In this document: piece by piece, positions 1-64,000 of the stretch
Layout: every line of letters begins with the position of its first letter
Numbering within the stretch: the first letter of the stretch is position 1
Source of the DNA: Chloroflexota bacterium
Lineage (GTDB): Bacteria; Chloroflexota; Anaerolineae; Anaerolineales; DRMV01
Reading direction: 5' to 3'
Length of the DNA stretch: 64,000 nucleotides
NCBI GenBank assembly: GCA_011322445.1
Contig: DRMV01000033.1
Coordinates: 6,671-70,670 of the forward strand
The notes under the pieces: model-generated
Told to the model about the DNA's origin: nothing
Database searches by the model: none
Seen by the model: the letters and a program-made list of their open reading frames with translations, nothing else
Program-made: the position numbers and the translations under genes

Positions 1-417
1 TTCCAGCACGCCAATGGGCTCGCCATTGGCAATCAACGGCACGGCAATCAGGCTTTCGGTCGCGATATGCGTCAGTTTGTCGAGGTGTCCGTAATGGTCG
101 GGGTCGGTATGGGCATGCTGGCGCCGCACAGGGCGACGGCGACGGAGCGCCAGGCCAGCCAGGCTGCCTTCCAGCGGCACTTGCATCGTTTCCTGCAACG
201 CCCCAGAAAGGTTGGTCGCCGTTTGGAAATGCAAAATCTTACGCTGAGGGTCATACAGCAAAATCGAAGCAGCCTCAGCATCGCTAAGTTCCGCGGCAGC
301 CGTCACAATGCGATGCAAAAGCGATTCCAGATCCAGCGTGGCTGCCAGATCGCGGGCAATATCCAGCAAACGGCGATAGGCCTCTAACGGCAATTGCGGC
401 ACAGAAGGCGTCATCAT
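1..417 (-). CDS. GAF-domain signalling protein, N-terminal part (runs off window)
   Basis: Manual translation MMTPSVPQLPLEAYRRLLDIARDLAATLDLESLLHRIVTAAAELSDAEAASILLYD...SLIAVPLIANGEPIGVLE is a typical GAF domain; ATG overlaps the sirtuin stop (ATGA). Not in the ORF track. Confidence 0.85.
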   Translation of the reverse strand, partial: MMTPSVPQLPLEAYRRLLDIARDLAATLDLESLLHRIVTAAAELSDAEAASILLYDPQRKILHFQTATNLSGALQETMQVPLEGSLAGLALRRRRPVRRQHAHTDPDHYGHLDKLTHIATESLIAVPLIANGEPIGVLE

Positions 418-1187
418 GGGGAAAGCACCTGTTCAGCAATAGCGGGCAGAATATCGGCCACATCCCCCTGAAGCACCACATCGGCGCGAGCATCCATGTA
501 AGTGGGCGTTTGGTTGATGATAATCACCGCGGCGCCATGATTGGCAGCCTCCACCGGCAAACGCGCCACCGGCATCACGGCCAGCGACGAACCCGCGATG
601 AGCATCAAATCGCTCTCATGGGCCAAAGCCTGCGCCGCTTCCCACGCCCGCCAGGGCAGTTGTTCACCAAACAACACGACGTCGGGCTTGAGCACAGCGC
701 CGCAATGCGGGCAGTGGGGCACTTCGCCGCTCTCTAAAAAAGCCGGCAGGAACTCGGCGCTGGTGTATGTGCGGTAGCACTGGGTGCAGGTCGCCGTCTC
801 GAGGGAACCATGCACTTCCACCACCCGTTTCGAACCAGCCTTTTGATGCAGGCCATCGATGTTTTGTGTCACAACCCCCGAAAAATGCCCGGCCTGCTCC
901 AACGCGGCCACGGCTTGATGCGCTGCATTCGGCTCGGCCTGCAAAATCGTTTCCAGCAACGGACGCACCCAGGCAAAAAAACGGTCTGGGTGATGGCGAA
1001 ACGCCTGCAACGAAGCCACTTCTAACGGGTCGTGCTGCGCCCACAGGCCGCTGGAAGGCGAGCGGAAATCGGGAATGCCCGAGGGGGTCGAAATGCCAGC
1101 CCCCGTGAGCACCACGCCGCGGCGCGCCCGACGAATGAGCGCCGCCGCCTGGGCAATGCGAAATTCGGTTTCAGAAGTCAAGGGCAT
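414..1187 (-). CDS. cobB: NAD-dependent protein deacylase, Sir2/CobB family (class U-like)
   Basis: TGAGISTPSGIPDFRS, TQNIDGLHQKAG, HGS, CxxC...CxxC zinc site, KPDVVLFGE. Confidence 0.95.
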   Translation of the reverse strand: MPLTSETEFRIAQAAALIRRARRGVVLTGAGISTPSGIPDFRSPSSGLWAQHDPLEVASLQAFRHHPDRFFAWVRPLLETILQAEPNAAHQAVAALEQAGHFSGVVTQNIDGLHQKAGSKRVVEVHGSLETATCTQCYRTYTSAEFLPAFLESGEVPHCPHCGAVLKPDVVLFGEQLPWRAWEAAQALAHESDLMLIAGSSLAVMPVARLPVEAANHGAAVIIINQTPTYMDARADVVLQGDVADILPAIAEQVLSP

Positions 1188-1200
1188 AACAAAGTCAGCA

Positions 1201-2361
1201 TCAACGGGATTTTTCGATTTGGGTGCGGACCACTTTGCCCATCTGGGCCGCCAGCATACCGTGGGGCTGCATCAGCACCATCGGCTTGTTGCTCATCTGG
1301 GCCCGGTAGGCAACTTCCGGCATCGGTGGGATTACCGTAGCAACCGGCACCCCCAGCCGGTTCTGGATGTCCATCCAGGCCATTTGAATATCCGCCCGGA
1401 CACGATTGACCAACACCGCAGCAATCTTGCCCTGGCCAATGCCGTGCATAAGTAAGTAATCGATCAGGGTTTTCCCCATCTGCACCGTCTGCGGGAAACC
1501 ATCGACCACGACGAGAATTTCATCGCACAAAGGTAAAACCTTCGGCGTGGCAGGCTGCAACGAAGGGCCTAAATCCAGCACACTAAAACGCCCCGCCTGC
1601 CGCACGTAGCGCGCCACCGTTTCCAGCGCGCTCAAATTGGTGCTGCGAGCCACCTCAGCCGGGTCGAAGGAAGCGAAAAGCAAACGCACCCCCGCAAGAT
1701 AACTCACCAGCATCTCTTCCACGGCCTGCGGTGTAATCTGCTGTGCAGGCTGGGCCAACAGCGTTCCCAAGCCGTTCAATGCCGGGTGTCCCAGTTCTAA
1801 CCCCATCGTCCCCTGCCCCGGCCGCAGTTCGGCGATCACCACATCTTCTTTGCTTTCCTGATACAACATAATGCCCAGGGTCAGGGCAATGGTCGAAGTG
1901 CCAACCCCGCCTTTGGCCCCCAACACCCCCACCGTCCACCGCGGCTGCGAAGGCCCTGCCGGCGCCGCGGGCAAATTGCCAGTCGTGTGCGTGCCGTGGA
2001 GCAACTTCTTGACCCGAGCCAACAATTCGGCAGGATGGGCCGGCTTGGTGAGGTAGTCATCCGCACCGGCATCGAAGCCCGTGAGTTTGTCTTCCACCTG
2101 GCTTTTGGCCGTGAACATCAAAATCGGGATGTTTGCCGTTGCCGGGTCTCCCCGCAGGCGGCGGGTAACCTCAAAACCATCCATCTCCGGCATCATGACG
2201 TCCAGCAAAATCAGCGCCGGCTTTTCGGCCTTCGCCATCGTCAGCGCCTTCGGGCCGCTATTCGCCACCACAATGCGGTAACCCTGCCGCTGGAGCATCA
2301 GCCCCACCAACTTGAGGGTATCCAGGTCGTCATCGACAATCAAGATCTTTTCGTTCGCCAT
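1201..2361 (-). CDS. Response regulator receiver fused to MinD/CpaE(TadZ)-like ATPase domain
   Basis: ILIVDDD...LLDVMMPEMDG...YLTKP receiver; deviant P-loop GAKGGVGTST; start MANEK with GAGGAG RBS. Confidence 0.85.
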   Translation of the reverse strand: MANEKILIVDDDLDTLKLVGLMLQRQGYRIVVANSGPKALTMAKAEKPALILLDVMMPEMDGFEVTRRLRGDPATANIPILMFTAKSQVEDKLTGFDAGADDYLTKPAHPAELLARVKKLLHGTHTTGNLPAAPAGPSQPRWTVGVLGAKGGVGTSTIALTLGIMLYQESKEDVVIAELRPGQGTMGLELGHPALNGLGTLLAQPAQQITPQAVEEMLVSYLAGVRLLFASFDPAEVARSTNLSALETVARYVRQAGRFSVLDLGPSLQPATPKVLPLCDEILVVVDGFPQTVQMGKTLIDYLLMHGIGQGKIAAVLVNRVRADIQMAWMDIQNRLGVPVATVIPPMPEVAYRAQMSNKPMVLMQPHGMLAAQMGKVVRTQIEKSR

Positions 2362-2533
2362 GACCGTTGCTCCTCGTCCTGGGGGGAAACACCGGCTTTG
2401 CCATCTGCCGGTCGCCGTGGAATGCCACCCCTTCATTTTACCCTAAAACGCGCCGAAACGGGGAAGGCGCGAGCCGCTTCGCCAGCAGGGTGGTGGTAGA
2501 ATTTCTCCATCTTCTCTTCCGGGAGGCACTTGC

Positions 2534-3631
2534 ATGAACCCCCTGAAACAACTGCAAACCTTTGGCCAAAGCATCTGGCTGGATTTCATCCGCCGCGGCA
2601 TGTTGCACGACGGCACGCTGGAAGCCTTCATCACACGCGACGGCATCTCGGGGATGACCTCCAACCCTTCCATTTTCGAACAAGCCATCGCCCAAAGCGA
2701 CGATTACACCGAGGCGATTGCAGCACTGGTACGCGCGGGCTACAATGCCGACGCCATCTACCAAACGCTCACCGTGGAAGACGTCCAGCGGGCAGCCGAT
2801 ATTTTCGGCAGCGTGTATCAAGAAACACAGCGTCGCGATGGCTACGTCAGCCTGGAAGTCGATCCCCGGTTGGCCTACGACACCCCCGGCACGGTGGAAG
2901 ACGCCCGGCGCCTTTGGGCGGCGTTAGACCGCCCCAATGTGATGATCAAAGTCCCCGCCACGCGCGAGGGACTGCCCGCCATTCGGACACTGCTCACCGA
3001 AGGCGTGAATGTCAACGTCACCCTGCTGTTCAGCGTCACGCGCTATCGTGCCGTAGCCGAAGCCTACCTGGAAGCCCTGGAAGCCCGCCAGGCCCAGGGT
3101 TTGCCGTTAGACGGCATCGCGTCGGTAGCCAGTTTCTTTGTGAGCCGCATTGACACCTTGCTGGACGCCTTGCTCGACCAGCATCCCTGCGCCGACGCCC
3201 GCGCGCTGAAAGGCCGCATCGCCGTCGCCAGTGCCAAAGCCGCCTATGCCGTGTATCAAGAAATCTTCCACAGCGAGCGGTTCCGGGCGCTGGAAGCCCA
3301 CGGTGCACGCCCCCAACGCCTGCTGTGGGCCAGCACCAGCACCAAAAACCCGGCTTACAGCGACGTGAAATACATCGAGGCCCTCATTGGCCCGGAAACC
3401 GTTTCCACCGTTCCGCTGAAAACCTTAGACGCCTACCGTGACCACGGCCGTCCGGCCGAGCGCCTCACCCAGGGCATTCCTGAGGCCCAGGCCACGTTAG
3501 CCCAACTGGCTGAACTGCAAATTGACCTGGAAGCCGCCATGCAGCAATTGGAAGAGGAAGGTGTGCAAAAATTCATCAAGGCTTTTGAAAGCCTGATGCA
3601 CACCCTGCAGGAAGCCGCCGTGCGTGCCTAA
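2534..3631 (+). CDS. tal: Transaldolase
   Basis: GQSIWLD, GMTSNPSIF, VMIKVPAT, SVASFFVSRID, QRLLWASTSTKNP. Confidence 0.96.
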   Translation: MNPLKQLQTFGQSIWLDFIRRGMLHDGTLEAFITRDGISGMTSNPSIFEQAIAQSDDYTEAIAALVRAGYNADAIYQTLTVEDVQRAADIFGSVYQETQRRDGYVSLEVDPRLAYDTPGTVEDARRLWAALDRPNVMIKVPATREGLPAIRTLLTEGVNVNVTLLFSVTRYRAVAEAYLEALEARQAQGLPLDGIASVASFFVSRIDTLLDALLDQHPCADARALKGRIAVASAKAAYAVYQEIFHSERFRALEAHGARPQRLLWASTSTKNPAYSDVKYIEALIGPETVSTVPLKTLDAYRDHGRPAERLTQGIPEAQATLAQLAELQIDLEAAMQQLEEEGVQKFIKAFESLMHTLQEAAVRA

Positions 3632-3648
3632 AGCCGCCTTCCCGACGC

Positions 3649-3689
3649 AAAAACCGCAGGCCGGGAACATGAACCGGCCTGCGGTTCTT
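3649..3689. terminator. Intrinsic, probably bidirectional terminator after tal
   Basis: AACCGCAGGCCGG-9nt-CCGGCCTGCGGTT perfect 13-bp stem. Confidence 0.75.
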
Positions 3690-3789
3690 CGTCGCTTCTT
3701 CATTGGAGCGAGGGGGCAGGAGACTGCTTCCGCAGGCTTCCACATCGCTCGGCCTGCCTCGCAGTGACACACCCTCAAGGGAAGTTCAT

Positions 3790-3877
3790 AACCTGCGTTT
3801 CGGATAACGGGTTGAGCGGAGATCGCGAAGCCATCGTCGTCAAAACAGGGCCACAGAGATGATCCGAAACGCAGGCT
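3790..3877. mobile_element. MITE-like element with terminal inverted repeats
   Basis: CCTGCGTTTCGGAT (3792-3805) and ATCCGAAACGCAGG (3862-3875) are a perfect 14-bp IR (16/18 when extended) around a 56-nt non-coding spacer. Confidence 0.5.
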
Positions 3878-3888
3878 TCAATCGGCTC

Positions 3889-4479
3889 TCAATGCTCCGT
3901 AGCGGTACCCTGTCCGGCAGAAGGGGGCGGCTTGGGTTCGGCCCGCGTGTTCGGTGCATCGGGGGGAATGAACAAGGTTGCCCCACAATACGGGCACTTG
4001 ACAATCCCTTTGCCCACGAATTCCCGCGTGCCGCCGCAGTTAGGGCACACGTTGCTCACCATTTTCGCCGCGTCGCTGGCGTAAAAGGTCATGCTTTCCC
4101 AGTCGATGTAGCCCGTGAACAACCCCAGACTAACCAAATCGTAAATGGCCTGGGTGATCTGCTGGCGGGTCATCTTCATTTCCACCATCACCTGGCCCAG
4201 CGAAACCTGCCCGTGGCTTTGAATCATGCCCAACAGGCGCTGCAACTTGTCGGCTTCGGCTTGCTCCTTTGCCTCGGCCTTGCCTTTCACCAACAAATAG
4301 ACCCCGATCGCCCCCAGCACCATCGCCGGAAGCGCGCCAAACAAAATAAAGCCCAACACAGCCCCAGGCACAGTGAGTTTGTGCACCGCCAGGCCGCTGG
4401 CCATGAAGCCGCCCGAAACGACCAGGGCAGCCACGGCCAGGCCCAGGGCAATCCATCCGCTGGTTTTACCGACGTTCAT
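3889..4479 (-). CDS. Membrane protein with winged-helix-like region and C-terminal zinc ribbon
   Basis: Two TM helices; helix-turn-helix then LVSLGLFTGYIDW; CPNCGG...CPYCG; AGGAGG RBS. Confidence 0.8.
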   Translation of the reverse strand: MNVGKTSGWIALGLAVAALVVSGGFMASGLAVHKLTVPGAVLGFILFGALPAMVLGAIGVYLLVKGKAEAKEQAEADKLQRLLGMIQSHGQVSLGQVMVEMKMTRQQITQAIYDLVSLGLFTGYIDWESMTFYASDAAKMVSNVCPNCGGTREFVGKGIVKCPYCGATLFIPPDAPNTRAEPKPPPSAGQGTATEH

Positions 4480-4554
4480 AGAGCGTCCTCCTTGATTGAT
4501 CGCCTCGTTAAAGTTTCCAATGACGTAGTTCCAGCGACTTCTGCAAAAGGCGGT

Positions 4555-6417
4555 TTAGCCGAAACCGCTGGAGCCGCCGCCACCGCCGCCACCGCCGCCG
4601 CCACCGCCGCTGAACCCACCACCGCTGCCGCTGCTGCTGGGGTGGCTGACGAAAGTAGCCGAGGCCTCATTCAGCGTCGAGAGCAGGCTATCGGCAATGT
4701 TGGAAAAGGAATTGAAGGCGCCCGATGCCATACTATCCAACGAAGGTGCACCCTGCCCCGGCGATGCCATGTGGCCGCCCACGGCAGCGCCGCCTCGAGA
4801 CATGCCGCCGCCATAAGGGTAGAGGGTGTACCATCCGGGCGCAGGCATATCGGGCACCCGTGCAAACTTGCGCACCCAGAGTTTGGAAATGCCAAATGCC
4901 GTTGCGTATGGCAGGTAACGATCGAACAGATCTTTGGCTCGTTCCAGCGAAGTATGACGCTCGAGTTCCTGCAAATAGCGTTTGAACGCGCGCCACTTGG
5001 CGGCTTCCAGCGCGCCCTGGCGGGTCTTTCGTGGCATTGCCCGGGCAAGCACCAGCCACACAAGCGTCACCACAATGCCCAGGAAGATGGCCGCGCCTCC
5101 CGCTGCATGCGCTCCCATCCACTGTGCAGGGAAGTACAGGGCTGAAATCACCCCGCCCAGCAACACTGCCCATGCCATGTATTTCGTGCGCACCTTCTCA
5201 GGATCTGAAGGGAACAAGCGAGCACTGACCACCGCCTGGTAGAGTTTGCGCTTAATGTCGGGAATGGAGGTGTAAAATGCGTTTTTCAGGCTTTCCAGCG
5301 AACGCTTTTCACCCGGCACCACAACGCCGCCAAAAATCGCCACCATCAACGCCGTCTCAAACGGCAACAAATCGGGCGGCATTTTCTCGGCCACAAAATA
5401 CGTTTCCTCATGCGTGCCCAGGAAAGCCTTCTTGCGCACCGTTTCAATTTTCAGCACCCCGCGCCGCGCCAGATCGAGCAGCGTAGCCAAAATATCGTCC
5501 ATATCGGCGCGCTCATCCACCAGCGTGCCTACCATGCCAGGCGGCAACTTACTGGGGGGTTCCGTCACCAACGTCGGCACCACACCCACCGCGGGGTCGC
5601 GCCCCCGCTGATACCACAACAGGAAACCACCGCCCAGCGCAGCGGCCATCACCAGGAAGAGAAACAGCCACCACCCCAGGTCGATCCACGGCTGCAGTTT
5701 CATCCGCGTTTCCCAGGGCGGGGGAGAAGCCGAGACAAACCCGTGCGGCCATTGCACACGAATTTCCCACTCCGTGCCACCGGGGAAAGGCCCACCCTGA
5801 AACTGCACTGTGCTTGCATCCAGCAGTTGTGCGTTTCCATCCTTCTCTCCGTCGAGATACGTCGCGGTCAGAATCTGGCTGCTGTTAAACTCTCCTGGCA
5901 GGTGCACCACCACCCGGGCACTCTCAATGGGGTAAGACCGATCGCTTTCGATGAACTTCCAGAAGAACTGGTCGCCTTTGTCGTCAATCCACAACGCCCC
6001 CTTCAACACGTAAGTCAGCGTAAATGTCCGCGTCGTATCGGTGATTTCCGGAAAATACCACACGATTTTGCGCGCATTGTCCGTAGCCTTGAGCGTGAAC
6101 GTATAAGGCTGCCCGCTGTCGTCATGGAGATAGCGCGTTCCCCCTTCCGAAACGCCCCAATCGGTAATGTCTTCCACTCGATTGAGAGGGATTTCGCGGA
6201 AAGCGTAATGAAAAGGGCCGCCCATAAAGTCGACCTGCCAGGTTTCCACAATCCGCACATCACCATTTGGCAAAATCGTGATCTCGGCATCTCTGCGCAG
6301 GACGTCAACGCTTTTAGCATGAGAAGCCGCCTGGGCCGTTCCCATGCTGCCCCCCACCACCGCAAGCAGGGCTGCCAATAAAAGGACCCACAGCACCCTA
6401 CGGACAGGCACACGCAT
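4555..6417 (-). CDS. DUF2207 family membrane protein
   Basis: Signal peptide, extracellular beta domain, ATLLDLARRG, YLPYATAFG, Gly/Ser-rich tail GGGFSGGGGGGGGGGG. Confidence 0.88.
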   Translation of the reverse strand: MRVPVRRVLWVLLLAALLAVVGGSMGTAQAASHAKSVDVLRRDAEITILPNGDVRIVETWQVDFMGGPFHYAFREIPLNRVEDITDWGVSEGGTRYLHDDSGQPYTFTLKATDNARKIVWYFPEITDTTRTFTLTYVLKGALWIDDKGDQFFWKFIESDRSYPIESARVVVHLPGEFNSSQILTATYLDGEKDGNAQLLDASTVQFQGGPFPGGTEWEIRVQWPHGFVSASPPPWETRMKLQPWIDLGWWLFLFLVMAAALGGGFLLWYQRGRDPAVGVVPTLVTEPPSKLPPGMVGTLVDERADMDDILATLLDLARRGVLKIETVRKKAFLGTHEETYFVAEKMPPDLLPFETALMVAIFGGVVVPGEKRSLESLKNAFYTSIPDIKRKLYQAVVSARLFPSDPEKVRTKYMAWAVLLGGVISALYFPAQWMGAHAAGGAAIFLGIVVTLVWLVLARAMPRKTRQGALEAAKWRAFKRYLQELERHTSLERAKDLFDRYLPYATAFGISKLWVRKFARVPDMPAPGWYTLYPYGGGMSRGGAAVGGHMASPGQGAPSLDSMASGAFNSFSNIADSLLSTLNEASATFVSHPSSSGSGGGFSGGGGGGGGGGGGSSGFG

Positions 6418-6475
6418 ACGCCACTCCTTTCAAGTGAACCTTGCACACCCCCGCGGGTATTTCAACCACACTCTC

Positions 6476-6505
6476 ATCATATCATAAAACACCTCAGCCT
6501 TGCAA
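6476..6505 (-). promoter_or_regulatory. Putative sigma70 promoter for the DUF2207 gene
   Basis: TTGCAA-18nt-TATGAT with extended TG on the minus strand. Confidence 0.45.
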
Positions 6506-6668
6506 AAGAGCCGCCCGGCCATCGCAAAACATCCGTGGGACCGAGGCCAGAACGCGCCGCCGCTTTTTGAAAGTAACTGCATTAGCGGCCTGCACAGCAT
6601 CATAGCAGGCATCATAAAAAGTGCGTAACTCTCAATAATAACAAAGGTATATGCGGTATAATTTTTTC

Positions 6669-7268
6669 ATGGTTACATCGACTTCTCTTAAATCCATTTG
6701 CGTTTATTGCGGCTCATCGGATGATGTGCCAGCAATGTATTATCAGGCTGCCCACGAGATTGGGCAGGCCATTGCAGCCCGCGGTTACACCGTCATCTAT
6801 GGCGGCGGCTCCACCGGCCTGATGGGCGCCGTAGCCGATGCCGCGCTGGAAGCCGGCGGCGACGTCATTGGCGTCATTCCCGAACACTTTTACACCCCCC
6901 AACTGGCCCACGACCACCTGACCCGGTTGGAAATCGTTGCCGACATGCACACTCGCAAAGCCCGCATGGCCGAACTCGCCGATGCGTTCATTGCACTCCC
7001 TGGCGGTTATGGCACACTGGAAGAAATGTTCGAAGCCCTGACATGGGCCCAAATTGGCCTTCACACCAAACCCATTGGGCTGTTCAACTTCCAAGGCTAT
7101 TACAACCACCTGCTGGCCTTCATCCGCCACGCCCGCGAAGAGGGCTTCATCTTCGACGAGCACGAAGCCCTTTTCGTTCACGCCGCGGCTGCAGAGCCGT
7201 TGCTGGATGCCCTGGAAGACTACCGCCACCCTGGCGGGGTGGAACGATGGTTACGCGAAGCGCCTTAA
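6669..7268 (+). CDS. LOG family nucleotide phosphoribohydrolase (TIGR00730)
   Basis: ICVYCGS, YGGGSTGLMG, MHTRKARM, ALPGGYGTLEE; alternative start 6651. Confidence 0.92.
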   Translation: MVTSTSLKSICVYCGSSDDVPAMYYQAAHEIGQAIAARGYTVIYGGGSTGLMGAVADAALEAGGDVIGVIPEHFYTPQLAHDHLTRLEIVADMHTRKARMAELADAFIALPGGYGTLEEMFEALTWAQIGLHTKPIGLFNFQGYYNHLLAFIRHAREEGFIFDEHEALFVHAAAAEPLLDALEDYRHPGGVERWLREAP

Positions 7269-7284
7269 AAGCCGCTGCTCTTGC

Positions 7285-7560
7285 GGTGAAGGTGGGGTCG
7301 CCCCAGTTCACCCCCGGTGAAGCGCTCTTATGGGCGGGCGTACCGAAGGCCCCCCACGCCGCAATGTGACTTGGCGGCTTTCCTGCTTCATGATACTCAG
7401 CCGGCCCCCAGGTTCCCCCGCCTGCCACCCCGGGAACGCCTTCCCCTGCTCCCCAACTTCAACACCTACATCATGAACCGGCGTCGTCACCCGCGGCGGT
7501 GGGACGACTCGCTGGAAACCGTTGACCTCAAACACAATGGGCACGAATTCCTTCCCCCCA
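7285..7560. ncRNA. Candidate structured non-coding RNA (family unidentified; 6S-like rod possible)
   Basis: Nested long-range pairings (CAATGTG/CACAATG, CGGCTTTCC/GGAAACCG, TTCATGAT/ATCATGAA, GTTCCC/GGGAAC) plus side hairpins in a 344-nt intergenic gap. Confidence 0.45.
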
Positions 7561-7612
7561 ACATGAAACCCTATATCCCTTTCAAGCGTCTAATTTAACA
7601 CGAGGTTCCTTC

Positions 7613-8887
7613 ATGGCCAAGAAAATCATCGCATCCGTCAAAGGCACTCGCGACTTCTACCCCGAAAAGATGGCCGTGCGCACCTGGCTCTACCGCCAAA
7701 TGCGCGCCGCCTCCGAAGCCTTCGGCTATCAGGAATACGACGGTCCGTTTCTGGAACCCATTGCCCTTTACGCGGCCAAATCGGGCGAAGAACTGGTCAA
7801 AGAACAAGCCTTCGTCTTCCCCGACCGTGGCGGCGACCTGATCACCTTGCGCCCGGAACTCACCCCCACTCTCGCCCGCATGGTCGCCCAAAAGCAAGGG
7901 CAACTGGTCTTCCCCCTGCGGTGGTGGTCGTTTGGCCCCTTCTGGCGCTACGAACGCCCGCAAAAAGGTCGCGCCCGCGAATTCTTCCAGTGGAACATTG
8001 ACATGATCGGCGTCAACAGCCCCGAAGCCGACGCCGAACTGGCCGCTGTGGGCGCAGAATTCTTCCGGCGGGTGGGCCTCAGCCCCAACGAAGTGCAAAT
8101 TCTGGTCAACAACCGCCGCCTGATGGATTCCCGCCTGGACGCGCTTGGCATTCCCACCGCACAGCGCAAGGCCGTCTTCCGCCTGATTGACCGTCGCGAA
8201 AAAATGAACGCCACAGCGTGGGAAGCCTACGCCACCGAAATCGGCCTGAGCGAAGCGCAACAGCAGGGCCTGAAAGACCTGCTGGCCGACGACCGCCTGT
8301 GGGAACAATCGGAGGAACTGGTGCGCTTCTTCGCCGCGGCCGAAGCCTTGGGCGCGCGGGAATATCTGCGCTACGCCCCCTACATCATCCGCGGGCTGGA
8401 TTACTACACCGGCACCGTGTTCGAAGCCCGCGACCGCGACGGCGAATTCCGCGCCATTCTCGGCGGCGGGCGCTACGACAACCTGGTGGGCGATGTGGGC
8501 GGCAACCCGCTGCCCGGCGTGGGCTTTGCCATGGGCGATATGGTGGTCACCTTAGTGCTGGAAAAATACGGCCGCCTGCCCGAACTTGTCACCCAGCCCG
8601 CGCCCATTCTGGTCACCGTCTTCGACGCTGACCACCTGCTGGAAGCCTACCGGTTGGCCGCCGAAGTGCGTGCTGCGGGCTTCAACGTAGTGACCTACCC
8701 CGAACCGGCCAAACTGGGCAAGCAATTCAAATATGCCGACCGCATCGGGGCAAAGGTGGCCCTGGTGCTGGGCCCCGACGAACTCGCCGCGGGCAAAGTG
8801 GCCCTCAAGAACCTCGCCACGCGCGAACAACTCCTCATCGACCGCACGACCTTAGACACACAATTACGCCAATATCTCAACCTCTAA
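7613..8887 (+). CDS. hisS: Histidine--tRNA ligase
   Basis: KGTRDF, LRPELT, RYERPQKGRAREFFQ, RGLDYYTG, GGGRYDNL, KQFKYADR. Confidence 0.97.
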   Translation: MAKKIIASVKGTRDFYPEKMAVRTWLYRQMRAASEAFGYQEYDGPFLEPIALYAAKSGEELVKEQAFVFPDRGGDLITLRPELTPTLARMVAQKQGQLVFPLRWWSFGPFWRYERPQKGRAREFFQWNIDMIGVNSPEADAELAAVGAEFFRRVGLSPNEVQILVNNRRLMDSRLDALGIPTAQRKAVFRLIDRREKMNATAWEAYATEIGLSEAQQQGLKDLLADDRLWEQSEELVRFFAAAEALGAREYLRYAPYIIRGLDYYTGTVFEARDRDGEFRAILGGGRYDNLVGDVGGNPLPGVGFAMGDMVVTLVLEKYGRLPELVTQPAPILVTVFDADHLLEAYRLAAEVRAAGFNVVTYPEPAKLGKQFKYADRIGAKVALVLGPDELAAGKVALKNLATREQLLIDRTTLDTQLRQYLNL

Positions 8888-8934
8888 ATTTTCAAACGCC
8901 GCTGTTTACGTCCTGCAAGGCTATCTCCTTCCAC

Positions 8935-11070
8935 ATGGCTACTGAGTTTCTGTTCAAGCAAGCCGCCAGGTTATGCAAAGTCCGCTGGGTTGTCTTGCTC
9001 TTTGCCACCCTGCTTGCCCTGCTTAGCGTCTCATTGGGGGCTTCGCTTCACCTCTTTCACATTTACCTGCGCCTCATCGCGCTCACAGCAGTCACCAACC
9101 TCATCTCCACCATCGCCTACGAACACTATCAGGCCCACGCGCGGGAATATACGTCCCGACAAACCACCGCGCTGCAATGGTGGACTTACTTCCAAACCCT
9201 GGCCGACCTGCTGCTCCTCACCGCAGGCATTCATTACACCGGCGGCATCCACAGCCCCGGCATCTACCTGCTTCTCATTTACATCGCTGGCATGGCCATT
9301 ACCTACGGCGCCATCCTCCCCGTCGCCATCTTTACCGGTATCAGCATGGCGCTGTTCACTGGCCTCTTCGTCGCCTACAAACATCAATGGCTGACACCCG
9401 TCGCTATTTTCTCTCCCCCAGCCGACAACCTGCCCCCTCCTGCCAGTTTTACCATCACGATTATCGCTGTCAACGGGCTTCTGCTGGCAATGGCAGGCAT
9501 TACCCTGGCACAATCCAGCCGCTTGCGCAAATTGTGGGAAGACTCGGAAGCCCAGCGCGCCTTTTTTTCCTCACTGCACCAACTTAGCCGCCACGGCTTG
9601 CAATACCACGACCTTCACCAGACCGTAAGTTTTCTCTCACAGCGCCTTCAAACGCTGTTGGAGGCCGATGAAGTTTTCACCATTTTGTGGGAAGAGCGCG
9701 GGGGGCATCTTTCACCGCTGGCAACCTACAACATCCACAACGACCTGAAGCACCGCTCTCTTTCACCCCAAGAAAGCGAGGCTTTCCACGAGAACTGCAA
9801 CATGCTCTTCCAACATCTGGAAGGGCTGCATCCCTTCTGGGTTCACCTCCACAAAGGCCCCCACCCACCGCTTCCGCCCGCCCTGCACCAGCGGCTTCAA
9901 CAATACCAAAGCCTGCTCCTCTTCCCCATCCACACCCCAGGAAGGCAAACCCTCATTGGGGTGGTTACCCTGGGCTTCCGTCGCACGCCGCGCGACCTGC
10001 AGGAATACACCCAACGCGCCCAGCGGGCGCTGGAAGTGGTCGCTCCCCTCTTTGCCCGCACCGTAACCCTCCACCAAACTTCGGCCCATCTGGCGCTGTT
10101 ACAGGAATTAGCCAACGACGTCACCGGCCTGACACAGAACCTCAACCTGCACCACCTGGCGCCTGCGATCACCGAAAACGCAGCACGCTTGCTCAACGCC
10201 ACCACGGCCATTTTCATTCCCTATGCCAATGCCCCCCTCGCCCAATACCTAAAAACCTGGCACACGGCAGGGCTTGACCCCTTCCTGGCGCAGGAATGCT
10301 ACAAACATCAAAACATTTGCCAGCGCCTGCTACGGGACGAGACCTTCCTGCAACTGGCCTTGCCCGAAGATTGCGCGCTTCTTCCGTCCACCTTGCAAGA
10401 AGCCTGCAAGGCGCACCATTTCCATGTGCTGGCTTTCTTCACCATCCCTTCCCCGCGAGCGCCGCTCGGCCTGCTCATTTTGCTCTGGCAAGACAAACGC
10501 CTGCTGCTCACGCCCCACGAAATCGCCGTGGGGAAACTCTTCGCCGCGCGCGCGGGCGCAGCCCTTTACAACGCTTATCTTTACCACTTGCTCCGCCGAG
10601 AAGCCCGTACCGACGCCCTCACCGGCCTCCCTAACCGCCGCGCCGTTGACGAAGCCCTGGAACAGGAATGGAAACGCGCCCAACGCTATCGTCACCCATT
10701 TTCCATCGTCATGCTCGACCTCAACCATTTCAAGCGCATCAACGACCAGTTCGGCCATCAAAAAGGCGATGTGGCCCTTCAACACGCCGCAGCCCTTTTG
10801 AAACAAAACCTCCGGGAAACCGACTTCGTCGGGCGCTACGGCGGCGATGAATTCCTCATCATCCTCCCCGAAAGCACGCGGGAAGACGCCCGCATCGTCA
10901 TGCACAAAGTCACCGAAGCCGCGGCCCACACTTCCTGGGACTTCCTGGCCCCCGATTTCCGTCTGACCCTCTCTTACGGCATTGCCACTTACCCCGACGA
11001 TGGCACCGATGTGTACACCCTGGTAGACATCGCCGACAGAAGGCTATACGAAAACAAGCCTGCCGAATGA
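8935..11070 (+). CDS. Membrane-anchored diguanylate cyclase with GAF-like domains
   Basis: About 6 TM helices, two GAF-like regions, TDALTGLPNRR, DLNHFKRINDQFGH, RETD I-site, GRYGGDEF. Confidence 0.92.
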   Translation: MATEFLFKQAARLCKVRWVVLLFATLLALLSVSLGASLHLFHIYLRLIALTAVTNLISTIAYEHYQAHAREYTSRQTTALQWWTYFQTLADLLLLTAGIHYTGGIHSPGIYLLLIYIAGMAITYGAILPVAIFTGISMALFTGLFVAYKHQWLTPVAIFSPPADNLPPPASFTITIIAVNGLLLAMAGITLAQSSRLRKLWEDSEAQRAFFSSLHQLSRHGLQYHDLHQTVSFLSQRLQTLLEADEVFTILWEERGGHLSPLATYNIHNDLKHRSLSPQESEAFHENCNMLFQHLEGLHPFWVHLHKGPHPPLPPALHQRLQQYQSLLLFPIHTPGRQTLIGVVTLGFRRTPRDLQEYTQRAQRALEVVAPLFARTVTLHQTSAHLALLQELANDVTGLTQNLNLHHLAPAITENAARLLNATTAIFIPYANAPLAQYLKTWHTAGLDPFLAQECYKHQNICQRLLRDETFLQLALPEDCALLPSTLQEACKAHHFHVLAFFTIPSPRAPLGLLILLWQDKRLLLTPHEIAVGKLFAARAGAALYNAYLYHLLRREARTDALTGLPNRRAVDEALEQEWKRAQRYRHPFSIVMLDLNHFKRINDQFGHQKGDVALQHAAALLKQNLRETDFVGRYGGDEFLIILPESTREDARIVMHKVTEAAAHTSWDFLAPDFRLTLSYGIATYPDDGTDVYTLVDIADRRLYENKPAE

Positions 11071-11182
11071 GAGGATATGCTATACTTTTTCCCAAAGCCG
11101 TCCGGCCTTCCCAAGCCCTGACGCCTTCCCCCCGCATTCTCCCCGGCGGCTATTCCATCCTGTCTTCTAAGGAGACGGAGCC

Positions 11183-12868
<1,686 letters not shown>

Positions 12869-12872
12869 AAGA

Positions 12873-12914
12873 TGCCCGGTGCACGGTGCAAGATGCATGG
12901 TGCAAGATGCACGA
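12873..12914 (+). repeat. Degenerate heptamer tandem repeat (6 units, TGC-led)
   Basis: tgcccgg tgcacgg tgcaaga tgcatgg tgcaaga tgcacga. Confidence 0.7.
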
Positions 12915-12951
12915 ATGAAGCGACCGGGCAACCAGGTAACGAAGTGACGAA

Positions 12952-13680
12952 GTGACAACCCTCAACGTGCTCATCACTGGTGCGGCGCGGCGGGTAGGCA
13001 AGATGTTAGCCGAAGCCGTCGCCGAAGCAGGGGGCAACATCGCGCTGCATTACGGGCATTCACGCGCCGCCGCGGAAGCCACCGCGGCGGCGTTGCGCGC
13101 CCGCGGCGCCACCGTCGCGCTGCTGCAAGCCGACCTGAACGACCCCACCGCGGCCGCCGCGCTGGTGGGCCGCGCGTGGGATGCCCTGGGCAGCCTGAAC
13201 GCCCTGGTCAACAGCGCCGCTATCTTTGAAAACCTCACCTGGCAAACCACCGACCTCGCCGCCTGGGAACGCCACCTGCGCATCAACCTGACCGCGCCCT
13301 TCCTGCTCTCGCAGGCCTTTGCCCGCCGTCTGCTGGCCCAGCCGGAAGCCACAGGGCGTATCGTCAACATCCTCGACTGGCGCGCCCTGCGCCCCGCCGA
13401 CGACCACCTGCCCTACACCATCAGCAAGGCCGGGCTGGCGGCGCTGACGCAATCCCTTGCGGTGGCTTTTGCACCCCGCATCACGGTCAACGGCATCGCC
13501 CTGGGCGCGGTGCTGCCGCCTTCCGACGGGCAGCCCGCCCCCAAGGTACTGCACGCCACACCCATCAGCCGCTGGGCCACGGCTGAAGAAGTCCGGCACA
13601 CGCTGCGCTTCCTGCTCACCGGCCCGGCCTACATCACGGGGGAAATCCTTCACCTCGACGGCGGCAGGCATCTGGTGTAA
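12952..13680 (+). CDS. SDR oxidoreductase, pteridine reductase/FolM-like
   Basis: TGAARRVG (GxxxRxG of PTR1/FolM), VNSA, YTISK, ITGEILHLDGG. Confidence 0.85.
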   Translation: MTTLNVLITGAARRVGKMLAEAVAEAGGNIALHYGHSRAAAEATAAALRARGATVALLQADLNDPTAAAALVGRAWDALGSLNALVNSAAIFENLTWQTTDLAAWERHLRINLTAPFLLSQAFARRLLAQPEATGRIVNILDWRALRPADDHLPYTISKAGLAALTQSLAVAFAPRITVNGIALGAVLPPSDGQPAPKVLHATPISRWATAEEVRHTLRFLLTGPAYITGEILHLDGGRHLV

Positions 13681-13712
13681 CCGAGCCCAAGCGAGGCGCA
13701 TGGAGATATCAA

Positions 13713-13739
13713 AAACAGCCCCCGAATCGGGGGCTGTTT
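13713..13739. terminator. Bidirectional terminator between convergent genes
   Basis: AAACAGCCCCC-GAATC-GGGGGCTGTTT. Confidence 0.8.
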
Positions 13740-13775
13740 GCGTTTCCAGGGCCAAACGCCGCATCTGCTCAGAAC

Positions 13776-15398
13776 TTACGGCAAACTCGTCCAGTAATCC
13801 ACTTCATCTACTGCCACGGTAAAGTTAGCCGTCTTTTCCGAAGCAATCACCAAACCAAACTTCCCCGCCGCACTGTATCGGCTTTGCGATACCGAAGCCA
13901 GCAACACCCGGTTGGCATACAGTTTGATCGTGTTGCCTTCCAGCCACACGCCCATGCGGTTGGTCTGATTAGGCCCTGCATGGATGCCCGCCCCATGAGC
14001 CCAGCGGTGCAAGGCAGTGTAATTCGAGCCATCCCAGATATAGATGCGGTAACGCCCATCACAAGAGAACTCAATGACGATACCCTGCGTGGGGTCAGGA
14101 GCGCGCACAATCAAGCCGTAGCGGTCCAGGCCGGTGCAGGTATTGCCAGTGATGAAAGTTGCCTCAATGAAACCATCGCCCAACGGCGGGTAAGATGAAA
14201 GCGCCCACGAATCCAGCATGCCGGGGGTCAAGGCGTGCAACAGCAGTTTGCCGCCCCCCATCTCGAACCGGGCATCGGCGGTGTCGAGCAAATACCACCG
14301 GGCTGCGCTATTCATCGGGTCGGTCACGCTGGGCGCGCCGAGGTTCAGCGTCGCCACCACTTCCGGCACCTTGATTTCCACCCATACCGAGCCTTCGCCC
14401 TGTTTCCCCGGCCCAAAGCGGTCGCCTTTGGGGTCTTCCAGCCGCCACTCGCTGCGATAAGTGCCGGGGGTTGTGGGGGCCACAAACTTCACCTTCAGCG
14501 TCACCTGCCCTCCCGGCGGCACGGTCTCGGTCAACGGCACCCGGTCGGGAGCGCCCAGCAACTCGCCATCGGTATGCACCAGGGCATAGTTTTTCGTCCA
14601 CGGGCAGGTGCCGGTGTTTTCCAGCACCCACTCTTTCGTGAACGGGTCGCCCGGTGTGACTTCCGAACCGTCGGGGTAATTCTCGGAAACGAACTTCGCC
14701 CGGTTGTCGCAATGCGTCCAGGGGAACCAGCCGAAGCCCACCTCAACGGTCTCTCCCGCACGCACCACGACCTGCCGGAAGCCGGTCTTGACGCCGGGGG
14801 CGGTCCATTCGCCTGCGAGAAAGCGCCCAGCATTCGGCGGCTGATAGGGGTCAATGCTCACGCAATAGGTGCCGGGGGCAAGGTTAGGGAAAGCATAATG
14901 CCCTTGCTCATCGGTTGTCACCGAGAGGAAAGGCTCACCGGGACATTCCCCGCTTGCCAGGCTCACCTCGACGCCGCTCATGGCCGGCTCTTCATCCTGA
15001 TGTACGCCATCACCGGCATAGCCAATTTCGGGGTACTGCTTGCAATTAGGACCAGGCGTGGGGCTGGCAGCATCGCCGGTGGTGGTACACAGATCTTGCC
15101 ATACCAAACCTTCTATCGTGCCGGTGGCAGGCGTGGGCGTGCCTCCCGTCGCTGTCGGGGTAGCACCTCCCGGTTGAGCGGAAGGCACCATCGCACTACC
15201 CGAGGGTCCAGCGGTTCCTTGGGGAGTGCCTGCCATCCCCGGCGTGGGTTGGTTCCCCCCGCCGTGCCCCACGATGGCTGTCAACGTCGCCTGCACCGCC
15301 GTCGCCACTGGCACCGGTGTGGCCTGCGGCAAATTGCAAGCGGCCAATGCCAACAACAAAACCACAGCAAGCAGAAAGCCAACCCGTTTTGCCACCAT
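13776..15398 (-). CDS. Lipoprotein with SdrD-B-like, NBR1-Ig-like and lectin-like beta-sandwich domains
   Basis: Lipobox LALAAC, Pro/Thr linker, GTIEGLVWQD...TTDEQGHYAF..LAPGTY (SdrD B), FTKEWVLENTGTCPW...PGTYRSEWRL (NBR1-Ig). Confidence 0.8.
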   Translation of the reverse strand: MVAKRVGFLLAVVLLLALAACNLPQATPVPVATAVQATLTAIVGHGGGNQPTPGMAGTPQGTAGPSGSAMVPSAQPGGATPTATGGTPTPATGTIEGLVWQDLCTTTGDAASPTPGPNCKQYPEIGYAGDGVHQDEEPAMSGVEVSLASGECPGEPFLSVTTDEQGHYAFPNLAPGTYCVSIDPYQPPNAGRFLAGEWTAPGVKTGFRQVVVRAGETVEVGFGWFPWTHCDNRAKFVSENYPDGSEVTPGDPFTKEWVLENTGTCPWTKNYALVHTDGELLGAPDRVPLTETVPPGGQVTLKVKFVAPTTPGTYRSEWRLEDPKGDRFGPGKQGEGSVWVEIKVPEVVATLNLGAPSVTDPMNSAARWYLLDTADARFEMGGGKLLLHALTPGMLDSWALSSYPPLGDGFIEATFITGNTCTGLDRYGLIVRAPDPTQGIVIEFSCDGRYRIYIWDGSNYTALHRWAHGAGIHAGPNQTNRMGVWLEGNTIKLYANRVLLASVSQSRYSAAGKFGLVIASEKTANFTVAVDEVDYWTSLP

Positions 15399-15406
15399 CT
15401 CGCACC

Positions 15407-16054
15407 TCACTTGCGCCCCAACAGCGCCAGCGCCCGCCCAAGCAGCAGGCTCAGCCCTCCCAGTAACACAAAGGCATCACGCCAAAAGCGTTCCGGGAAC
15501 AGGCGGATCAATGAATCACTATAATTGAAAAGCCAGGTATCGCCCTCGAAAAACACGCGATGGAAATCGACGAAGAGCGTTTGGAAAGCAACGACGGCCA
15601 GCACGACCACAGCCAACATCAAACCAATGGTCAACCAGCCGCCCCATGCCAACCCACGCCGATAAGCCGCCCACTGACCGCTGCGATAAGCCGCCAGCCC
15701 CAACAACACCAGCAGCGCGAGCACGCCATACCACACGGTCAACGCCGCCTTGACCACCCGCTTGACGTCGGCCATGTGGCGCAATTCACGGGCGTTGTAA
15801 AGCGGCGAGCCATCGGGCAGGCGTTGCTCAGCCAGGAAGTCAATGCCCGCATTGTTGAGCAGGTATTGCCGCGAAATGTCGGCCCAGTGCAGGCGGTCAG
15901 CGGTGGTAAAGCCAAACACATCAGGCGGGAAGTTGGGGGTGCGGTATTCCACCTGAATGAAAAGAGGGGTCAGCATCAGCCGCACCACCCCCAGCACAAT
16001 GGCAGGCGGCACCAACAACATCACGAGCCAGGAAAGGATTTTGGAAAGCGTCAT
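15407..16054 (-). CDS. Integral membrane protein, TIGR01906/DUF1461-like
   Basis: ELRHMADVK, FVDFHRVFF...W.F...DSLIRLFPERFW. Confidence 0.8.
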   Translation of the reverse strand: MTLSKILSWLVMLLVPPAIVLGVVRLMLTPLFIQVEYRTPNFPPDVFGFTTADRLHWADISRQYLLNNAGIDFLAEQRLPDGSPLYNARELRHMADVKRVVKAALTVWYGVLALLVLLGLAAYRSGQWAAYRRGLAWGGWLTIGLMLAVVVLAVVAFQTLFVDFHRVFFEGDTWLFNYSDSLIRLFPERFWRDAFVLLGGLSLLLGRALALLGRK

Positions 16055-16077
16055 CGCGTTGCTCTCGTGTGCAAGAC

Positions 16078-16105
16078 AAAAAGCGGCCACCTCGCGGCAG
16101 CCGCT
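16078..16105 (-). terminator. Intrinsic terminator after ndk
   Basis: Minus strand AGCGGCTGCC-GCGA-GGTGGCCGCT followed by a T run. Confidence 0.65.
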
Positions 16106-16120
16106 CATGCGTTCAGGAAT

Positions 16121-16570
16121 TTACTCAAAAATCCAGCGGTCAACATCCCGGCTCCAGGCCACCAGTTCCTCAGGCCGGAACCAAAGGGCCACTTCCTTCT
16201 CGCCGTTCTCAGGCGAATCGGAGGCATGGGTCAGGTTGCGCCCAATTTCCAGGGCGAAATCGTGCCGAATCGTGCCCGGCGCAGCCTCAGTGGGGCGTGT
16301 TGCCCCCATCGTCTGCCGCACAGCAGCGACCGCGTTGGGGCCTTCCCACACCATCGCCATGACCGGCGCCGAGGTAATGTAAGCAATCAAACCATCGTAA
16401 AAAGGCTTGCCTTTGTGAATGGCATAATGCGCCTCGGCCAGTTCACGGCTAACCTGCATAAACTTTGCCGCCACCAGACGCAGGCCGCGGCGCTCCAGGC
16501 GAGAAATCACCTCGCCAATCAACCCTCGCTGCACGCCATCGGGCTTGACCAACACAAGTGTTCGTTCCAC
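16121..16570 (-). CDS. ndk: Nucleoside diphosphate kinase
   Basis: [32 protein letters not shown]. Confidence 0.97.
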
Positions 16571-16619
16571 AGAAAACCTCCTCGTCGAAATTTGTGGCCT
16601 AATTGTACCATGTGCGCCC

Positions 16620-18983
16620 TCAAGGCACGCAAGAGCGCGCCGTCCGCGTCCACAAACGGCTGCCGTCGGTCGTCAGGGTGATGCGGCCACAACGATCCGT
16701 GCGCAACAAGGGGAAGCCCTGCAAAGCCTGCAACAATTCCAGGCTGGGGCGACCATGAGGGTCCGCCTGGCGAACACTCAACAGCACTACCCGCGGCTCC
16801 AAACGCCTCACCCACGCAGGCGGATTGAGAGGAGCATAGCCACCATCGGCCAGCAGCAATGCGGTCAGGGGCGCCCATTGGCTTTGTTGCCCTTCCACCT
16901 GCGCCAGAGCATCGAAATCCATCCCCAGGGGCAACAAAAGCCGGAAATCGCGCCACTGCAACAAGAAAACACCGCCCCGGGGGGAAACTGCCAAAGCCCG
17001 CAGGCGGGCCCCATCACCCAGCGCCAGCGACGCGCCGGGGACCACGGCCTGCACCGGCACCCCTGCGGTCTGCAACTGGTCTCGCAAAGCCCGCGCCGCC
17101 GGCGAAATTTGCGCCGCCCCCGCCCACCACACCGCGCGCGGCGGGTCGGATGCCAGCACGGGCAACAGGCCTTCCACCATTTCACTACGGGTTGCCCCCA
17201 CCACCCACCAGTCCAAACGCGCGCCCAGCGGCAGGCTGCGCCCCAAAGCCTCGGTCAGCGCGCTGCCACGTTCCCCGCCGCCAATAAGCACCCAGCGGCC
17301 GGTCGGCGTATGCACCAGAAGCGCCGCGCCGTTGCCTACCGGCAACAGCGCCACCTGCAAACGCCCATCGGGGCGTGTCAGCCCCACATGCCATACCAAC
17401 ATAGCCATCACCGCCAGGGAAGGCAGCAACGCCGCCTTCACCACGCCCGAGCGCCATCGCTCCAACCAACGCGTCCGTTGCCGCCACAGCGCAACACCCG
17501 CCGCTAACGCGGCGTAATAAGCCACCACGCCGCCCACCCCAAAATTCGCCGTGGCTACCGTCGTCAAGGGCCAGGCGGCAAAGAATTCCACCGCCCGAAT
17601 CGTGTAAGCCGCCAGCGGCCATACCGCCCAGGCCACCATCTTGCCCAGCGGCAGCCACACCAACCCCAACACCACCGCCGCCCCTGCCCCCACCATCAGC
17701 GGGGCCTGCACAGGCAACACCGCAGGGTTGGCAAGAAACGAAATCACCGAAATACGATGGAAAGCATAGGCGCTGATAGGCAAAGTGAGCAACTGCGCCG
17801 CGAGGGTAAAAAGGAAAAACTCCCCCACGGGCGCAGCCCAGCGCCGCGCTTGCCGGGGCGCAAGCCAGCGCCGCAGCACACGCTCGGCAGCCTGCTGGAA
17901 CGGTTCGGCAAAAAGCACCAGCCCCAACGTGGCGGCAAAAGAGAGCTGAAAACCAACATCGCCCAGAATGCGCGGATTGAATGCCGTCATGACGGCCGCT
18001 GTCACCGCCAGGGTCGTGTAAGCGTGCTGCCTGCGACCCGCGCGCAAGGCTGCCATACCCAAAAGGCCCATGATGGCTGCCCGCACCACCGCCGCCCCCG
18101 CGCCCACCAACACGGTATAGCCCACCACCGCCAGCGCCGCCAATGCCGTGCCCCGCGCTTCCCCCAACAACCGCCCAAACAACGCTACAAACAGTCCCGC
18201 CAAAATGGTGATGTTGAAGCCGCTGATGGCAATGATGTGCGCCGTGCCCGTCGCCCGGAACGCATCGTACACGGCGCGCGGAATGCCCTTTTCCAGCCCC
18301 AACAAGATGCCAGCCAGCAAAGCCGATTCAGGGCTGGGCCATAGCCGCTGCACCACTGCCGCCGCACGTTCCCGCAAGGCATAAACGGCTGCCAACAGGG
18401 GATTCCCCTGCCCGCGCGCCAGCACCCCCAGCCGCCGCGCGGTCATCGTCACGAAAATACCCTGCCGAGCGAGATAATCGCGCCACGAAAAACGCGCCCC
18501 CGCAGGCGGCAGCGTCAACCAGCCGCTCACCACCACGCGGTCGCCATAGCGCAAATGCTGCGTCTGCTCGGGCGTGGTGCGCACCAGCAACAGGCCATGC
18601 ACCGGCGTTTCGGCGGTTTCCCCCGCAAAGCGCAAGCGCTCGACCCTCAGCCGCAAATTGGCGTAAGTATCCCGAATATCGGGCGGTTCGGTCAGCACCC
18701 CCACCACCGTGGCTTCCTGCCGCCAACCGGCATACGCGCCAATGAACGTCAAATCGTCGAAATCGGGTTGCACAGCCTGCCAGCGCCATATCCCCAACGC
18801 TGCCATGCCTACCAACAGGAAAACACCGCCGCGAGCAAGCCCCCCGCGGCGGGCACCCCAAGCCACCGCCACACTCGTCCACGCGACCACCACCCACCCC
18901 CAACCCCATCGCGGCAGCCAGGGAGCCATCACCACGCCAATGACAAAGGCCAGCGCCATCCACAGCGCCGGATACGCGCCCAT
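16620..18983 (-). CDS. comEC: ComEC/Rec2 DNA uptake channel with degenerate C-terminal MBL-fold domain
   Basis: DUF4131/OB-like N-terminus, [44 protein letters not shown]; start approximate. Confidence 0.9.
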
Positions 18984-19097
18984 GCGTTCCCCCGCAAGTA
19001 GTACAATAACGTGCTTCAACCGCCCGCCCTGCTTGCCCAGCGCGGCAAGCCCAACCCCTTGGGCATAAAACGCCCCTTTCTTCAATTATACACGCCG

Positions 19098-20894
19098 ATG
19101 AACCCTGCCATCCTTTTTGCCGAAATTTTCGTCGACGAGCTCACCCGCCTGCCGCTGAGCGGGGTCGTGATTTGCCCCGGCTCACGCAGCACGCCGCTCA
19201 CGGTTGCTTTCAGTCGTCAGCACGCCCTGCCGGTGTACATGCACCTCGACGAGCGCGCCGCGGCCTATTTTGCTATCGGGCTGGCGCTGGAAACCGGCCG
19301 CCCTGCCGCCGTGGTCACGACCTCGGGCACCGCAACGGCCAACCTGCACCCCGCGGTGCTGGAAGCCGATCGTGCTCTTGTGCCCCTGTTGCTGCTCACC
19401 GCCGACCGTCCCCCCGAACTGCGCGACAGCGGGGCCAACCAAACCACCGACCAGGTAAAACTCTACGGTCAGGCCGTGCGCTGGTATGCCGAAATGCCCT
19501 TGCCAGAAAGCTCCCCCAGCAGCCGCCTGCTGCGCGCCGTGCGGGCAACCGCCGACCGTGCCGTCGCCGCGGCACAGGGCATCACCGGCCGCCCCGGCCC
19601 CGTGCACCTCAACTTTCCTTTCCGCAAACCGCTGGAACCGGAAGGCAACGAAAGCGCCCTTCTCGCCGACAGCGTCCCCACTTCCACTCTGTCTCCCGCC
19701 TGGGAATTGGCTATACGAAACCCCCTCGGCGCGAAGGGACGCGCGCAAAAACAGCCACTCGTCGCGCTTTCTGCCGCGCCCCGCCAGCCCACGCCACCGC
19801 AAATCGAAGCCCTGGCCGCACTGGTGCGCGCCCATCGCCGGGGCGTCATCCTCGCGGGCCCCAAGGCCGCGCCTACGCCCGAAATTGCCGCCCTGCTCCG
19901 CCACTTTGCCACAGCGGCAGGCTATCCTCTCCTCGCCGACGCGCTCTCAGGCGTGCGTTTCGGGGCAGCGAGCCATGCCCCGCTTGTGCTGGGCGGTCAA
20001 GCCCTCTTCCTCGCCGCGGGGCTGCCCCACACACCCCCGCCTGAGGTCGTCTTCCTCTTCGGAGCGCCACCCGTCAGCAACGCCCCGCTGGCCTTCCTCG
20101 CCAACCTGCCCCCAGAAACCCAAGTCGTCGCCATTACCCCTCACGCCGCCTGGCCCAACCCGGCGTTCCGGCTCGCGCACTGGTTGCTGGCCGACCTCGA
20201 GCCCACCCTGCAGGCGCTTACTGTCGCGCTGGAACCTTCCCCGCCCACCGACGAAAGCTGGCTGGCCGCCTGGCAGGCTGCCGAGCGCACCACCCGCGAG
20301 GTTGTTGCCGCTGCGCCGCGCACCGAAGGCCGCCTGCTGGCCGACCTCGTCCGGGCTCTGCCCGCCGAAGCCCGCCTGTTCGCAGGCAACAGCCTGCCCG
20401 TCCGCCACCTGGACGAATATGCCCCACCCACCGAAACGCCCCTGCGGGTTTTCGCCAACCGTGGCCTGAGCGGCATTGATGGCGTGGTTTCCAGCGCCGC
20501 GGGCGTGGCCGCAGCCAGCCAACGCCCCACCGTGTTGGTGCTCGGCGACCTTTCCCTGCTGCACGACCTCGGCGGGCTGTTCGCCGTGCGCCGTTTTGGC
20601 CTGAACCATTTGCAAATTGTGGTGCTGAACAACGACGGCGGGGGCATTTTTCAGCGCCTGCCCATCGCCCAACACGAACCGCCCTTTACCGCCATGTTCC
20701 GTACCCCTCACGGCCTGACCTTCGAGCATGCTGCAGCACTCTACGGCCTGAACTACCGCCGTCTGGAAGCCACCGACCTCACCGACGCCCTGCGCAGCGC
20801 CTTGCGCAGCGGCCAGCCCCACCTGCTGGAAGTGCCCACCGATGTGCAGGCCCACGAAACCGCGCGGCAGCGTTTGCTCACCCGGTTGAGGTAG
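19098..20894 (+). CDS. menD: SEPHCHC synthase (menaquinone biosynthesis)
   Basis: CPGSRSTPL, DERAAAY, TTSGTATAN, TADRPPEL, NRGLSGIDG, GDLSLLHD, NNDGGGIF. Confidence 0.95.
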   Translation: MNPAILFAEIFVDELTRLPLSGVVICPGSRSTPLTVAFSRQHALPVYMHLDERAAAYFAIGLALETGRPAAVVTTSGTATANLHPAVLEADRALVPLLLLTADRPPELRDSGANQTTDQVKLYGQAVRWYAEMPLPESSPSSRLLRAVRATADRAVAAAQGITGRPGPVHLNFPFRKPLEPEGNESALLADSVPTSTLSPAWELAIRNPLGAKGRAQKQPLVALSAAPRQPTPPQIEALAALVRAHRRGVILAGPKAAPTPEIAALLRHFATAAGYPLLADALSGVRFGAASHAPLVLGGQALFLAAGLPHTPPPEVVFLFGAPPVSNAPLAFLANLPPETQVVAITPHAAWPNPAFRLAHWLLADLEPTLQALTVALEPSPPTDESWLAAWQAAERTTREVVAAAPRTEGRLLADLVRALPAEARLFAGNSLPVRHLDEYAPPTETPLRVFANRGLSGIDGVVSSAAGVAAASQRPTVLVLGDLSLLHDLGGLFAVRRFGLNHLQIVVLNNDGGGIFQRLPIAQHEPPFTAMFRTPHGLTFEHAAALYGLNYRRLEATDLTDALRSALRSGQPHLLEVPTDVQAHETARQRLLTRLR

Positions 20895-20932
20895 AATAAG
20901 CCCAACGCACCCTGTCATTCGGAGGTTCCCTT

Positions 20933-21709
20933 ATGGCATCTCACACTCCCGTCATCCTGCTCACCGGCGCGTCGCGCGGTCTGGGCGCGGCTGCAGCACT
21001 GGAAGCCGCCCACCAGGGGGCGCACCTGGTGCTCAACGCCCGTCAGGCAGCGCGGCTGGAAAGCGTGGCCGAGGCCTGCCGCGCGGAAGGCGCGACCGTG
21101 CACACCGTGGTCGGCGACATCGGCGAAGAAGCCACCGCCCGCCGCATGGTCGAAACAGCAGCCGAAGCCTTTGGCCGCCTCGATGCCGTGATTCACAACG
21201 CGGGCGTGCTGCCGCCCATTGCACCCATCGCCAAGGCCGACCTGGCAGCGTGGGAAGCCAACTGGCGAGTCAACTTCCTGGCGGCGGTGGCGCTGCTGCG
21301 GCACGGCATTCCTCTGCTGCGGGAAAGCCACGGACGGGCCGTGTTGGTTTCCAGCGGGGCGGCCATTCACGCCTACCCCACGTGGGGGGCCTATTGCAGC
21401 GCCAAAGCCGCCCTCAACCACTTCACCGCCGTCCTTGCTGCCGAAGAGCCTGACATCACCGCCCTGGCCTTCCGCCCCGGCATTGTGGATACCGACATGC
21501 AGGCCGACATTCGCACGCAGGGGCAAGGGGTCATGCCACCAGATTTACACGCCAAATTCCTCGCCTATCAGCGAGAAGGCCGCTTGCAGCCCCCGGAGGT
21601 TGTGGCGCGGCCGCTGATTGCCGTCGCCCTGCACGCCCCCCACGCGTGGAGCGGCCGCTTCGTGGCTTATTACGACGCCGACGTGCAACAACTGATGCAA
21701 GAAACCTGA
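20933..21709 (+). CDS. SDR family NAD(P)-dependent oxidoreductase
   Basis: [31 protein letters not shown]. Confidence 0.9.
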
Positions 21710-21804
21710 ACAGCAGGCAGACAAATGCTCCACATACTGCCTTCCGATGGTATACTTCAAGAGGAGAAACTGCCACTCAAAACACCCCGCTTCGGAGGAA
21801 TGCC

Positions 21805-22731
21805 ATGAAACGCGACTTCATCGCCATTGCCGATTACAGCGCGGCCGAACTGCAAGAAATGCTGGAACTGGCGCTGTTGCTCAAACAAGAATGGAAAACC
21901 GGCGGGAACAAGCCTGTCTTGAAAGGCAAATCGCTGGCGCTCATCTTCCAAAAGCCCAGTTTGCGCACTCGCGTGTCGTTTGAAATGGCGATGGTGCATC
22001 TGGGCGGCTACGCCTTTTACCTCAGCCCGCAGGAAATCGGCCTCGGCAAGCGGGAATCCATCGCCGACGTGGCCCGGGTGATTTCCGGCTACGCGGATGG
22101 GGTCATGGCCCGCGTCTTCGCCCACGAGCATGTGGTCGAACTGGCCCGCTGGGCCGACGTGCCGGTCATCAACGGCCTGAGCGACTACAACCACCCCGCC
22201 CAGGGCTTCACCGACGCCTTCACCATCTACGAACACTTTGGCACCGTCAAAGACCTCAACATCACCTTCATTGGCGATGGCAACAACGTCGCGGTTTCGC
22301 TGATGCACATTGTCGCCAAACTGGGCGGCCACTTCACCTGGGCAGGGCCGGAAGGGTACGAACTGCCCGAAAAAGCCATCACCGAAGCGCAAAAGTTCGC
22401 TGACGAAAGCGGCAGCCGCCTGCGCTTCCTGCACGACCCGCACGAAGCCGTGAAAGACGCCGATGTGATTTACACCGACACATGGGTCAGCATGGGCGAA
22501 GAGGCCGAAGCCGAGAAACGCAAGCGCGTCTTCCCGCCTTATCAGGTCAACGCAGCGCTGGTTGCCGAAGCCAAACCCGAAGTGGTGGTCATGCACTGTC
22601 TGCCCGCCCACCGCGGTGAGGAAATCACCGACGAAGTGGCCGACGGGCCACATTCGCTGCTCTTCCGGCAGGCGCATAACAGATTGCACGCCCAAAAGGC
22701 CATTCTGGCCCGCCTGCTGGGTGGGTTGTAA
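21805..22731 (+). CDS. argF: Ornithine carbamoyltransferase
   Basis: [47 protein letters not shown]. Confidence 0.92.
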
Positions 22732-22738
22732 CGGACTG

Positions 22739-22771
22739 AGCCGCGGCACCCTCCCCAGCCGCGGCTTTTTT
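22739..22771 (+). terminator. Intrinsic terminator after argF
   Basis: AGCCGCGGC-10nt-GCCGCGGCT followed by a T run. Confidence 0.75.
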
Positions 22772-22802
22772 CTTCGCTTTTCCTGTCACGAGGAGCGTTC
22801 CC

Positions 22803-23891
22803 ATGAACATCTGCATTCCCAAAGAACGTCGTCCATTCGAATACCGCGTCGGGCTGTCCCCCCACGGCGTCCACACCCTGGTGCAACACGGCCACACGGT
22901 GTATGTGGAACATGAAGCAGGCAAAGGCGCAGGCTTCTGCGACGAAGATTACGAGCGCGCCGGCGCCCGCATTGTCTATTCCCCTCACGAAGTTTTTGGC
23001 CGTGCCGACCTGTTGGTCAAAGTCGGTCGGCCGCTGATGGAAGAAATCCAATGGCTGCAACCCGGAGCCATCATCATGGGGTTACTGCATCTGGCTTCGG
23101 CACGACACAACAAAATCACCTACATGCTGGAAAACGACATCACCGCGGTGGCGTTAGAGCAAATCGAAACCGAAGACGGTGACCGCCCGGTGCTCAAGCC
23201 CATGAGCCGGATTGGGGGGCTGATGGCCGTCCAGGTGGCAGCCCGTCTGCTGCAAAACAACCACGGCGGCAAAGGCATCTTGCTGGGCGGGTTGCCCGGC
23301 GTTCCGCCGGCCGAAGTGGTCGTCATCGGTGCGGGCGTAGTCGGCACCTGTGCCACGCGGGGCTTCCTGGGATTGGGCGCTCACGTCACTGTGCTGGACA
23401 TCAACCAAAAAGCCCTGGAACGCATTTTCCAGGCCTTTCCACAAGTGGGCACCCTGCCCGCCACCCCCTACAACGTGGCCCGTACACTCTCTTTCGCCGA
23501 TGTGGTGGTCTGCGGCGTGCTCAAGCCCGGCGAACGTGCACCGCTCATCATCACCCGCGAGATGATCAAAAGCATGAAACCGCGCGCTTTGCTACTCGAT
23601 GTCAGCATCGACCAGGGCGGCTGCGCAGCCACCTCACGACCGACCACACACGACCGCCCCACCTACATTGATGAAGGCGTGATTCACTACGCTGTGCCTA
23701 ACATGCCCGGCGTTGTCGCGCGCACCGCGACCCACGCCCTCGTCACGGCAGCCATGCCCTACATTCTCGCCATCGCCAACAAGGGCATCGCCCGCGCCAT
23801 GGTCGAAAACCCAGCCCTCGCGCGCGCCATCAACACCTACAAAGGTGAACTGCGCAACCTGAGCCTGCTTACGCCCGCCGAGGAGAAGTGA
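22803..23891 (+). CDS. ald: Alanine dehydrogenase-like protein (altered active site)
   Basis: IPKE..EYRV, LHLA, GILLGGLPGV, IGAGVVG, DVSIDQGGC, YAVPNMPG. Confidence 0.82.
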   Translation: MNICIPKERRPFEYRVGLSPHGVHTLVQHGHTVYVEHEAGKGAGFCDEDYERAGARIVYSPHEVFGRADLLVKVGRPLMEEIQWLQPGAIIMGLLHLASARHNKITYMLENDITAVALEQIETEDGDRPVLKPMSRIGGLMAVQVAARLLQNNHGGKGILLGGLPGVPPAEVVVIGAGVVGTCATRGFLGLGAHVTVLDINQKALERIFQAFPQVGTLPATPYNVARTLSFADVVVCGVLKPGERAPLIITREMIKSMKPRALLLDVSIDQGGCAATSRPTTHDRPTYIDEGVIHYAVPNMPGVVARTATHALVTAAMPYILAIANKGIARAMVENPALARAINTYKGELRNLSLLTPAEEK

Positions 23892-23894
23892 CCG

Positions 23895-25205
23895 ATGGAC
23901 TGGAATAAAATTTACCGCTCGCGCATTGTCAGTGCAGAAGAGGCCGTGGCGGTCGTCAAGTCGCACCAGCGCATTTTCCTGACCGGCAACTGCTCAACGC
24001 CTCAGGTGCTGCTTAAAGCACTGGTCAAGCGCGCCCCCGAACTGGAGGACGTCGAAATCGCTCAGGCGCTTACGGTCGGCACGACCGAATACGTGGCCCC
24101 GGAAATGGAAGGTCACCTGCGGGTGAACACGATGTTCATCAGCGACAACATCCGCAAAGCCGTGCAAGAAGGCCGCGCCGATTTCACGCCGGTGTTCCTT
24201 TCCGAATTCCCTCACCTTTTCCGCGATGGCATCTTGCCGGTTGACGTCGCCTTTGTGCATCTTTCGCCGCCCGACGAACACGGCTTCTGCAGTTTCGGCG
24301 TGGAAGTGGGGCTCACCAAAACCGCGGCAGAATCGGCCAAAATCATCATCGCCGAAATCAACGAGCAAATGCCGCGCACCCTGGGCGACTCCTTCATCCA
24401 CGTCAGCCGCCTCGATTACATCGTGCCGGTCAATTACCCCCTGGTGGAAGTCAGCATGGCCGCCAAAGGCGACCCCGAAGTGGTAGAACGCATTGCCCAA
24501 TACATTGCCGACCTGATTCCCGATGGGGCGACCATGCAAATGGGCATCGGCGCTATCCCCGATGCTGTGCTGCGCTACCTGACCGACAAAAAAGACCTCG
24601 GCGTGCACACCGAGTTGTTCTCCGATGGTGTGATGGACCTGGTCGAAAAAGGCGTGCTCACGGGCGCGCGCAAAACCCTGCACCCCGGCAAGATCATCGC
24701 GGGGTTCATTCTGGGAACGCACAAACTCTATGACTGGATTGACAACAATCCTATGATTGAGTTGCATCCCACGGAATACGTCAACGACCCCTTCATCATT
24801 GCCCAAAACGACCGCATGGTCGCCATCAACTCAGCCATCGAAGTGGACCTCACCGGCCAGGTTTGCGCCGACAGCATCGGGCCGAAACTTTACAGCGGCG
24901 TGGGCGGCCAGTTGGACTTCATCTACGGTGCTTCGCGCGCCAAGGAGGGCGTACCCATCATCGCCTTGCCCAGCCTGGCCATTACCCGCAGCGGCAAGCG
25001 CTTCAGCCGCATTACCGCGATGCTCAAACAAGGCGCGGGGGTGGTCACCACCCGCAACCACGTTCACTACGTGGTCACCGAATATGGTGTTGCCAACCTT
25101 TACGGCAAGTCTATTCGCCAGCGGGCGCAGGAACTCATCCGCATCGCCCACCCCGACTTCCGTGACGAGCTGACCCACCAGGCCAAAAAGCTCAACTACC
25201 TGTAA
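23895..25205 (+). CDS. Acetyl-CoA hydrolase/transferase family CoA-transferase (4-hydroxybutyrate CoA-transferase-like)
   Basis: DGATMQMGIGAIP, LGVHTELFSDG, SGVGGQLDF, VVTEYGVA, IAHPDFR. Confidence 0.92.
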   Translation: MDWNKIYRSRIVSAEEAVAVVKSHQRIFLTGNCSTPQVLLKALVKRAPELEDVEIAQALTVGTTEYVAPEMEGHLRVNTMFISDNIRKAVQEGRADFTPVFLSEFPHLFRDGILPVDVAFVHLSPPDEHGFCSFGVEVGLTKTAAESAKIIIAEINEQMPRTLGDSFIHVSRLDYIVPVNYPLVEVSMAAKGDPEVVERIAQYIADLIPDGATMQMGIGAIPDAVLRYLTDKKDLGVHTELFSDGVMDLVEKGVLTGARKTLHPGKIIAGFILGTHKLYDWIDNNPMIELHPTEYVNDPFIIAQNDRMVAINSAIEVDLTGQVCADSIGPKLYSGVGGQLDFIYGASRAKEGVPIIALPSLAITRSGKRFSRITAMLKQGAGVVTTRNHVHYVVTEYGVANLYGKSIRQRAQELIRIAHPDFRDELTHQAKKLNYL

Positions 25206-25253
25206 GTCGCGTGTGCTACTGCCACCTCGTGGCACAACCAGAAGGCAAAAACC

Positions 25254-26711
25254 ATGAACTTTCATCGTCGGAATGTCAAAATCGTCGCCACCGTCGGCCC
25301 CGCCAGCGAAGACGAGGCCACGCTGCGGGCACTCATCGCCGCGGGGGTGGATGTCGTGCGGCTCAACTTTTCCCACGGCACGCACGAACAACACGCCGCG
25401 GTGCTGCACCGTGTTCGGGAAATCAGCCACCGGCTGGGGAAAGCCGTAGCCGTTTTGCAAGACCTGCAAGGGCCCAAAATCCGCGTGGGGCAACTTCCCA
25501 CAGAGCCGCTCGCTCTGCACGCCGGTGAAACCGTCATCCTTTACCCTGAAAACGCCCCCCCGCCGGAGGAGGCCGACACCAAAGCCATTCCGGTTGATTT
25601 CCCCGATCTGCCGCGAGTCGCCCACCCCGGCGGCCGCATCTTGCTGGACGACGGGCACCTGGAACTGCACACCCTCACCGTAGAAAAACCGTGGGTGCGG
25701 GCAAAAGTGGTGCTGGGCGGCGAACTGCGTTCCCACAAAGGCATCAACTTCCCCGGCACACCGCTTGACATTCCCGGCTTCACCGCCAAAGACGAGCGCG
25801 ATCTGGCCTTTGGCCTGGAACAGGGCGTGGACGCGGTGGCGGTTTCCTTCGTGCGCAGCGCCGCCGACATTGCTCGGGTGCGCCAGGCCATCGCGCAAAT
25901 GGCGCCCGACCAAACCGACCTCCCCATCATCGCCAAACTGGAACGCCCCGAGGCCCTGCAAAACCTGCACGAAATCATCCACGCTGCCGACGGCGTGATG
26001 GTGGCCCGCGGCGACCTGGGCGTGGAACTCCCCCCCCAACGGGTACCCATCGCGCAAAAAGAAATCATCACGATGGCCAACCACCATGCCAAACTGGTCA
26101 TCACCGCTACCCAAATGCTGGATTCCATGATTCACGCGCCGCGCCCCACCCGCGCCGAAGCCTCAGATGTAGCCAACGCGGTGTTCGACGGCACCGACGC
26201 GGTCATGCTTTCCGGCGAAACGGCAGTGGGCGACTACCCGGTGGAAGCCGTCAAAATGATGGATGCCATCGTGCAGGAAGCCGAAGGGCACTTCACGCAA
26301 TGGGGGCACTTGGCCGAAATCGAAACCAGCGCAACCCGCGACGACGCCCGCTCCCTTACCCGCGCCGCCCGCGAACTGGCCCACGAGCGAGACGTGGCGG
26401 CCATTGCCGTCTTCACCCAAACCGGACGCACCGCGGTGCTCATGTCCAAAGCGCGCCCGCGGGTGCCCATCTTCGCTTTCACCCCTGAAGAATCGACTTA
26501 CCGCCGCCTGAGCATGTATTGGGGCGTCATTCCCCAACAGGTGCCCTTCGCCAACACGGTCGAGACCATGTTGCGGCACGTGGAAGCCGCCTTGCGGGCT
26601 ACAACGCCCATCGAGCCGGGGCAACAGGTTGTGGTCATCTCAGGGTTCCCCGTCGGCGCCATGCGACCGCCCAACTTCGCTTTGCTGCACACCGTCGGGG
26701 AAGCCGGGTAA
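25254..26711 (+). CDS. pyk: Pyruvate kinase
   Basis: KIVATVGPAS, RLNFSHG, DLQGPKIR, MVARGDLGVE, TATQMLDSM, MLSGETA. Confidence 0.97.
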   Translation: MNFHRRNVKIVATVGPASEDEATLRALIAAGVDVVRLNFSHGTHEQHAAVLHRVREISHRLGKAVAVLQDLQGPKIRVGQLPTEPLALHAGETVILYPENAPPPEEADTKAIPVDFPDLPRVAHPGGRILLDDGHLELHTLTVEKPWVRAKVVLGGELRSHKGINFPGTPLDIPGFTAKDERDLAFGLEQGVDAVAVSFVRSAADIARVRQAIAQMAPDQTDLPIIAKLERPEALQNLHEIIHAADGVMVARGDLGVELPPQRVPIAQKEIITMANHHAKLVITATQMLDSMIHAPRPTRAEASDVANAVFDGTDAVMLSGETAVGDYPVEAVKMMDAIVQEAEGHFTQWGHLAEIETSATRDDARSLTRAARELAHERDVAAIAVFTQTGRTAVLMSKARPRVPIFAFTPEESTYRRLSMYWGVIPQQVPFANTVETMLRHVEAALRATTPIEPGQQVVVISGFPVGAMRPPNFALLHTVGEAG

Positions 26712-26752
26712 ACGCCAGACCACGCCGGTTCTCAACACTCCCCTCTATACAA

Positions 26753-26779
26753 AAAGCCCGAGGAAGCACCTCGGGCTTT
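26753..26779. terminator. Bidirectional terminator
   Basis: AAAGCCCGAGG-AAGCA-CCTCGGGCTTT. Confidence 0.8.
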
Positions 26780-26816
26780 CTGCATCATCGAAGGCAGTCA
26801 TCGGCAAGGGGGAACC

Positions 26817-28835
26817 TTATGCAGCCTCTTCAGGTTGCACCAACCCCAGAATGCTGCTGCCGGGTTGCGGGTTCATGGCCGCGACGGCCTCCAGCACCAA
26901 CAGGCCCGCGGTGGTCACCGCGTTCTTGCCGACAAAGCCAGCCACGCGAGCAGCCTTGAGTGCATCGTCAAAGGCTTCCTTGCTCAGGCCACTGCGCTTC
27001 CAGGCTTCCTTGATGTTACGCGGCAGGATGCGCACTTTGCGTTCTTTGACGTAGAGGGTGCCTGCTTCCCGCAGAGCCTGCAACACCCGCACCATCACCG
27101 GCGTGATGGGGTTGCCAAAGCCCTCCGGCACGCCCGCGAGGGCCTCATCCAGCAGTTCGCCAGGGGCGGTTTCGACGATGTTGCCGTCGGGCAAAATTTC
27201 AATGAGATGCCGGGCTTCGAGTTTCTCCAGCGCCCAGCGAATGCGCTCCGTAGATTCGCCCCGCTTTTCCAGTTGCGCGTACACCTCGTCTTCGGTCACA
27301 CCGCGCGCGGGGATGGTGTGGAACACCTCCAGTTCAAAGCGGGTAAGCAACGGCTTGCGCTGCAGGGTTTCGGCCAGGCGGGCATACATCCAACCGCTGC
27401 GGGTCGGTTCAGCCGAGCCGATGAGATGGGCGTCATAGGCTTGCTGCCACCAATCTTTGGCTGGCGCGGAGAACATCTTGCGGGTCATGGTGATGGCTTT
27501 GACCGCGGTCGAAGGGATGTCCCGCGGGTTGTCGCCCTGCTCTTCCAGCACTGCGCGGCCAAAGTCGGTCAGGTGGAACACTTCGCGGCCGCGGGCATCT
27601 TCTTCGCTGGCCAGCAGGTCGAAAGATTCCAGGCTGTAAAGGGTCTCCCGCAGGGTGAAGTTGTCATCATACCAGCGTGCCAGATCTTTGGCCTCGGCAA
27701 ACTTCTGGGCAATGGTCTGATATTTGCGGGGCATCTCCTTGATGCGGCGGCCATATTTCTCCAGCAATTTGCGATATTCGGCGGCCTTGCGGTCAACCAT
27801 CTCACGGCGCAGGCGCTTGAACGTGGGAATTTCCTCTTCGTTGCCGGTTTCGTCATATTTCTTCCACAACGCGGCCAAGGTTTGGAGCACTTCCACTTCT
27901 TCGGCCTCGATGGCCAGTGTCCAGACGTCCTTCCGCGGGCCGCCGTGCCACAGACGGAACGCCTCCAGCGCCCATTCACCCGCCGGGAGCAGTTCACCTT
28001 CAGTGTCCAGGTAACCCAACGACTGCAAAAGAGCCAGCCCCTCCGAACCAACATCTTCCCCATCCACATGCTGGGCCAACAGCCAAAGCAAGTCGCCCGA
28101 AAGCACCGTGCCTTCGCCAAAGCCACCAGCCTGCAAGGCTCGCTTGACAGCCTGCCCCAACGCGGTGAAGGCCACCCCTTCAGAAACGGGCACGCTGTAA
28201 GCAATCAGGCGCATGGCTTCCAGCAGGTGCTCTTCGTGGGAACCCAAAGGCAGACGGCTGGCCGGGGCAGGCCCAATGGGCGCACTGCGGATGAAGTTGG
28301 CCAGTTGGTCGTCTACAATGAGGTGCGGACGGGCTTGATGGTAAATTTCCAACACAGTGCGCCCGGCTTCGCTGAGCACCACGTATTCCTTCTTCTTGGT
28401 CCGGTCCCAGATCCGCACGGCCAGGCCACGGCTCAAGAGGGCTTCTTCGGCCTTAGGGCCCACACGGTCAGCCCGAGCAGCAGCATCCAGCATCGCGATG
28501 ACTTCACTACCAATCCAGCGCCAATCTTCCGGCCAGTTTTCCGGGGTATCCAACCCACGGCCTTCGCGAATGACCCATTCGCCGCCCACCTCGGCTTCGT
28601 CTTCCGCGTAGGGCCTGGGGCCGCGCGCATACAGTTCGCGCAACACCCGGGCCAGGGCCGTCCCTGCATAGGTCAACACCCAACGCACCGGCGTCTGCTG
28701 GCGCACCAGGTCGGCGCGCGCCAGTTCCAGCAACACCGGGTCGTTCTCGCTCGCAAATTCGGTAAACGGTTTACGGTCGTCTTGATCTTGCAAAAGGCGC
28801 TTCAGCGCCAGGGCATGGGTTTTCCTGATGATCAT
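26817..28835 (-). CDS. DUF505-like protein with tandem winged-helix repeats
   Basis: 672 aa, GAGGAGG RBS, eight helix-G[LFY][VI]...T..G signatures; DUF505 assignment from recall, unverified. Confidence 0.75.
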   Translation of the reverse strand: MIIRKTHALALKRLLQDQDDRKPFTEFASENDPVLLELARADLVRQQTPVRWVLTYAGTALARVLRELYARGPRPYAEDEAEVGGEWVIREGRGLDTPENWPEDWRWIGSEVIAMLDAAARADRVGPKAEEALLSRGLAVRIWDRTKKKEYVVLSEAGRTVLEIYHQARPHLIVDDQLANFIRSAPIGPAPASRLPLGSHEEHLLEAMRLIAYSVPVSEGVAFTALGQAVKRALQAGGFGEGTVLSGDLLWLLAQHVDGEDVGSEGLALLQSLGYLDTEGELLPAGEWALEAFRLWHGGPRKDVWTLAIEAEEVEVLQTLAALWKKYDETGNEEEIPTFKRLRREMVDRKAAEYRKLLEKYGRRIKEMPRKYQTIAQKFAEAKDLARWYDDNFTLRETLYSLESFDLLASEEDARGREVFHLTDFGRAVLEEQGDNPRDIPSTAVKAITMTRKMFSAPAKDWWQQAYDAHLIGSAEPTRSGWMYARLAETLQRKPLLTRFELEVFHTIPARGVTEDEVYAQLEKRGESTERIRWALEKLEARHLIEILPDGNIVETAPGELLDEALAGVPEGFGNPITPVMVRVLQALREAGTLYVKERKVRILPRNIKEAWKRSGLSKEAFDDALKAARVAGFVGKNAVTTAGLLVLEAVAAMNPQPGSSILGLVQPEEAA

Positions 28836-28860
28836 GGCATACCTCCTCGAGAACCGCGGC

Positions 28861-29583
28861 TCAGTCTAAGGCCGCGAGCAGTTTTTCGATGCGCTCGGCA
28901 ATATCCACGTCAAACAAGTGGATAGTGGGCACAAGCCAGGTCACGATGTAGCGATCATCACCGTCTTTGTTTTTGCCAAAATACACCAGGGTGAAGCGGC
29001 CAACGTGCGTGCGCTTGCGAATCAAGTCGCCGGCCTCACGCAGCGCGCGGCGCATATGGCTGGGAAGCTGGTCAAAGTCGTAAGCCTTTCCCTGTTCGCC
29101 GCGCTTTTGGATGAACTCGGTGGTCAAACCGCTGGCGTGGAAGGCTTCCAGCAACTTGCCGAAGCCACGTTTCTTGAAGTAGGCCAGCAACAACTCGGCT
29201 GCAGGCAGGGTGAAGAGCAGAGTTTCTTCACCGTGGGCTGCCCGATAATACGCACGGATCACACCACGGCGCTCTTCCAGACCAACGCGCACCAACAAAC
29301 GCGCGCCTTTGGGCAACTGCTTCCAAACTTCCTGGACCTCAAAGGTCTCGCCCTGATCTTCGTAAACATCACCCACGCCGCGGCGATCTTCTTCCCGAGC
29401 CACAAACACGCTCTGGGCACCGCCGCGCAACCCGGAGAGCAAATCAAAACCCCAGGCTTTCAAACTGCGCAGTTTGACTTCGATCTCTGCGGGAATTTCA
29501 TCCCACGCTTCACGCACAAACGTGTTCAGCATGCGCTGATGACGCCGGCGCAGTTCCTCGGCGCTAAGTTTCTTTCGGCCCAT
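28861..29583 (-). CDS. Soluble hypothetical protein, first gene of the DUF505-like operon
   Basis: 240 aa, GAGGAGG RBS, globular composition, 25 bp from the next gene. Confidence 0.8.
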   Translation of the reverse strand: MGRKKLSAEELRRRHQRMLNTFVREAWDEIPAEIEVKLRSLKAWGFDLLSGLRGGAQSVFVAREEDRRGVGDVYEDQGETFEVQEVWKQLPKGARLLVRVGLEERRGVIRAYYRAAHGEETLLFTLPAAELLLAYFKKRGFGKLLEAFHASGLTTEFIQKRGEQGKAYDFDQLPSHMRRALREAGDLIRKRTHVGRFTLVYFGKNKDGDDRYIVTWLVPTIHLFDVDIAERIEKLLAALD

Positions 29584-29647
29584 CGGATTTCCTCCTCAAA
29601 TGTGCGAATTAAAGGTTTTGGAAAGGGGGACAAATAAAGATACCTGC

Positions 29648-29683
29648 AAAACAAAAGCATGCTTTACGAAAGCCATAAGCATG
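29648..29683 (-). terminator. Terminator-like hairpin in the leader of the DUF505-like operon
   Basis: Minus strand CATGCTT-12nt-AAGCATG-C-TTTTGTTTT, 65-100 nt upstream of the ATG. Confidence 0.45.
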
Positions 29684-29946
29684 GCGGGAAAAGGGTAGTT
29701 GCCGTCACGTCATGCCGGGGGCGTTTTCCGCCCACAGCATTTCCATTATGCTTGAGGAACGCAAGATTTTCGTTGGCAAAGCATTAGAAGCGTATTAACC
29801 CCCAATGCAGAAGAAGTGCCGTGCAGCAAAACGAAGGGCACAAAAGACAACACCCCACCTTCCTTCTTCGCACAGCATCCGCGAAAAGGTCCGTCCTTCT
29901 GCGATTGCCCCCTCTTGACCTGCCCCCTTTCAACCCACCAGACGCG

Positions 29947-31020
29947 CTATCCCAACCGCTCAAGCGTCATGTCGTCGCGGCGGTGGGAAGCCAGTAACAG
30001 AGAAACTAACAATGCCACAACACCTACCGCGGCCGTTCCTGCCCCCAAAAGCCGCAAAGGCGACAAAATGCGCGCAACATAAAACGCCACCGTTCCTTGC
30101 AAACTGGCCTGTGCCCAGGCAGGCACCTGAGAGGCTATCTGCCCCATCGTCCACGCCGTGACCATATCGGGAAGCAGCCCCATCACAGCCACCGAGATGC
30201 CCCCCAACAACAAGGTGACGCCAGCCGCCTGCAGCCATCCCTTGAAAGAACGCCCCACCAACAGCACACCCACCAGCCACAAAACCGCCAACGCGGCCAA
30301 AGCGATGTTGACCACCCTGCGCGCCTGCCAGAGATCGTTTTTGACGGATTCCACGTCTTGAAGCGGAACCTGGCGCGGGTCGAGCAAATTGACCGCGTTC
30401 GGGGCAGCATTCACTTCTTCGGTTACAGCGGCGGTGATCATCTGCTCCCACATCTGCCGCGGAGCCCCCAAAGGCACACAAAGAGGCGGCAACGCCCAAT
30501 CATTCCGAATGGTGGCTTCCGCCCAACGGGCTGTTTCCGGCACCGTGCATTCCCGAAACTGGCTCAACAACCAGGAAGTCAGCGGGGTGGCATTAGCCCG
30601 GACGGCTTGCTTCCAGGGCGTCAGCGCGACTTCCACTTTGGGCGGTGCCCCGGGGGTCTTCAACCACAGCATCAGGGCATTTGCCCCCTGGGCAACCACC
30701 GCGTGCACAGCCTGCTGAGGGGCAACGTACGACACCAGCGTCCGCCACTGGGCCGCGCTCAAAGCATCCAAAGCCCGCCAGAACACCAACGTGCGGTCGC
30801 TGGAAGGCGTTTGCTGAACTTGCTTGTGGACATAGGCTTTCCCCAAACTCGCCAGCGATTCAGGCCCCACCCAATAGGTTTCGACCGCTTCGGCCAGCGT
30901 AGGGGCGTCGTATATGACGTGAAAAGCCCGTTGCGTCACGCCCAGCACCGGCAGGAACAACAACACCCCCAGCAAGATCAACCCGCCCAAGGCTTTTGCC
31001 AGACCATCAAGCACGCGCAT
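29947..31020 (-). CDS. Hypothetical membrane protein (N-terminal TM, helical extracytoplasmic domain with 2 Cys, 3 C-terminal TM)
   Basis: Hydrophobicity pattern; AAGGAGG RBS before MRVLDG. Confidence 0.75.
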   Translation of the reverse strand: MRVLDGLAKALGGLILLGVLLFLPVLGVTQRAFHVIYDAPTLAEAVETYWVGPESLASLGKAYVHKQVQQTPSSDRTLVFWRALDALSAAQWRTLVSYVAPQQAVHAVVAQGANALMLWLKTPGAPPKVEVALTPWKQAVRANATPLTSWLLSQFRECTVPETARWAEATIRNDWALPPLCVPLGAPRQMWEQMITAAVTEEVNAAPNAVNLLDPRQVPLQDVESVKNDLWQARRVVNIALAALAVLWLVGVLLVGRSFKGWLQAAGVTLLLGGISVAVMGLLPDMVTAWTMGQIASQVPAWAQASLQGTVAFYVARILSPLRLLGAGTAAVGVVALLVSLLLASHRRDDMTLERLG

Positions 31021-31912
31021 GTTCGCCTCCTTGAAGCACAGGTTGTGGTGCGACCGCCGCCAGGTACATTCCCACGCCAATCAAGGTGCCGCCCAACACA
31101 AAAGGCCAGGTGACCGCATCGCCCAGCCAGAAGACGCCGACCAAAACCCCTACCACCGGCTGCGCAAAAAAGGTCAGGGCCGCCGTACCACTTTCCAGAT
31201 GAGCGAAAGCGTAATTCCAAAGGAACATAGCCGCCGCGGTCGCGCCCAAGGCCACATAGAAAATGCCCGCCACCGTGCCCCACGAAATGCCTTCCCAACG
31301 CACCTGACCGCTTTGCCACACCGCCAGCGGCAACACCACCGGCAAACCTCCCAGCATTGCGCCCCAACTGACTTGCAGAGTATCCAGCCGGCGGGTCAGT
31401 GCCCGCACCAACACAGAATACAGCGCCCAACCCAACGCCCCCAGCAAAAGCGCCAAATTGCCCAGAAACATCGCATCCAGGCGCGCCTGTCGGGGATCGA
31501 TGACCAGCAGCACCCCCACGGTCGCCACAATCAGCGCCACGGCCTGAGCGCGGCTCAGGCGCTCGTGCAACAACAGAGCGCCAAAAAGCACCACAAAAGC
31601 AGGGGTTGCCGTCGTGACCAACGCGCCATTAGAGGCCGTGGAAAGATGAGTACCGATAAATTGAATGCCCAAGGTCAGGCCAAAGCCCATTGCCCCCACC
31701 GCCAGCACCTCGAACCAGGTGCGCCGGTCCCAGTGGATGCCTCCACGCCACCACACGAAAGGCCATAACACCAGCAACGCCAGCGACAAGCGCACCGTCA
31801 ACAAAACAAACGGTGGCATGACCTCCATGATGACTTTAATGGCAGGGTAAAGACCACCCCAAAAAGCCGAGGCGCCCAACCCCGCCAACACAGCAGTGGT
31901 ACGCGTGGACAT
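31007..31912 (-). CDS. EamA/DMT family transporter
   Basis: 10 TM, FWG, PF.L...R, LLHERL, LGWALYSV, LWNYA, FAQPV. Confidence 0.92.
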   Translation of the reverse strand: MSTRTTAVLAGLGASAFWGGLYPAIKVIMEVMPPFVLLTVRLSLALLVLWPFVWWRGGIHWDRRTWFEVLAVGAMGFGLTLGIQFIGTHLSTASNGALVTTATPAFVVLFGALLLHERLSRAQAVALIVATVGVLLVIDPRQARLDAMFLGNLALLLGALGWALYSVLVRALTRRLDTLQVSWGAMLGGLPVVLPLAVWQSGQVRWEGISWGTVAGIFYVALGATAAAMFLWNYAFAHLESGTAALTFFAQPVVGVLVGVFWLGDAVTWPFVLGGTLIGVGMYLAAVAPQPVLQGGEHARA

Positions 31913-32040
31913 AGCGCAATTGTACCAACAAGAAGCCAGGAAGCAAACAGCCAGAGCGGCATTCACCGTGAAGCGAGGCGCAATGGCATCGTCTCCCACC
32001 AGGCACCCGCAAAGGGAGAAGGCAAGAAGCCATTAAAAGC

Positions 32041-32067
32041 AAAAAGCCCCGCCAGAGGCGAGGCTTC
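32041..32067 (-). terminator. Intrinsic terminator after flp
   Basis: Minus strand AAGCCTCGCC-TCT-GGCGGGGCTTTTT. Confidence 0.7.
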
Positions 32068-32087
32068 GACTGGCCAGACACACCATG

Positions 32088-32234
32088 TTAGATCGCGCTG
32101 ACCACGTTGCTGAACACGTTCCCGATTGCCGGGCCCAAAATGGCCAAAATAGCAATCACAACAATAGCCACCAACACAAGAATCAACGCATACTCTACCA
32201 GGCCCTGGCCTTTCTCTTTCGGAGCAAACAACAT
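32088..32234 (-). CDS. flp: Flp/Fap family (Tad) pilin
   Basis: Manual translation MLFAPKEKGQGLVEYALILVLVAIVVIAILAILGPAIGNVFSNVVSAI (48 aa), G/xxxxEY motif, AAGGAGGTGA RBS; missed by the ORF track. Confidence 0.95.
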   Translation of the reverse strand: MLFAPKEKGQGLVEYALILVLVAIVVIAILAILGPAIGNVFSNVVSAI

Positions 32235-32283
32235 AGCGATTCACCTCCTTTCCGATGGGATGCGCCCCTTGCGGGACGTTTTC

Positions 32284-32313
32284 ATTATACCATACGGTAT
32301 CCGCTTTTGTCAC
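32284..32313 (-). promoter_or_regulatory. Putative sigma70 promoter of flp
   Basis: GTGACA-18nt-TATAAT with extended TG. Confidence 0.55.
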
Positions 32314-32334
32314 CAAAAAAGTTACAATTCCGTT

Positions 32335-33390
32335 TCAATTGACCTGGGGCGCCAGCACCTCAAACACAATCCGGTTTTCGCCATCGTCGTTGCTGACCGT
32401 CATAGTGCCCCCAAGCATTTCGACCCGCTCACGCAGCAAACGCAACCCCATGGGGGCGTTAGGCCCTTCAGTATCGACTTCAAGCAAGTCGCCGTTGTCG
32501 GTCATCTCGACCTTGACCTGGCGCTCATCTAAATCGAGGCGCACAGCCACGCGGGTAGCCTTGCGGTTGTGAATAGCGGTCGAAACCAGTTCCTGAATGG
32601 TACGGAAGACGAACACTTCCAGATAACCCGCATAGCGCCGCTCCTCGCCAAAGATCCGCACTTCAATCTGGGCTTCCCCTTGCTTGCTCAACGTCTCCAA
32701 ATACCGCTTGACGGTGGGCACCAACCCCAGATCATCGAGCATCATGGGGCGCAATTCGAAAATAAACTCGCGCACCTGCTGAAACGTGTGCGCCGCCGCA
32801 GTTTTCAGGGCTTGCAATTCCTGGCGGGCGCTATCAGGGTCTACCTCGAACAAGCGGCTGGCAATCTCGGTTTGCAAGATGAAGTTGGAAAGCGCCTGCG
32901 CGGGGCCATCGTGCATCTGGCGAGAGAGCCGCTGCCGCTCGGCTTCCTGTGCCTGCACCAACATCTCGAGGACAGCCAGCGAATTTTCATTGCCACCCGG
33001 GCGCGCCGAAGGCTGCTGCTCACTGGCCTTTTGCAAAGCCAGCAAAGTCTCTTCAAAACGCCCCAACGCTTCATACACCTGCTGCAACTTCTCCAACTGG
33101 CCGCGCATGATGAGATACCGCTGCTGGGCATCCAACGCGCTTTCGCACGCCGACGCAAGGTCTTCCCACTGCTTGCGCTCGCGCATTTGCTTCACGTAAG
33201 CCACCACCGAGGCGCTTTTTTGACCCAACCGGCTCACCTCGGCCTGGCTCTGTTCCAGCATCAGGGCAACTTCCCGCTGCTCGCGGCGCGTGTCTTCCAA
33301 CGCCTTGCGAATCAACTCGGCAAACGAACCCTCCTGGGCCTGCTCTGCTGCCGGTTTAGGTTGTGCCTCTCCCGCGGGTAACTCATTCAT
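32335..33390 (-). CDS. DegS-like cytoplasmic sensor histidine kinase (HisKA_3)
   Basis: Coiled-coil N-terminus, QEAERQRLSRQMHDGPAQAL, IFELRPMMLDDLGLVP; HATPase motifs divergent. Confidence 0.85.
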   Translation of the reverse strand: MNELPAGEAQPKPAAEQAQEGSFAELIRKALEDTRREQREVALMLEQSQAEVSRLGQKSASVVAYVKQMRERKQWEDLASACESALDAQQRYLIMRGQLEKLQQVYEALGRFEETLLALQKASEQQPSARPGGNENSLAVLEMLVQAQEAERQRLSRQMHDGPAQALSNFILQTEIASRLFEVDPDSARQELQALKTAAAHTFQQVREFIFELRPMMLDDLGLVPTVKRYLETLSKQGEAQIEVRIFGEERRYAGYLEVFVFRTIQELVSTAIHNRKATRVAVRLDLDERQVKVEMTDNGDLLEVDTEGPNAPMGLRLLRERVEMLGGTMTVSNDDGENRIVFEVLAPQVN

Positions 33391-33411
33391 GGCAAGCCTC
33401 CTCCAAAAGCG

Positions 33412-34053
33412 TTAAGCCATCCGCACCCAGCCATGTTGCAAAGCATAAACGGCCGCCTGTGTGCGGTCTTCCAGTTGCAACTTGCGCAAAATCGCCGTAA
33501 CATGATTTTTCACCGTTTGCTCGCTAATACCCAGTTTGCGCGCAATACCTTTGTTGCTCATGCCCTGGGCGAGCAATTGCAACACTTCCATCTCCCGAGG
33601 GGAAAGGGGCAACATCGCCCGCTGGGCATCGAGCCAGGCCGCCCGGGCAGCAGCATCCATCACCTGCTTTTCCACCACATAGCGCCCCGCGGCCACGTGT
33701 CGAATGACCTCGGCCAGCCACGCGGGAGGCACCTCCTTGCTGCAATAAGCCGCCGCGCCTTCAGCCAGGGCCTGGCGCTGCTGCGCCTCATCGTCATACG
33801 CGGTCAGAAGCACAATGCGGGTCGGCAAGCCCTCCTGCCGCGCCCGTCGCACCACATCGTGGCCGTTGAGGTCAGGCAAATTGACATCCACCAATGCCAC
33901 ATCAGGGCGCAAGCGGCGCATGACTTCCAACGCGGCTTCGCCCGAGGCAGCCTCGGCCACCACTTCCAGCCCTTCTTCCAACGAAAGCACATCGTGCACC
34001 CCCCGCCGGAAGACCGGATGGTCGTCTACCACCAAAAGTTTGATCACGGCCAT
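33412..34053 (-). CDS. NarL/DegU-like response regulator (REC + LuxR HTH)
   Basis: VVDDHPVFRRG, DVNLP, LSPREMEVL...SNKGIA..LGISEQTVKNH. Confidence 0.93.
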   Translation of the reverse strand: MAVIKLLVVDDHPVFRRGVHDVLSLEEGLEVVAEAASGEAALEVMRRLRPDVALVDVNLPDLNGHDVVRRARQEGLPTRIVLLTAYDDEAQQRQALAEGAAAYCSKEVPPAWLAEVIRHVAAGRYVVEKQVMDAAARAAWLDAQRAMLPLSPREMEVLQLLAQGMSNKGIARKLGISEQTVKNHVTAILRKLQLEDRTQAAVYALQHGWVRMA

Positions 34054-35594
34054 GCCCAAAGTATAGCACAACTCCCCCGCCAGGCGTACACCGTCATGTG
34101 AGTTCCTCCCAGGCGCGGCCCCCAACCCTGAGAGTTCGCATACAGCGGTGTGAGCCCGGCCGTCAGGTGCGGATACCAATCGGGGAAAGCCACCAACACG
34201 CGCACGTGCTGGCGGTCGAGAAAAGCGCACAACGCCCGCTCATCTCCGATGAACGGGATGACCTCTGGCGAGACCAAACCGGCCATATCTACCAGCGGGA
34301 AGTCGGTAAAATACCCCATTGCGCCAATATCATGCGCTGCTACCACCGTGCCGGCGGGCAAATGGGAAGGCAACCAACGGGCCGCGGCGACCATTTCACT
34401 CTCCACGAAGGCCACGTCGCGAGCATAGGCGCGCGCGCCAATGCCCAGGAAGAGGAGCCCAGCCACCCCCGCGGCCAGTGCCCAGGTACGGGAAAGCGCC
34501 CACGCGGCAGTCAACCGGCCTTCCCAATGAGGCCAGGAAGCCGCCAGCCCGCGCCACCCCCACACCAATAACACCGGCACCACCGGCAGCACATACCGCC
34601 CATGCTGATATGCCACCGGAAGCCGAACCGCATACGCCGCGACGTGCAACCCCGCCCACAGCGGCGCGGCCATCCACGCCCAGCGGCGAGCGCGCACATC
34701 GGCAATCACCTGGGCTATCGCGGGCAACAGCAACACGCCGCCCATGCCCGCCAGCAACGGCGCGCTCACGTGCCCAAAGCGGCGCCACAACGGCCATTGG
34801 CGCAAGATGGCATATTCTGCCTGCTTGGCGTAAAAGGTGTTCGGCCAAATATGCCCCGAAAGCCAGGCATTGAACCCCAAATAGGGCCCAAAAAGCAAAC
34901 CAAACCCCACCCCCAACGCCACGACCTGTCGCGCCCATTGCCCCCACGGTAGCCGCGGCTGCCCTCGCGGCGGACAGCACGCCTGCAACAGCCACGCCGC
35001 CGCCACAGCCGGCAACGCCAACATTGCCTCAGGCCGCAACCAGACCGCCCCCCCCACCGCCGCGCCCCACGCCAGGCCGCCCCAGCGCCGCGCCGCACGG
35101 CCTCCCCAAAGCACCAACGCCGTCATCAGCAGGGCAAACAGGGCTGTTTCCATACCCGAAAGAGCAGCCCAAACCAGGTGCCATGCTCCCGCCACGCTGG
35201 CCCCCACAGCCCACGGCCACCATCCTCCACGCGTCGGCAGCATTGCACGCCACCACGCCCACACCAGCAGCCCCAACGCCGTCAGTGTCACCCAGCCCAG
35301 GGCAGTGCTCCACACCAGCGGCGAAAGCCCAAGCCTCTGCCCCGTGGCCTGCAGCACCACCCACAAAGGTGCCGTCACGCCCGCGGAGGGCACCCCCAGG
35401 CGGTACGCCCACTGCCCCCACGTTGCCAGGTTGCGGGCATAGGTCTGATGAATCCAGGCGTCATCCAGCGGGAAACCCCAGCGGTAAGCCATCTTCGCCG
35501 CGGTGATGAAAACGCCCATCCAAAGCGCCGCCCAAAGGGCGAAAAAGGCTGTTGCGCGCCCCCACGACACTCTCTGGCGATGCGAAGCACTCAC
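34044..35594 (-). CDS. GT-C fold membrane glycosyltransferase-like protein
   Basis: FPLDDAWIHQTYARNL, SGMET, LRPE, DIGAMGY...DMAGL, many TM. Confidence 0.75.
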   Translation of the reverse strand: MSASHRQRVSWGRATAFFALWAALWMGVFITAAKMAYRWGFPLDDAWIHQTYARNLATWGQWAYRLGVPSAGVTAPLWVVLQATGQRLGLSPLVWSTALGWVTLTALGLLVWAWWRAMLPTRGGWWPWAVGASVAGAWHLVWAALSGMETALFALLMTALVLWGGRAARRWGGLAWGAAVGGAVWLRPEAMLALPAVAAAWLLQACCPPRGQPRLPWGQWARQVVALGVGFGLLFGPYLGFNAWLSGHIWPNTFYAKQAEYAILRQWPLWRRFGHVSAPLLAGMGGVLLLPAIAQVIADVRARRWAWMAAPLWAGLHVAAYAVRLPVAYQHGRYVLPVVPVLLVWGWRGLAASWPHWEGRLTAAWALSRTWALAAGVAGLLFLGIGARAYARDVAFVESEMVAAARWLPSHLPAGTVVAAHDIGAMGYFTDFPLVDMAGLVSPEVIPFIGDERALCAFLDRQHVRVLVAFPDWYPHLTAGLTPLYANSQGWGPRLGGTHMTVYAWRGSCAILWAWP

Positions 35595-37210
35595 GGCGCG
35601 GCACCCAACACAAACGCCGGCGTATAGCGGTCAACCATGCCCAGGAATTCCCACGGCGGCGGCACCGTCGGCGGATGACAATAGTAATGATTCAAGGGCC
35701 GCGGGTGGTTGGCTTCCAACACCCAGTAGCGCGCACCATAGCGGCGGGCTACCGCAGCAGCAACGTCAGAACCGCCATCGGGCACGGCCAGGCTGGGGTG
35801 GCCGGTCGCCAACGTGAACCCCGGCGGATTGTTGACCAACACCAACGCATCAGCAGGCACCCCCAACGCCGTCAACCCTTTGCCGTAACGGGCATAAGCC
35901 CGTGCGGGATCATCCCACGTCGGCTCGGTGGGCAATGGCCCAACGACCCGCCGTTGCACAACCAGCACCGAGAGTAACGCCGCTGCGGCTACCAGCCCCC
36001 ACCCCAGCACCGAGAACGCTTCGCTCAAACGCCAACTTCGCCAGCGGGCCAGCGGGCGCAGAAAAACCATCAACCCTGCGGGGGCCACAGCCCACAACAG
36101 CGGCTGCACGGCAGCCCCAGCGTGGAAAAAGCCCCCGCGCGCGCCGGAGAAGGGGAAGACCACGCTCATCAGCAACCACAACAACAACCACATCCCCGCG
36201 CCCACGCGCACGCGCCGATCTTTGCGCCAGCGCCACAGCCCGGCCAGCACCATAGGCAACCACACCACCGCGCCCTGCACCGCCAGCGCCGAAGTTAAAT
36301 TTGTGCCCGCAGCATGAAGTCGTGCGCTCACGATCGCCTTCCAACCCGAAGCCCACCAGTGAGCGAAAGTCAACTGTGAAGCAGGATAAGCGTAAAGTTC
36401 GTTGTAATTCGTCAGCCACAACGTGCGCCACCCGCCCGGTGCGAAAGGCGTGCCAAAGGCCGCCAGGTTGCGCCAGAACCACGACACCATGACCACAGCA
36501 TACCCCAGCAATACTTCCAGGTAAGGGCGCAGGCTACGGCGACGGGCCAGCGCCAAACCGACCCAGGCCGCCAGCAACCACAAAAAGCCTTCCGCACGCG
36601 CCAGATGCATCATCCCGGTCAGCAGCCCCAATACCAAAGGCTGCCAGCGCGCCAGGCGCCTTCCCAACAACCGGCTACCCGCCCGCAGCGGATGCAAGGC
36701 ATCGGCCAGGTGCAGGGCTTCCGGCCAACCCAGCACCAAAAAGAACAGCGCGCCCAACACCATCAGCAGGGTAAAAGTGTCAGGCACGGCCAGATACGGC
36801 AAGTAAAAACCCGAGGCCACGGCCAGCCCGCCGCTCAACAGCGCCAGAGCGCGCTTGCGGGTCAGACGAAACGCCAACAACGCCGTGAGGGGCGGCACCA
36901 ACAAAGCCAGGGCGAAAAACGGCCAGCGAGCCGCAGCAAACCCGCCGTGCCCTGCCACGCGGATGCCCCACGCCGCGACCAACGCCGCCAACGGCTGCCA
37001 GTAAGCAAAGCCAGGGTGCGGCACCCCTTTCGGGTCATCAAGGTAATTCCACAAAAATGGCTCCGCCGCCGTGCCGTGCGCAAGCTGCTGCCCCATCAGC
37101 GTGTAATAATCGGCATCCATATAACCGGGGCTGTGCTGAAACATGGCGACACCAGCCAGCACCAGGGCTTCCAGCACCATCAAAAGCACCCAATCGCGCA
37201 GTTTCATCAT
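35591..37210 (-). CDS. GT-C fold (GT39/ArnT/PMT-like) membrane glycosyltransferase
   Basis: MDADYY in first loop, YWQPL, HLARAEG, W.WRN...FG, many TM. Confidence 0.72.
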   Translation of the reverse strand: MMKLRDWVLLMVLEALVLAGVAMFQHSPGYMDADYYTLMGQQLAHGTAAEPFLWNYLDDPKGVPHPGFAYWQPLAALVAAWGIRVAGHGGFAAARWPFFALALLVPPLTALLAFRLTRKRALALLSGGLAVASGFYLPYLAVPDTFTLLMVLGALFFLVLGWPEALHLADALHPLRAGSRLLGRRLARWQPLVLGLLTGMMHLARAEGFLWLLAAWVGLALARRRSLRPYLEVLLGYAVVMVSWFWRNLAAFGTPFAPGGWRTLWLTNYNELYAYPASQLTFAHWWASGWKAIVSARLHAAGTNLTSALAVQGAVVWLPMVLAGLWRWRKDRRVRVGAGMWLLLWLLMSVVFPFSGARGGFFHAGAAVQPLLWAVAPAGLMVFLRPLARWRSWRLSEAFSVLGWGLVAAAALLSVLVVQRRVVGPLPTEPTWDDPARAYARYGKGLTALGVPADALVLVNNPPGFTLATGHPSLAVPDGGSDVAAAVARRYGARYWVLEANHPRPLNHYYCHPPTVPPPWEFLGMVDRYTPAFVLGAAP

Positions 37211-38757
37211 CGCCTCCCGAAAATCAACAAGCCGCGACTTCCGTAAATATCGGTTGGGAAGTCGGCCAAAAGGGCGTATTCCTGCCAAAACCACGGCTGC
37301 GAAAGCAAACTCTTGCGGCCGTACACTTCCAGAATGACAATGTAATCGGGTTGGTTGTCACGAATCAGGCGCGCCGGCACGGCATAGTTGATGACGTAAT
37401 CTGAAGCCGGCAAAGGGAAGTAAGCCAGCGTTTCCGGGCTGTTCAGCCCCGCCAGGTCGAGGATGCGTGCGCCCGTATCATAGCCCAGCACCCCCACGTC
37501 GCCGGCGGCAATGGTCACCGCCAAAGGGTCCGGCTGCAACCGGGGAGCCAGGAAACGCGCCGCCTGGTGGTAAAGCAATTCCAGGCGATACCAGGCCATG
37601 CTGGGTGCAGGTGCGAGGCGGCCATGACTGGGATGCCATTGCCAGGTTGAGAGCGGCACCACCAACGGCACCAAAAAAGCCACACTCAGGAAAGCAAAGC
37701 GCACGCGCGGGCGCCGCAACGCTTTCCCCACCACCCATACGCCAGCCAAGATACCGAAAAAGTAAGGCGGCAAAGGGGGCGTAAGATACCAGCGAAAAAT
37801 CAAGGGGTTAGCAAGGGCAAAAGCCGCAAAATACACCACCGGGAAAGCCATCCACGGCCACAGGCGCGCCTCACGCCGCACCAGCCAGCGTGCACCTACC
37901 ACGAAAAGCGTCGGCCACAACACCAGCCCCACGGCAATGAAAGCCGGGGAAAGCCAGGTCTGCAACAAAAACGGCGTGGCGTAATGCTGCAACAGCCGCA
38001 CCAGCGCCGCATTGGCCGATTGCCGGTACACCAACTGCTTGGCAACCATCGAATGCGGCAGCCAGGCGCCGTAATAAATGCGCGCAAAAACCAGCCAGCC
38101 ACCCACCAGCAGTCCCCCCGGCAGCCAGGCCCGCCACCAGCGCCACCACGCAACCCAAGGGCTTCCACCTCGGCAGCGCGCCTGCTGCCACCCTCGCCAC
38201 AGGTCGTCGGCGAACACCAGCAACCCCAGCAACAACGCATCGGGACGCGTCAAAAAAGCCAGCGCGCCGGCAACAAACGCCCATTCGCGCTTTCCCACCA
38301 CATAAGCATAGACCATTGCCGTCAAAAGGAAAACGTACACGCTGGTTTCCATCCCCCCAATGGCAAATGTCACACTCCACGGTGCCACCGCCCAGGCCAG
38401 GGCGAAAACATATCCCACCTCAGGCACACGCAGCCGACGGGCCAACCGCATCACCAGCAAGGCCGTAGCAGCATCGGCCAGGGCATTCGTTCCCCACGCC
38501 AGCCAGGGGAAAGGCGCCTGTGTGCCACCGCTGAACACGCCCAGCAAAGCCATCCAGAGCGCATAAAGTGGCGTCGTCGTGCCCAAGACGTGCTGGCCGG
38601 GGTTATACACCAACCCCCACCCCGCCAACAGATTACGGGCATAGCGAAAAGTAATGAACGCGTCGTCAATGGTGCGCGGGCCGGGCACCAGCCGGAAGAC
38701 CAACACAACGCCCGCCAGCAGCCACGGCAACCCTCGCCTCCATCGACTGCGGTTCAT
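37207..38757 (-). CDS. GT-C fold membrane glycosyltransferase-like protein
   Basis: IDDAFITFRYARNL..G.GLVYN, GTTTPLY, GGMET, LTRPD, GDVGVLGY..DLAGL. Confidence 0.78.
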   Translation of the reverse strand: MNRSRWRRGLPWLLAGVVLVFRLVPGPRTIDDAFITFRYARNLLAGWGLVYNPGQHVLGTTTPLYALWMALLGVFSGGTQAPFPWLAWGTNALADAATALLVMRLARRLRVPEVGYVFALAWAVAPWSVTFAIGGMETSVYVFLLTAMVYAYVVGKREWAFVAGALAFLTRPDALLLGLLVFADDLWRGWQQARCRGGSPWVAWWRWWRAWLPGGLLVGGWLVFARIYYGAWLPHSMVAKQLVYRQSANAALVRLLQHYATPFLLQTWLSPAFIAVGLVLWPTLFVVGARWLVRREARLWPWMAFPVVYFAAFALANPLIFRWYLTPPLPPYFFGILAGVWVVGKALRRPRVRFAFLSVAFLVPLVVPLSTWQWHPSHGRLAPAPSMAWYRLELLYHQAARFLAPRLQPDPLAVTIAAGDVGVLGYDTGARILDLAGLNSPETLAYFPLPASDYVINYAVPARLIRDNQPDYIVILEVYGRKSLLSQPWFWQEYALLADFPTDIYGSRGLLIFGRR

Positions 38758-39992
38758 TCCAACAATGCCTCCGGCGAAAGCACCACCGGTGCGCGGCTCG
38801 CCCACCAACGCACAGTATACAGCAAGACCCACACCACCAGCGGTTCAAAGAAACACATCCCCACCGACGCGCACACCCCACTGGCCGAAAACAACCGTCC
38901 TCCCCAGAACAGCCACGGCAACACCCAAAACACAGCCAGCGTCAGGGCAGCCGCCAGGCGACCATACGTTTTCCAGCGACTGCTCCAATACGCCCACACC
39001 CACAAAAGGGGCAACAAAAGCAGCACCTGGTCAGCCGGGACCACCCGTCCGCCGATCAACAAAGAGCCCACCACCGTCAACGCCGTCGTCCAGGCAGCCT
39101 GATAGGCCGACTGTCCCCACGAAGCCGCCCATTCGGTCAGCACCGCGACGGCCACGACGGCAATCAACAGCCAGCCCACCTGCCGCCCCACCCCCGGCAC
39201 AGCATGCACCAAAGCCAGGCGTGGCGAAGCCGCGGCTTTGAACCGCCACAGCACGAAAGCCATTTCCAGCCCCCAGGAAGGCAAAAGCCAAAACGCCAGC
39301 ACGAGCATGACCGTCATGCCCCCCCAGAACCCCCGCCACAAGCGCCACCGCCGCCGTGAAGCCGACCACAGCAGCAAAAACAGCGCAGGGTAAAGCGCCA
39401 CGCCGGGTTTGATCAGCGCCAGCGCCAGCGCAACCCCCGCCAGGTCGTCGCGGCCATCGAGCAGCGCAGCGAGAGCCACCATCAGCAACAACAAAACCAA
39501 CACTGCCACATCGGCGCGTCGCAAGGCCACCACGGCAAAATAGCCCGTCAATGCAAAAGCCCCCAACACAACCGCACCGCTGCCGCCCAATCGCCAGCGC
39601 AAACTACGGGCAGCCAGCGCCACCACAGCCACCATCGCCAACACCGACCCCCACATCGCCCAGATGCGAGCGACGGCAAAATCTTTCAGCAACGCCAAAG
39701 GCGCAAACAACACCAGCGCCATGGGGAACGGGTAAGGCTGCGGGGCAACCGCGAAACCATCGCGTTGCGACCAGCCATACAGCAGCGCCAGGCGGTGGTA
39801 GGGGTCTTCCCCGCCGATGAGGAAAGCCCGCATCGCCTCCCAGGGATAACGCAACGTCTCACCGCCGGGCCAGCGATGCACCACCCACGCGCTGAGTGCA
39901 TACACCCCCACCAGGGCCACCACAGCCCCCGCAACCACCATGAGCAGGCGAAACACCCCCGCCCGCACGGTGCGCGGCTCTCCTCTCATCAT
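38754..39992 (-). CDS. GT87/DUF2029-like membrane glycosyltransferase
   Basis: G.DPY, PYPFP..L.FAPLALL, D.LAG..LALALIKP. Confidence 0.7.
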   Translation of the reverse strand: MMRGEPRTVRAGVFRLLMVVAGAVVALVGVYALSAWVVHRWPGGETLRYPWEAMRAFLIGGEDPYHRLALLYGWSQRDGFAVAPQPYPFPMALVLFAPLALLKDFAVARIWAMWGSVLAMVAVVALAARSLRWRLGGSGAVVLGAFALTGYFAVVALRRADVAVLVLLLLMVALAALLDGRDDLAGVALALALIKPGVALYPALFLLLWSASRRRWRLWRGFWGGMTVMLVLAFWLLPSWGLEMAFVLWRFKAAASPRLALVHAVPGVGRQVGWLLIAVVAVAVLTEWAASWGQSAYQAAWTTALTVVGSLLIGGRVVPADQVLLLLPLLWVWAYWSSRWKTYGRLAAALTLAVFWVLPWLFWGGRLFSASGVCASVGMCFFEPLVVWVLLYTVRWWASRAPVVLSPEALLE

Positions 39993-41329
39993 GCCGCTTC
40001 CTCCGTGCCAGCATGCACCACAAACGGCGCGTACCGGGCAACCAACCGCCCGGGCACCCGTCCGCGAATGCGTACACCGCCGCGATGGTGTTGCACTTCC
40101 TCAACCTGCCCCATCTCGTGAAACAGCGCAATCAGGCCACCTTCTTCATAGGGCAAATCCACCACAATGGGCTCATAGGTGGCATACAGTTTTTCGGAAA
40201 CCGCCTGGAGCAGTTCGGGAATGCCGTCGCCTCGCAGCGCCGAAATCGCCACCGCATGGGGGAAAGCCTGCAAAGCCTCGGCGGCTTTTTCAGGCGCGGG
40301 CAAGCGGTCGATTTTATTGAGCACCGTCAACACCGGAATGTGCTCCGCCCCAATCTCGGCCAGGGTTTGCAACACCGCCTCAGCCTGGGCTGCAGCCTGA
40401 GGATGCGTAATGTCAATGACGTGCAACAACAAATCGGCTTCGGTAATCTCTTCCAGGGTGGCGCGAAAAGCCGCCACAAGCGAAGTGGGAAGTTTTTGAA
40501 TGAAGCCCACGGTGTCGGTAAACAAGGCCAAGTGACCGCCGGGCAGTTCCACGCGCCGGGTGGTTGGGTCGAGGGTGGCGAAAAGTTGATCGGCCACGTA
40601 CACATCGGCCTGGGTCAAGCGGTTGAGCAAGGTCGACTTCCCTGCGTTGGTGTAGCCTACCAGCGCAACCACCGGCAAGCGGTTCTTGCGGCGGCGGGTA
40701 CGGTGCCGCTGGCGATGGGCGCGCACTTTCTCCAGTTCTTTGCGCAGGTTCGCCATGCGGCGGCGAATATCGCGCCGGTCGACTTCCAATTGCCGCTCAC
40801 CCGGGCCGCGCAGCCCCACACCGCCCATGCGGCCGGCGCGGCCACCGCCACCGCCCGTCTGCCTTGCCAGGTGCGTCCAGGCGCGGGTCAACCTCGGCAG
40901 GCGGTATTCGTACTGCGCCAGTTCGACTTGCAGCGCCCCTTCACGCGTCTGAGCATGTTGGGCGAAAATATCCAAAATCAGCGCCGTACGGTCAAGCAGG
41001 CGCACTTTTTCACCAAAGGCGTTCTCAAGTTCCCGCAGGTGGCGCGGCGAGAGTTCGTCGTCGAAAATGACCACGTCTGCCTGGAATTCCTCTACCAGCG
41101 CCTTGACTTCCTCCACCTTTCCCGGGCCAATAAAGGTTTTGGGGTGAGGGTGGTCAAGGCGTTGGGTGGCTTCCCCCACCACCTCCAACCCTGCCGTTTC
41201 GGCCAGGCGCGCTAACTCGGTCAACGAGTCTTCCAAAGGCAAAAGTTGGGGTTTCCCCCGTAGGGAGACCCCAACCAAAAAAGCACGTTCTCGCGGCGGC
41301 TGCGTCGGTTGGCTCACTTTTTCAGCCAT
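39989..41329 (-). CDS. hflX: GTPase HflX
   Basis: DRTALILDIFAQHA, GPGE, GYTNAGKSTL, LFATLDPT, DTVGFI, NKID. Confidence 0.96.
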   Translation of the reverse strand: MAEKVSQPTQPPRERAFLVGVSLRGKPQLLPLEDSLTELARLAETAGLEVVGEATQRLDHPHPKTFIGPGKVEEVKALVEEFQADVVIFDDELSPRHLRELENAFGEKVRLLDRTALILDIFAQHAQTREGALQVELAQYEYRLPRLTRAWTHLARQTGGGGGRAGRMGGVGLRGPGERQLEVDRRDIRRRMANLRKELEKVRAHRQRHRTRRRKNRLPVVALVGYTNAGKSTLLNRLTQADVYVADQLFATLDPTTRRVELPGGHLALFTDTVGFIQKLPTSLVAAFRATLEEITEADLLLHVIDITHPQAAAQAEAVLQTLAEIGAEHIPVLTVLNKIDRLPAPEKAAEALQAFPHAVAISALRGDGIPELLQAVSEKLYATYEPIVVDLPYEEGGLIALFHEMGQVEEVQHHRGGVRIRGRVPGRLVARYAPFVVHAGTEEAA

Positions 41330-42492
41330 GCCACCAGCCACTCCATGGCCTCGCGCAGTTTGGCCGTGTCGGTGCCTAACGAAATGCGCACGAACCCTTC
41401 CCCGTGCGGGCCAAAGACCACGCCAGGCGTCATGCTCACACCAGCTTCTCGCAAGGCGCGATCACAAAAGGCCTTGCTGTCGGTTTCGCCTTCCGGCAGG
41501 GGGTACCAGACATACAACGAGGCTTTGGGGGTTTCCACAGGAATGCCCGCGGAGCGCAAGGCCGCGACCACAATATCCCGCCGCTCCTGATAAATGGCAT
41601 TCCGCTCGGCCACCCAGGGCCACACCCGTTCATCGGTCATCGCCACAATGCCGCCTTCCAACACCGGCAGGAATTGCGAGGTATCGACCTGCGATTTGTA
41701 GATATGCACATAGCGCACCACATCGGGGTTCCCCACCATCATGCCCAAACGCCAGCCCGCCATGTTGAAGGCCTTGGAAAGCGAGTTGAACTCGACGGCC
41801 ACTTCTTTTGCACCCGGCACCTGCAAAATGCTGGGGGCTTCATAGCCGTCGTAGGTGACGTCCACATAGGGAGCGTCGTGTGCGATGAGGAGGTCGTGCT
41901 TGCGGGCAAAGGCCACTGCCTGCTCGAAAAAGTCCAGCGAGGTAACGGCCGTGGTGGGGTTGTTGGGGTAATTCAGCCAGAGGATCCTGGCGCGCTGCAA
42001 TACCTCCGCGGGGATGGCCTCGAGGTCGGGGAGGAAGCCATTTTCCGGCAAGAGGGGGACGAAATATGGCTCGGCCCCCGCCAACACGGTGCCCGCCCGG
42101 TAGGTGGGATAGCCAGGATCAGGGATGAGCACCACATCACCGGGGTTGAGCATGGCCTGGGCGAGATGAAACAGCCCTTCTTTGGAGCCGATCAGCCCCA
42201 GCACCTCTGTGGCAGGGTCCAGGGCCACCTGGAAACGGCGCTGATAGTAATCTGCCACCGCCTGTTTGAAAGCCGGGGTGCCGCCGTAGGTAGTGTAGCT
42301 GTGGGTGTCTGGACGACGTGCCGAAGCCACCAACGCCTCGATGACAAAATCAGGCGGCGGCAGGTCGGGCGCGCCAATATCAATGCGGATGATATCTTTA
42401 CCTTCGGCACGCAGGGCTGCGATGCGCTTGCCCAGTTGAGCAAAAAAGTAGGCACCAAATCCAGCGAGGCGGTCGGCAGATTGGAACGACAT
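41314..42492 (-). CDS. Class I/II PLP aminotransferase (LL-diaminopimelate aminotransferase/AlaC-like)
   Basis: LIGSKEG, DPGYPTY, NYPNNPT, HDAPY, SLSKAFNMAGWRLG. Confidence 0.88.
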   Translation of the reverse strand: MSFQSADRLAGFGAYFFAQLGKRIAALRAEGKDIIRIDIGAPDLPPPDFVIEALVASARRPDTHSYTTYGGTPAFKQAVADYYQRRFQVALDPATEVLGLIGSKEGLFHLAQAMLNPGDVVLIPDPGYPTYRAGTVLAGAEPYFVPLLPENGFLPDLEAIPAEVLQRARILWLNYPNNPTTAVTSLDFFEQAVAFARKHDLLIAHDAPYVDVTYDGYEAPSILQVPGAKEVAVEFNSLSKAFNMAGWRLGMMVGNPDVVRYVHIYKSQVDTSQFLPVLEGGIVAMTDERVWPWVAERNAIYQERRDIVVAALRSAGIPVETPKASLYVWYPLPEGETDSKAFCDRALREAGVSMTPGVVFGPHGEGFVRISLGTDTAKLREAMEWLVAWLKK

Positions 42493-42495
42493 GGG

Positions 42496-43749
42496 TCACT
42501 CTCCTTTCTTGAGATAAGCGGCCAGTTTGGAAAATATGCCACTTTTGCCCGATTCATCGGGAGGTTCTTCACGTAAGGGAAGCAAAACATGGAAAGTGGA
42601 ACCCGGGCACTTTTCTTCATCGTAACCGGGAGATTCCACCCAAATGGAGCCGCCGTGGGCTTCGACAATGCCACGGGCAATAGCCAGCCCCAGCCCCGGG
42701 CCGCCTCCCTTGAAACGCGTCTTCCCGCTGGAATGGGTTTGGGGGTCTCCAAGACGCCCAAATTTATCGAAGATGATGTGCTGGTCTTCCGGTGCAATGC
42801 CAATGCCGGTATCGGCGACCCACACTTCCACAAAGCCCGGCAAAAGACGCCCATCCACCGTGATGCGCCCCCCATCGGGTGTGTATTTGATGGCATTGGT
42901 CAACAGATTGCGGAACACCTGCTGCAGGCGCTCCACGTCGCCGAAAATCAGGCGTTCACTGCCAGGAAACCGGTGAACCTTGAGGGTCAGCCGTCGCTCT
43001 TCCAACACCGGCGCAAGTTCGTCGGTCAGCGAGCGGAAAATTTGCCCCAACCATAAAGGCTGAAACGAAAGTTTCAGCATGTTGTTGTCTAACAGCGAAA
43101 CATCGACCAGGTCGTCCACGATTTCGCGAATACGCTTGCTGCCGCGAAAAATGCCTTCCAAAAAAGGGCGTGTCTGCTCTCGCAAGGTCTCGGGGGCAGC
43201 GCCTTCCAGCACATCGCGCAGCATGGCGGCATAGCCCTCAATAAGCGTGAGAGGGGTTTTGAGTTCGTGGGCCGCCACGGAGATAAAATCGGATTTGGAT
43301 TTGTCTAACCTCTCCAGTTCCCGCTGCACACGCTCGAGTTCGGCGGTGGTATGGTCCAACTGGGCCCGCATTTCCTGGTTTGCGGCATATTCCAGCATGT
43401 GCAACCAGTAAGGCATCAACGCGGTAATGAATTCCAGGTTTTCGCCTTCCGTCAGCCGTTCCCGCGCCACCTGAATGGTGACTTCAATCAACCGCTGGAG
43501 CGCCTCGGCGATGGTAATCACCTCGCTATCCAAATCGGTGACGGTTTGAGACCACACCCACAAGTAAACAATGGAATCCAACCAGGCAGGGTCGCCGCTG
43601 GCCGCGGCCTGCCGCAAGAGTTCGTAAAAACGCTCCAACTGAGGGCGCAACCCAACCCGCGTCGCCTCCCCCTGGGCAAGCGCTTCCAAGGCAGCCTCTA
43701 ACCATGCGTCATGCAAGGAATCCAGCGTTTGAGCAAGATCCATAAGCAT
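42496..43749 (-). CDS. Soluble sensor histidine kinase (HisKA + HATPase) with helical N-terminal domain
   Basis: AAHELKTPL, NLLTNAIKYTP, DTGIGI, GGGPGLGLAI. Confidence 0.92.
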   Translation of the reverse strand: MLMDLAQTLDSLHDAWLEAALEALAQGEATRVGLRPQLERFYELLRQAAASGDPAWLDSIVYLWVWSQTVTDLDSEVITIAEALQRLIEVTIQVARERLTEGENLEFITALMPYWLHMLEYAANQEMRAQLDHTTAELERVQRELERLDKSKSDFISVAAHELKTPLTLIEGYAAMLRDVLEGAAPETLREQTRPFLEGIFRGSKRIREIVDDLVDVSLLDNNMLKLSFQPLWLGQIFRSLTDELAPVLEERRLTLKVHRFPGSERLIFGDVERLQQVFRNLLTNAIKYTPDGGRITVDGRLLPGFVEVWVADTGIGIAPEDQHIIFDKFGRLGDPQTHSSGKTRFKGGGPGLGLAIARGIVEAHGGSIWVESPGYDEEKCPGSTFHVLLPLREEPPDESGKSGIFSKLAAYLKKGE

Positions 43750-43805
43750 AGTTTACGATAAGATGAGCATTTTGCCAATAGTATGCCCAAAGCGCCCTCG
43801 CGGCC

Positions 43806-44321
43806 TCACCCCACCTCCTCCGCGAAAGCAATGTGCAGACGGCCAGCGTCATCATAAGTATATTGGGCAAAGAAAGGTGGCGTCTGGGGCGTGGCGGCCA
43901 GCACGCGCGGGAGCAACACCTTCAAGTCTTCGACCAGCGGGAGTTGCGACCAGTCTTCCAGCGGCACCCAGGAAACCAGCCCTTCGCGCGAGGGACGCAA
44001 AGGCGCATCAGCCGGGCGCGGCTCGCCCCGAAAGACAAACAACCCCACCCCTGGGTTGGTACCGGTATCAATGGTCACAATACCGCATAACCAGAGTGAG
44101 GCATCCAGCCCGGTTTCTTCCCGCAGTTCGCGGCGGGCTGCGGCGAGCACATCTTCGCCAGGCTGGATATGCCCGCCCACCCCATTATAAAGGTTGGCCC
44201 ACAGCGGTTTATCGGGCGCGCCCTTCAACAGCAAGATTTCATCCTCGCGGGTGAGGAAAATCAACGTGCGCGGCACCAGCATATAGCGCTCGGTGCTCAC
44301 CTTTTGCGCAGATTTTGGCAC
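43806..44321 (-). CDS. NUDIX hydrolase (MutT-like)
   Basis: GVGGHIQPGEDVLAAARRELREETGL; GTG start with AAGGAGG RBS. Confidence 0.9.
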   Translation of the reverse strand: MPKSAQKVSTERYMLVPRTLIFLTREDEILLLKGAPDKPLWANLYNGVGGHIQPGEDVLAAARRELREETGLDASLWLCGIVTIDTGTNPGVGLFVFRGEPRPADAPLRPSREGLVSWVPLEDWSQLPLVEDLKVLLPRVLAATPQTPPFFAQYTYDDAGRLHIAFAEEVG

Positions 44322-44484
44322 CTTCGCCTCCTTTTTGAAGCGTATGACATTCGGCACATCGTGCTGCGGCTAATTTTAGCGCCCCTTGCGACAAAGCACA
44401 AATTCAGGTAAGATAGAAGCGTTGATTCGGTTCTTCTTGCGAATCGCAGGGAGAACGCTACCCCACCTCATCAGGAGGAGAAGC

Positions 44485-45495
44485 ATGCGCAAGAGACGAA
44501 CTCTGTACCTCGTATTTGCGCTCCTGGTTGTGGCGGCTACCGTGTTGGCGGCCTGCGCCAAAGCCACGCCGACGCCCGCCCCCACCGAGAAGCCCGCTGC
44601 GACCGAAGCGCCCACCCAGGCACCCGCGGTCACTGAGGCCCCGACCGAGGCGCCCACCGAAGCGCCGCAGAAAGCCGCCCTGGGCACCGCAGAAAACCCC
44701 ATCGTCTGGGTGTTGACCCCCTCCCAGGATACGCAAAAAGTGCTTGCTGGTGCTGAGCCAATCGCCCAATATGTCGAAGACAAGACCGGCCTGGTGATCA
44801 AGCCCGTCATCCCGACGGACTACTCGGCACAAATCGAGGCCATGTGCAGCGGCGAGGCCCAAATGGGCGCGCTGAACACCTTCGGCTACGTGCTCGCCAG
44901 CAAGAAGGGCTGCGCCGATGTGGCGTTGGCTTCCGTGCGCTACGGCTCCACCTCCTACGCGGGGCAGATCATCACCCGCCCCGACACGGGCATCAAGAGC
45001 ATCAAAGATCTCGTCGGCAAGACCTTCTGCCGCCCTGACCCTGAATCCACTTCGGGTTGGGTGATGCCCAAACTGATGATGCTCGGCGCGGGCATTGACC
45101 CCGACAAAGACCTGAAGCAAATCGTCGACACCGGCGGCCACGACGCCACGGTGCTGGCCGTCTACAACGGCGACTGCGATGCCGGGGCCACCTTCCAGGA
45201 TGCCCGTGTGCTGGTAGCGAAAGACTACCCCGACGTCAACGACAAGGTCATCGTCATCGCCACTTCCCCGCCCATCCCCAACGACAACATCTCCTTCCGG
45301 CCTGACTTCCCCCAAGACATGCGCGAGAAGATCGTGAACGCGCTGCTGACCCTCAACGACACCGATGAGGGCAAGGCCATGCTGAAGGGCCTGTTCTCGT
45401 GGCAGGGTCTGAAGAAAGTGGACGATCACTTCTACGATGGCTTCCGCCAGGCGCTTGAAGCCGCGGGCCTGAGCGTTGAAGACCTGAACAAATAA
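44485..45495 (+). CDS. phnD: Phosphate/phosphite/phosphonate ABC transporter substrate-binding lipoprotein
   Basis: Lipobox VLAAC, TEAP-repeat linker, ESTSGW, GGHDA, IPND. Confidence 0.88.
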   Translation: MRKRRTLYLVFALLVVAATVLAACAKATPTPAPTEKPAATEAPTQAPAVTEAPTEAPTEAPQKAALGTAENPIVWVLTPSQDTQKVLAGAEPIAQYVEDKTGLVIKPVIPTDYSAQIEAMCSGEAQMGALNTFGYVLASKKGCADVALASVRYGSTSYAGQIITRPDTGIKSIKDLVGKTFCRPDPESTSGWVMPKLMMLGAGIDPDKDLKQIVDTGGHDATVLAVYNGDCDAGATFQDARVLVAKDYPDVNDKVIVIATSPPIPNDNISFRPDFPQDMREKIVNALLTLNDTDEGKAMLKGLFSWQGLKKVDDHFYDGFRQALEAAGLSVEDLNK

Positions 45496-45506
45496 CCACG
45501 CGTTTC

Positions 45507-45547
45507 TCAAGGCGGGGGAAGTCCGCTTCCCTCGCCTTGATTTTTTT
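45507..45547 (+). terminator. Intrinsic terminator between phnD and phnC
   Basis: TCAAGGCGGGGGAAG-TCCG-CTTCCCTCGCCTTGA-TTTTTTT. Confidence 0.8.
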
Positions 45548-45590
45548 ATCTCCTGCCGGGCTTCCGGCCTTCCCACTTTGCGAGGGCTTT

Positions 45591-46361
45591 ATGCTGGTTG
45601 TAGAACACCTCACCAAAGTTTACGAGGACGGCACCGTTGCGCTGAAAGACGTCAGTTTCACAGTCGAAGACGGGGAATTCCTGGTCATCATCGGCTTGAG
45701 TGGTTCGGGTAAATCCACCTTGCTGCGGTGCATCAACCGCCTGATTGAACCCACAGAGGGGCGCATCCTCTGGAACGGTGTAGACATTACCCAAACCAGT
45801 GAAGCCGAAATGCGCCGCATTCGCCGTGAAATCGGCATGATTTTTCAGCACTTCAACCTGGTCGAACGCTCCAGCGTGCTGACGAATGTGCTCACCGGCC
45901 GGCTGGGCTATCTGCCCTCGTGGTGGAGCCTGATCAACTATTTCCCTCAATCTGAGAAGCGGCGGGCTATGGCCGCGCTGGAGCGCGTGGGCATTGGCGA
46001 CAAGGCCCAAAACCGCGCCGACGCCCTCAGCGGTGGTCAAAAGCAGCGCGTGGGCATCGCCCGGGCGCTCATGCAGGAACCCAAAATGATCCTCGCCGAC
46101 GAGCCTGTCGCCAGCCTCGACCCGGTGTTGGCCCATTCCATTTTGGGCTACCTTGAAACCCTTAACCAGGAACAAAACATCACGGTGCTGTGCAGCCTGC
46201 ACTACCTTGATTTGGTCCAACGCTATGCCACCAAAGTCATCGGCCTGCGAGACGGACGCCTGGTGTACGAAGGCACGCGTGAACAGATCCGCAACATTAC
46301 CGACGCCGAATTCAAGCACATCTACGGTCAAGAAGCCCAGCGGCTCAGCGTGGGCGGATAA
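45591..46361 (+). CDS. phnC: Phosphonate-type ABC transporter ATP-binding protein
   Basis: GLSGSGKSTLLRCINRL, FQHFNLV, LSGGQKQRV, LADEPVASLDP. Confidence 0.92.
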   Translation: MLVVEHLTKVYEDGTVALKDVSFTVEDGEFLVIIGLSGSGKSTLLRCINRLIEPTEGRILWNGVDITQTSEAEMRRIRREIGMIFQHFNLVERSSVLTNVLTGRLGYLPSWWSLINYFPQSEKRRAMAALERVGIGDKAQNRADALSGGQKQRVGIARALMQEPKMILADEPVASLDPVLAHSILGYLETLNQEQNITVLCSLHYLDLVQRYATKVIGLRDGRLVYEGTREQIRNITDAEFKHIYGQEAQRLSVGG

Positions 46362-46392
46362 CCCTCAAGCCTGAACTGCATAAGGAGTCATT

Positions 46393-48531
46393 GTGGCCGA
46401 AAAAAGCACCCCTCTTGCCAAGCCCTCCTGGCTCCAGGCCCTGCTCTCGCTGCTGGTACCCGGCCTGGGACAAGCCGTTGGCGGCGCCATTAGCCGCGGT
46501 TTCTACATCTTACTGAGCATCGTCACCCTGAGCGGGCTGGCAGTGTTTGCCGCAGCCCAGCGCCCGCGCTACCCCGACTACGCGCTCAGTTTCCACGCCT
46601 ATCTTCTCTTCCTGGTGGAATCCGCGGCGCTCCTTGTCTTCCTGCTGGCGATTTACTGGCTGGCGCGGCGCTATGCCATGCGCTCGGAATTTGCCCGCAA
46701 CGTCGCCACGCCGGCATTCGTCATTCTGGTCATCGTGGTGCTGGGCATCACCGCGCCGGCAATGATCGACACGGTGCTTTCCGCCGCCGACATGAAAAAG
46801 CTCTACGCGATGACCTCGCTGCTCACCGCCTTCGTGACGGTGGCCATTTGGGCGTGGAACATCTTCGACGCGGCACGCCTGCGCGGGCGAGAACATGCCC
46901 CCAGCATGGGCACCTTCTACATGCTGCTCATCGTGGGCATTCTGGTGCTGGGCACCCGCATTGTACAAATCAACCCCGAAAAGGCCATCCGGGAATACAA
47001 AGACACCGGCGTCATCCTCAGCCGCATTGTGTGGCCGTGGAAAGTCGCCTTCGACTACTCAGAATCGCAACTGGTTGCCACCGCCAAAATTCAAGCCCCC
47101 TGCCCCCCTGGCTCCACCCCGCCGCCGGTGGAACAGCCTAAAGAAGGCCAGCCGTGGGTCAGCGTTACCCCAACGTGCGGTGAGTTGAGCACTCGCGATA
47201 GCACCGGGAAACCCATCTTCGGCACCCTGCTCACCATCAAAGGCGGCGGCTTCCAGCCCAACAAGAAAGTCCACATCCAATGGGCGAACCCGCTGGGGAA
47301 CGCGTTCACGCCGCGAGGCTTTGGCCCCACCGACATCGAAGTAGGCCCCGACGGCACGTTCACCACCAAACTCTACATTCCCGACGTCACGATCCCCAGC
47401 ATGGCGCAAGGACCGCAGATTCACGAACTGCGGGTGGTGCAGCGCGGCACGGCGAAGTTTACCGGCAAACTGAGCAAAGAAATGAAACTCGCCCTGCAAG
47501 CCATGCTGGAAAGTATCATGATGGGCCTGATGGCGACCGCGGTCGGCATTGTGCTCAGCGTGCCGCTTTCCTTCCTGGCGGCTCGCAACCTGATGAGCAC
47601 ACTGCATACCACTACCCAAGGCTTTGTGGGCGGCGTGATTGGGCTGGTAGGAGGGGCCTATCTCGGCAAACTTGCCGGCGACTGGCTCACCCCCATGGTG
47701 GGTGGGCTGGAAAAAGCGCCCATCCTCACCTTCAGCATTTACATCGTGCTGGTGTTTAGCCTGGCCATTCTGGCCTATCGGTTGCTCAGTCGCGCCTTAG
47801 ACAGCGTGGCCGAGCACCTGCCCCCCCTGGTTTCCCTCGGTGTGGGCATGGTCGGCATGGCGCTGGTCGGTGCGGCCGTAGGTTACGCGCTGGGGTTGGG
47901 GTACGCCCACGGCATCCTGGGCATCACCCGCGGCGCCGAAGGGGCGCTGGCTGCCGCCCCCCACACAGCCCTGCTCGGCGCGGTGCTGGGGGCCTTCCTG
48001 GGCGCTTTTTGGGCCTGGCGGCTGGGCACCAGCAGCACCATTCCCATTGGGCAAATGATCTACGCCGCGGTGCGGCTCATGCTCAACATCGGGCGCTCGA
48101 TTGAGCCGCTGATTTGGGCCATTATGGGCGTCATTTGGGTTGGCCCCGGCCCGTTTGCCGGTTTCATCGCCCTGACTATCCACTCGGTGGCCGCCCTCGG
48201 CAAACTTTACTCAGAAGCCATCGAAAGCATCGACCCTGGCCCCATCGAGGCTTTGCAAGCCACCGGCGCCAGCCGCCTCCAGACCATCGTCTATGCGGTG
48301 GTGCCGCAAGTCATGCCGCCTTTCACCGCCTTCACCCTCTACCGCTGGGACATCAACGTCCGCATGTCCACCATCATCGGTTTGGTCGGCGGCGGTGGTA
48401 TCGGCTTCCTGCTCATTCAGTGGATTCACCAGTTCCAATACGAGCAAGCCGGGCTGGCCGTGTGGCTCATCACCATTACCGTGGCAACGCTCGACTTCGT
48501 CAGCGCGAGCATTCGCGAAAAAATGGTATAG
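46393..48531 (+). CDS. phnE: Enlarged PhnE/PtxC-type permease with extra TM segments and an extracytoplasmic beta domain
   Basis: LSFLAARN, RSIEPLIW, LGKLYSEAIESID, YRWDINVR.ST.IG.VGGGGIG. Confidence 0.85.
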   Translation: MAEKSTPLAKPSWLQALLSLLVPGLGQAVGGAISRGFYILLSIVTLSGLAVFAAAQRPRYPDYALSFHAYLLFLVESAALLVFLLAIYWLARRYAMRSEFARNVATPAFVILVIVVLGITAPAMIDTVLSAADMKKLYAMTSLLTAFVTVAIWAWNIFDAARLRGREHAPSMGTFYMLLIVGILVLGTRIVQINPEKAIREYKDTGVILSRIVWPWKVAFDYSESQLVATAKIQAPCPPGSTPPPVEQPKEGQPWVSVTPTCGELSTRDSTGKPIFGTLLTIKGGGFQPNKKVHIQWANPLGNAFTPRGFGPTDIEVGPDGTFTTKLYIPDVTIPSMAQGPQIHELRVVQRGTAKFTGKLSKEMKLALQAMLESIMMGLMATAVGIVLSVPLSFLAARNLMSTLHTTTQGFVGGVIGLVGGAYLGKLAGDWLTPMVGGLEKAPILTFSIYIVLVFSLAILAYRLLSRALDSVAEHLPPLVSLGVGMVGMALVGAAVGYALGLGYAHGILGITRGAEGALAAAPHTALLGAVLGAFLGAFWAWRLGTSSTIPIGQMIYAAVRLMLNIGRSIEPLIWAIMGVIWVGPGPFAGFIALTIHSVAALGKLYSEAIESIDPGPIEALQATGASRLQTIVYAVVPQVMPPFTAFTLYRWDINVRMSTIIGLVGGGGIGFLLIQWIHQFQYEQAGLAVWLITITVATLDFVSASIREKMV

Positions 48532-48552
48532 CCGGGCACCAAGGCCTTCCCC

Positions 48553-48585
48553 ACAGCCCCTTGTCATCTGGCAAGGGGCTGTTTT
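48553..48585 (+). terminator. Intrinsic terminator after phnE
   Basis: ACAGCCCCTTG...CAAGGGGCTGT followed by a T run. Confidence 0.75.
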
Positions 48586-48616
48586 GATGATTTTCATGGA
48601 TGGTATAATCTCGGCC

Positions 48617-49276
48617 ATGCGTCATGGGCTGTGGTTCACGCTGAGGCTGGCCGTGCTGGCCGCAGCAACAAGTCTGCTGATATTGCTTTTGGGGCGAGTA
48701 TGGGTCATGTGGCGGGCAGCGCCCTTCATCACATCACCGTCAGAAGCACCAACCCGCCGGGTCGCCATCGTGTTTGGCGCCGGGCTGTGGCGTGATGGCT
48801 CCCCCACCCCCGTGCTGCGCGACCGCGTGGCCACGGCAGCCGACCTCTATTTCCAGGGGAAGGCACAAAAATTGCTCTTTAGCGGAGACAACCGCTTTAT
48901 CAATTACAACGAGCCGGAAGCCATGCGCCGCTATGCACTCAGCCTGGGCGTGCCCGACGACGCCATTGTGCTCGACTACGCCGGTCGGCGCACATACGAC
49001 ACCTGCTATCGCGCCAGAGCCATCTTCGGCGTCGAGCAGGCGCTGGTAGTGACACAACGCTTCCACCTTGCCCGCGCCGTTTACACCTGTCGTGCCTTAG
49101 GCATTGATGCCATCGGCGTGCCTGCCGACCGCCGCCGTTACCGCACCTTGCCGTACATTTACTGGAACGCCCGCGAAGTGCTGGCCTCAGCACGGGCGTT
49201 GCTCGACGTTCACGTCACCCACCCTTTGCCTGTGCTGGGCAAGTTCGAACCCATCTTTCCGGAGGAAACCCCATGA
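48617..49276 (+). CDS. SanA/YdcF (ElyC) family protein
   Basis: AIVFGAG, LRDRV, SGDN, YNEPEAM, DYAGRRTYD, TQRFHLARA, RE. Confidence 0.9.
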   Translation: MRHGLWFTLRLAVLAAATSLLILLLGRVWVMWRAAPFITSPSEAPTRRVAIVFGAGLWRDGSPTPVLRDRVATAADLYFQGKAQKLLFSGDNRFINYNEPEAMRRYALSLGVPDDAIVLDYAGRRTYDTCYRARAIFGVEQALVVTQRFHLARAVYTCRALGIDAIGVPADRRRYRTLPYIYWNAREVLASARALLDVHVTHPLPVLGKFEPIFPEETP

Positions 49277-49848
49277 TCGACCGCGACCAAGCCCTCGCCA
49301 TTGTGCACGAATTCGTGCAAAGCCCTAATCTGCGCCGCCACATGCTGGCAGTGGAAGCCGCGATGCGCTTCTATGCCGAAAAATTTGGTGAAGACGTCGA
49401 CAAATGGGGCATCACCGGCCTGCTGCACGACTTCGATTGGGAAATCCACCCCACGCTGGAAGAACACCCCACAGCAGGCGCCCCCATTTTGCGGGAACGC
49501 GGCGTGCCGGAAGAGATCGTCCACGCCATTCTCACCCACGCCGACCACACCGGCGTGCCCCGCGAAACGCTGATGGAACACGCCCTCTACGCGTGCGACG
49601 AAATCACCGGCCTGATCACCGCCGTCGCGCTGGTGCGGCCTTCCAAATCACTTTACGACCTCAAGGTAAAATCGGTCAAGAAAAAATGGAAGGACAAATC
49701 GTTCGCGGCCGGCGCCGACCGGGAGGCCATCCGCCGCGGGGCCGAGGAAATTGGCATTGATTTGTGGGAACACGTCGGCAACGTCATCGAGGCCATGAAG
49801 CGCATTGCCCCCGAACTCGGGCTCGACGGCTCGTTGGCCTCTTCGTAG
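49273..49848 (+). CDS. HD-domain (HDIG-type) phosphohydrolase
   Basis: HMLAVEAAM, GLLHDFD, DEITGLI, KDKSFAAG. Confidence 0.9.
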   Translation: MIDRDQALAIVHEFVQSPNLRRHMLAVEAAMRFYAEKFGEDVDKWGITGLLHDFDWEIHPTLEEHPTAGAPILRERGVPEEIVHAILTHADHTGVPRETLMEHALYACDEITGLITAVALVRPSKSLYDLKVKSVKKKWKDKSFAAGADREAIRRGAEEIGIDLWEHVGNVIEAMKRIAPELGLDGSLASS

Positions 49849-49976
49849 CACGCTGCAGCGCTTTCCAAAATATGCTACACTATAAACATCGCGGCGCGCC
49901 TGCCCCATAGCAGGACGTCCACCCCAAAGTTCACCGCGCACGCCCGCGCTCACCGGCCACGGAAGGAGGAGGTGCC

Positions 49977-51086
49977 ATGCTTAGCGGGAAAGGAATGTAT
50001 TTGTGGAAAATCTACCGCTGTGAAAACGGCGACCCGCAGGCCATTGCCAACGTTGCGGCAGAAGCCGGACTTTCACACGTGCTGATCAAAATTGCCGACA
50101 ACGGCGGCATCTACAATTACGACTGGGACAACCATCGCGACTTGGTGCCGCCGCTGGTCAGCGCGCTCAAGGCCAAAGGCATCACGCCCTGGGGATGGCA
50201 CTACATTTACGGCCGCGACCCGGTTGCTGAGGCTCGCACCGCCGCCCGACGCACCCAGCAACTGGGGCTGACGGGCTATGTCATCGACGCCGAGGTAGAA
50301 TTCGAAGCCCCTGGCATGGCCGAAAAAGCCAAGACCTTCATGAACACCCTGCGGCGCGAAATGCCTTCGGGGGTGCTCATTGGCCTGAGTTCCTACCGCT
50401 TCCCCAGTTATCACCCGGCCTTCCCCTGGCGCGAGTTCCTCGACCAGTGTGACTTCAACATGCCGCAGGTCTATTGGATCACCGCCCACAACCCCGGTGC
50501 CCAACTGACCCGCACCGTGCGAGAATTTCGCGCCATGTATCCCAATCAGCCCCTTTTGGCGGCCGGTTCGGCTTACAAATACGGCACCTGGGTGCCTTCG
50601 GCCGCCGAAATTCGGGAATTCCTGCAAACGGCCGTCAACCTGGGCGTGCATGCGGCCAACTTCTGGGAATGGCACCTCACCCGCGATTTGCTCGACCCCA
50701 GCATCTGGAAAGCGATTGCCGACTTCAAGTGGCCCGACAGCCCCCCGCCGGTGCCCCAAGACATCACCGAAAAATTCATCGCTGCTCTCAACACGCGCAA
50801 CGCCGATACCGTCACCAACCTTTACACCGAGCGGGCGGTGCATGTCACCAGTGCCCGCACCGTCACAGGCAAGGCAGCCATCCACTCGTGGTACACCACT
50901 TTCTTCAACAACCTGCTGCCCAATGCCACCTTCCGGCTCACCGGCCACTCAGGCACGGGCAACTCCCGGCATTTCACCTGGGAAGCCACCTCCAGCGCCG
51001 GGCAGGTGCGCAACGGGAACGACGTTTTTGGGCTGCTGGATGGCAAAATCGCCTATCACTACACCTTCTTCACCATCGAACGCTAA
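49977..51086 (+). CDS. Glycoside-hydrolase-like TIM barrel fused to a C-terminal SnoaL/NTF2-like domain
   Basis: VLIK..D, WGWHYIYG, VIDAEVE, MPQVYW; C-terminal F..ALN.RN...LY..AV...GK.AI..WY. Confidence 0.7.
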   Translation: MLSGKGMYLWKIYRCENGDPQAIANVAAEAGLSHVLIKIADNGGIYNYDWDNHRDLVPPLVSALKAKGITPWGWHYIYGRDPVAEARTAARRTQQLGLTGYVIDAEVEFEAPGMAEKAKTFMNTLRREMPSGVLIGLSSYRFPSYHPAFPWREFLDQCDFNMPQVYWITAHNPGAQLTRTVREFRAMYPNQPLLAAGSAYKYGTWVPSAAEIREFLQTAVNLGVHAANFWEWHLTRDLLDPSIWKAIADFKWPDSPPPVPQDITEKFIAALNTRNADTVTNLYTERAVHVTSARTVTGKAAIHSWYTTFFNNLLPNATFRLTGHSGTGNSRHFTWEATSSAGQVRNGNDVFGLLDGKIAYHYTFFTIER

Positions 51087-51111
51087 AAAGCACCCTCGCG
51101 AGCAACAAATC

Positions 51112-51146
51112 AAAAAGCCTGGCGGCTGGTAACCGCCAGGCTTTTT
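51112..51146. terminator. Bidirectional terminator
   Basis: AAAAAGCCTGGCGG-CTGGTAA-CCGCCAGGCTTTTT. Confidence 0.85.
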
Positions 51147-51176
51147 CTTTGCCTTGGGCTTGGGGCTTCTAAGCCT

Positions 51177-52316
51177 TTATTTGACAATGGTGATGCTCAC
51201 CTTGCCGTCTTGCGAAGCCACCATCAGCATGTGCATCTTTCCCTGGGGATCAGTCACCTGCAAAGTCCAACCGTTCTGGTCGTCGCCCACTTTGGTGGTC
51301 ACTTTATAGCCCTGCCGGGCAAAGGTCTGATCGAAGAATTGCATCACCTGGGCCACCGTCATGTCAGGCACCGTGTAAATGCTCGACGTGCCCATCTGCA
51401 TTTCCAGCGTGGCACCCGGCGGCAGCGGAACAGGCGCTTTGGCGCCTGCCGCGCCAGGCGGCGGGGTAATTTGAATATTGCCATTGAGGTTGGAAAGCGT
51501 GGTGGTAATGGTCACTTCCACGGGGACTTGCTGGCCGTTCTGTTCCACCTGGCCTTCCACCCGATAAAAAGCACTCACCATCGTGCCATCTTGCAACACG
51601 CTCACCTCGCCTTGCACCTTCGTCACCCGGGCGTTGGTCGCGCCGCTCAATTGCGGAATTTCCATCAACAGCCCTTGCCAGTCCTGCTTCATGGCTGCTA
51701 AATCTTGCGAAGCGTTGTAGGTATAGCGGTAGACCTTCATCCCTTCCACCGTGCCCGTCCCGTTGGCCTTCCAATGAGCAGGATCGGCCAGTTCCGAGTC
51801 CATGGCATCCGTCACCAACGCTTCAGGGTTGTCGAAGTTTTGCGAGGCCGGCACAGAAATCCATTCATTGCCGGAGCGATACCACGTCGTGCCGCCGACC
51901 GACACCGTTTCCATAACCGGCTGGCCGTTCTGAACAATCACCTGCCGCGAAGCCTGACCGCGGACGTAATCGGTTTCAATCTTGTAAAGGTCATACGCTT
52001 TCCCTGCCGCTTTGACGTGAACGACCATTTCCTGGTGAAAACTCTTCAAAATCGTGCTTTCTTCAGGCGAAAGCCAGTTCATCGCGTTGGCCTGCCCACC
52101 CCCGCCATTCTGCTGACCAGGCGCTTCCTGCGTCATTATTTGGGCACCCTGGGTCATCGCCGCCTCCACGGTCGGGCCTACCTGACTCGCCAGGGCCTGC
52201 GCGGTGGGCGCCAGTTCCCCAGCCTTTTTGGCAAAATCGAGCACCGACGAAAGGCTACAGGCCAACAACAGCATGGCTGCAAACAACGAAACCGCTAAAA
52301 CCTTCCTGCGCATCAT
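51177..52316 (-). CDS. Lipoprotein, possible LppX/LprG (LolA-like) fold plus small C-terminal domain
   Basis: Lipobox LLLAC; beta-rich VGGTTWYR...W, GTVEG..VYRY, SNLNG.IQITPP. Confidence 0.7.
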   Translation of the reverse strand: MMRRKVLAVSLFAAMLLLACSLSSVLDFAKKAGELAPTAQALASQVGPTVEAAMTQGAQIMTQEAPGQQNGGGGQANAMNWLSPEESTILKSFHQEMVVHVKAAGKAYDLYKIETDYVRGQASRQVIVQNGQPVMETVSVGGTTWYRSGNEWISVPASQNFDNPEALVTDAMDSELADPAHWKANGTGTVEGMKVYRYTYNASQDLAAMKQDWQGLLMEIPQLSGATNARVTKVQGEVSVLQDGTMVSAFYRVEGQVEQNGQQVPVEVTITTTLSNLNGNIQITPPPGAAGAKAPVPLPPGATLEMQMGTSSIYTVPDMTVAQVMQFFDQTFARQGYKVTTKVGDDQNGWTLQVTDPQGKMHMLMVASQDGKVSITIVK

Positions 52317-52458
52317 TTACCTCCTCAACAAAGAATGCCTGGGAAATGGCTTCAATGGAACTCCAATGCCCCCGAGCATAAGGTGGGCCTTCCCAACCAT
52401 AAGGAAAACCCCGCACTTTCAGGCCTTATTGTACCGCACAACCGTTTCAAGACACAAA

Positions 52459-52488
52459 AACCTGCCGTCCTCCCCAGAACGGCAGGTT
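52459..52488 (-). terminator. Terminator downstream of tRNA-Thr
   Basis: AACCTGCCGT-10nt-ACGGCAGGTT, T run on the minus strand. Confidence 0.7.
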
Positions 52489-52497
52489 ATGGGCCTG

Positions 52498-52570
52498 AGC
52501 CACCGACGGGACTTGAACCCGTGACCGTCCGCTTACGAGGCGGATGCTCTTCCGACTGAGCTACGGTGGC
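52498..52570 (-). tRNA. tRNA-Thr(CGT), CCA not encoded
   Basis: GCCACCGTAGCTCAGTCGGAAGAGCA-TCCGC-CTCGTAA-GCGGA-CGGTCACGGGTTCAAGTCCCGTCGGTGGCT cloverleaf; TATAAT at 52580-52585. Confidence 0.96.
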
Positions 52571-52646
52571 ACCGCCGCAATTATACCCGAGAACCCCAAA
52601 ATTTTGGGAGGATTTCGGAAAAACCGGCCCAACCGCCTCGCGCCAC

Positions 52647-52676
52647 TTGACACCCGCTTTTGGCCTGTGGTATGCT
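52647..52676 (+). promoter_or_regulatory. Putative sigma70 promoter of the dprA operon
   Basis: TTGACA-18nt-TATGCT with extended TG. Confidence 0.55.
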
Positions 52677-52740
52677 CAACGCCGCTTCGGCTGGGAGAGG
52701 TGTATTAAGGAAGAAGTTCACTCGCATAAGGGTAGCAGCG

Positions 52741-53829
52741 GTGGAACTCGAAGAACGCCTCGCGTGGATTGGGCTCAGCATGGTCAAAGGCATTGGGCCG
52801 GTGCGCTTTCGCCGCCTGGTGAACCATTTTGGCAACGCCCGCGCCGCCCTGGAAGCCACCCCCGCCGCGCTGGAAGCCGCGGGGTTGCCCCCGACCGTCA
52901 CCCGCGCCCTGCTCCATCTGCGGCATAACCTCGACCTCCCTCGCCTGTGGGAAAGATGGCGTCAGCAAGACATTGACGTGCTCATCTGGGAAGACGCCGC
53001 CTACCCCCACCGGCTGAAACAAACCGAACACGCGCCGCCGGTGCTGTATGTGCGAGGACGCCTCACGCCCGAAGACGACTGGGCCATCGCCGTGGTGGGC
53101 ACCCGCAAAATGAGCGCTTATGGGCGGCAGGTCGCCGAAGAAGTGGCAGGGCTTCTGGCCTCACACGGGGTGACGGTAGTGAGCGGGCTGGCCCGCGGCA
53201 TTGACGGCGCAGCCCACCGCAGCGCCCTGCGGCACAACGGTCGCACCGTGGCCGTGCTTGGAAGCGGCGTCGACACCATTTACCCGCCGGAGCACCGCCA
53301 TCTGGCAGCCCAAATCGTTGCCCACGGCGCGCTGCTGAGCGAATATCCGCCGGGCACGCGCGCCGAAGCCCTCAACTTCCCGCCCCGCAACCGCATCATC
53401 GCGGGGCTGAGCATCGCCACCGTGGTGGTGGAAGCCGGACGCAAGAGCGGGGCACTCATCACCGCAGCCTTTGCAGCCGACCAGGGGCGCGACGTTTTCG
53501 CCGTGCCGGGCAGCATTTACGCCGAGCAAAGCCGGGGCACCAACTGGCTGCTGGCACAAGGGGCGCGGCCGCTTACCGCCGCCGAAGACGTCCTGGAAGC
53601 CCTTGACCTCGGCCTGCTCCCCCAACGGCAATCGGCGCGCCGCACCTTACCCACCACGCCCGAAGAAGAGCGCCTGTTAGCCACCCTCGGCAACACGCCC
53701 CTCCATGTGGACGAGATTAGCGCCCAATTGGGGTTGCCGGTAAGCGAGGTCACGGCAACCCTCACCCTCATGGAACTCAAAGGGCTGGTGCAAGCCGTCG
53801 GTGGGATGCAATATGTCATTGCCCGATAA
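52741..53829 (+). CDS. dprA: DNA-processing protein DprA/Smf
   Basis: AVVGTR, VSGLARGIDGAAH, FPPRNRII, SGALITA, VFAVPG, C-terminal wHTH LMELKG. Confidence 0.95.
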   Translation: MELEERLAWIGLSMVKGIGPVRFRRLVNHFGNARAALEATPAALEAAGLPPTVTRALLHLRHNLDLPRLWERWRQQDIDVLIWEDAAYPHRLKQTEHAPPVLYVRGRLTPEDDWAIAVVGTRKMSAYGRQVAEEVAGLLASHGVTVVSGLARGIDGAAHRSALRHNGRTVAVLGSGVDTIYPPEHRHLAAQIVAHGALLSEYPPGTRAEALNFPPRNRIIAGLSIATVVVEAGRKSGALITAAFAADQGRDVFAVPGSIYAEQSRGTNWLLAQGARPLTAAEDVLEALDLGLLPQRQSARRTLPTTPEEERLLATLGNTPLHVDEISAQLGLPVSEVTATLTLMELKGLVQAVGGMQYVIAR

Positions 53830-53839
53830 CGGAGGCGTT

Positions 53840-54937
53840 ATGCAACCCCATTACCACGCCGTCATCATGGCCGGCGGCAGCGGCACCCGGCTGTGGCCGC
53901 TTTCCCGCCGCCAGCACCCCAAACACCTCCTCGCTCTGCTGGAATCGAGCACGCTTTTCCAGAGCACCGTCGCTCGCCTGCAAGGGGCCTTCCCCGTCGA
54001 GCGGGTATGGGTCGTGACCGTGCGCGAGCAGGCACAAGCCCTGCAAGCCCAGGCCCCGGCCATCCCCCCGCAGAATTACCTGCCGGAACCCGCGCCGCGC
54101 GGCACCGCCTCGGTGGTGGGCCTGGCCGCGGTGGCCCTGCGCTATCGCGACCCCGAAGCCGTTATGGCCGTGCTGCCTTCCGACCACTACATTCGCCATG
54201 TAGCCCTCTTCCATCGGCTGCTGGGAGCCGCCTACCTCCTGGCCCAGGAAGGCTTCCTGGTCACGCTGGGCATCACCCCAACCTACCCCGCCACGGGCTA
54301 CGGCTACATTCAGCGGGGCGAAGCGTTGGGCATTTACAACGACCTGAAGGCCTATCGCGTGCGCCGCTTCAAGGAAAAGCCCGACCAGGCCACCGCCCGA
54401 CAAATGCTGGCCGAGGGCGGGCATTCGTGGAATTCCGGCATGTTCGTATGGCGCGCCGATGCCATCCTTGCAGAAATCCGCCGCCAGATGCCCGACCTGG
54501 CCGCCGCGCTGGACGAAATCGCCGCGGCCTGGGGCACGCCTCAACAGGAAGCCGTGCTGACACGCATCTGGCCCGGCCTGCGCACCGAAACCGTCGACTA
54601 CGGCGTGATGGAAGGCGCCGAACAGGTCGCCGTCATTCCCGCCCAGGGGCTGGGCTGGAGCGACGTGGGCAGTTGGGAATCGCTTTTCGACATCCTCCCC
54701 GCCGACGCCGACGGCAACATCCTGCGTGGCGGCGAGCACATCAGCATCGACGCCCGCGATAACCTGGTGTTCGTACAAAACGGCCAGCACCGCAAACTGG
54801 TGGCCGTGCTGGGGGTGGAAAACGTCGTGGTCGTAGATACGGAAGATGCGCTGCTGGTGTGTTCCCGCGACCAATCGCAGCGCGTAAAAGAAATTGTGCA
54901 ACAGTTGAAGGCAGAAGGGAAAAACGAGTATTTGTAG
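53840..54937 (+). CDS. manC: Mannose-1-phosphate guanylyltransferase
   Basis: MAGGSGTRLWPLSR..PK, PSDH, TGYGYI, FKEKP, WNSGMF, WSDVGSW. Confidence 0.92.
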   Translation: MQPHYHAVIMAGGSGTRLWPLSRRQHPKHLLALLESSTLFQSTVARLQGAFPVERVWVVTVREQAQALQAQAPAIPPQNYLPEPAPRGTASVVGLAAVALRYRDPEAVMAVLPSDHYIRHVALFHRLLGAAYLLAQEGFLVTLGITPTYPATGYGYIQRGEALGIYNDLKAYRVRRFKEKPDQATARQMLAEGGHSWNSGMFVWRADAILAEIRRQMPDLAAALDEIAAAWGTPQQEAVLTRIWPGLRTETVDYGVMEGAEQVAVIPAQGLGWSDVGSWESLFDILPADADGNILRGGEHISIDARDNLVFVQNGQHRKLVAVLGVENVVVVDTEDALLVCSRDQSQRVKEIVQQLKAEGKNEYL

Positions 54938-55011
54938 CGCAAAAACACAAAAAGGCCAACGCCGCGCCGTGTGAACACGATGCACGCCACATCACACACC
55001 GGAGAATGTTC

Positions 55012-55668
55012 ATGCCAAAATTTGTCAAAACAGAGCGAAACCGCATCAGGCGCCGCCCTGACCGCGGGCGCTACGACAAAGCCACGATTTACAAAATCAT
55101 CGATGAAGCCATGTTCTGCCATATCGGCTTTGTGCAAGGCGGGCGGCCCTTCGTCATTCCCGCACTCCACGCCCGCCGCGGGGATGAACTTCTGATTCAC
55201 GGCGCGCCGGCAAGTCGCCTGCTCAAACACATCCAGGCAGGTCATGAGGTCAGCATCAGCATGGCGATCCTCGACGCCATCGTTGTGGCGAAAACCGCCT
55301 TCAACCAATCGGTCAACTACCGCTCGGTGGTTTTGTTTGGCAAAGGCCGGCTGATAGATGACGAGCAAGAGAAACTGGAAGCCCTGCAATATTTCACCGA
55401 CCGGCTGATTCCCGGACAATGGGATTACATTCGCAAACCCACCCCGGCTGAACTCAACGCCACGGCCATTGTAACTGTTGCCATCGAGGAAGCCTCGGCC
55501 AAAATCAGAAAAGCCCCGCCCGGCGACGATGGCGAAGACCGCGACCTGCCCCTCTGGGCAGGCCTGTTGCCGGTCAGGCAGGTGATCGAATTCCCCACCA
55601 AAGCAGATTACACCGACGCGAACATTCCCGTGCCTGACCACATCCTGCAGAAAGTCACCTCGAAATAG
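55012..55668 (+). CDS. Pyridoxamine 5'-phosphate oxidase-like flavin-binding protein
   Basis: R.RR...RG.YD, PFVIP, HG...SR, SVNYRSVV.FG, SAKIR..PP.D, WAG. Confidence 0.85.
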   Translation: MPKFVKTERNRIRRRPDRGRYDKATIYKIIDEAMFCHIGFVQGGRPFVIPALHARRGDELLIHGAPASRLLKHIQAGHEVSISMAILDAIVVAKTAFNQSVNYRSVVLFGKGRLIDDEQEKLEALQYFTDRLIPGQWDYIRKPTPAELNATAIVTVAIEEASAKIRKAPPGDDGEDRDLPLWAGLLPVRQVIEFPTKADYTDANIPVPDHILQKVTSK

Positions 55669-55710
55669 CGGGTTGGTTCACACCCCTATGCGTATTCCCC
55701 GGAGGATTTC

Positions 55711-58056
55711 GTGGAAGCCTACTGCGTCAAATGCAAAACCAAACGAGAAATGAAAGACCCCAAGCCGGTGTTTACCGCTTCAGGCACACCGGCCACCGAA
55801 GGCGTGTGCCCGGTTTGCGGCACCAAAATGTTCCGCATGGGGCGCACACCGGCCCATGAAGGTCTCACCCCGCCCCCTGCCAGCCAGCGCAAGCGCAAAA
55901 AGAAAAAGAGCGTCAAGCGCAAGGGCAAACTGGTCATCGTCGAATCTCCCGCCAAAGCCCGCACCGTGGGGCGCTTTTTGGGCAAAGGCTACACCGTGAA
56001 AGCGTCGGTGGGGCACGTCCGTGACCTGTTGCGCTCCCAGCTCTCAGTGGACGTGGAAAACGACTTCAAGCCCAAATATCGCGTGCCCAATGAAAAGCGC
56101 AAAGTAGTCAAAGAACTCAAAGCCCTGGCCGAGCGCGCAGAGGAAATCTACCTCGCCACCGACCCCGACCGCGAAGGCGAGGCCATCGCGTGGCACCTGA
56201 TGGAAGCCACCGGCATGGAGCCGGAACGTACCAAACGCGTGGTCTTTCACGAAATCACCAAACCGGCCATCGAAGAAGCCTTCAGCCATCCCCGCGGCCT
56301 CAACATGGCGCTGGTGGATGCCCAGCAAGCCCGTCGAGTGCTCGACCGGCTGGTGGGTTATACGCTGAGCCCCATTTTATGGCGCAAGGTGCGGGGGCGA
56401 CTTTCCGCCGGGCGGGTGCAATCGGTCGCGTTGCGCATGGTGGTCGAGCGCGAGCGCGAAATTGAAAACTTCACCCCCGAAGAATACTGGACCATCGACG
56501 CGGAATTCCTGCCTGAAGGGCTGAAAAAAAGTTTCACCGCCCGCCTGAGCAAAATCGACGGCAAAGACCCCGTGCTGCCCAACGAAGCCGAAACCCAGGC
56601 CATCGTTACCGACATGCAAACCGCCGCCTACACCGTCACGACGGTCAAACGCGGGCAACGCAAACGCCGCCCCAGCGCCCCCTTCACCACCAGCACCATG
56701 CAACAGGAAGCCTCGCGGCGGCTCGGCTTCACCGCCCGCCGCACCATGGCCGTGGCGCAGCAGCTTTACGAAGGCGTCGACGTCGGCAACGGCGGCAGCA
56801 CGGGCCTGATCACCTACATGCGCACCGATTCCACCAACATCTCGCCCGTGGCCCAAAAAGAGGCACGTGCTTACATCGGCGAGCGCTTTGGCAAAGAATT
56901 CGTGCCCGCCAAGCCGCCCTTCTACCGCACTCGCGCCCAGCGGGCCCAGGAAGCCCACGAAGCCATCCGCCCTACGTCGGTGCTGCGCACCCCCGAAAAG
57001 GTCAAACAGTACCTCAGCCGTGACCAATACCGCCTCTATCGCCTGATTTGGCAGCGGTTCGTGGCTTCCCAAATGGAAGCCGCGGTGTACGACACGCTTT
57101 CGGTGCAAATCGAGGGCAAAAGCAATTCCCACACCTATCGCCTGCGGGCTTCCGGCTCGTCGGTGCGCTTTCCCGGCTTCCTGGTGCTTTACGAAGAAGC
57201 CAGAGACGAGGATAGCAAAGAGGAAACCAACATCGCCATTCCGAAAGAAATTACGGAAGGGCAGGCGCTGAAACTCCTCAAACTCACGCCCGAACAACAC
57301 TTCACCCAGCCGCCGCCCCGCTACACCGAGGCCACTCTGGTGCGCACCCTGGAAGAAAACGGCATTGGGCGGCCTTCCACTTACGCGCCGATCCTCTCCA
57401 CGCTGCAACAGCGCGGGTACGTCAAACGGGAAAACAAACGCTTAGTGCCTACCGAAACCGGGAAACTGGTCAACGACCTGCTGGTGGAACACTTCCCCGA
57501 CGTGATGGACGTGGGCTTCACCGCCCAAATGGAAGAAAAACTCGACCAAGTGGCAGCAGGCAAAACCGAATGGGTGGATGTGGTGCGCGAATTCTACCTG
57601 CCGTTTTCCAAAGAGGTGGAAGCCGCGGAAAAGGCCATTCCGGAAATGAAGCAAGAGCCCGAGCCGATTGGCCGTAAATGCCCGAAATGCGGCAATGAAC
57701 TGGTCATCCGCTGGGGACGCTACGGCAAATTCATCGGCTGCTCCAACTTCCCCGAATGCCGCTACACCGAGCCGTGGCTGGAAAAAATCGGCGTGAAGTG
57801 CCCCAAATGCGGTGGTGACATCGTGGAACGGCGCACCCGCCGCGGGCGCGTTTTCTATGGCTGTGCCAACTACCCCGAATGCGACTTCACCTCGTGGAAA
57901 CGCCCCCTGCCGACCCCTTGCCCGGCATGCGGTGGCCTGTTGGTAGTGGCAAACAAATCCACCGCCCAATGTACCGCCTGTGGGGCGAATTTTCCCCTCG
58001 ACGAAGTGACGCCCAGCGAGAAACCGGAAGAAAAAGAGAGCGCCCAACCGGCCTGA
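55711..58056 (+). CDS. topA: DNA topoisomerase I with N-terminal DUF5679-like zinc ribbon and C-terminal C4 zinc fingers
   Basis: LVIVESPAKA, ATDPDREGE, SAGRVQS, ITYMRTDS, AHEAIRPT, GIGRPSTY. Confidence 0.96.
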   Translation: MEAYCVKCKTKREMKDPKPVFTASGTPATEGVCPVCGTKMFRMGRTPAHEGLTPPPASQRKRKKKKSVKRKGKLVIVESPAKARTVGRFLGKGYTVKASVGHVRDLLRSQLSVDVENDFKPKYRVPNEKRKVVKELKALAERAEEIYLATDPDREGEAIAWHLMEATGMEPERTKRVVFHEITKPAIEEAFSHPRGLNMALVDAQQARRVLDRLVGYTLSPILWRKVRGRLSAGRVQSVALRMVVEREREIENFTPEEYWTIDAEFLPEGLKKSFTARLSKIDGKDPVLPNEAETQAIVTDMQTAAYTVTTVKRGQRKRRPSAPFTTSTMQQEASRRLGFTARRTMAVAQQLYEGVDVGNGGSTGLITYMRTDSTNISPVAQKEARAYIGERFGKEFVPAKPPFYRTRAQRAQEAHEAIRPTSVLRTPEKVKQYLSRDQYRLYRLIWQRFVASQMEAAVYDTLSVQIEGKSNSHTYRLRASGSSVRFPGFLVLYEEARDEDSKEETNIAIPKEITEGQALKLLKLTPEQHFTQPPPRYTEATLVRTLEENGIGRPSTYAPILSTLQQRGYVKRENKRLVPTETGKLVNDLLVEHFPDVMDVGFTAQMEEKLDQVAAGKTEWVDVVREFYLPFSKEVEAAEKAIPEMKQEPEPIGRKCPKCGNELVIRWGRYGKFIGCSNFPECRYTEPWLEKIGVKCPKCGGDIVERRTRRGRVFYGCANYPECDFTSWKRPLPTPCPACGGLLVVANKSTAQCTACGANFPLDEVTPSEKPEEKESAQPA

Positions 58057-58207
58057 GGCCCGAATGGCATGCCTCTTGCACCCATCAAAACACCTTATCA
58101 ACCGACCCGGTTGCGTTTTCCTTCATGTTGGGCTACAATGGAAACACCCACAGCATGGGGAAAGCCATTTTGAACGATGCATCGCGTGAATCTGAGGAGT
58201 GGTGCCG

Positions 58208-59353
58208 ATGGAAAACAAAGCAGTTAGCAAAACCCCCGACAACAATACCTTGCTCCTGGCAGGCGTAGGCGGTGCGGCCTTCATCGTTGGTCTGCTCATT
58301 GGGCTGGTCGTGTTGGGCTGGTGGTTGTGGCCGGTCAAATGGATCAACGCTGCACCGCAGCACCTCAGCCCTGAGTATCAGCGCGAATATCTCCAAATGG
58401 CCATCGAGGCTTACGCCTTTACGGGAGACGCGCAGGCAGCCAAAGCGCGCTTTGACGCTCTGGGCGAAAAAGGCCCAGCCCTGCTGGAAGAGATGGCCAA
58501 AAAGCCCCCCAAAGCCATCAACATCTACACCATCAGCAGTTTTGCCGACGTGGTTGGTGTCAAACTCACAGGGCTGCCAGCAGAAGTCCAGCCGCCGCAA
58601 CAACCCACAGCCGAGACCTCGCCTCAAACCACCCCACAGGCAGGCGGCGGACAGGCAGGCACGCCCACAGCGCTCAACCAGCTCCAGCTCACCCTCACCC
58701 CGCCCCCCCTCGAAACGCCAGCGCGCAAAAGCGCCACGTTCCGCTTGGTGGCTTTCCTGTGCGGCATAGGGCTGTTCGCCCTCATTCTGGCAGCATTGTT
58801 GTTCTACTTCTTCTCCCTGCGCCGTGGCAAGGCCCCCAAAGCGCCCATCACAGCGGCCCAGCGCGCCCAGGCCATGACCCAAAGCACCCAGGGCACCGAT
58901 TTTGAAGCCGAAGGGAAAGAGGCGCCACTCTCCCAATTCATGACCACCTACGTCCACGGCGACGACCTGTTCGACGATTCGTTCAGCATTGATTCCCCCA
59001 CAGGGGAATTCCTGGGCGAGTGCGGCGTGGGCATTACCGAAACCATTGGCGTTGGCGAACCCAAGCGGGTGATGGCCTTCGAAATCTGGATTTTCGACAA
59101 AAACGACATCCAGACGGTGACCAAGGTGTTGATGAGCGAGCACGCCTACAACGACGAGGCCATTCGCGAACGCCTGGCCGCCAAAGGCGAGCCCGTGCTC
59201 GCCCGCCCCGGCGAGGAAATTGTGCTCGAAACCGCCAAACTGCAAATGCGCGCCCGGGTCGTGGATATGGCCTACGGCAACGATGCACTACCCGCCAACA
59301 GTTACTTCGACCGGCTGACGCTCGAACTGGCCGTGTGGCCGAAAGAAGGTTAA
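58208..59353 (+). CDS. Hypothetical two-TM protein with a cytoplasmic beta-sandwich-like C-terminal domain
   Basis: GAGGAG RBS; TM, helical domain, Pro/Thr/Gln linker, TM, acidic YVHGDDLFDDSFSIDS..GEFLGECGVG. Confidence 0.8.
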   Translation: MENKAVSKTPDNNTLLLAGVGGAAFIVGLLIGLVVLGWWLWPVKWINAAPQHLSPEYQREYLQMAIEAYAFTGDAQAAKARFDALGEKGPALLEEMAKKPPKAINIYTISSFADVVGVKLTGLPAEVQPPQQPTAETSPQTTPQAGGGQAGTPTALNQLQLTLTPPPLETPARKSATFRLVAFLCGIGLFALILAALLFYFFSLRRGKAPKAPITAAQRAQAMTQSTQGTDFEAEGKEAPLSQFMTTYVHGDDLFDDSFSIDSPTGEFLGECGVGITETIGVGEPKRVMAFEIWIFDKNDIQTVTKVLMSEHAYNDEAIRERLAAKGEPVLARPGEEIVLETAKLQMRARVVDMAYGNDALPANSYFDRLTLELAVWPKEG

Positions 59354-59374
59354 TCCTCCTCATCAGAACAAAAA

Positions 59375-59404
59375 ACGAGGCCGCTTCTTATCAAGCGGCC
59401 TCGT
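59375..59404. terminator. Terminator between convergent genes
   Basis: ACGAGGCCGCTT...AAGCGGCCTCGT with an A run on the left side. Confidence 0.75.
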
Positions 59405-59434
59405 GGCACGTCTACGCTTGTGCATCCCGCGGGT

Positions 59435-59905
59435 TCAATAGGCAATTTCCAGAACCTTGAAGCGGATTTCGCCCCCGGGGGTTTTGACGACCACCTCATC
59501 GCCCACTTTTTTCCCTAACAGGGCGCGGCCAATCGGCGATTCGTGGGAGATCTTCCCGTCGCGCGGGTTGGCCTCCGCCGGGCCGACGATGTGGTAAGTT
59601 TCCGGCGGCTCGTTGCCTTCCTGAATGGTCACTTTGGCACCCATATCGACCACGTCTTTGTGGCCGTTGTCTTCAATGATGATGGCCTGCCGCAGCAAAG
59701 CCTCGATTTCCTGAATGCGGCCTTCCAGGAAGCCCTGCTCCTCTTTCGCGGCAATGTAATCCGCATTCTCGGAAAGGTCGCCCATTTGAATGGCTTCCCG
59801 CAAACGCTTTGCCAGTTCGGTGCGTTTGGTGGTCTTGAGGAATTCCAGTTCCTCCCGCAGGCGCTGAGCGCCTTCCGGGGTCAGGTAATGTTGCCGGTCG
59901 TTCAT
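59435..59905 (-). CDS. greA: Transcription elongation factor GreA
   Basis: GDLSENADY.AAKEEQ, ISHESPIGRALLGK. Confidence 0.96.
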   Translation of the reverse strand: MNDRQHYLTPEGAQRLREELEFLKTTKRTELAKRLREAIQMGDLSENADYIAAKEEQGFLEGRIQEIEALLRQAIIIEDNGHKDVVDMGAKVTIQEGNEPPETYHIVGPAEANPRDGKISHESPIGRALLGKKVGDEVVVKTPGGEIRFKVLEIAY

Positions 59906-59931
59906 GAGATGCCTACCTCCGTGTTTGAGTC

Positions 59932-61083
59932 TCAGGGCCGGGTGTTGGGGTCGAACATTTTGCGATGCTCTTCAATGGCATAGCGATCGGTCATCCCCGC
60001 AATGTAATCGCAAACGGCACGTTCCAGCCCGCGTGCTTCAATCCACTGCTGAATATGGCGCGGTAGCGTATGTGGCTCGGCCGTATAGGCCTGGAACAAG
60101 TCGGTCAGAATACGCTCGGCCTTTACCGCCATGCGCACCACCCGATGGTGACGATAGAGATTGTTATAGAGGAAATCTTTGAGTTCGCGATTGCGGCGTG
60201 TCATCACCTCGCTGAAGCCAATCACATTGTAAGGCAACTGCTGAAGTTCCAGCCGCGATTTGACACCGCTTTCGCGAAGTTTCTGTGCCGTGGTGTAAAC
60301 CACGTCGGTCACTTCCAGGCCAATCAAGCGGCGGATGATGCGGTGGCGGGTGAGTTCATCCAGTTCGCCATGGTGCCAGCCAATGCTTTCTTTCAGAACC
60401 TCCCACAACTCCAGCCCATCCAGCATGTAGGGGGTGATCATACCAGAACGCAGGCCATCGTCGAGATCGTGGGCGGTATAGGCCAATTCATCGGCGGCAT
60501 TGGCAATTTGCGCTTCCAGATGCCCTCGCAGTTCAGGGTCATATTCGCTGGCATCCGAAACATCGTACTCGGTTTCGTGCTTGACGATACCTTCCCGTAC
60601 CTCCCAGGTCAGGTTCAGGCCGGGGAAAGCGGGATAGCGGTTTTCAAGCTTCGTGACGATGCGCAGCGATTGCTTGTTGTGGTCAAAGCCGCCGTGGTCT
60701 TTCATCAAGCGGTTGAGCGTCACCTCGCCCGCATGCCCAAAAGGCGGGTGGCCCAAATCGTGCGCCAGGCAAATGGCTTCGGTCAGGTCTTCGTTCGCGC
60801 CCAACGCCCGCGCAATCGTCCGCCCCACCTGGGTGACTTCCAACGTGTGGGTCAGGCGCGTGCGGTAATAATCGCCCTCGTAGTTGATGAAAACCTGCGT
60901 TTTGTATTCCAGCCGACGGAACGCGGTGGTATGCAAAATGCGGTCGCGATCGCGCTGGAAGACCGTGCGATATTCCGATTCGTCTTCGGGGTAAGCGCGG
61001 CCTTTCGTCTCACTGCTTTTGCAGGCGTAAGGGGCCAGCGCCTGCGCTTCGAGCGCTTCCAACTGCTCACGGGTGAACAACAT
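59932..61083 (-). CDS. dgt: Deoxyguanosinetriphosphate triphosphohydrolase
   Basis: FQRDRDRI, RTRLTHTLEV, AHDLGHPPFGHAGE, DYIAGMTDRYA. Confidence 0.94.
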   Translation of the reverse strand: MLFTREQLEALEAQALAPYACKSSETKGRAYPEDESEYRTVFQRDRDRILHTTAFRRLEYKTQVFINYEGDYYRTRLTHTLEVTQVGRTIARALGANEDLTEAICLAHDLGHPPFGHAGEVTLNRLMKDHGGFDHNKQSLRIVTKLENRYPAFPGLNLTWEVREGIVKHETEYDVSDASEYDPELRGHLEAQIANAADELAYTAHDLDDGLRSGMITPYMLDGLELWEVLKESIGWHHGELDELTRHRIIRRLIGLEVTDVVYTTAQKLRESGVKSRLELQQLPYNVIGFSEVMTRRNRELKDFLYNNLYRHHRVVRMAVKAERILTDLFQAYTAEPHTLPRHIQQWIEARGLERAVCDYIAGMTDRYAIEEHRKMFDPNTRP

Positions 61084-61226
61084 GGTCGTCTCCCTGAAAA
61101 ATCGAAGCGAGGAAAAACCAACCTCCCACGCGGGGAGGTTCTGCCACGCTAAGTTTAATGCTGAATAAGGAAGGTGTCAATGAGCGCGCCGACCGCGTCA
61201 GCACCCACCGCCTGCGCCCATGCGCC

Positions 61227-62039
61227 TCACGCCTTGTTGCGACGGCCGGAGCGGCCCCGCCGGCGCGCAGGTTGCCGGGGCTGGGACGCATGGCCTTCCT
61301 GCAGGGCTTCCTGGCTATACGAAGCCCGCCAGCGCGGGTAAAGCCACAACGCCGCCAACAACACCAACCACGCCACAATCTCTGCCACCCGCACGCCGCC
61401 CCATATCGTGACACTATCGCCCCGGAAGGCCTCCACAAACATGCGCACGGCCGCCAGCAACCCTGCCGTAGCGAGAAAAAGCGTGCCATCGCCGCGGCTT
61501 TGCCTCGAAAGCCGCCATATCGCCACCAAAACACCCGCACTCAGCAGCACTTCGTACACCTGGGTGGGATGTCGCCTGGCCCCCCACAGGGTCACGCCCC
61601 ACGGCAGGCTGGTTGGCATGCCATAAGCGTCACCGCTAAGCACGTGCGCCACGCCCACGAAAAGTGCCATCACCGCCAAACCAGGGGCCAGCGCATCGAG
61701 CGTGGGGCGGAAGGGCAGATGTTTCCGCTGAGCATACAGCCACGCCACCGCCAGCCCCACAACCAACCCTGTTGCCGCATCCAACGTTTGCGGGTTCAAC
61801 GCCAGCAAACTCAAAGGGGCCTTGACAAAGGCCTCGGGGTAACGCGCAGCATACCCCAGGCGCGCCCCCACCACGCCCCCGAGCAACCCTAAAAGCACCA
61901 GGTTGCTGATGGTTTCTCCCGAAAGCCGTAAACGCAATGCCTGCCGGGAGGCAACTTCCAGTCCCAGCCATAAACCCAACAACAGCGCCAGGCCGGGCAA
62001 TTGCAACATCACAGGCCCAATGTGAATATAAGGCAACAT
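61227..62039 (-). CDS. Lgt-family (prolipoprotein diacylglyceryl transferase-like) paralogue
   Basis: MLPYIHIGP, GARLGY, D.LAP, G.PT.LPWG, RHPTQVYE, R.FVE.FR. Confidence 0.8.
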   Translation of the reverse strand: MLPYIHIGPVMLQLPGLALLLGLWLGLEVASRQALRLRLSGETISNLVLLGLLGGVVGARLGYAARYPEAFVKAPLSLLALNPQTLDAATGLVVGLAVAWLYAQRKHLPFRPTLDALAPGLAVMALFVGVAHVLSGDAYGMPTSLPWGVTLWGARRHPTQVYEVLLSAGVLVAIWRLSRQSRGDGTLFLATAGLLAAVRMFVEAFRGDSVTIWGGVRVAEIVAWLVLLAALWLYPRWRASYSQEALQEGHASQPRQPARRRGRSGRRNKA

Positions 62040-62599
62040 CAGGGCGCCTCCTCGCGCAGCAGGTCTTCCACCTTAGAACGGATCAGCCCTTCGCTCATGG
62101 GGCCTCCCACCACCACCGAGCGGATCACACCCTGGCGGTCGATGAAAAACGTCGTCGGCGTGCCCTGCACCTGATACAAGCGGCTCACCTGCGCTCCCCC
62201 ATCCAACAAGACCGTAAAATCCAGGCCATAGTGCTGGACGAAGTTGCCGACCGTGGCCGTGTTGGTTTCCACCGTCACAGCGAGCACGCGCAAGCCACGC
62301 CCTTTTTCATCGGCATACACCCGCTGCAAAGCGGGCATCTCGGCCTTGCAAGGGGCGCACCATGTGGCCCAAAAGTTCAACAGCACCACGTCGCCCCGCA
62401 AATCGTGCAGGCTCACGCGCTGCCCATCCAGCGTGGACAGCGTAAAATCAGGGGCAGCAAAGCCTTCCCGCGGGGCGGGCGGCGGGCCACCGTGCACGCT
62501 TTCCACCGGCGCGCGGGTCAACCAGATCCACCCCGCGCCCAAAATGGCAACCACTGCCAAAATCAGATGGTAGGTTCGCGCTTGAAGATTCAGCACCAA
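62039..62599 (-). CDS. TlpA/ResA family membrane-anchored thiol-disulfide oxidoreductase
   Basis: APDFTL, LNFWATWCAPCKAEMP, PTTFFIDRQG. Confidence 0.93.
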   Translation of the reverse strand: MVLNLQARTYHLILAVVAILGAGWIWLTRAPVESVHGGPPPAPREGFAAPDFTLSTLDGQRVSLHDLRGDVVLLNFWATWCAPCKAEMPALQRVYADEKGRGLRVLAVTVETNTATVGNFVQHYGLDFTVLLDGGAQVSRLYQVQGTPTTFFIDRQGVIRSVVVGGPMSEGLIRSKVEDLLREEAP

Positions 62600-62709
62600 C
62601 GCCTCCTTTTCGTCATGGGAGAAATCTTACCACAGCCAGGGTGCAGGTAAATGTTGTAGACAGGCGATTTCGCCCTCGCCCCACTTTGGCTCGTTTCGCT
62701 CGCCGTTTC

Positions 62710-62784
62710 TCCCCTCTCCCACCGGGAAAGGGGAAAAAGCCGCGCCCCTTCGACTTCGCTCAGGGGGCGGCTTGAGGGGTGAGG
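62710..62784. repeat. REP-like palindromic intergenic element
   Basis: TCCCCTCTCCC-ACC-GGGAAAGGGGA hairpin, then AAGCCGC-GCCCC-TTCGACTTCGCTCAG-GGGGCGGCTT and GAGGGGTGAGG. Confidence 0.55.
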
Positions 62785-62935
62785 ACGTTTCCCACGACAA
62801 GGCAGCCATTTCTACACATTTTGCTTGCCCCCCCACACCCAGACCTTTTGCACATTTCCCGATTTTCGTCTATAATCGTAATCGTTCCGCCCGGCTGGGC
62901 AGATGAACTCGCTCGCATTCTTCAAAGGCAAAGGC

Positions 62936-63751
62936 ATGGACAATACCCGCTCCGACCGGCTGCAAGGCTACATTCAGCGCCTGCTGGAAACCCACGCGGA
63001 CGCGCTTTGGCGGTACCTGCCTCAGGCAGAAAGCATCGTGCAAACGCTGGTCAAGACCCTCACCAGCGACGCTTACTTGCAACGCCAGCCGCCGCTGGGG
63101 CCTACCCAATATGTGCTGGGACTGCCCCCCAGCCAGAGCGAGGCCATCCGCCAAAACAGCCATCTCCTCGACACCCTTGCGCTCGCCATCCATAAAGCCG
63201 GGCACGACATCGGGCTGCGCTTTCCGGTGTTGCCACGCGTATTGCTGGAAAACCGCCCAGACCTGCCGCCCGAAGGCTTTACCCTGGAAGCCCAAATTTG
63301 GGAACCCGAAGCCCTGCAAGCCGTCCCGCTGGACCCAGAAGTCAACATTCCGCCCCAAAGCGCCTACCTCATCATCAACGGGAGCCAGGTGTTCTCGCTG
63401 GAACGCCCCTTGGTGCACATTGGACGCCGCCCCGACAACGACCTGGTGCTGGACGACCCGCGCATCTCCCGCTTGCACGCGCAACTGCGCGCCAACCGGG
63501 GGCGGTTCATGCTCTTCGACCTCAACTCCACCGGCGGCACCTTAGTCAACGGCAAACGCATTACCGCCACCATTCTCTACCCCGGCGATGTCATTACGCT
63601 GGCGGGCGCAACGCTGGTTTACGGCCAGCGCGCCACCCGCCCTTTGCAGGAACGCCCCTACGAAGCCAAGCGGCCGCATGTGGTTAACCTCAAAACCACA
63701 GTGACCTTGCGCCGCCCCCTCCTCGACCCTGAAACCGACGGGAAACCCTGA
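62936..63751 (+). CDS. FHA-domain protein (FhaA-like)
   Basis: IGRRPDNDLVLDDPRISRLHA...DLNSTGGTLVNG; alternative start 62903. Confidence 0.88.
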   Translation: MDNTRSDRLQGYIQRLLETHADALWRYLPQAESIVQTLVKTLTSDAYLQRQPPLGPTQYVLGLPPSQSEAIRQNSHLLDTLALAIHKAGHDIGLRFPVLPRVLLENRPDLPPEGFTLEAQIWEPEALQAVPLDPEVNIPPQSAYLIINGSQVFSLERPLVHIGRRPDNDLVLDDPRISRLHAQLRANRGRFMLFDLNSTGGTLVNGKRITATILYPGDVITLAGATLVYGQRATRPLQERPYEAKRPHVVNLKTTVTLRRPLLDPETDGKP

Positions 63752-63766
63752 CCAGGAGAGACCCTC

Positions 63767-64000
63767 ATGGCACCATCCAAACCCATTCTCCTCGGCATCA
63801 TCGGCGGCTCCGGCCTGTATGCCATGGAAGGGCTGGAAGACGTTCAGGAACACACGATCGACACCCCCTTTGGGAAACCCAGCGCGCCCATCGTGGTCGG
63901 CACGCTGGAAGGCCAGCGCGTGGCCTTCCTGGCACGGCATGGCATCGGCCACCACATTTCGCCTTCCGAAATCAACTATCGCGCCAACATCTACGCCCTC
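63767..64000 (+). CDS. mtnP: S-methyl-5'-thioadenosine phosphorylase, partial (runs off window)
   Basis: Manual translation [18 protein letters not shown]...TPFGKPS...[28 protein letters not shown]. Confidence 0.9.

Follow-up and report, generated by a model that had tools for sequence, protein, structure and literature searches.

Gene content of the locus

The window, the 64,000-nucleotide stretch of Chloroflexota DNA that was analysed, carries on its minus strand a two-gene operon with the following features.

29760..29799, minus strand: operator-like box of four 7-bp direct repeats with an 11-bp period (GTTAATA, TCTAATG, GCCAACG, TCTTGCG), from a motif search
29745..29750, minus strand: CATAAT, a -10-like hexamer spaced 9 nt downstream of the fourth repeat; dnaK, clpB and hsp20 have theirs in this register too
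29591..29597, minus strand: GAGGAGG ribosome-binding site of UPF0128, from the sequence
28861..29583, minus strand: UPF0128/TIGR00703 gene, 240 aa, pI 9.3, from profile matches and an AF2 model
28842..28848, minus strand: GAGGAGG ribosome-binding site of DUF505, from the sequence
26817..28835, minus strand: DUF505 (PF04458) gene, 672 aa, pI 5.4, full-length profile match
27657..27821, minus strand: basic helical insert of DUF505, residues about 339-393, net charge +8, with conserved Y354, Y361 and G362
27120..27359, minus strand: DUF505 unit 7, residues 493-572, the unit that most closely matches MarR/PadR winged helices in structure
26856..27119, minus strand: DUF505 unit 8, which carries an additional, conserved hairpin of basic character (G592, K597, E598, R602, P605), from AF2 and conservation
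26751..26779, minus strand: intrinsic-terminator-like hairpin closing the operon, with A/T runs on both sides

The original prediction, made from the sequence alone, described a two-gene module with a ribosome-binding site at each gene and a common terminator. We found that both genes are present with 25 bp between them, that each GAGGAGG lies 6-7 nt ahead of its ATG, and that the hairpin, which is followed by U-runs, was equalled in stability by 0 of 200 shuffles (z -5.5 on the minus strand and -4.7 on the plus strand). The hairpin lies between the operon and a convergent ORF (25254-26711), which we take from its sequence features to encode pyruvate kinase. It was not among the calls of a simple terminator scan, and a sigma-70 scan called no promoter.

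The larger protein had been likened to DUF505 and an HMM search confirmed this (PF04458, E 5.4e-212), with 706 bits against a Pfam gathering cut-off of 28.7 over model positions 1-622 of 622. The smaller protein had been called an unknown partner; it is in fact a catalogued protein that matches the whole models of UPF0128 (PF03673; E 2.8e-58, 197.5 against a cut-off of 21) and TIGR00703 (185.9 bits against 155.4), presumably the same family as COG1851. Both DUF505 and UPF0128 are catalogued, uncharacterised families. As predicted, neither protein matched a characterised enzyme in profile, solved-structure sequence or Foldseek searches, and no solved-structure relative was found by sequence for either. 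Searched against the PADLOC anti-phage profiles at E 0.1, both proteins matched 0 families. In the ESM Atlas DUF505 matched its own family alone and UPF0128 matched nothing. DUF505 was absent from the plasmid, phage and viral collections searched and is thus not a mobile-element gene there. As a whole word, DUF505 had no match in the literature searched, the looser text matches examined being to DUF5059.

Predicted structures of DUF505 and UPF0128

Eight winged-helix motifs had been quoted for DUF505, and all are present in the 672-aa sequence. A regular expression written post hoc matched 7 of the eight, while none of 10,000 shuffles gave more than 2. Leave-one-out profiles recovered repeats R2, R7 and R8 well (0.02, 0.003 and 0.03 of 300 shuffles reach the score). 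Recovery was weak for R1, R3 and R5 and failed for R4 and R6, which indicates that the repeats are highly diverged. Profile-profile probabilities between units were mostly low and uninformative, the best being 89 (R2/R5).

The AF2 model (pLDDT 91.4, pTM 0.89) predicts a single rigid body of eight winged-helix-like units, with a helix-hairpin-helix at all eight repeat places, the wings of R4, R6 and R8 being very short. In VIA, residues 493-574 superposed on MarR/PadR winged helices at Z about 10 with an rmsd of 1.6-2.6 A. Unit 7 has the three-helix core and C-terminal beta-hairpin wing of a winged-helix domain (Z 10.2-10.5 over 70-78 residues). For the other seven units the secondary-structure pattern of the AF2 model is compatible with a winged helix; some VIA rows extend into residues about 390-650, the structural comparison covering little of the N-terminal repeats. 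A charged helical insert had been placed between repeats 4 and 5; the insert exists, but it lies inside unit 5, between the first helix and the recognition helix. The basic hairpin of unit 8 is a candidate binding surface. Conserved residues of the DUF505 surface are H7, R106, E206, Y354, Y361, K446, E540, D550, K597, E598 and R602. Foldseek gave no significant match for the DUF505 model, and no chaperone fold was matched.

UPF0128 is basic, with a median pI of 9.2 across homologues. Its AF2 model is confident and has no clear relative by structure, the best Z being 5.6. The C-terminal half alone resembles small alpha/beta sandwiches, residues about 127-240 matching ferredoxin-like/PCD-like sandwiches at a background-level Z of 4.3-5.6; weak type III chaperone-like matches (Z 4.3-4.8) are also at background level. 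Foldseek gave no match for the model at E 0.001 or better, and no RAMP was found among the best 50 VIA rows. Where a RAMP would have a C-terminal G-rich loop, 23 diverse members conserve G195-R196 and F202-G203 only. In T. gammatolerans UPF0128 (TGAM_0505) is up 2.1-2.4-fold in 1 mM cadmium (PMC3407056 Table S2), which is weak support for stress induction. Many of the roughly 114 genes in the cadmium table encode hydrogenase subunits, and the induction is therefore unspecific. The main text of a P. furiosus heat-shock paper does not name either family (PMC10746257).

The operon shares a promoter box with chaperone genes

A Gibbs search of 19 upstream regions aligned 17 on one motif with a score of 470, compared to 259-267 in 6 shuffles; the two misses represent one duplicated locus in which the box lies further upstream. 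A matrix was built from 14 sites of these operon promoters, with the operon's own site held out, and used to scan the 2.63-Mb genome. We found that the seven best matches were all intergenic. The corresponding genes, identified by Pfam/NCBIfam, were the operon itself (32.9), usp (29.8), dnaK (27.6), hsp20 (23.8), clpB (22.5), an RND-adaptor-like gene (18.1) and a second hsp20 (16.6), while ten column-shuffled matrices gave peak scores of 13.0-16.4. In the reciprocal test, a matrix made with 18 dnaK/clpB sites taken from other genomes placed the UPF0128-DUF505 operon 5th of 2240 genes and scored 14 of 14 Anaerolineales UPF0128 promoters at 17-35, against at most 7.1 for 10 from other clades; the training sites belong to related genomes, and the first matrix was used to locate the reciprocal ones. 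The box is upstream of 11 of 13 dnaK genes at least 70% identical to the boxed dnaK and of 0 of 10 paralogues at 63-69%. In 30 aligned sites it keeps a common register, with a -10-like hexamer 12 nt past the 37-bp matrix. The UPF0128-DUF505 operon is very probably a member of a chaperone regulon, a link that for DUF505 was not found in print in the searches made. The original prediction of a self-contained system is not supported, as the box is common to dnaK, clpB, hsp20 and usp.

The regulon also contains usp, the efflux adaptor and uncharacterised secreted proteins, which leaves envelope or general stress as a possible stimulus. Genome scans with the consensus motifs found CIRCE at groEL and hrcA only and no intergenic HAIR within 2 mismatches; neither an HrcA/CIRCE nor an HspR/HAIR inverted repeat lies upstream of the operon. 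The rhomboid/SDH pair of genome G000 had no box. The box was also absent from all non-Anaerolineae DUF505 loci scanned, and the g74/g190 lineage had no motif common to DUF505 and chaperone promoters (Gibbs 117 versus 106-113); regulon membership is thus established in one class only. Promoters of genus g74, G337 and G287 had neither the box nor a shared motif.

The direct repeats, with their 11-bp period, lie over the -35 position at a fixed distance to the -10 element, as at OmpR/PhoB-type sites, and we infer that the box is bound by an activator of this type. G000 encodes 12 OmpR-type DNA-binding domains. Of 5 genomes tested, 4 have orthologues of one candidate regulator, which is encoded beside hrcA-grpE-dnaK2-dnaJ and is without a box of its own.

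Linkage and neighbours of the two genes

The two genes had been predicted to be linked, and UPF0128 is indeed adjacent in 32 of 61 non-redundant DUF505 loci. It is not a dedicated partner, however, being absent next door in 25 of the 61, and 10 other Chloroflexota with DUF505 over the cut-off have no UPF0128 match. Thermotoga maritima has DUF505 only. In one family (f1) all 11 DUF505-positive relatives also have UPF0128, adjacent in 10, and 10 members lack both. In genome G414 the genes lie on separate contigs with a box at each. In a Campylobacterota genome (L003) both genes nest within Anaerolineales copies (p-AU 0.002), and the DUF505 and UPF0128 trees have their main clades in common; the pair has crossed phyla together.

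A Csm5-like gene, identified from weak matches (Csm5 E 0.02, Cas7_IIIh E 0.006), lies 3' of DUF505 in 22 of 61 loci, including one in the host's family (G409, which has UPF0128 as well); a profile search did not find it in G000. Elsewhere DUF505 sits between dnaK and dnaJ (G337), adjoins FtsH, Hsp20 and RtcB/archease (genus g74) or is divergent from Hsp20 (L083, L086 and L095), and in metagenomes a ClpP-like SDH protease is beside it in 14 loci and a rhomboid in 14. This company of a solo Csm5-like gene, proteases, chaperones or RtcB also speaks against a self-contained system. At many DUF505 loci the neighbours are all unrelated.

Alternative explanations

The original prediction left open nucleic-acid binding or a scaffold, and a scaffold-type role is plausible while DNA wrapping is disfavoured. 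An architectural role for DUF505 in thermophiles, in which it wraps or protects DNA with UPF0128 as helper, would agree with its eight winged-helix-like units, the DNA-binding MarR/PadR domains among its best structural matches, the mostly thermophilic named hosts and a ParB-like gene near 4 DUF505 loci. However, the net charge of DUF505 is negative in 43 of 43 diverse homologues (-9 to -36), which argues against DNA wrapping, and in the recognition helices D/E exceed K/R in 6 of 8 units and are about even in 2. The basic recognition helix and wing of DNA-binding winged-helix and nucleoid proteins are lacking, and the conserved positions are mostly G/L/P/A. The model is compact and rigid, not beads on a string, homologues also occur in soil Ktedonobacteraceae/Dictyobacter records, and co-regulation is with chaperones, not replication or repair genes. 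We therefore consider DNA wrapping very unlikely. DUF505, which is a multi-winged-helix protein and whose own promoter has the strongest boxes, might instead read the repeats of 11-bp period itself, as an autoregulated heat-shock transcription factor. Yet the box is upstream of dnaK in 8 of 8 DUF505-negative Anaerolineales genomes (92-100% complete) that carry the boxed type of this gene. DUF505 is therefore a target and not the regulator, and autoregulation was rejected on this ground. The box is also missing where DUF505 is found outside Anaerolineae, and OmpR-type domains are available in G000. This makes DUF505 an extremely improbable regulator.

A stress-induced RNA- or ribosome-handling unit seems unlikely. 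In this reading the basic insert and the unit-8 hairpin of DUF505 would contact ribosomes or damaged RNA, the solo Csm5-like protein and UPF0128 would stand in for one another as RNA-binding partners, and RtcB would provide a link to repair. The Csm5-like gene in 22 of 61 loci and RtcB with archease in genus g74 point to RNA and count against a scaffold. A heat-shock box would fit, as would the basic charge of UPF0128, its weak PUR/Whirly rows in Foldseek and a weak S19e match to DUF505 units 6-7 (E 3e-6, far below cut-off). COG1851 is classed in PMC1462988 as a non-CRISPR RAMP. On the other hand, G000 yielded no Csm5-like gene, DUF505 is strongly acidic overall, UPF0128 keeps just two residue pairs of the G-rich loop, and the RtcB linkage occurs in one genus in convergent orientation. 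The operon could also hold two independent stress genes that have a common promoter and move together and form no physical complex, as the loci without adjacent UPF0128, the separately boxed copies of G414 and the lone DUF505 of Thermotoga maritima would allow; but the all-or-none pattern in family f1, the co-transfer across phyla, the common clades of the two trees and the complementary charges (DUF505 acidic, UPF0128 basic) make this quite improbable.

A proposed stress-induced scaffold

We favour a stress-induced DUF505-UPF0128 protein-binding scaffold or adaptor of protein quality control, a reading for which we judge the chances to be even. Since the operon has the same promoter box as the main chaperone genes, it likely encodes a stress-induced protein-binding chaperone accessory and not a DNA-wrapping system. 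It would be switched on with dnaK, clpB, two hsp20 genes and usp through the common box, presumably by heat or protein-damage (proteotoxic) stress. DUF505, whose eight winged helices are modelled as one rigid and acidic array, would likely act as a protein-binding scaffold or holdase-type adaptor whose winged helices may bind protein surfaces by analogy to ESCRT-II, PCI and RPC62-type scaffolds, and basic UPF0128 would likely dock on it as an optional partner. This mechanism is a weaker step than regulon membership.

A broader proposal is tentative and rather unlikely. DUF505, as a rigid scaffold of eight winged helices, may be the core of an undescribed prokaryotic branch of protein quality control in bacteria and archaea of hot vents. 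Its partners would be exchangeable (UPF0128, a CRISPR-free Csm5-like protein, gamma-prefoldin, membrane proteases), and with them it would link chaperones to stalled ribosomes or to proteins that have been damaged. In Anaerolineales it would be switched on by a new two-component heat-shock regulon, which may replace HspR/CtsR/sigma-32 at dnaK and clpB. Two long-catalogued thermophile families gain a first testable functional handle, namely chaperone-type stress, co-regulated genes and a shortlist of partners. The analysis also reveals a regulon of direct repeats at the dnaK, clpB and hsp20 promoters throughout Anaerolineales, which the literature searches made did not turn up. If the scaffold reading is true, protein quality control in prokaryotes makes use of winged-helix arrays, which are otherwise known in such a role from eukaryotic complexes.

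Comparison with known systems

Unit 7 superposes on MarR/PadR regulators at Z about 10, but DUF505 is without the dimerisation helices of these small regulators, has acidic recognition helices and carries eight units per chain. Tandem winged helices serve as binding platforms in ESCRT-II, RPC62, TFIIH p52, the SelB C-terminus, UFL1 and PCI scaffolds. RPC62, TFIIH subunits, SelB and UFL1 are among the Foldseek rows of DUF505, although none of these rows reaches significance (E 0.15 or worse, TM below 0.13); there is no global fold match, and the model suggests a single rigid, acidic body into which the DUF505 units are fused. Direct-repeat regulons of OmpR/PhoB regulators include the Pho box and the mycobacterial MprAB control of acr2. 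The box described here resembles these in its 7-bp units, 11-bp period, overlap with -35 and position 9-10 nt before -10. It differs in having four units with the consensus TCTWAY, and in its Anaerolineales targets, which are dnaK, clpB, hsp20, usp and the UPF0128-DUF505 operon, whereas HrcA/CIRCE covers groEL and hrcA only.

The UPF0128-DUF505 operon and its products

The operon lies in a Chloroflexota genome of Anaerolineales type, a placement based on named relatives that share 72-96% identity; we put its growth temperature at about 57 °C (rough IVYWREL estimate from 456 filtered ORFs). The elements discussed are:

28861-29583, - strand: UPF0128 gene
26817-28835, - strand: DUF505 gene
29760-29799, - strand: upstream repeat element ("the box")

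The original prediction was of two genes, one encoding eight tandem winged helices and the other an unknown partner. The window sequence does contain the two ORFs, the 25-bp gap, both GAGGAGG sites and a strong terminator hairpin. A profile search places the 672-aa protein in DUF505 as a full-length member (E 5.4e-212). The eight motifs (R1-R8) are real, as a post-hoc pattern found seven of them and at most two in 10,000 shuffles; leave-one-out profiles clearly recovered only R2, R7 and R8. An AlphaFold2 model built on an 82-sequence alignment (pLDDT 91.4, pTM 0.89) predicts one helix-hairpin-helix unit per motif, and its high pTM indicates a single rigid body. Unit 7 can be superposed on the winged helices of MarR/PadR proteins (Z about 10), and Foldseek found no significant global match to the model. 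DUF505 is split into two ORFs in G042 (L036:5957-7847) and in locus L093 (6001-7932), and at L046:4810-5247 its 3' end and the next gene are tandemly duplicated.

The predicted partner gene is present, but its 240-aa product is not unknown: it scores above both curated cut-offs for UPF0128/TIGR00703. Its predicted model is confident (pLDDT 95.7). A VIA structure search brought up nothing that is clearly related in structure (best Z 5.6); the protein's C-terminal half weakly resembles small alpha/beta sandwiches, and residues 32-128 weakly match beta-meanders. The family, which we take to be COG1851, is a small one, with 37 representatives after 50% clustering, and includes Thermococcus and Asgard records. 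Two papers class COG1851 as a RAMP without a CRISPR link (PMC1462988; PMC3150331); UPF0128 is a possible RAMP on this classification. Table S2 of a cadmium study lists the T. gammatolerans member, TGAM_0505, among about 114 genes, up 2.1-2.4-fold at 1 mM cadmium (PMC3407056), a weak datum and the only one on expression that turned up. Both families are already catalogued; whole-word literature searches, with most subscription journals outside coverage, returned no paper on DUF505, TIGR00703, COG1542 or UPF0128.

Linkage and transfer of the two genes

Among 22 relatives in the host's family DUF505 occurs in 11, all 11 with UPF0128; the genes are adjacent in ten and split apart in G414. In a further relative, 62% complete, a contig ends with a fragment of UPF0128; the other ten have neither gene. 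Neither was found in the 38 genomes examined from the order's other families. A sample of 401 genomes across the phylum gave ten other genomes with DUF505 above cut-off, none with a UPF0128 match. We also collected 78 near-complete DUF505 loci, reduced to 61 by a 97% identity filter and biased toward close relatives of the query. UPF0128 is beside DUF505 in 32 and missing there in 25 (four uncalled), so the predicted "dedicated" partnership is not supported.

In both trees the two genes of a Desulfurellales genome (L003) nest among Anaerolineales copies, as do those of three low-GC metagenome loci. Forcing the Anaerolineales rows together was rejected (p-AU 0.002; quick tree of 21 rows, group named after the tree was seen). 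The pair thus travels together, yet DUF505 often functions without UPF0128.

A promoter box common to the operon and chaperone genes

Flanking genes vary among Anaerolineales loci; what is conserved in the DNA upstream is a set of four 7-bp direct repeats with an 11-bp period, followed by a -10-like hexamer. This box aligns in 17 of 19 upstream regions (three duplicating others), and a Gibbs search on the regions scored 470, against 259-267 in shuffles. A matrix of 14 sites, from which the operon's own site and duplicates had been removed, was used to scan the complete genome. Its top seven matches were all intergenic, belonging to this operon, usp, dnaK, hsp20, clpB, an RND-adaptor-like gene and a second hsp20. 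Scores above 17 came from six of them, and ten column-shuffled matrices gave none that high.

A reciprocal matrix was made from 18 sites that the first matrix had located at dnaK and clpB in other genomes. It ranked the operon 5th of 2240 called genes and scored 17-35 at all 14 Anaerolineales UPF0128 promoters, 12-14 at two more distant loci of the Anaerolineae clade and at most 7.1 at ten loci of other clades. The box itself scored at least 15 upstream of 11 of 13 boxed-type dnaK genes (exceptions G410, 9.4, and G409, -2.0), and at least 18 upstream of five of eight testable clpB genes (others 9.7, 12.9 and -6.4); none of ten dnaK paralogues had the box upstream. The box is absent from DUF505 loci scanned outside Anaerolineae, and no replacement motif was found in promoters of genus g74, G337 or G287, which counts against generality.

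The regulon is apparently Anaerolineales-wide and also takes in a 390-aa secreted protein of uncharacterised type. Its sites in the host lie at approximately C21:18125, C33:157547, C47:20250, C38:29494, C18:46212, C42:43933 and C33:169032 (contig:position; loci L128-L159). A further element lies in the operon's long leader:

29700-29715, - strand: ATGACGTGACGGCA, a possible second operator or leader motif

L001, L037 and L038 retain it, L001 in two copies. Upstream regions L179-L182, clpB promoters of g74 and G337, have repeated CACTCAAT-like words in common, which may represent a separate heat-shock operator of that lineage.

Charge, neighbours and a possible role for DUF505

The suggestion that DUF505 wraps DNA is disfavoured by its charge: each of the 43 sequences (<70% identity) carries a net negative charge (median -21), and in six of the eight units the recognition helix is acidic on average. 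Most invariant positions are structural, and the only conserved basic patches are the unit-5 insert and the unit-8 hairpin. This pattern is easier to reconcile with a protein-binding scaffold than with a DNA wrapper. Stress genes adjoin DUF505 in several lineages. G337 has the order dnaK-DUF505-dnaJ; in g74 DUF505 is flanked by an FtsH-phosphoesterase-Hsp20 operon and RtcB-archease; Hsp20 is divergent from it in L083, L086 and L095. In the metagenome set an SDH ClpP-like protease and a rhomboid are each nearby in 14 loci, and at many remaining loci the neighbours are unrelated. The host's own rhomboid-protease pair (contig C12, L097:6998-8554) lies away from DUF505 and lacks the box.

Because of the charge pattern, the chaperone box and these stress-gene neighbours, we consider DUF505 most likely to be an accessory of protein quality control, at about even odds. 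It would act as a protein-binding scaffold with the basic UPF0128 as an optional partner. The main rival, a role of the two proteins at RNA or the ribosome, we regard as rather unlikely; it draws on RtcB beside DUF505 in g74 and on a Csm5-like gene of about 240 aa, assigned by weak profile matches, that adjoins DUF505 in 22 of 61 loci (not in 31; eight uncalled).

This solo Cas7-group gene directly follows DUF505 at, for example, L051:8506-9234, L071:7932-8654, L084:4933-5619 and L100. No cas genes were seen in loci with both, and a profile search found no Csm5-like gene in the host. In 17 high-GC loci a 164-aa protein (as at L051:8009-8500) with no Pfam family and apparently two winged-helix-like halves sits between the two.

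The regulator of the box

Eight of the boxed dnaK genes belong to DUF505-negative genomes. This rules out DUF505 as the regulator of the box and makes it a target. CIRCE occurs in the host only at groEL and hrcA. The host genome encodes 12 OmpR-type DNA-binding domains. One OmpR-type regulator, with a histidine kinase (contig C48, L160:704-3088), is convergent with hrcA-grpE-dnaK2-dnaJ, and the pair has orthologues at 67-73% in four of five order members tested; it is a candidate only.

We conclude that the operon is real and that its regulatory link to chaperone genes is the new, testable part; the literature searched, which leaves out most subscription journals, yielded nothing relevant on a Chloroflexi dnaK/clpB direct-repeat regulon. 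Direct repeats of 7 bp at an 11-bp period, lying ahead of a -10 element, are the activation geometry of OmpR/PhoB-type regulators, and the box resembles their regulons in this geometry.
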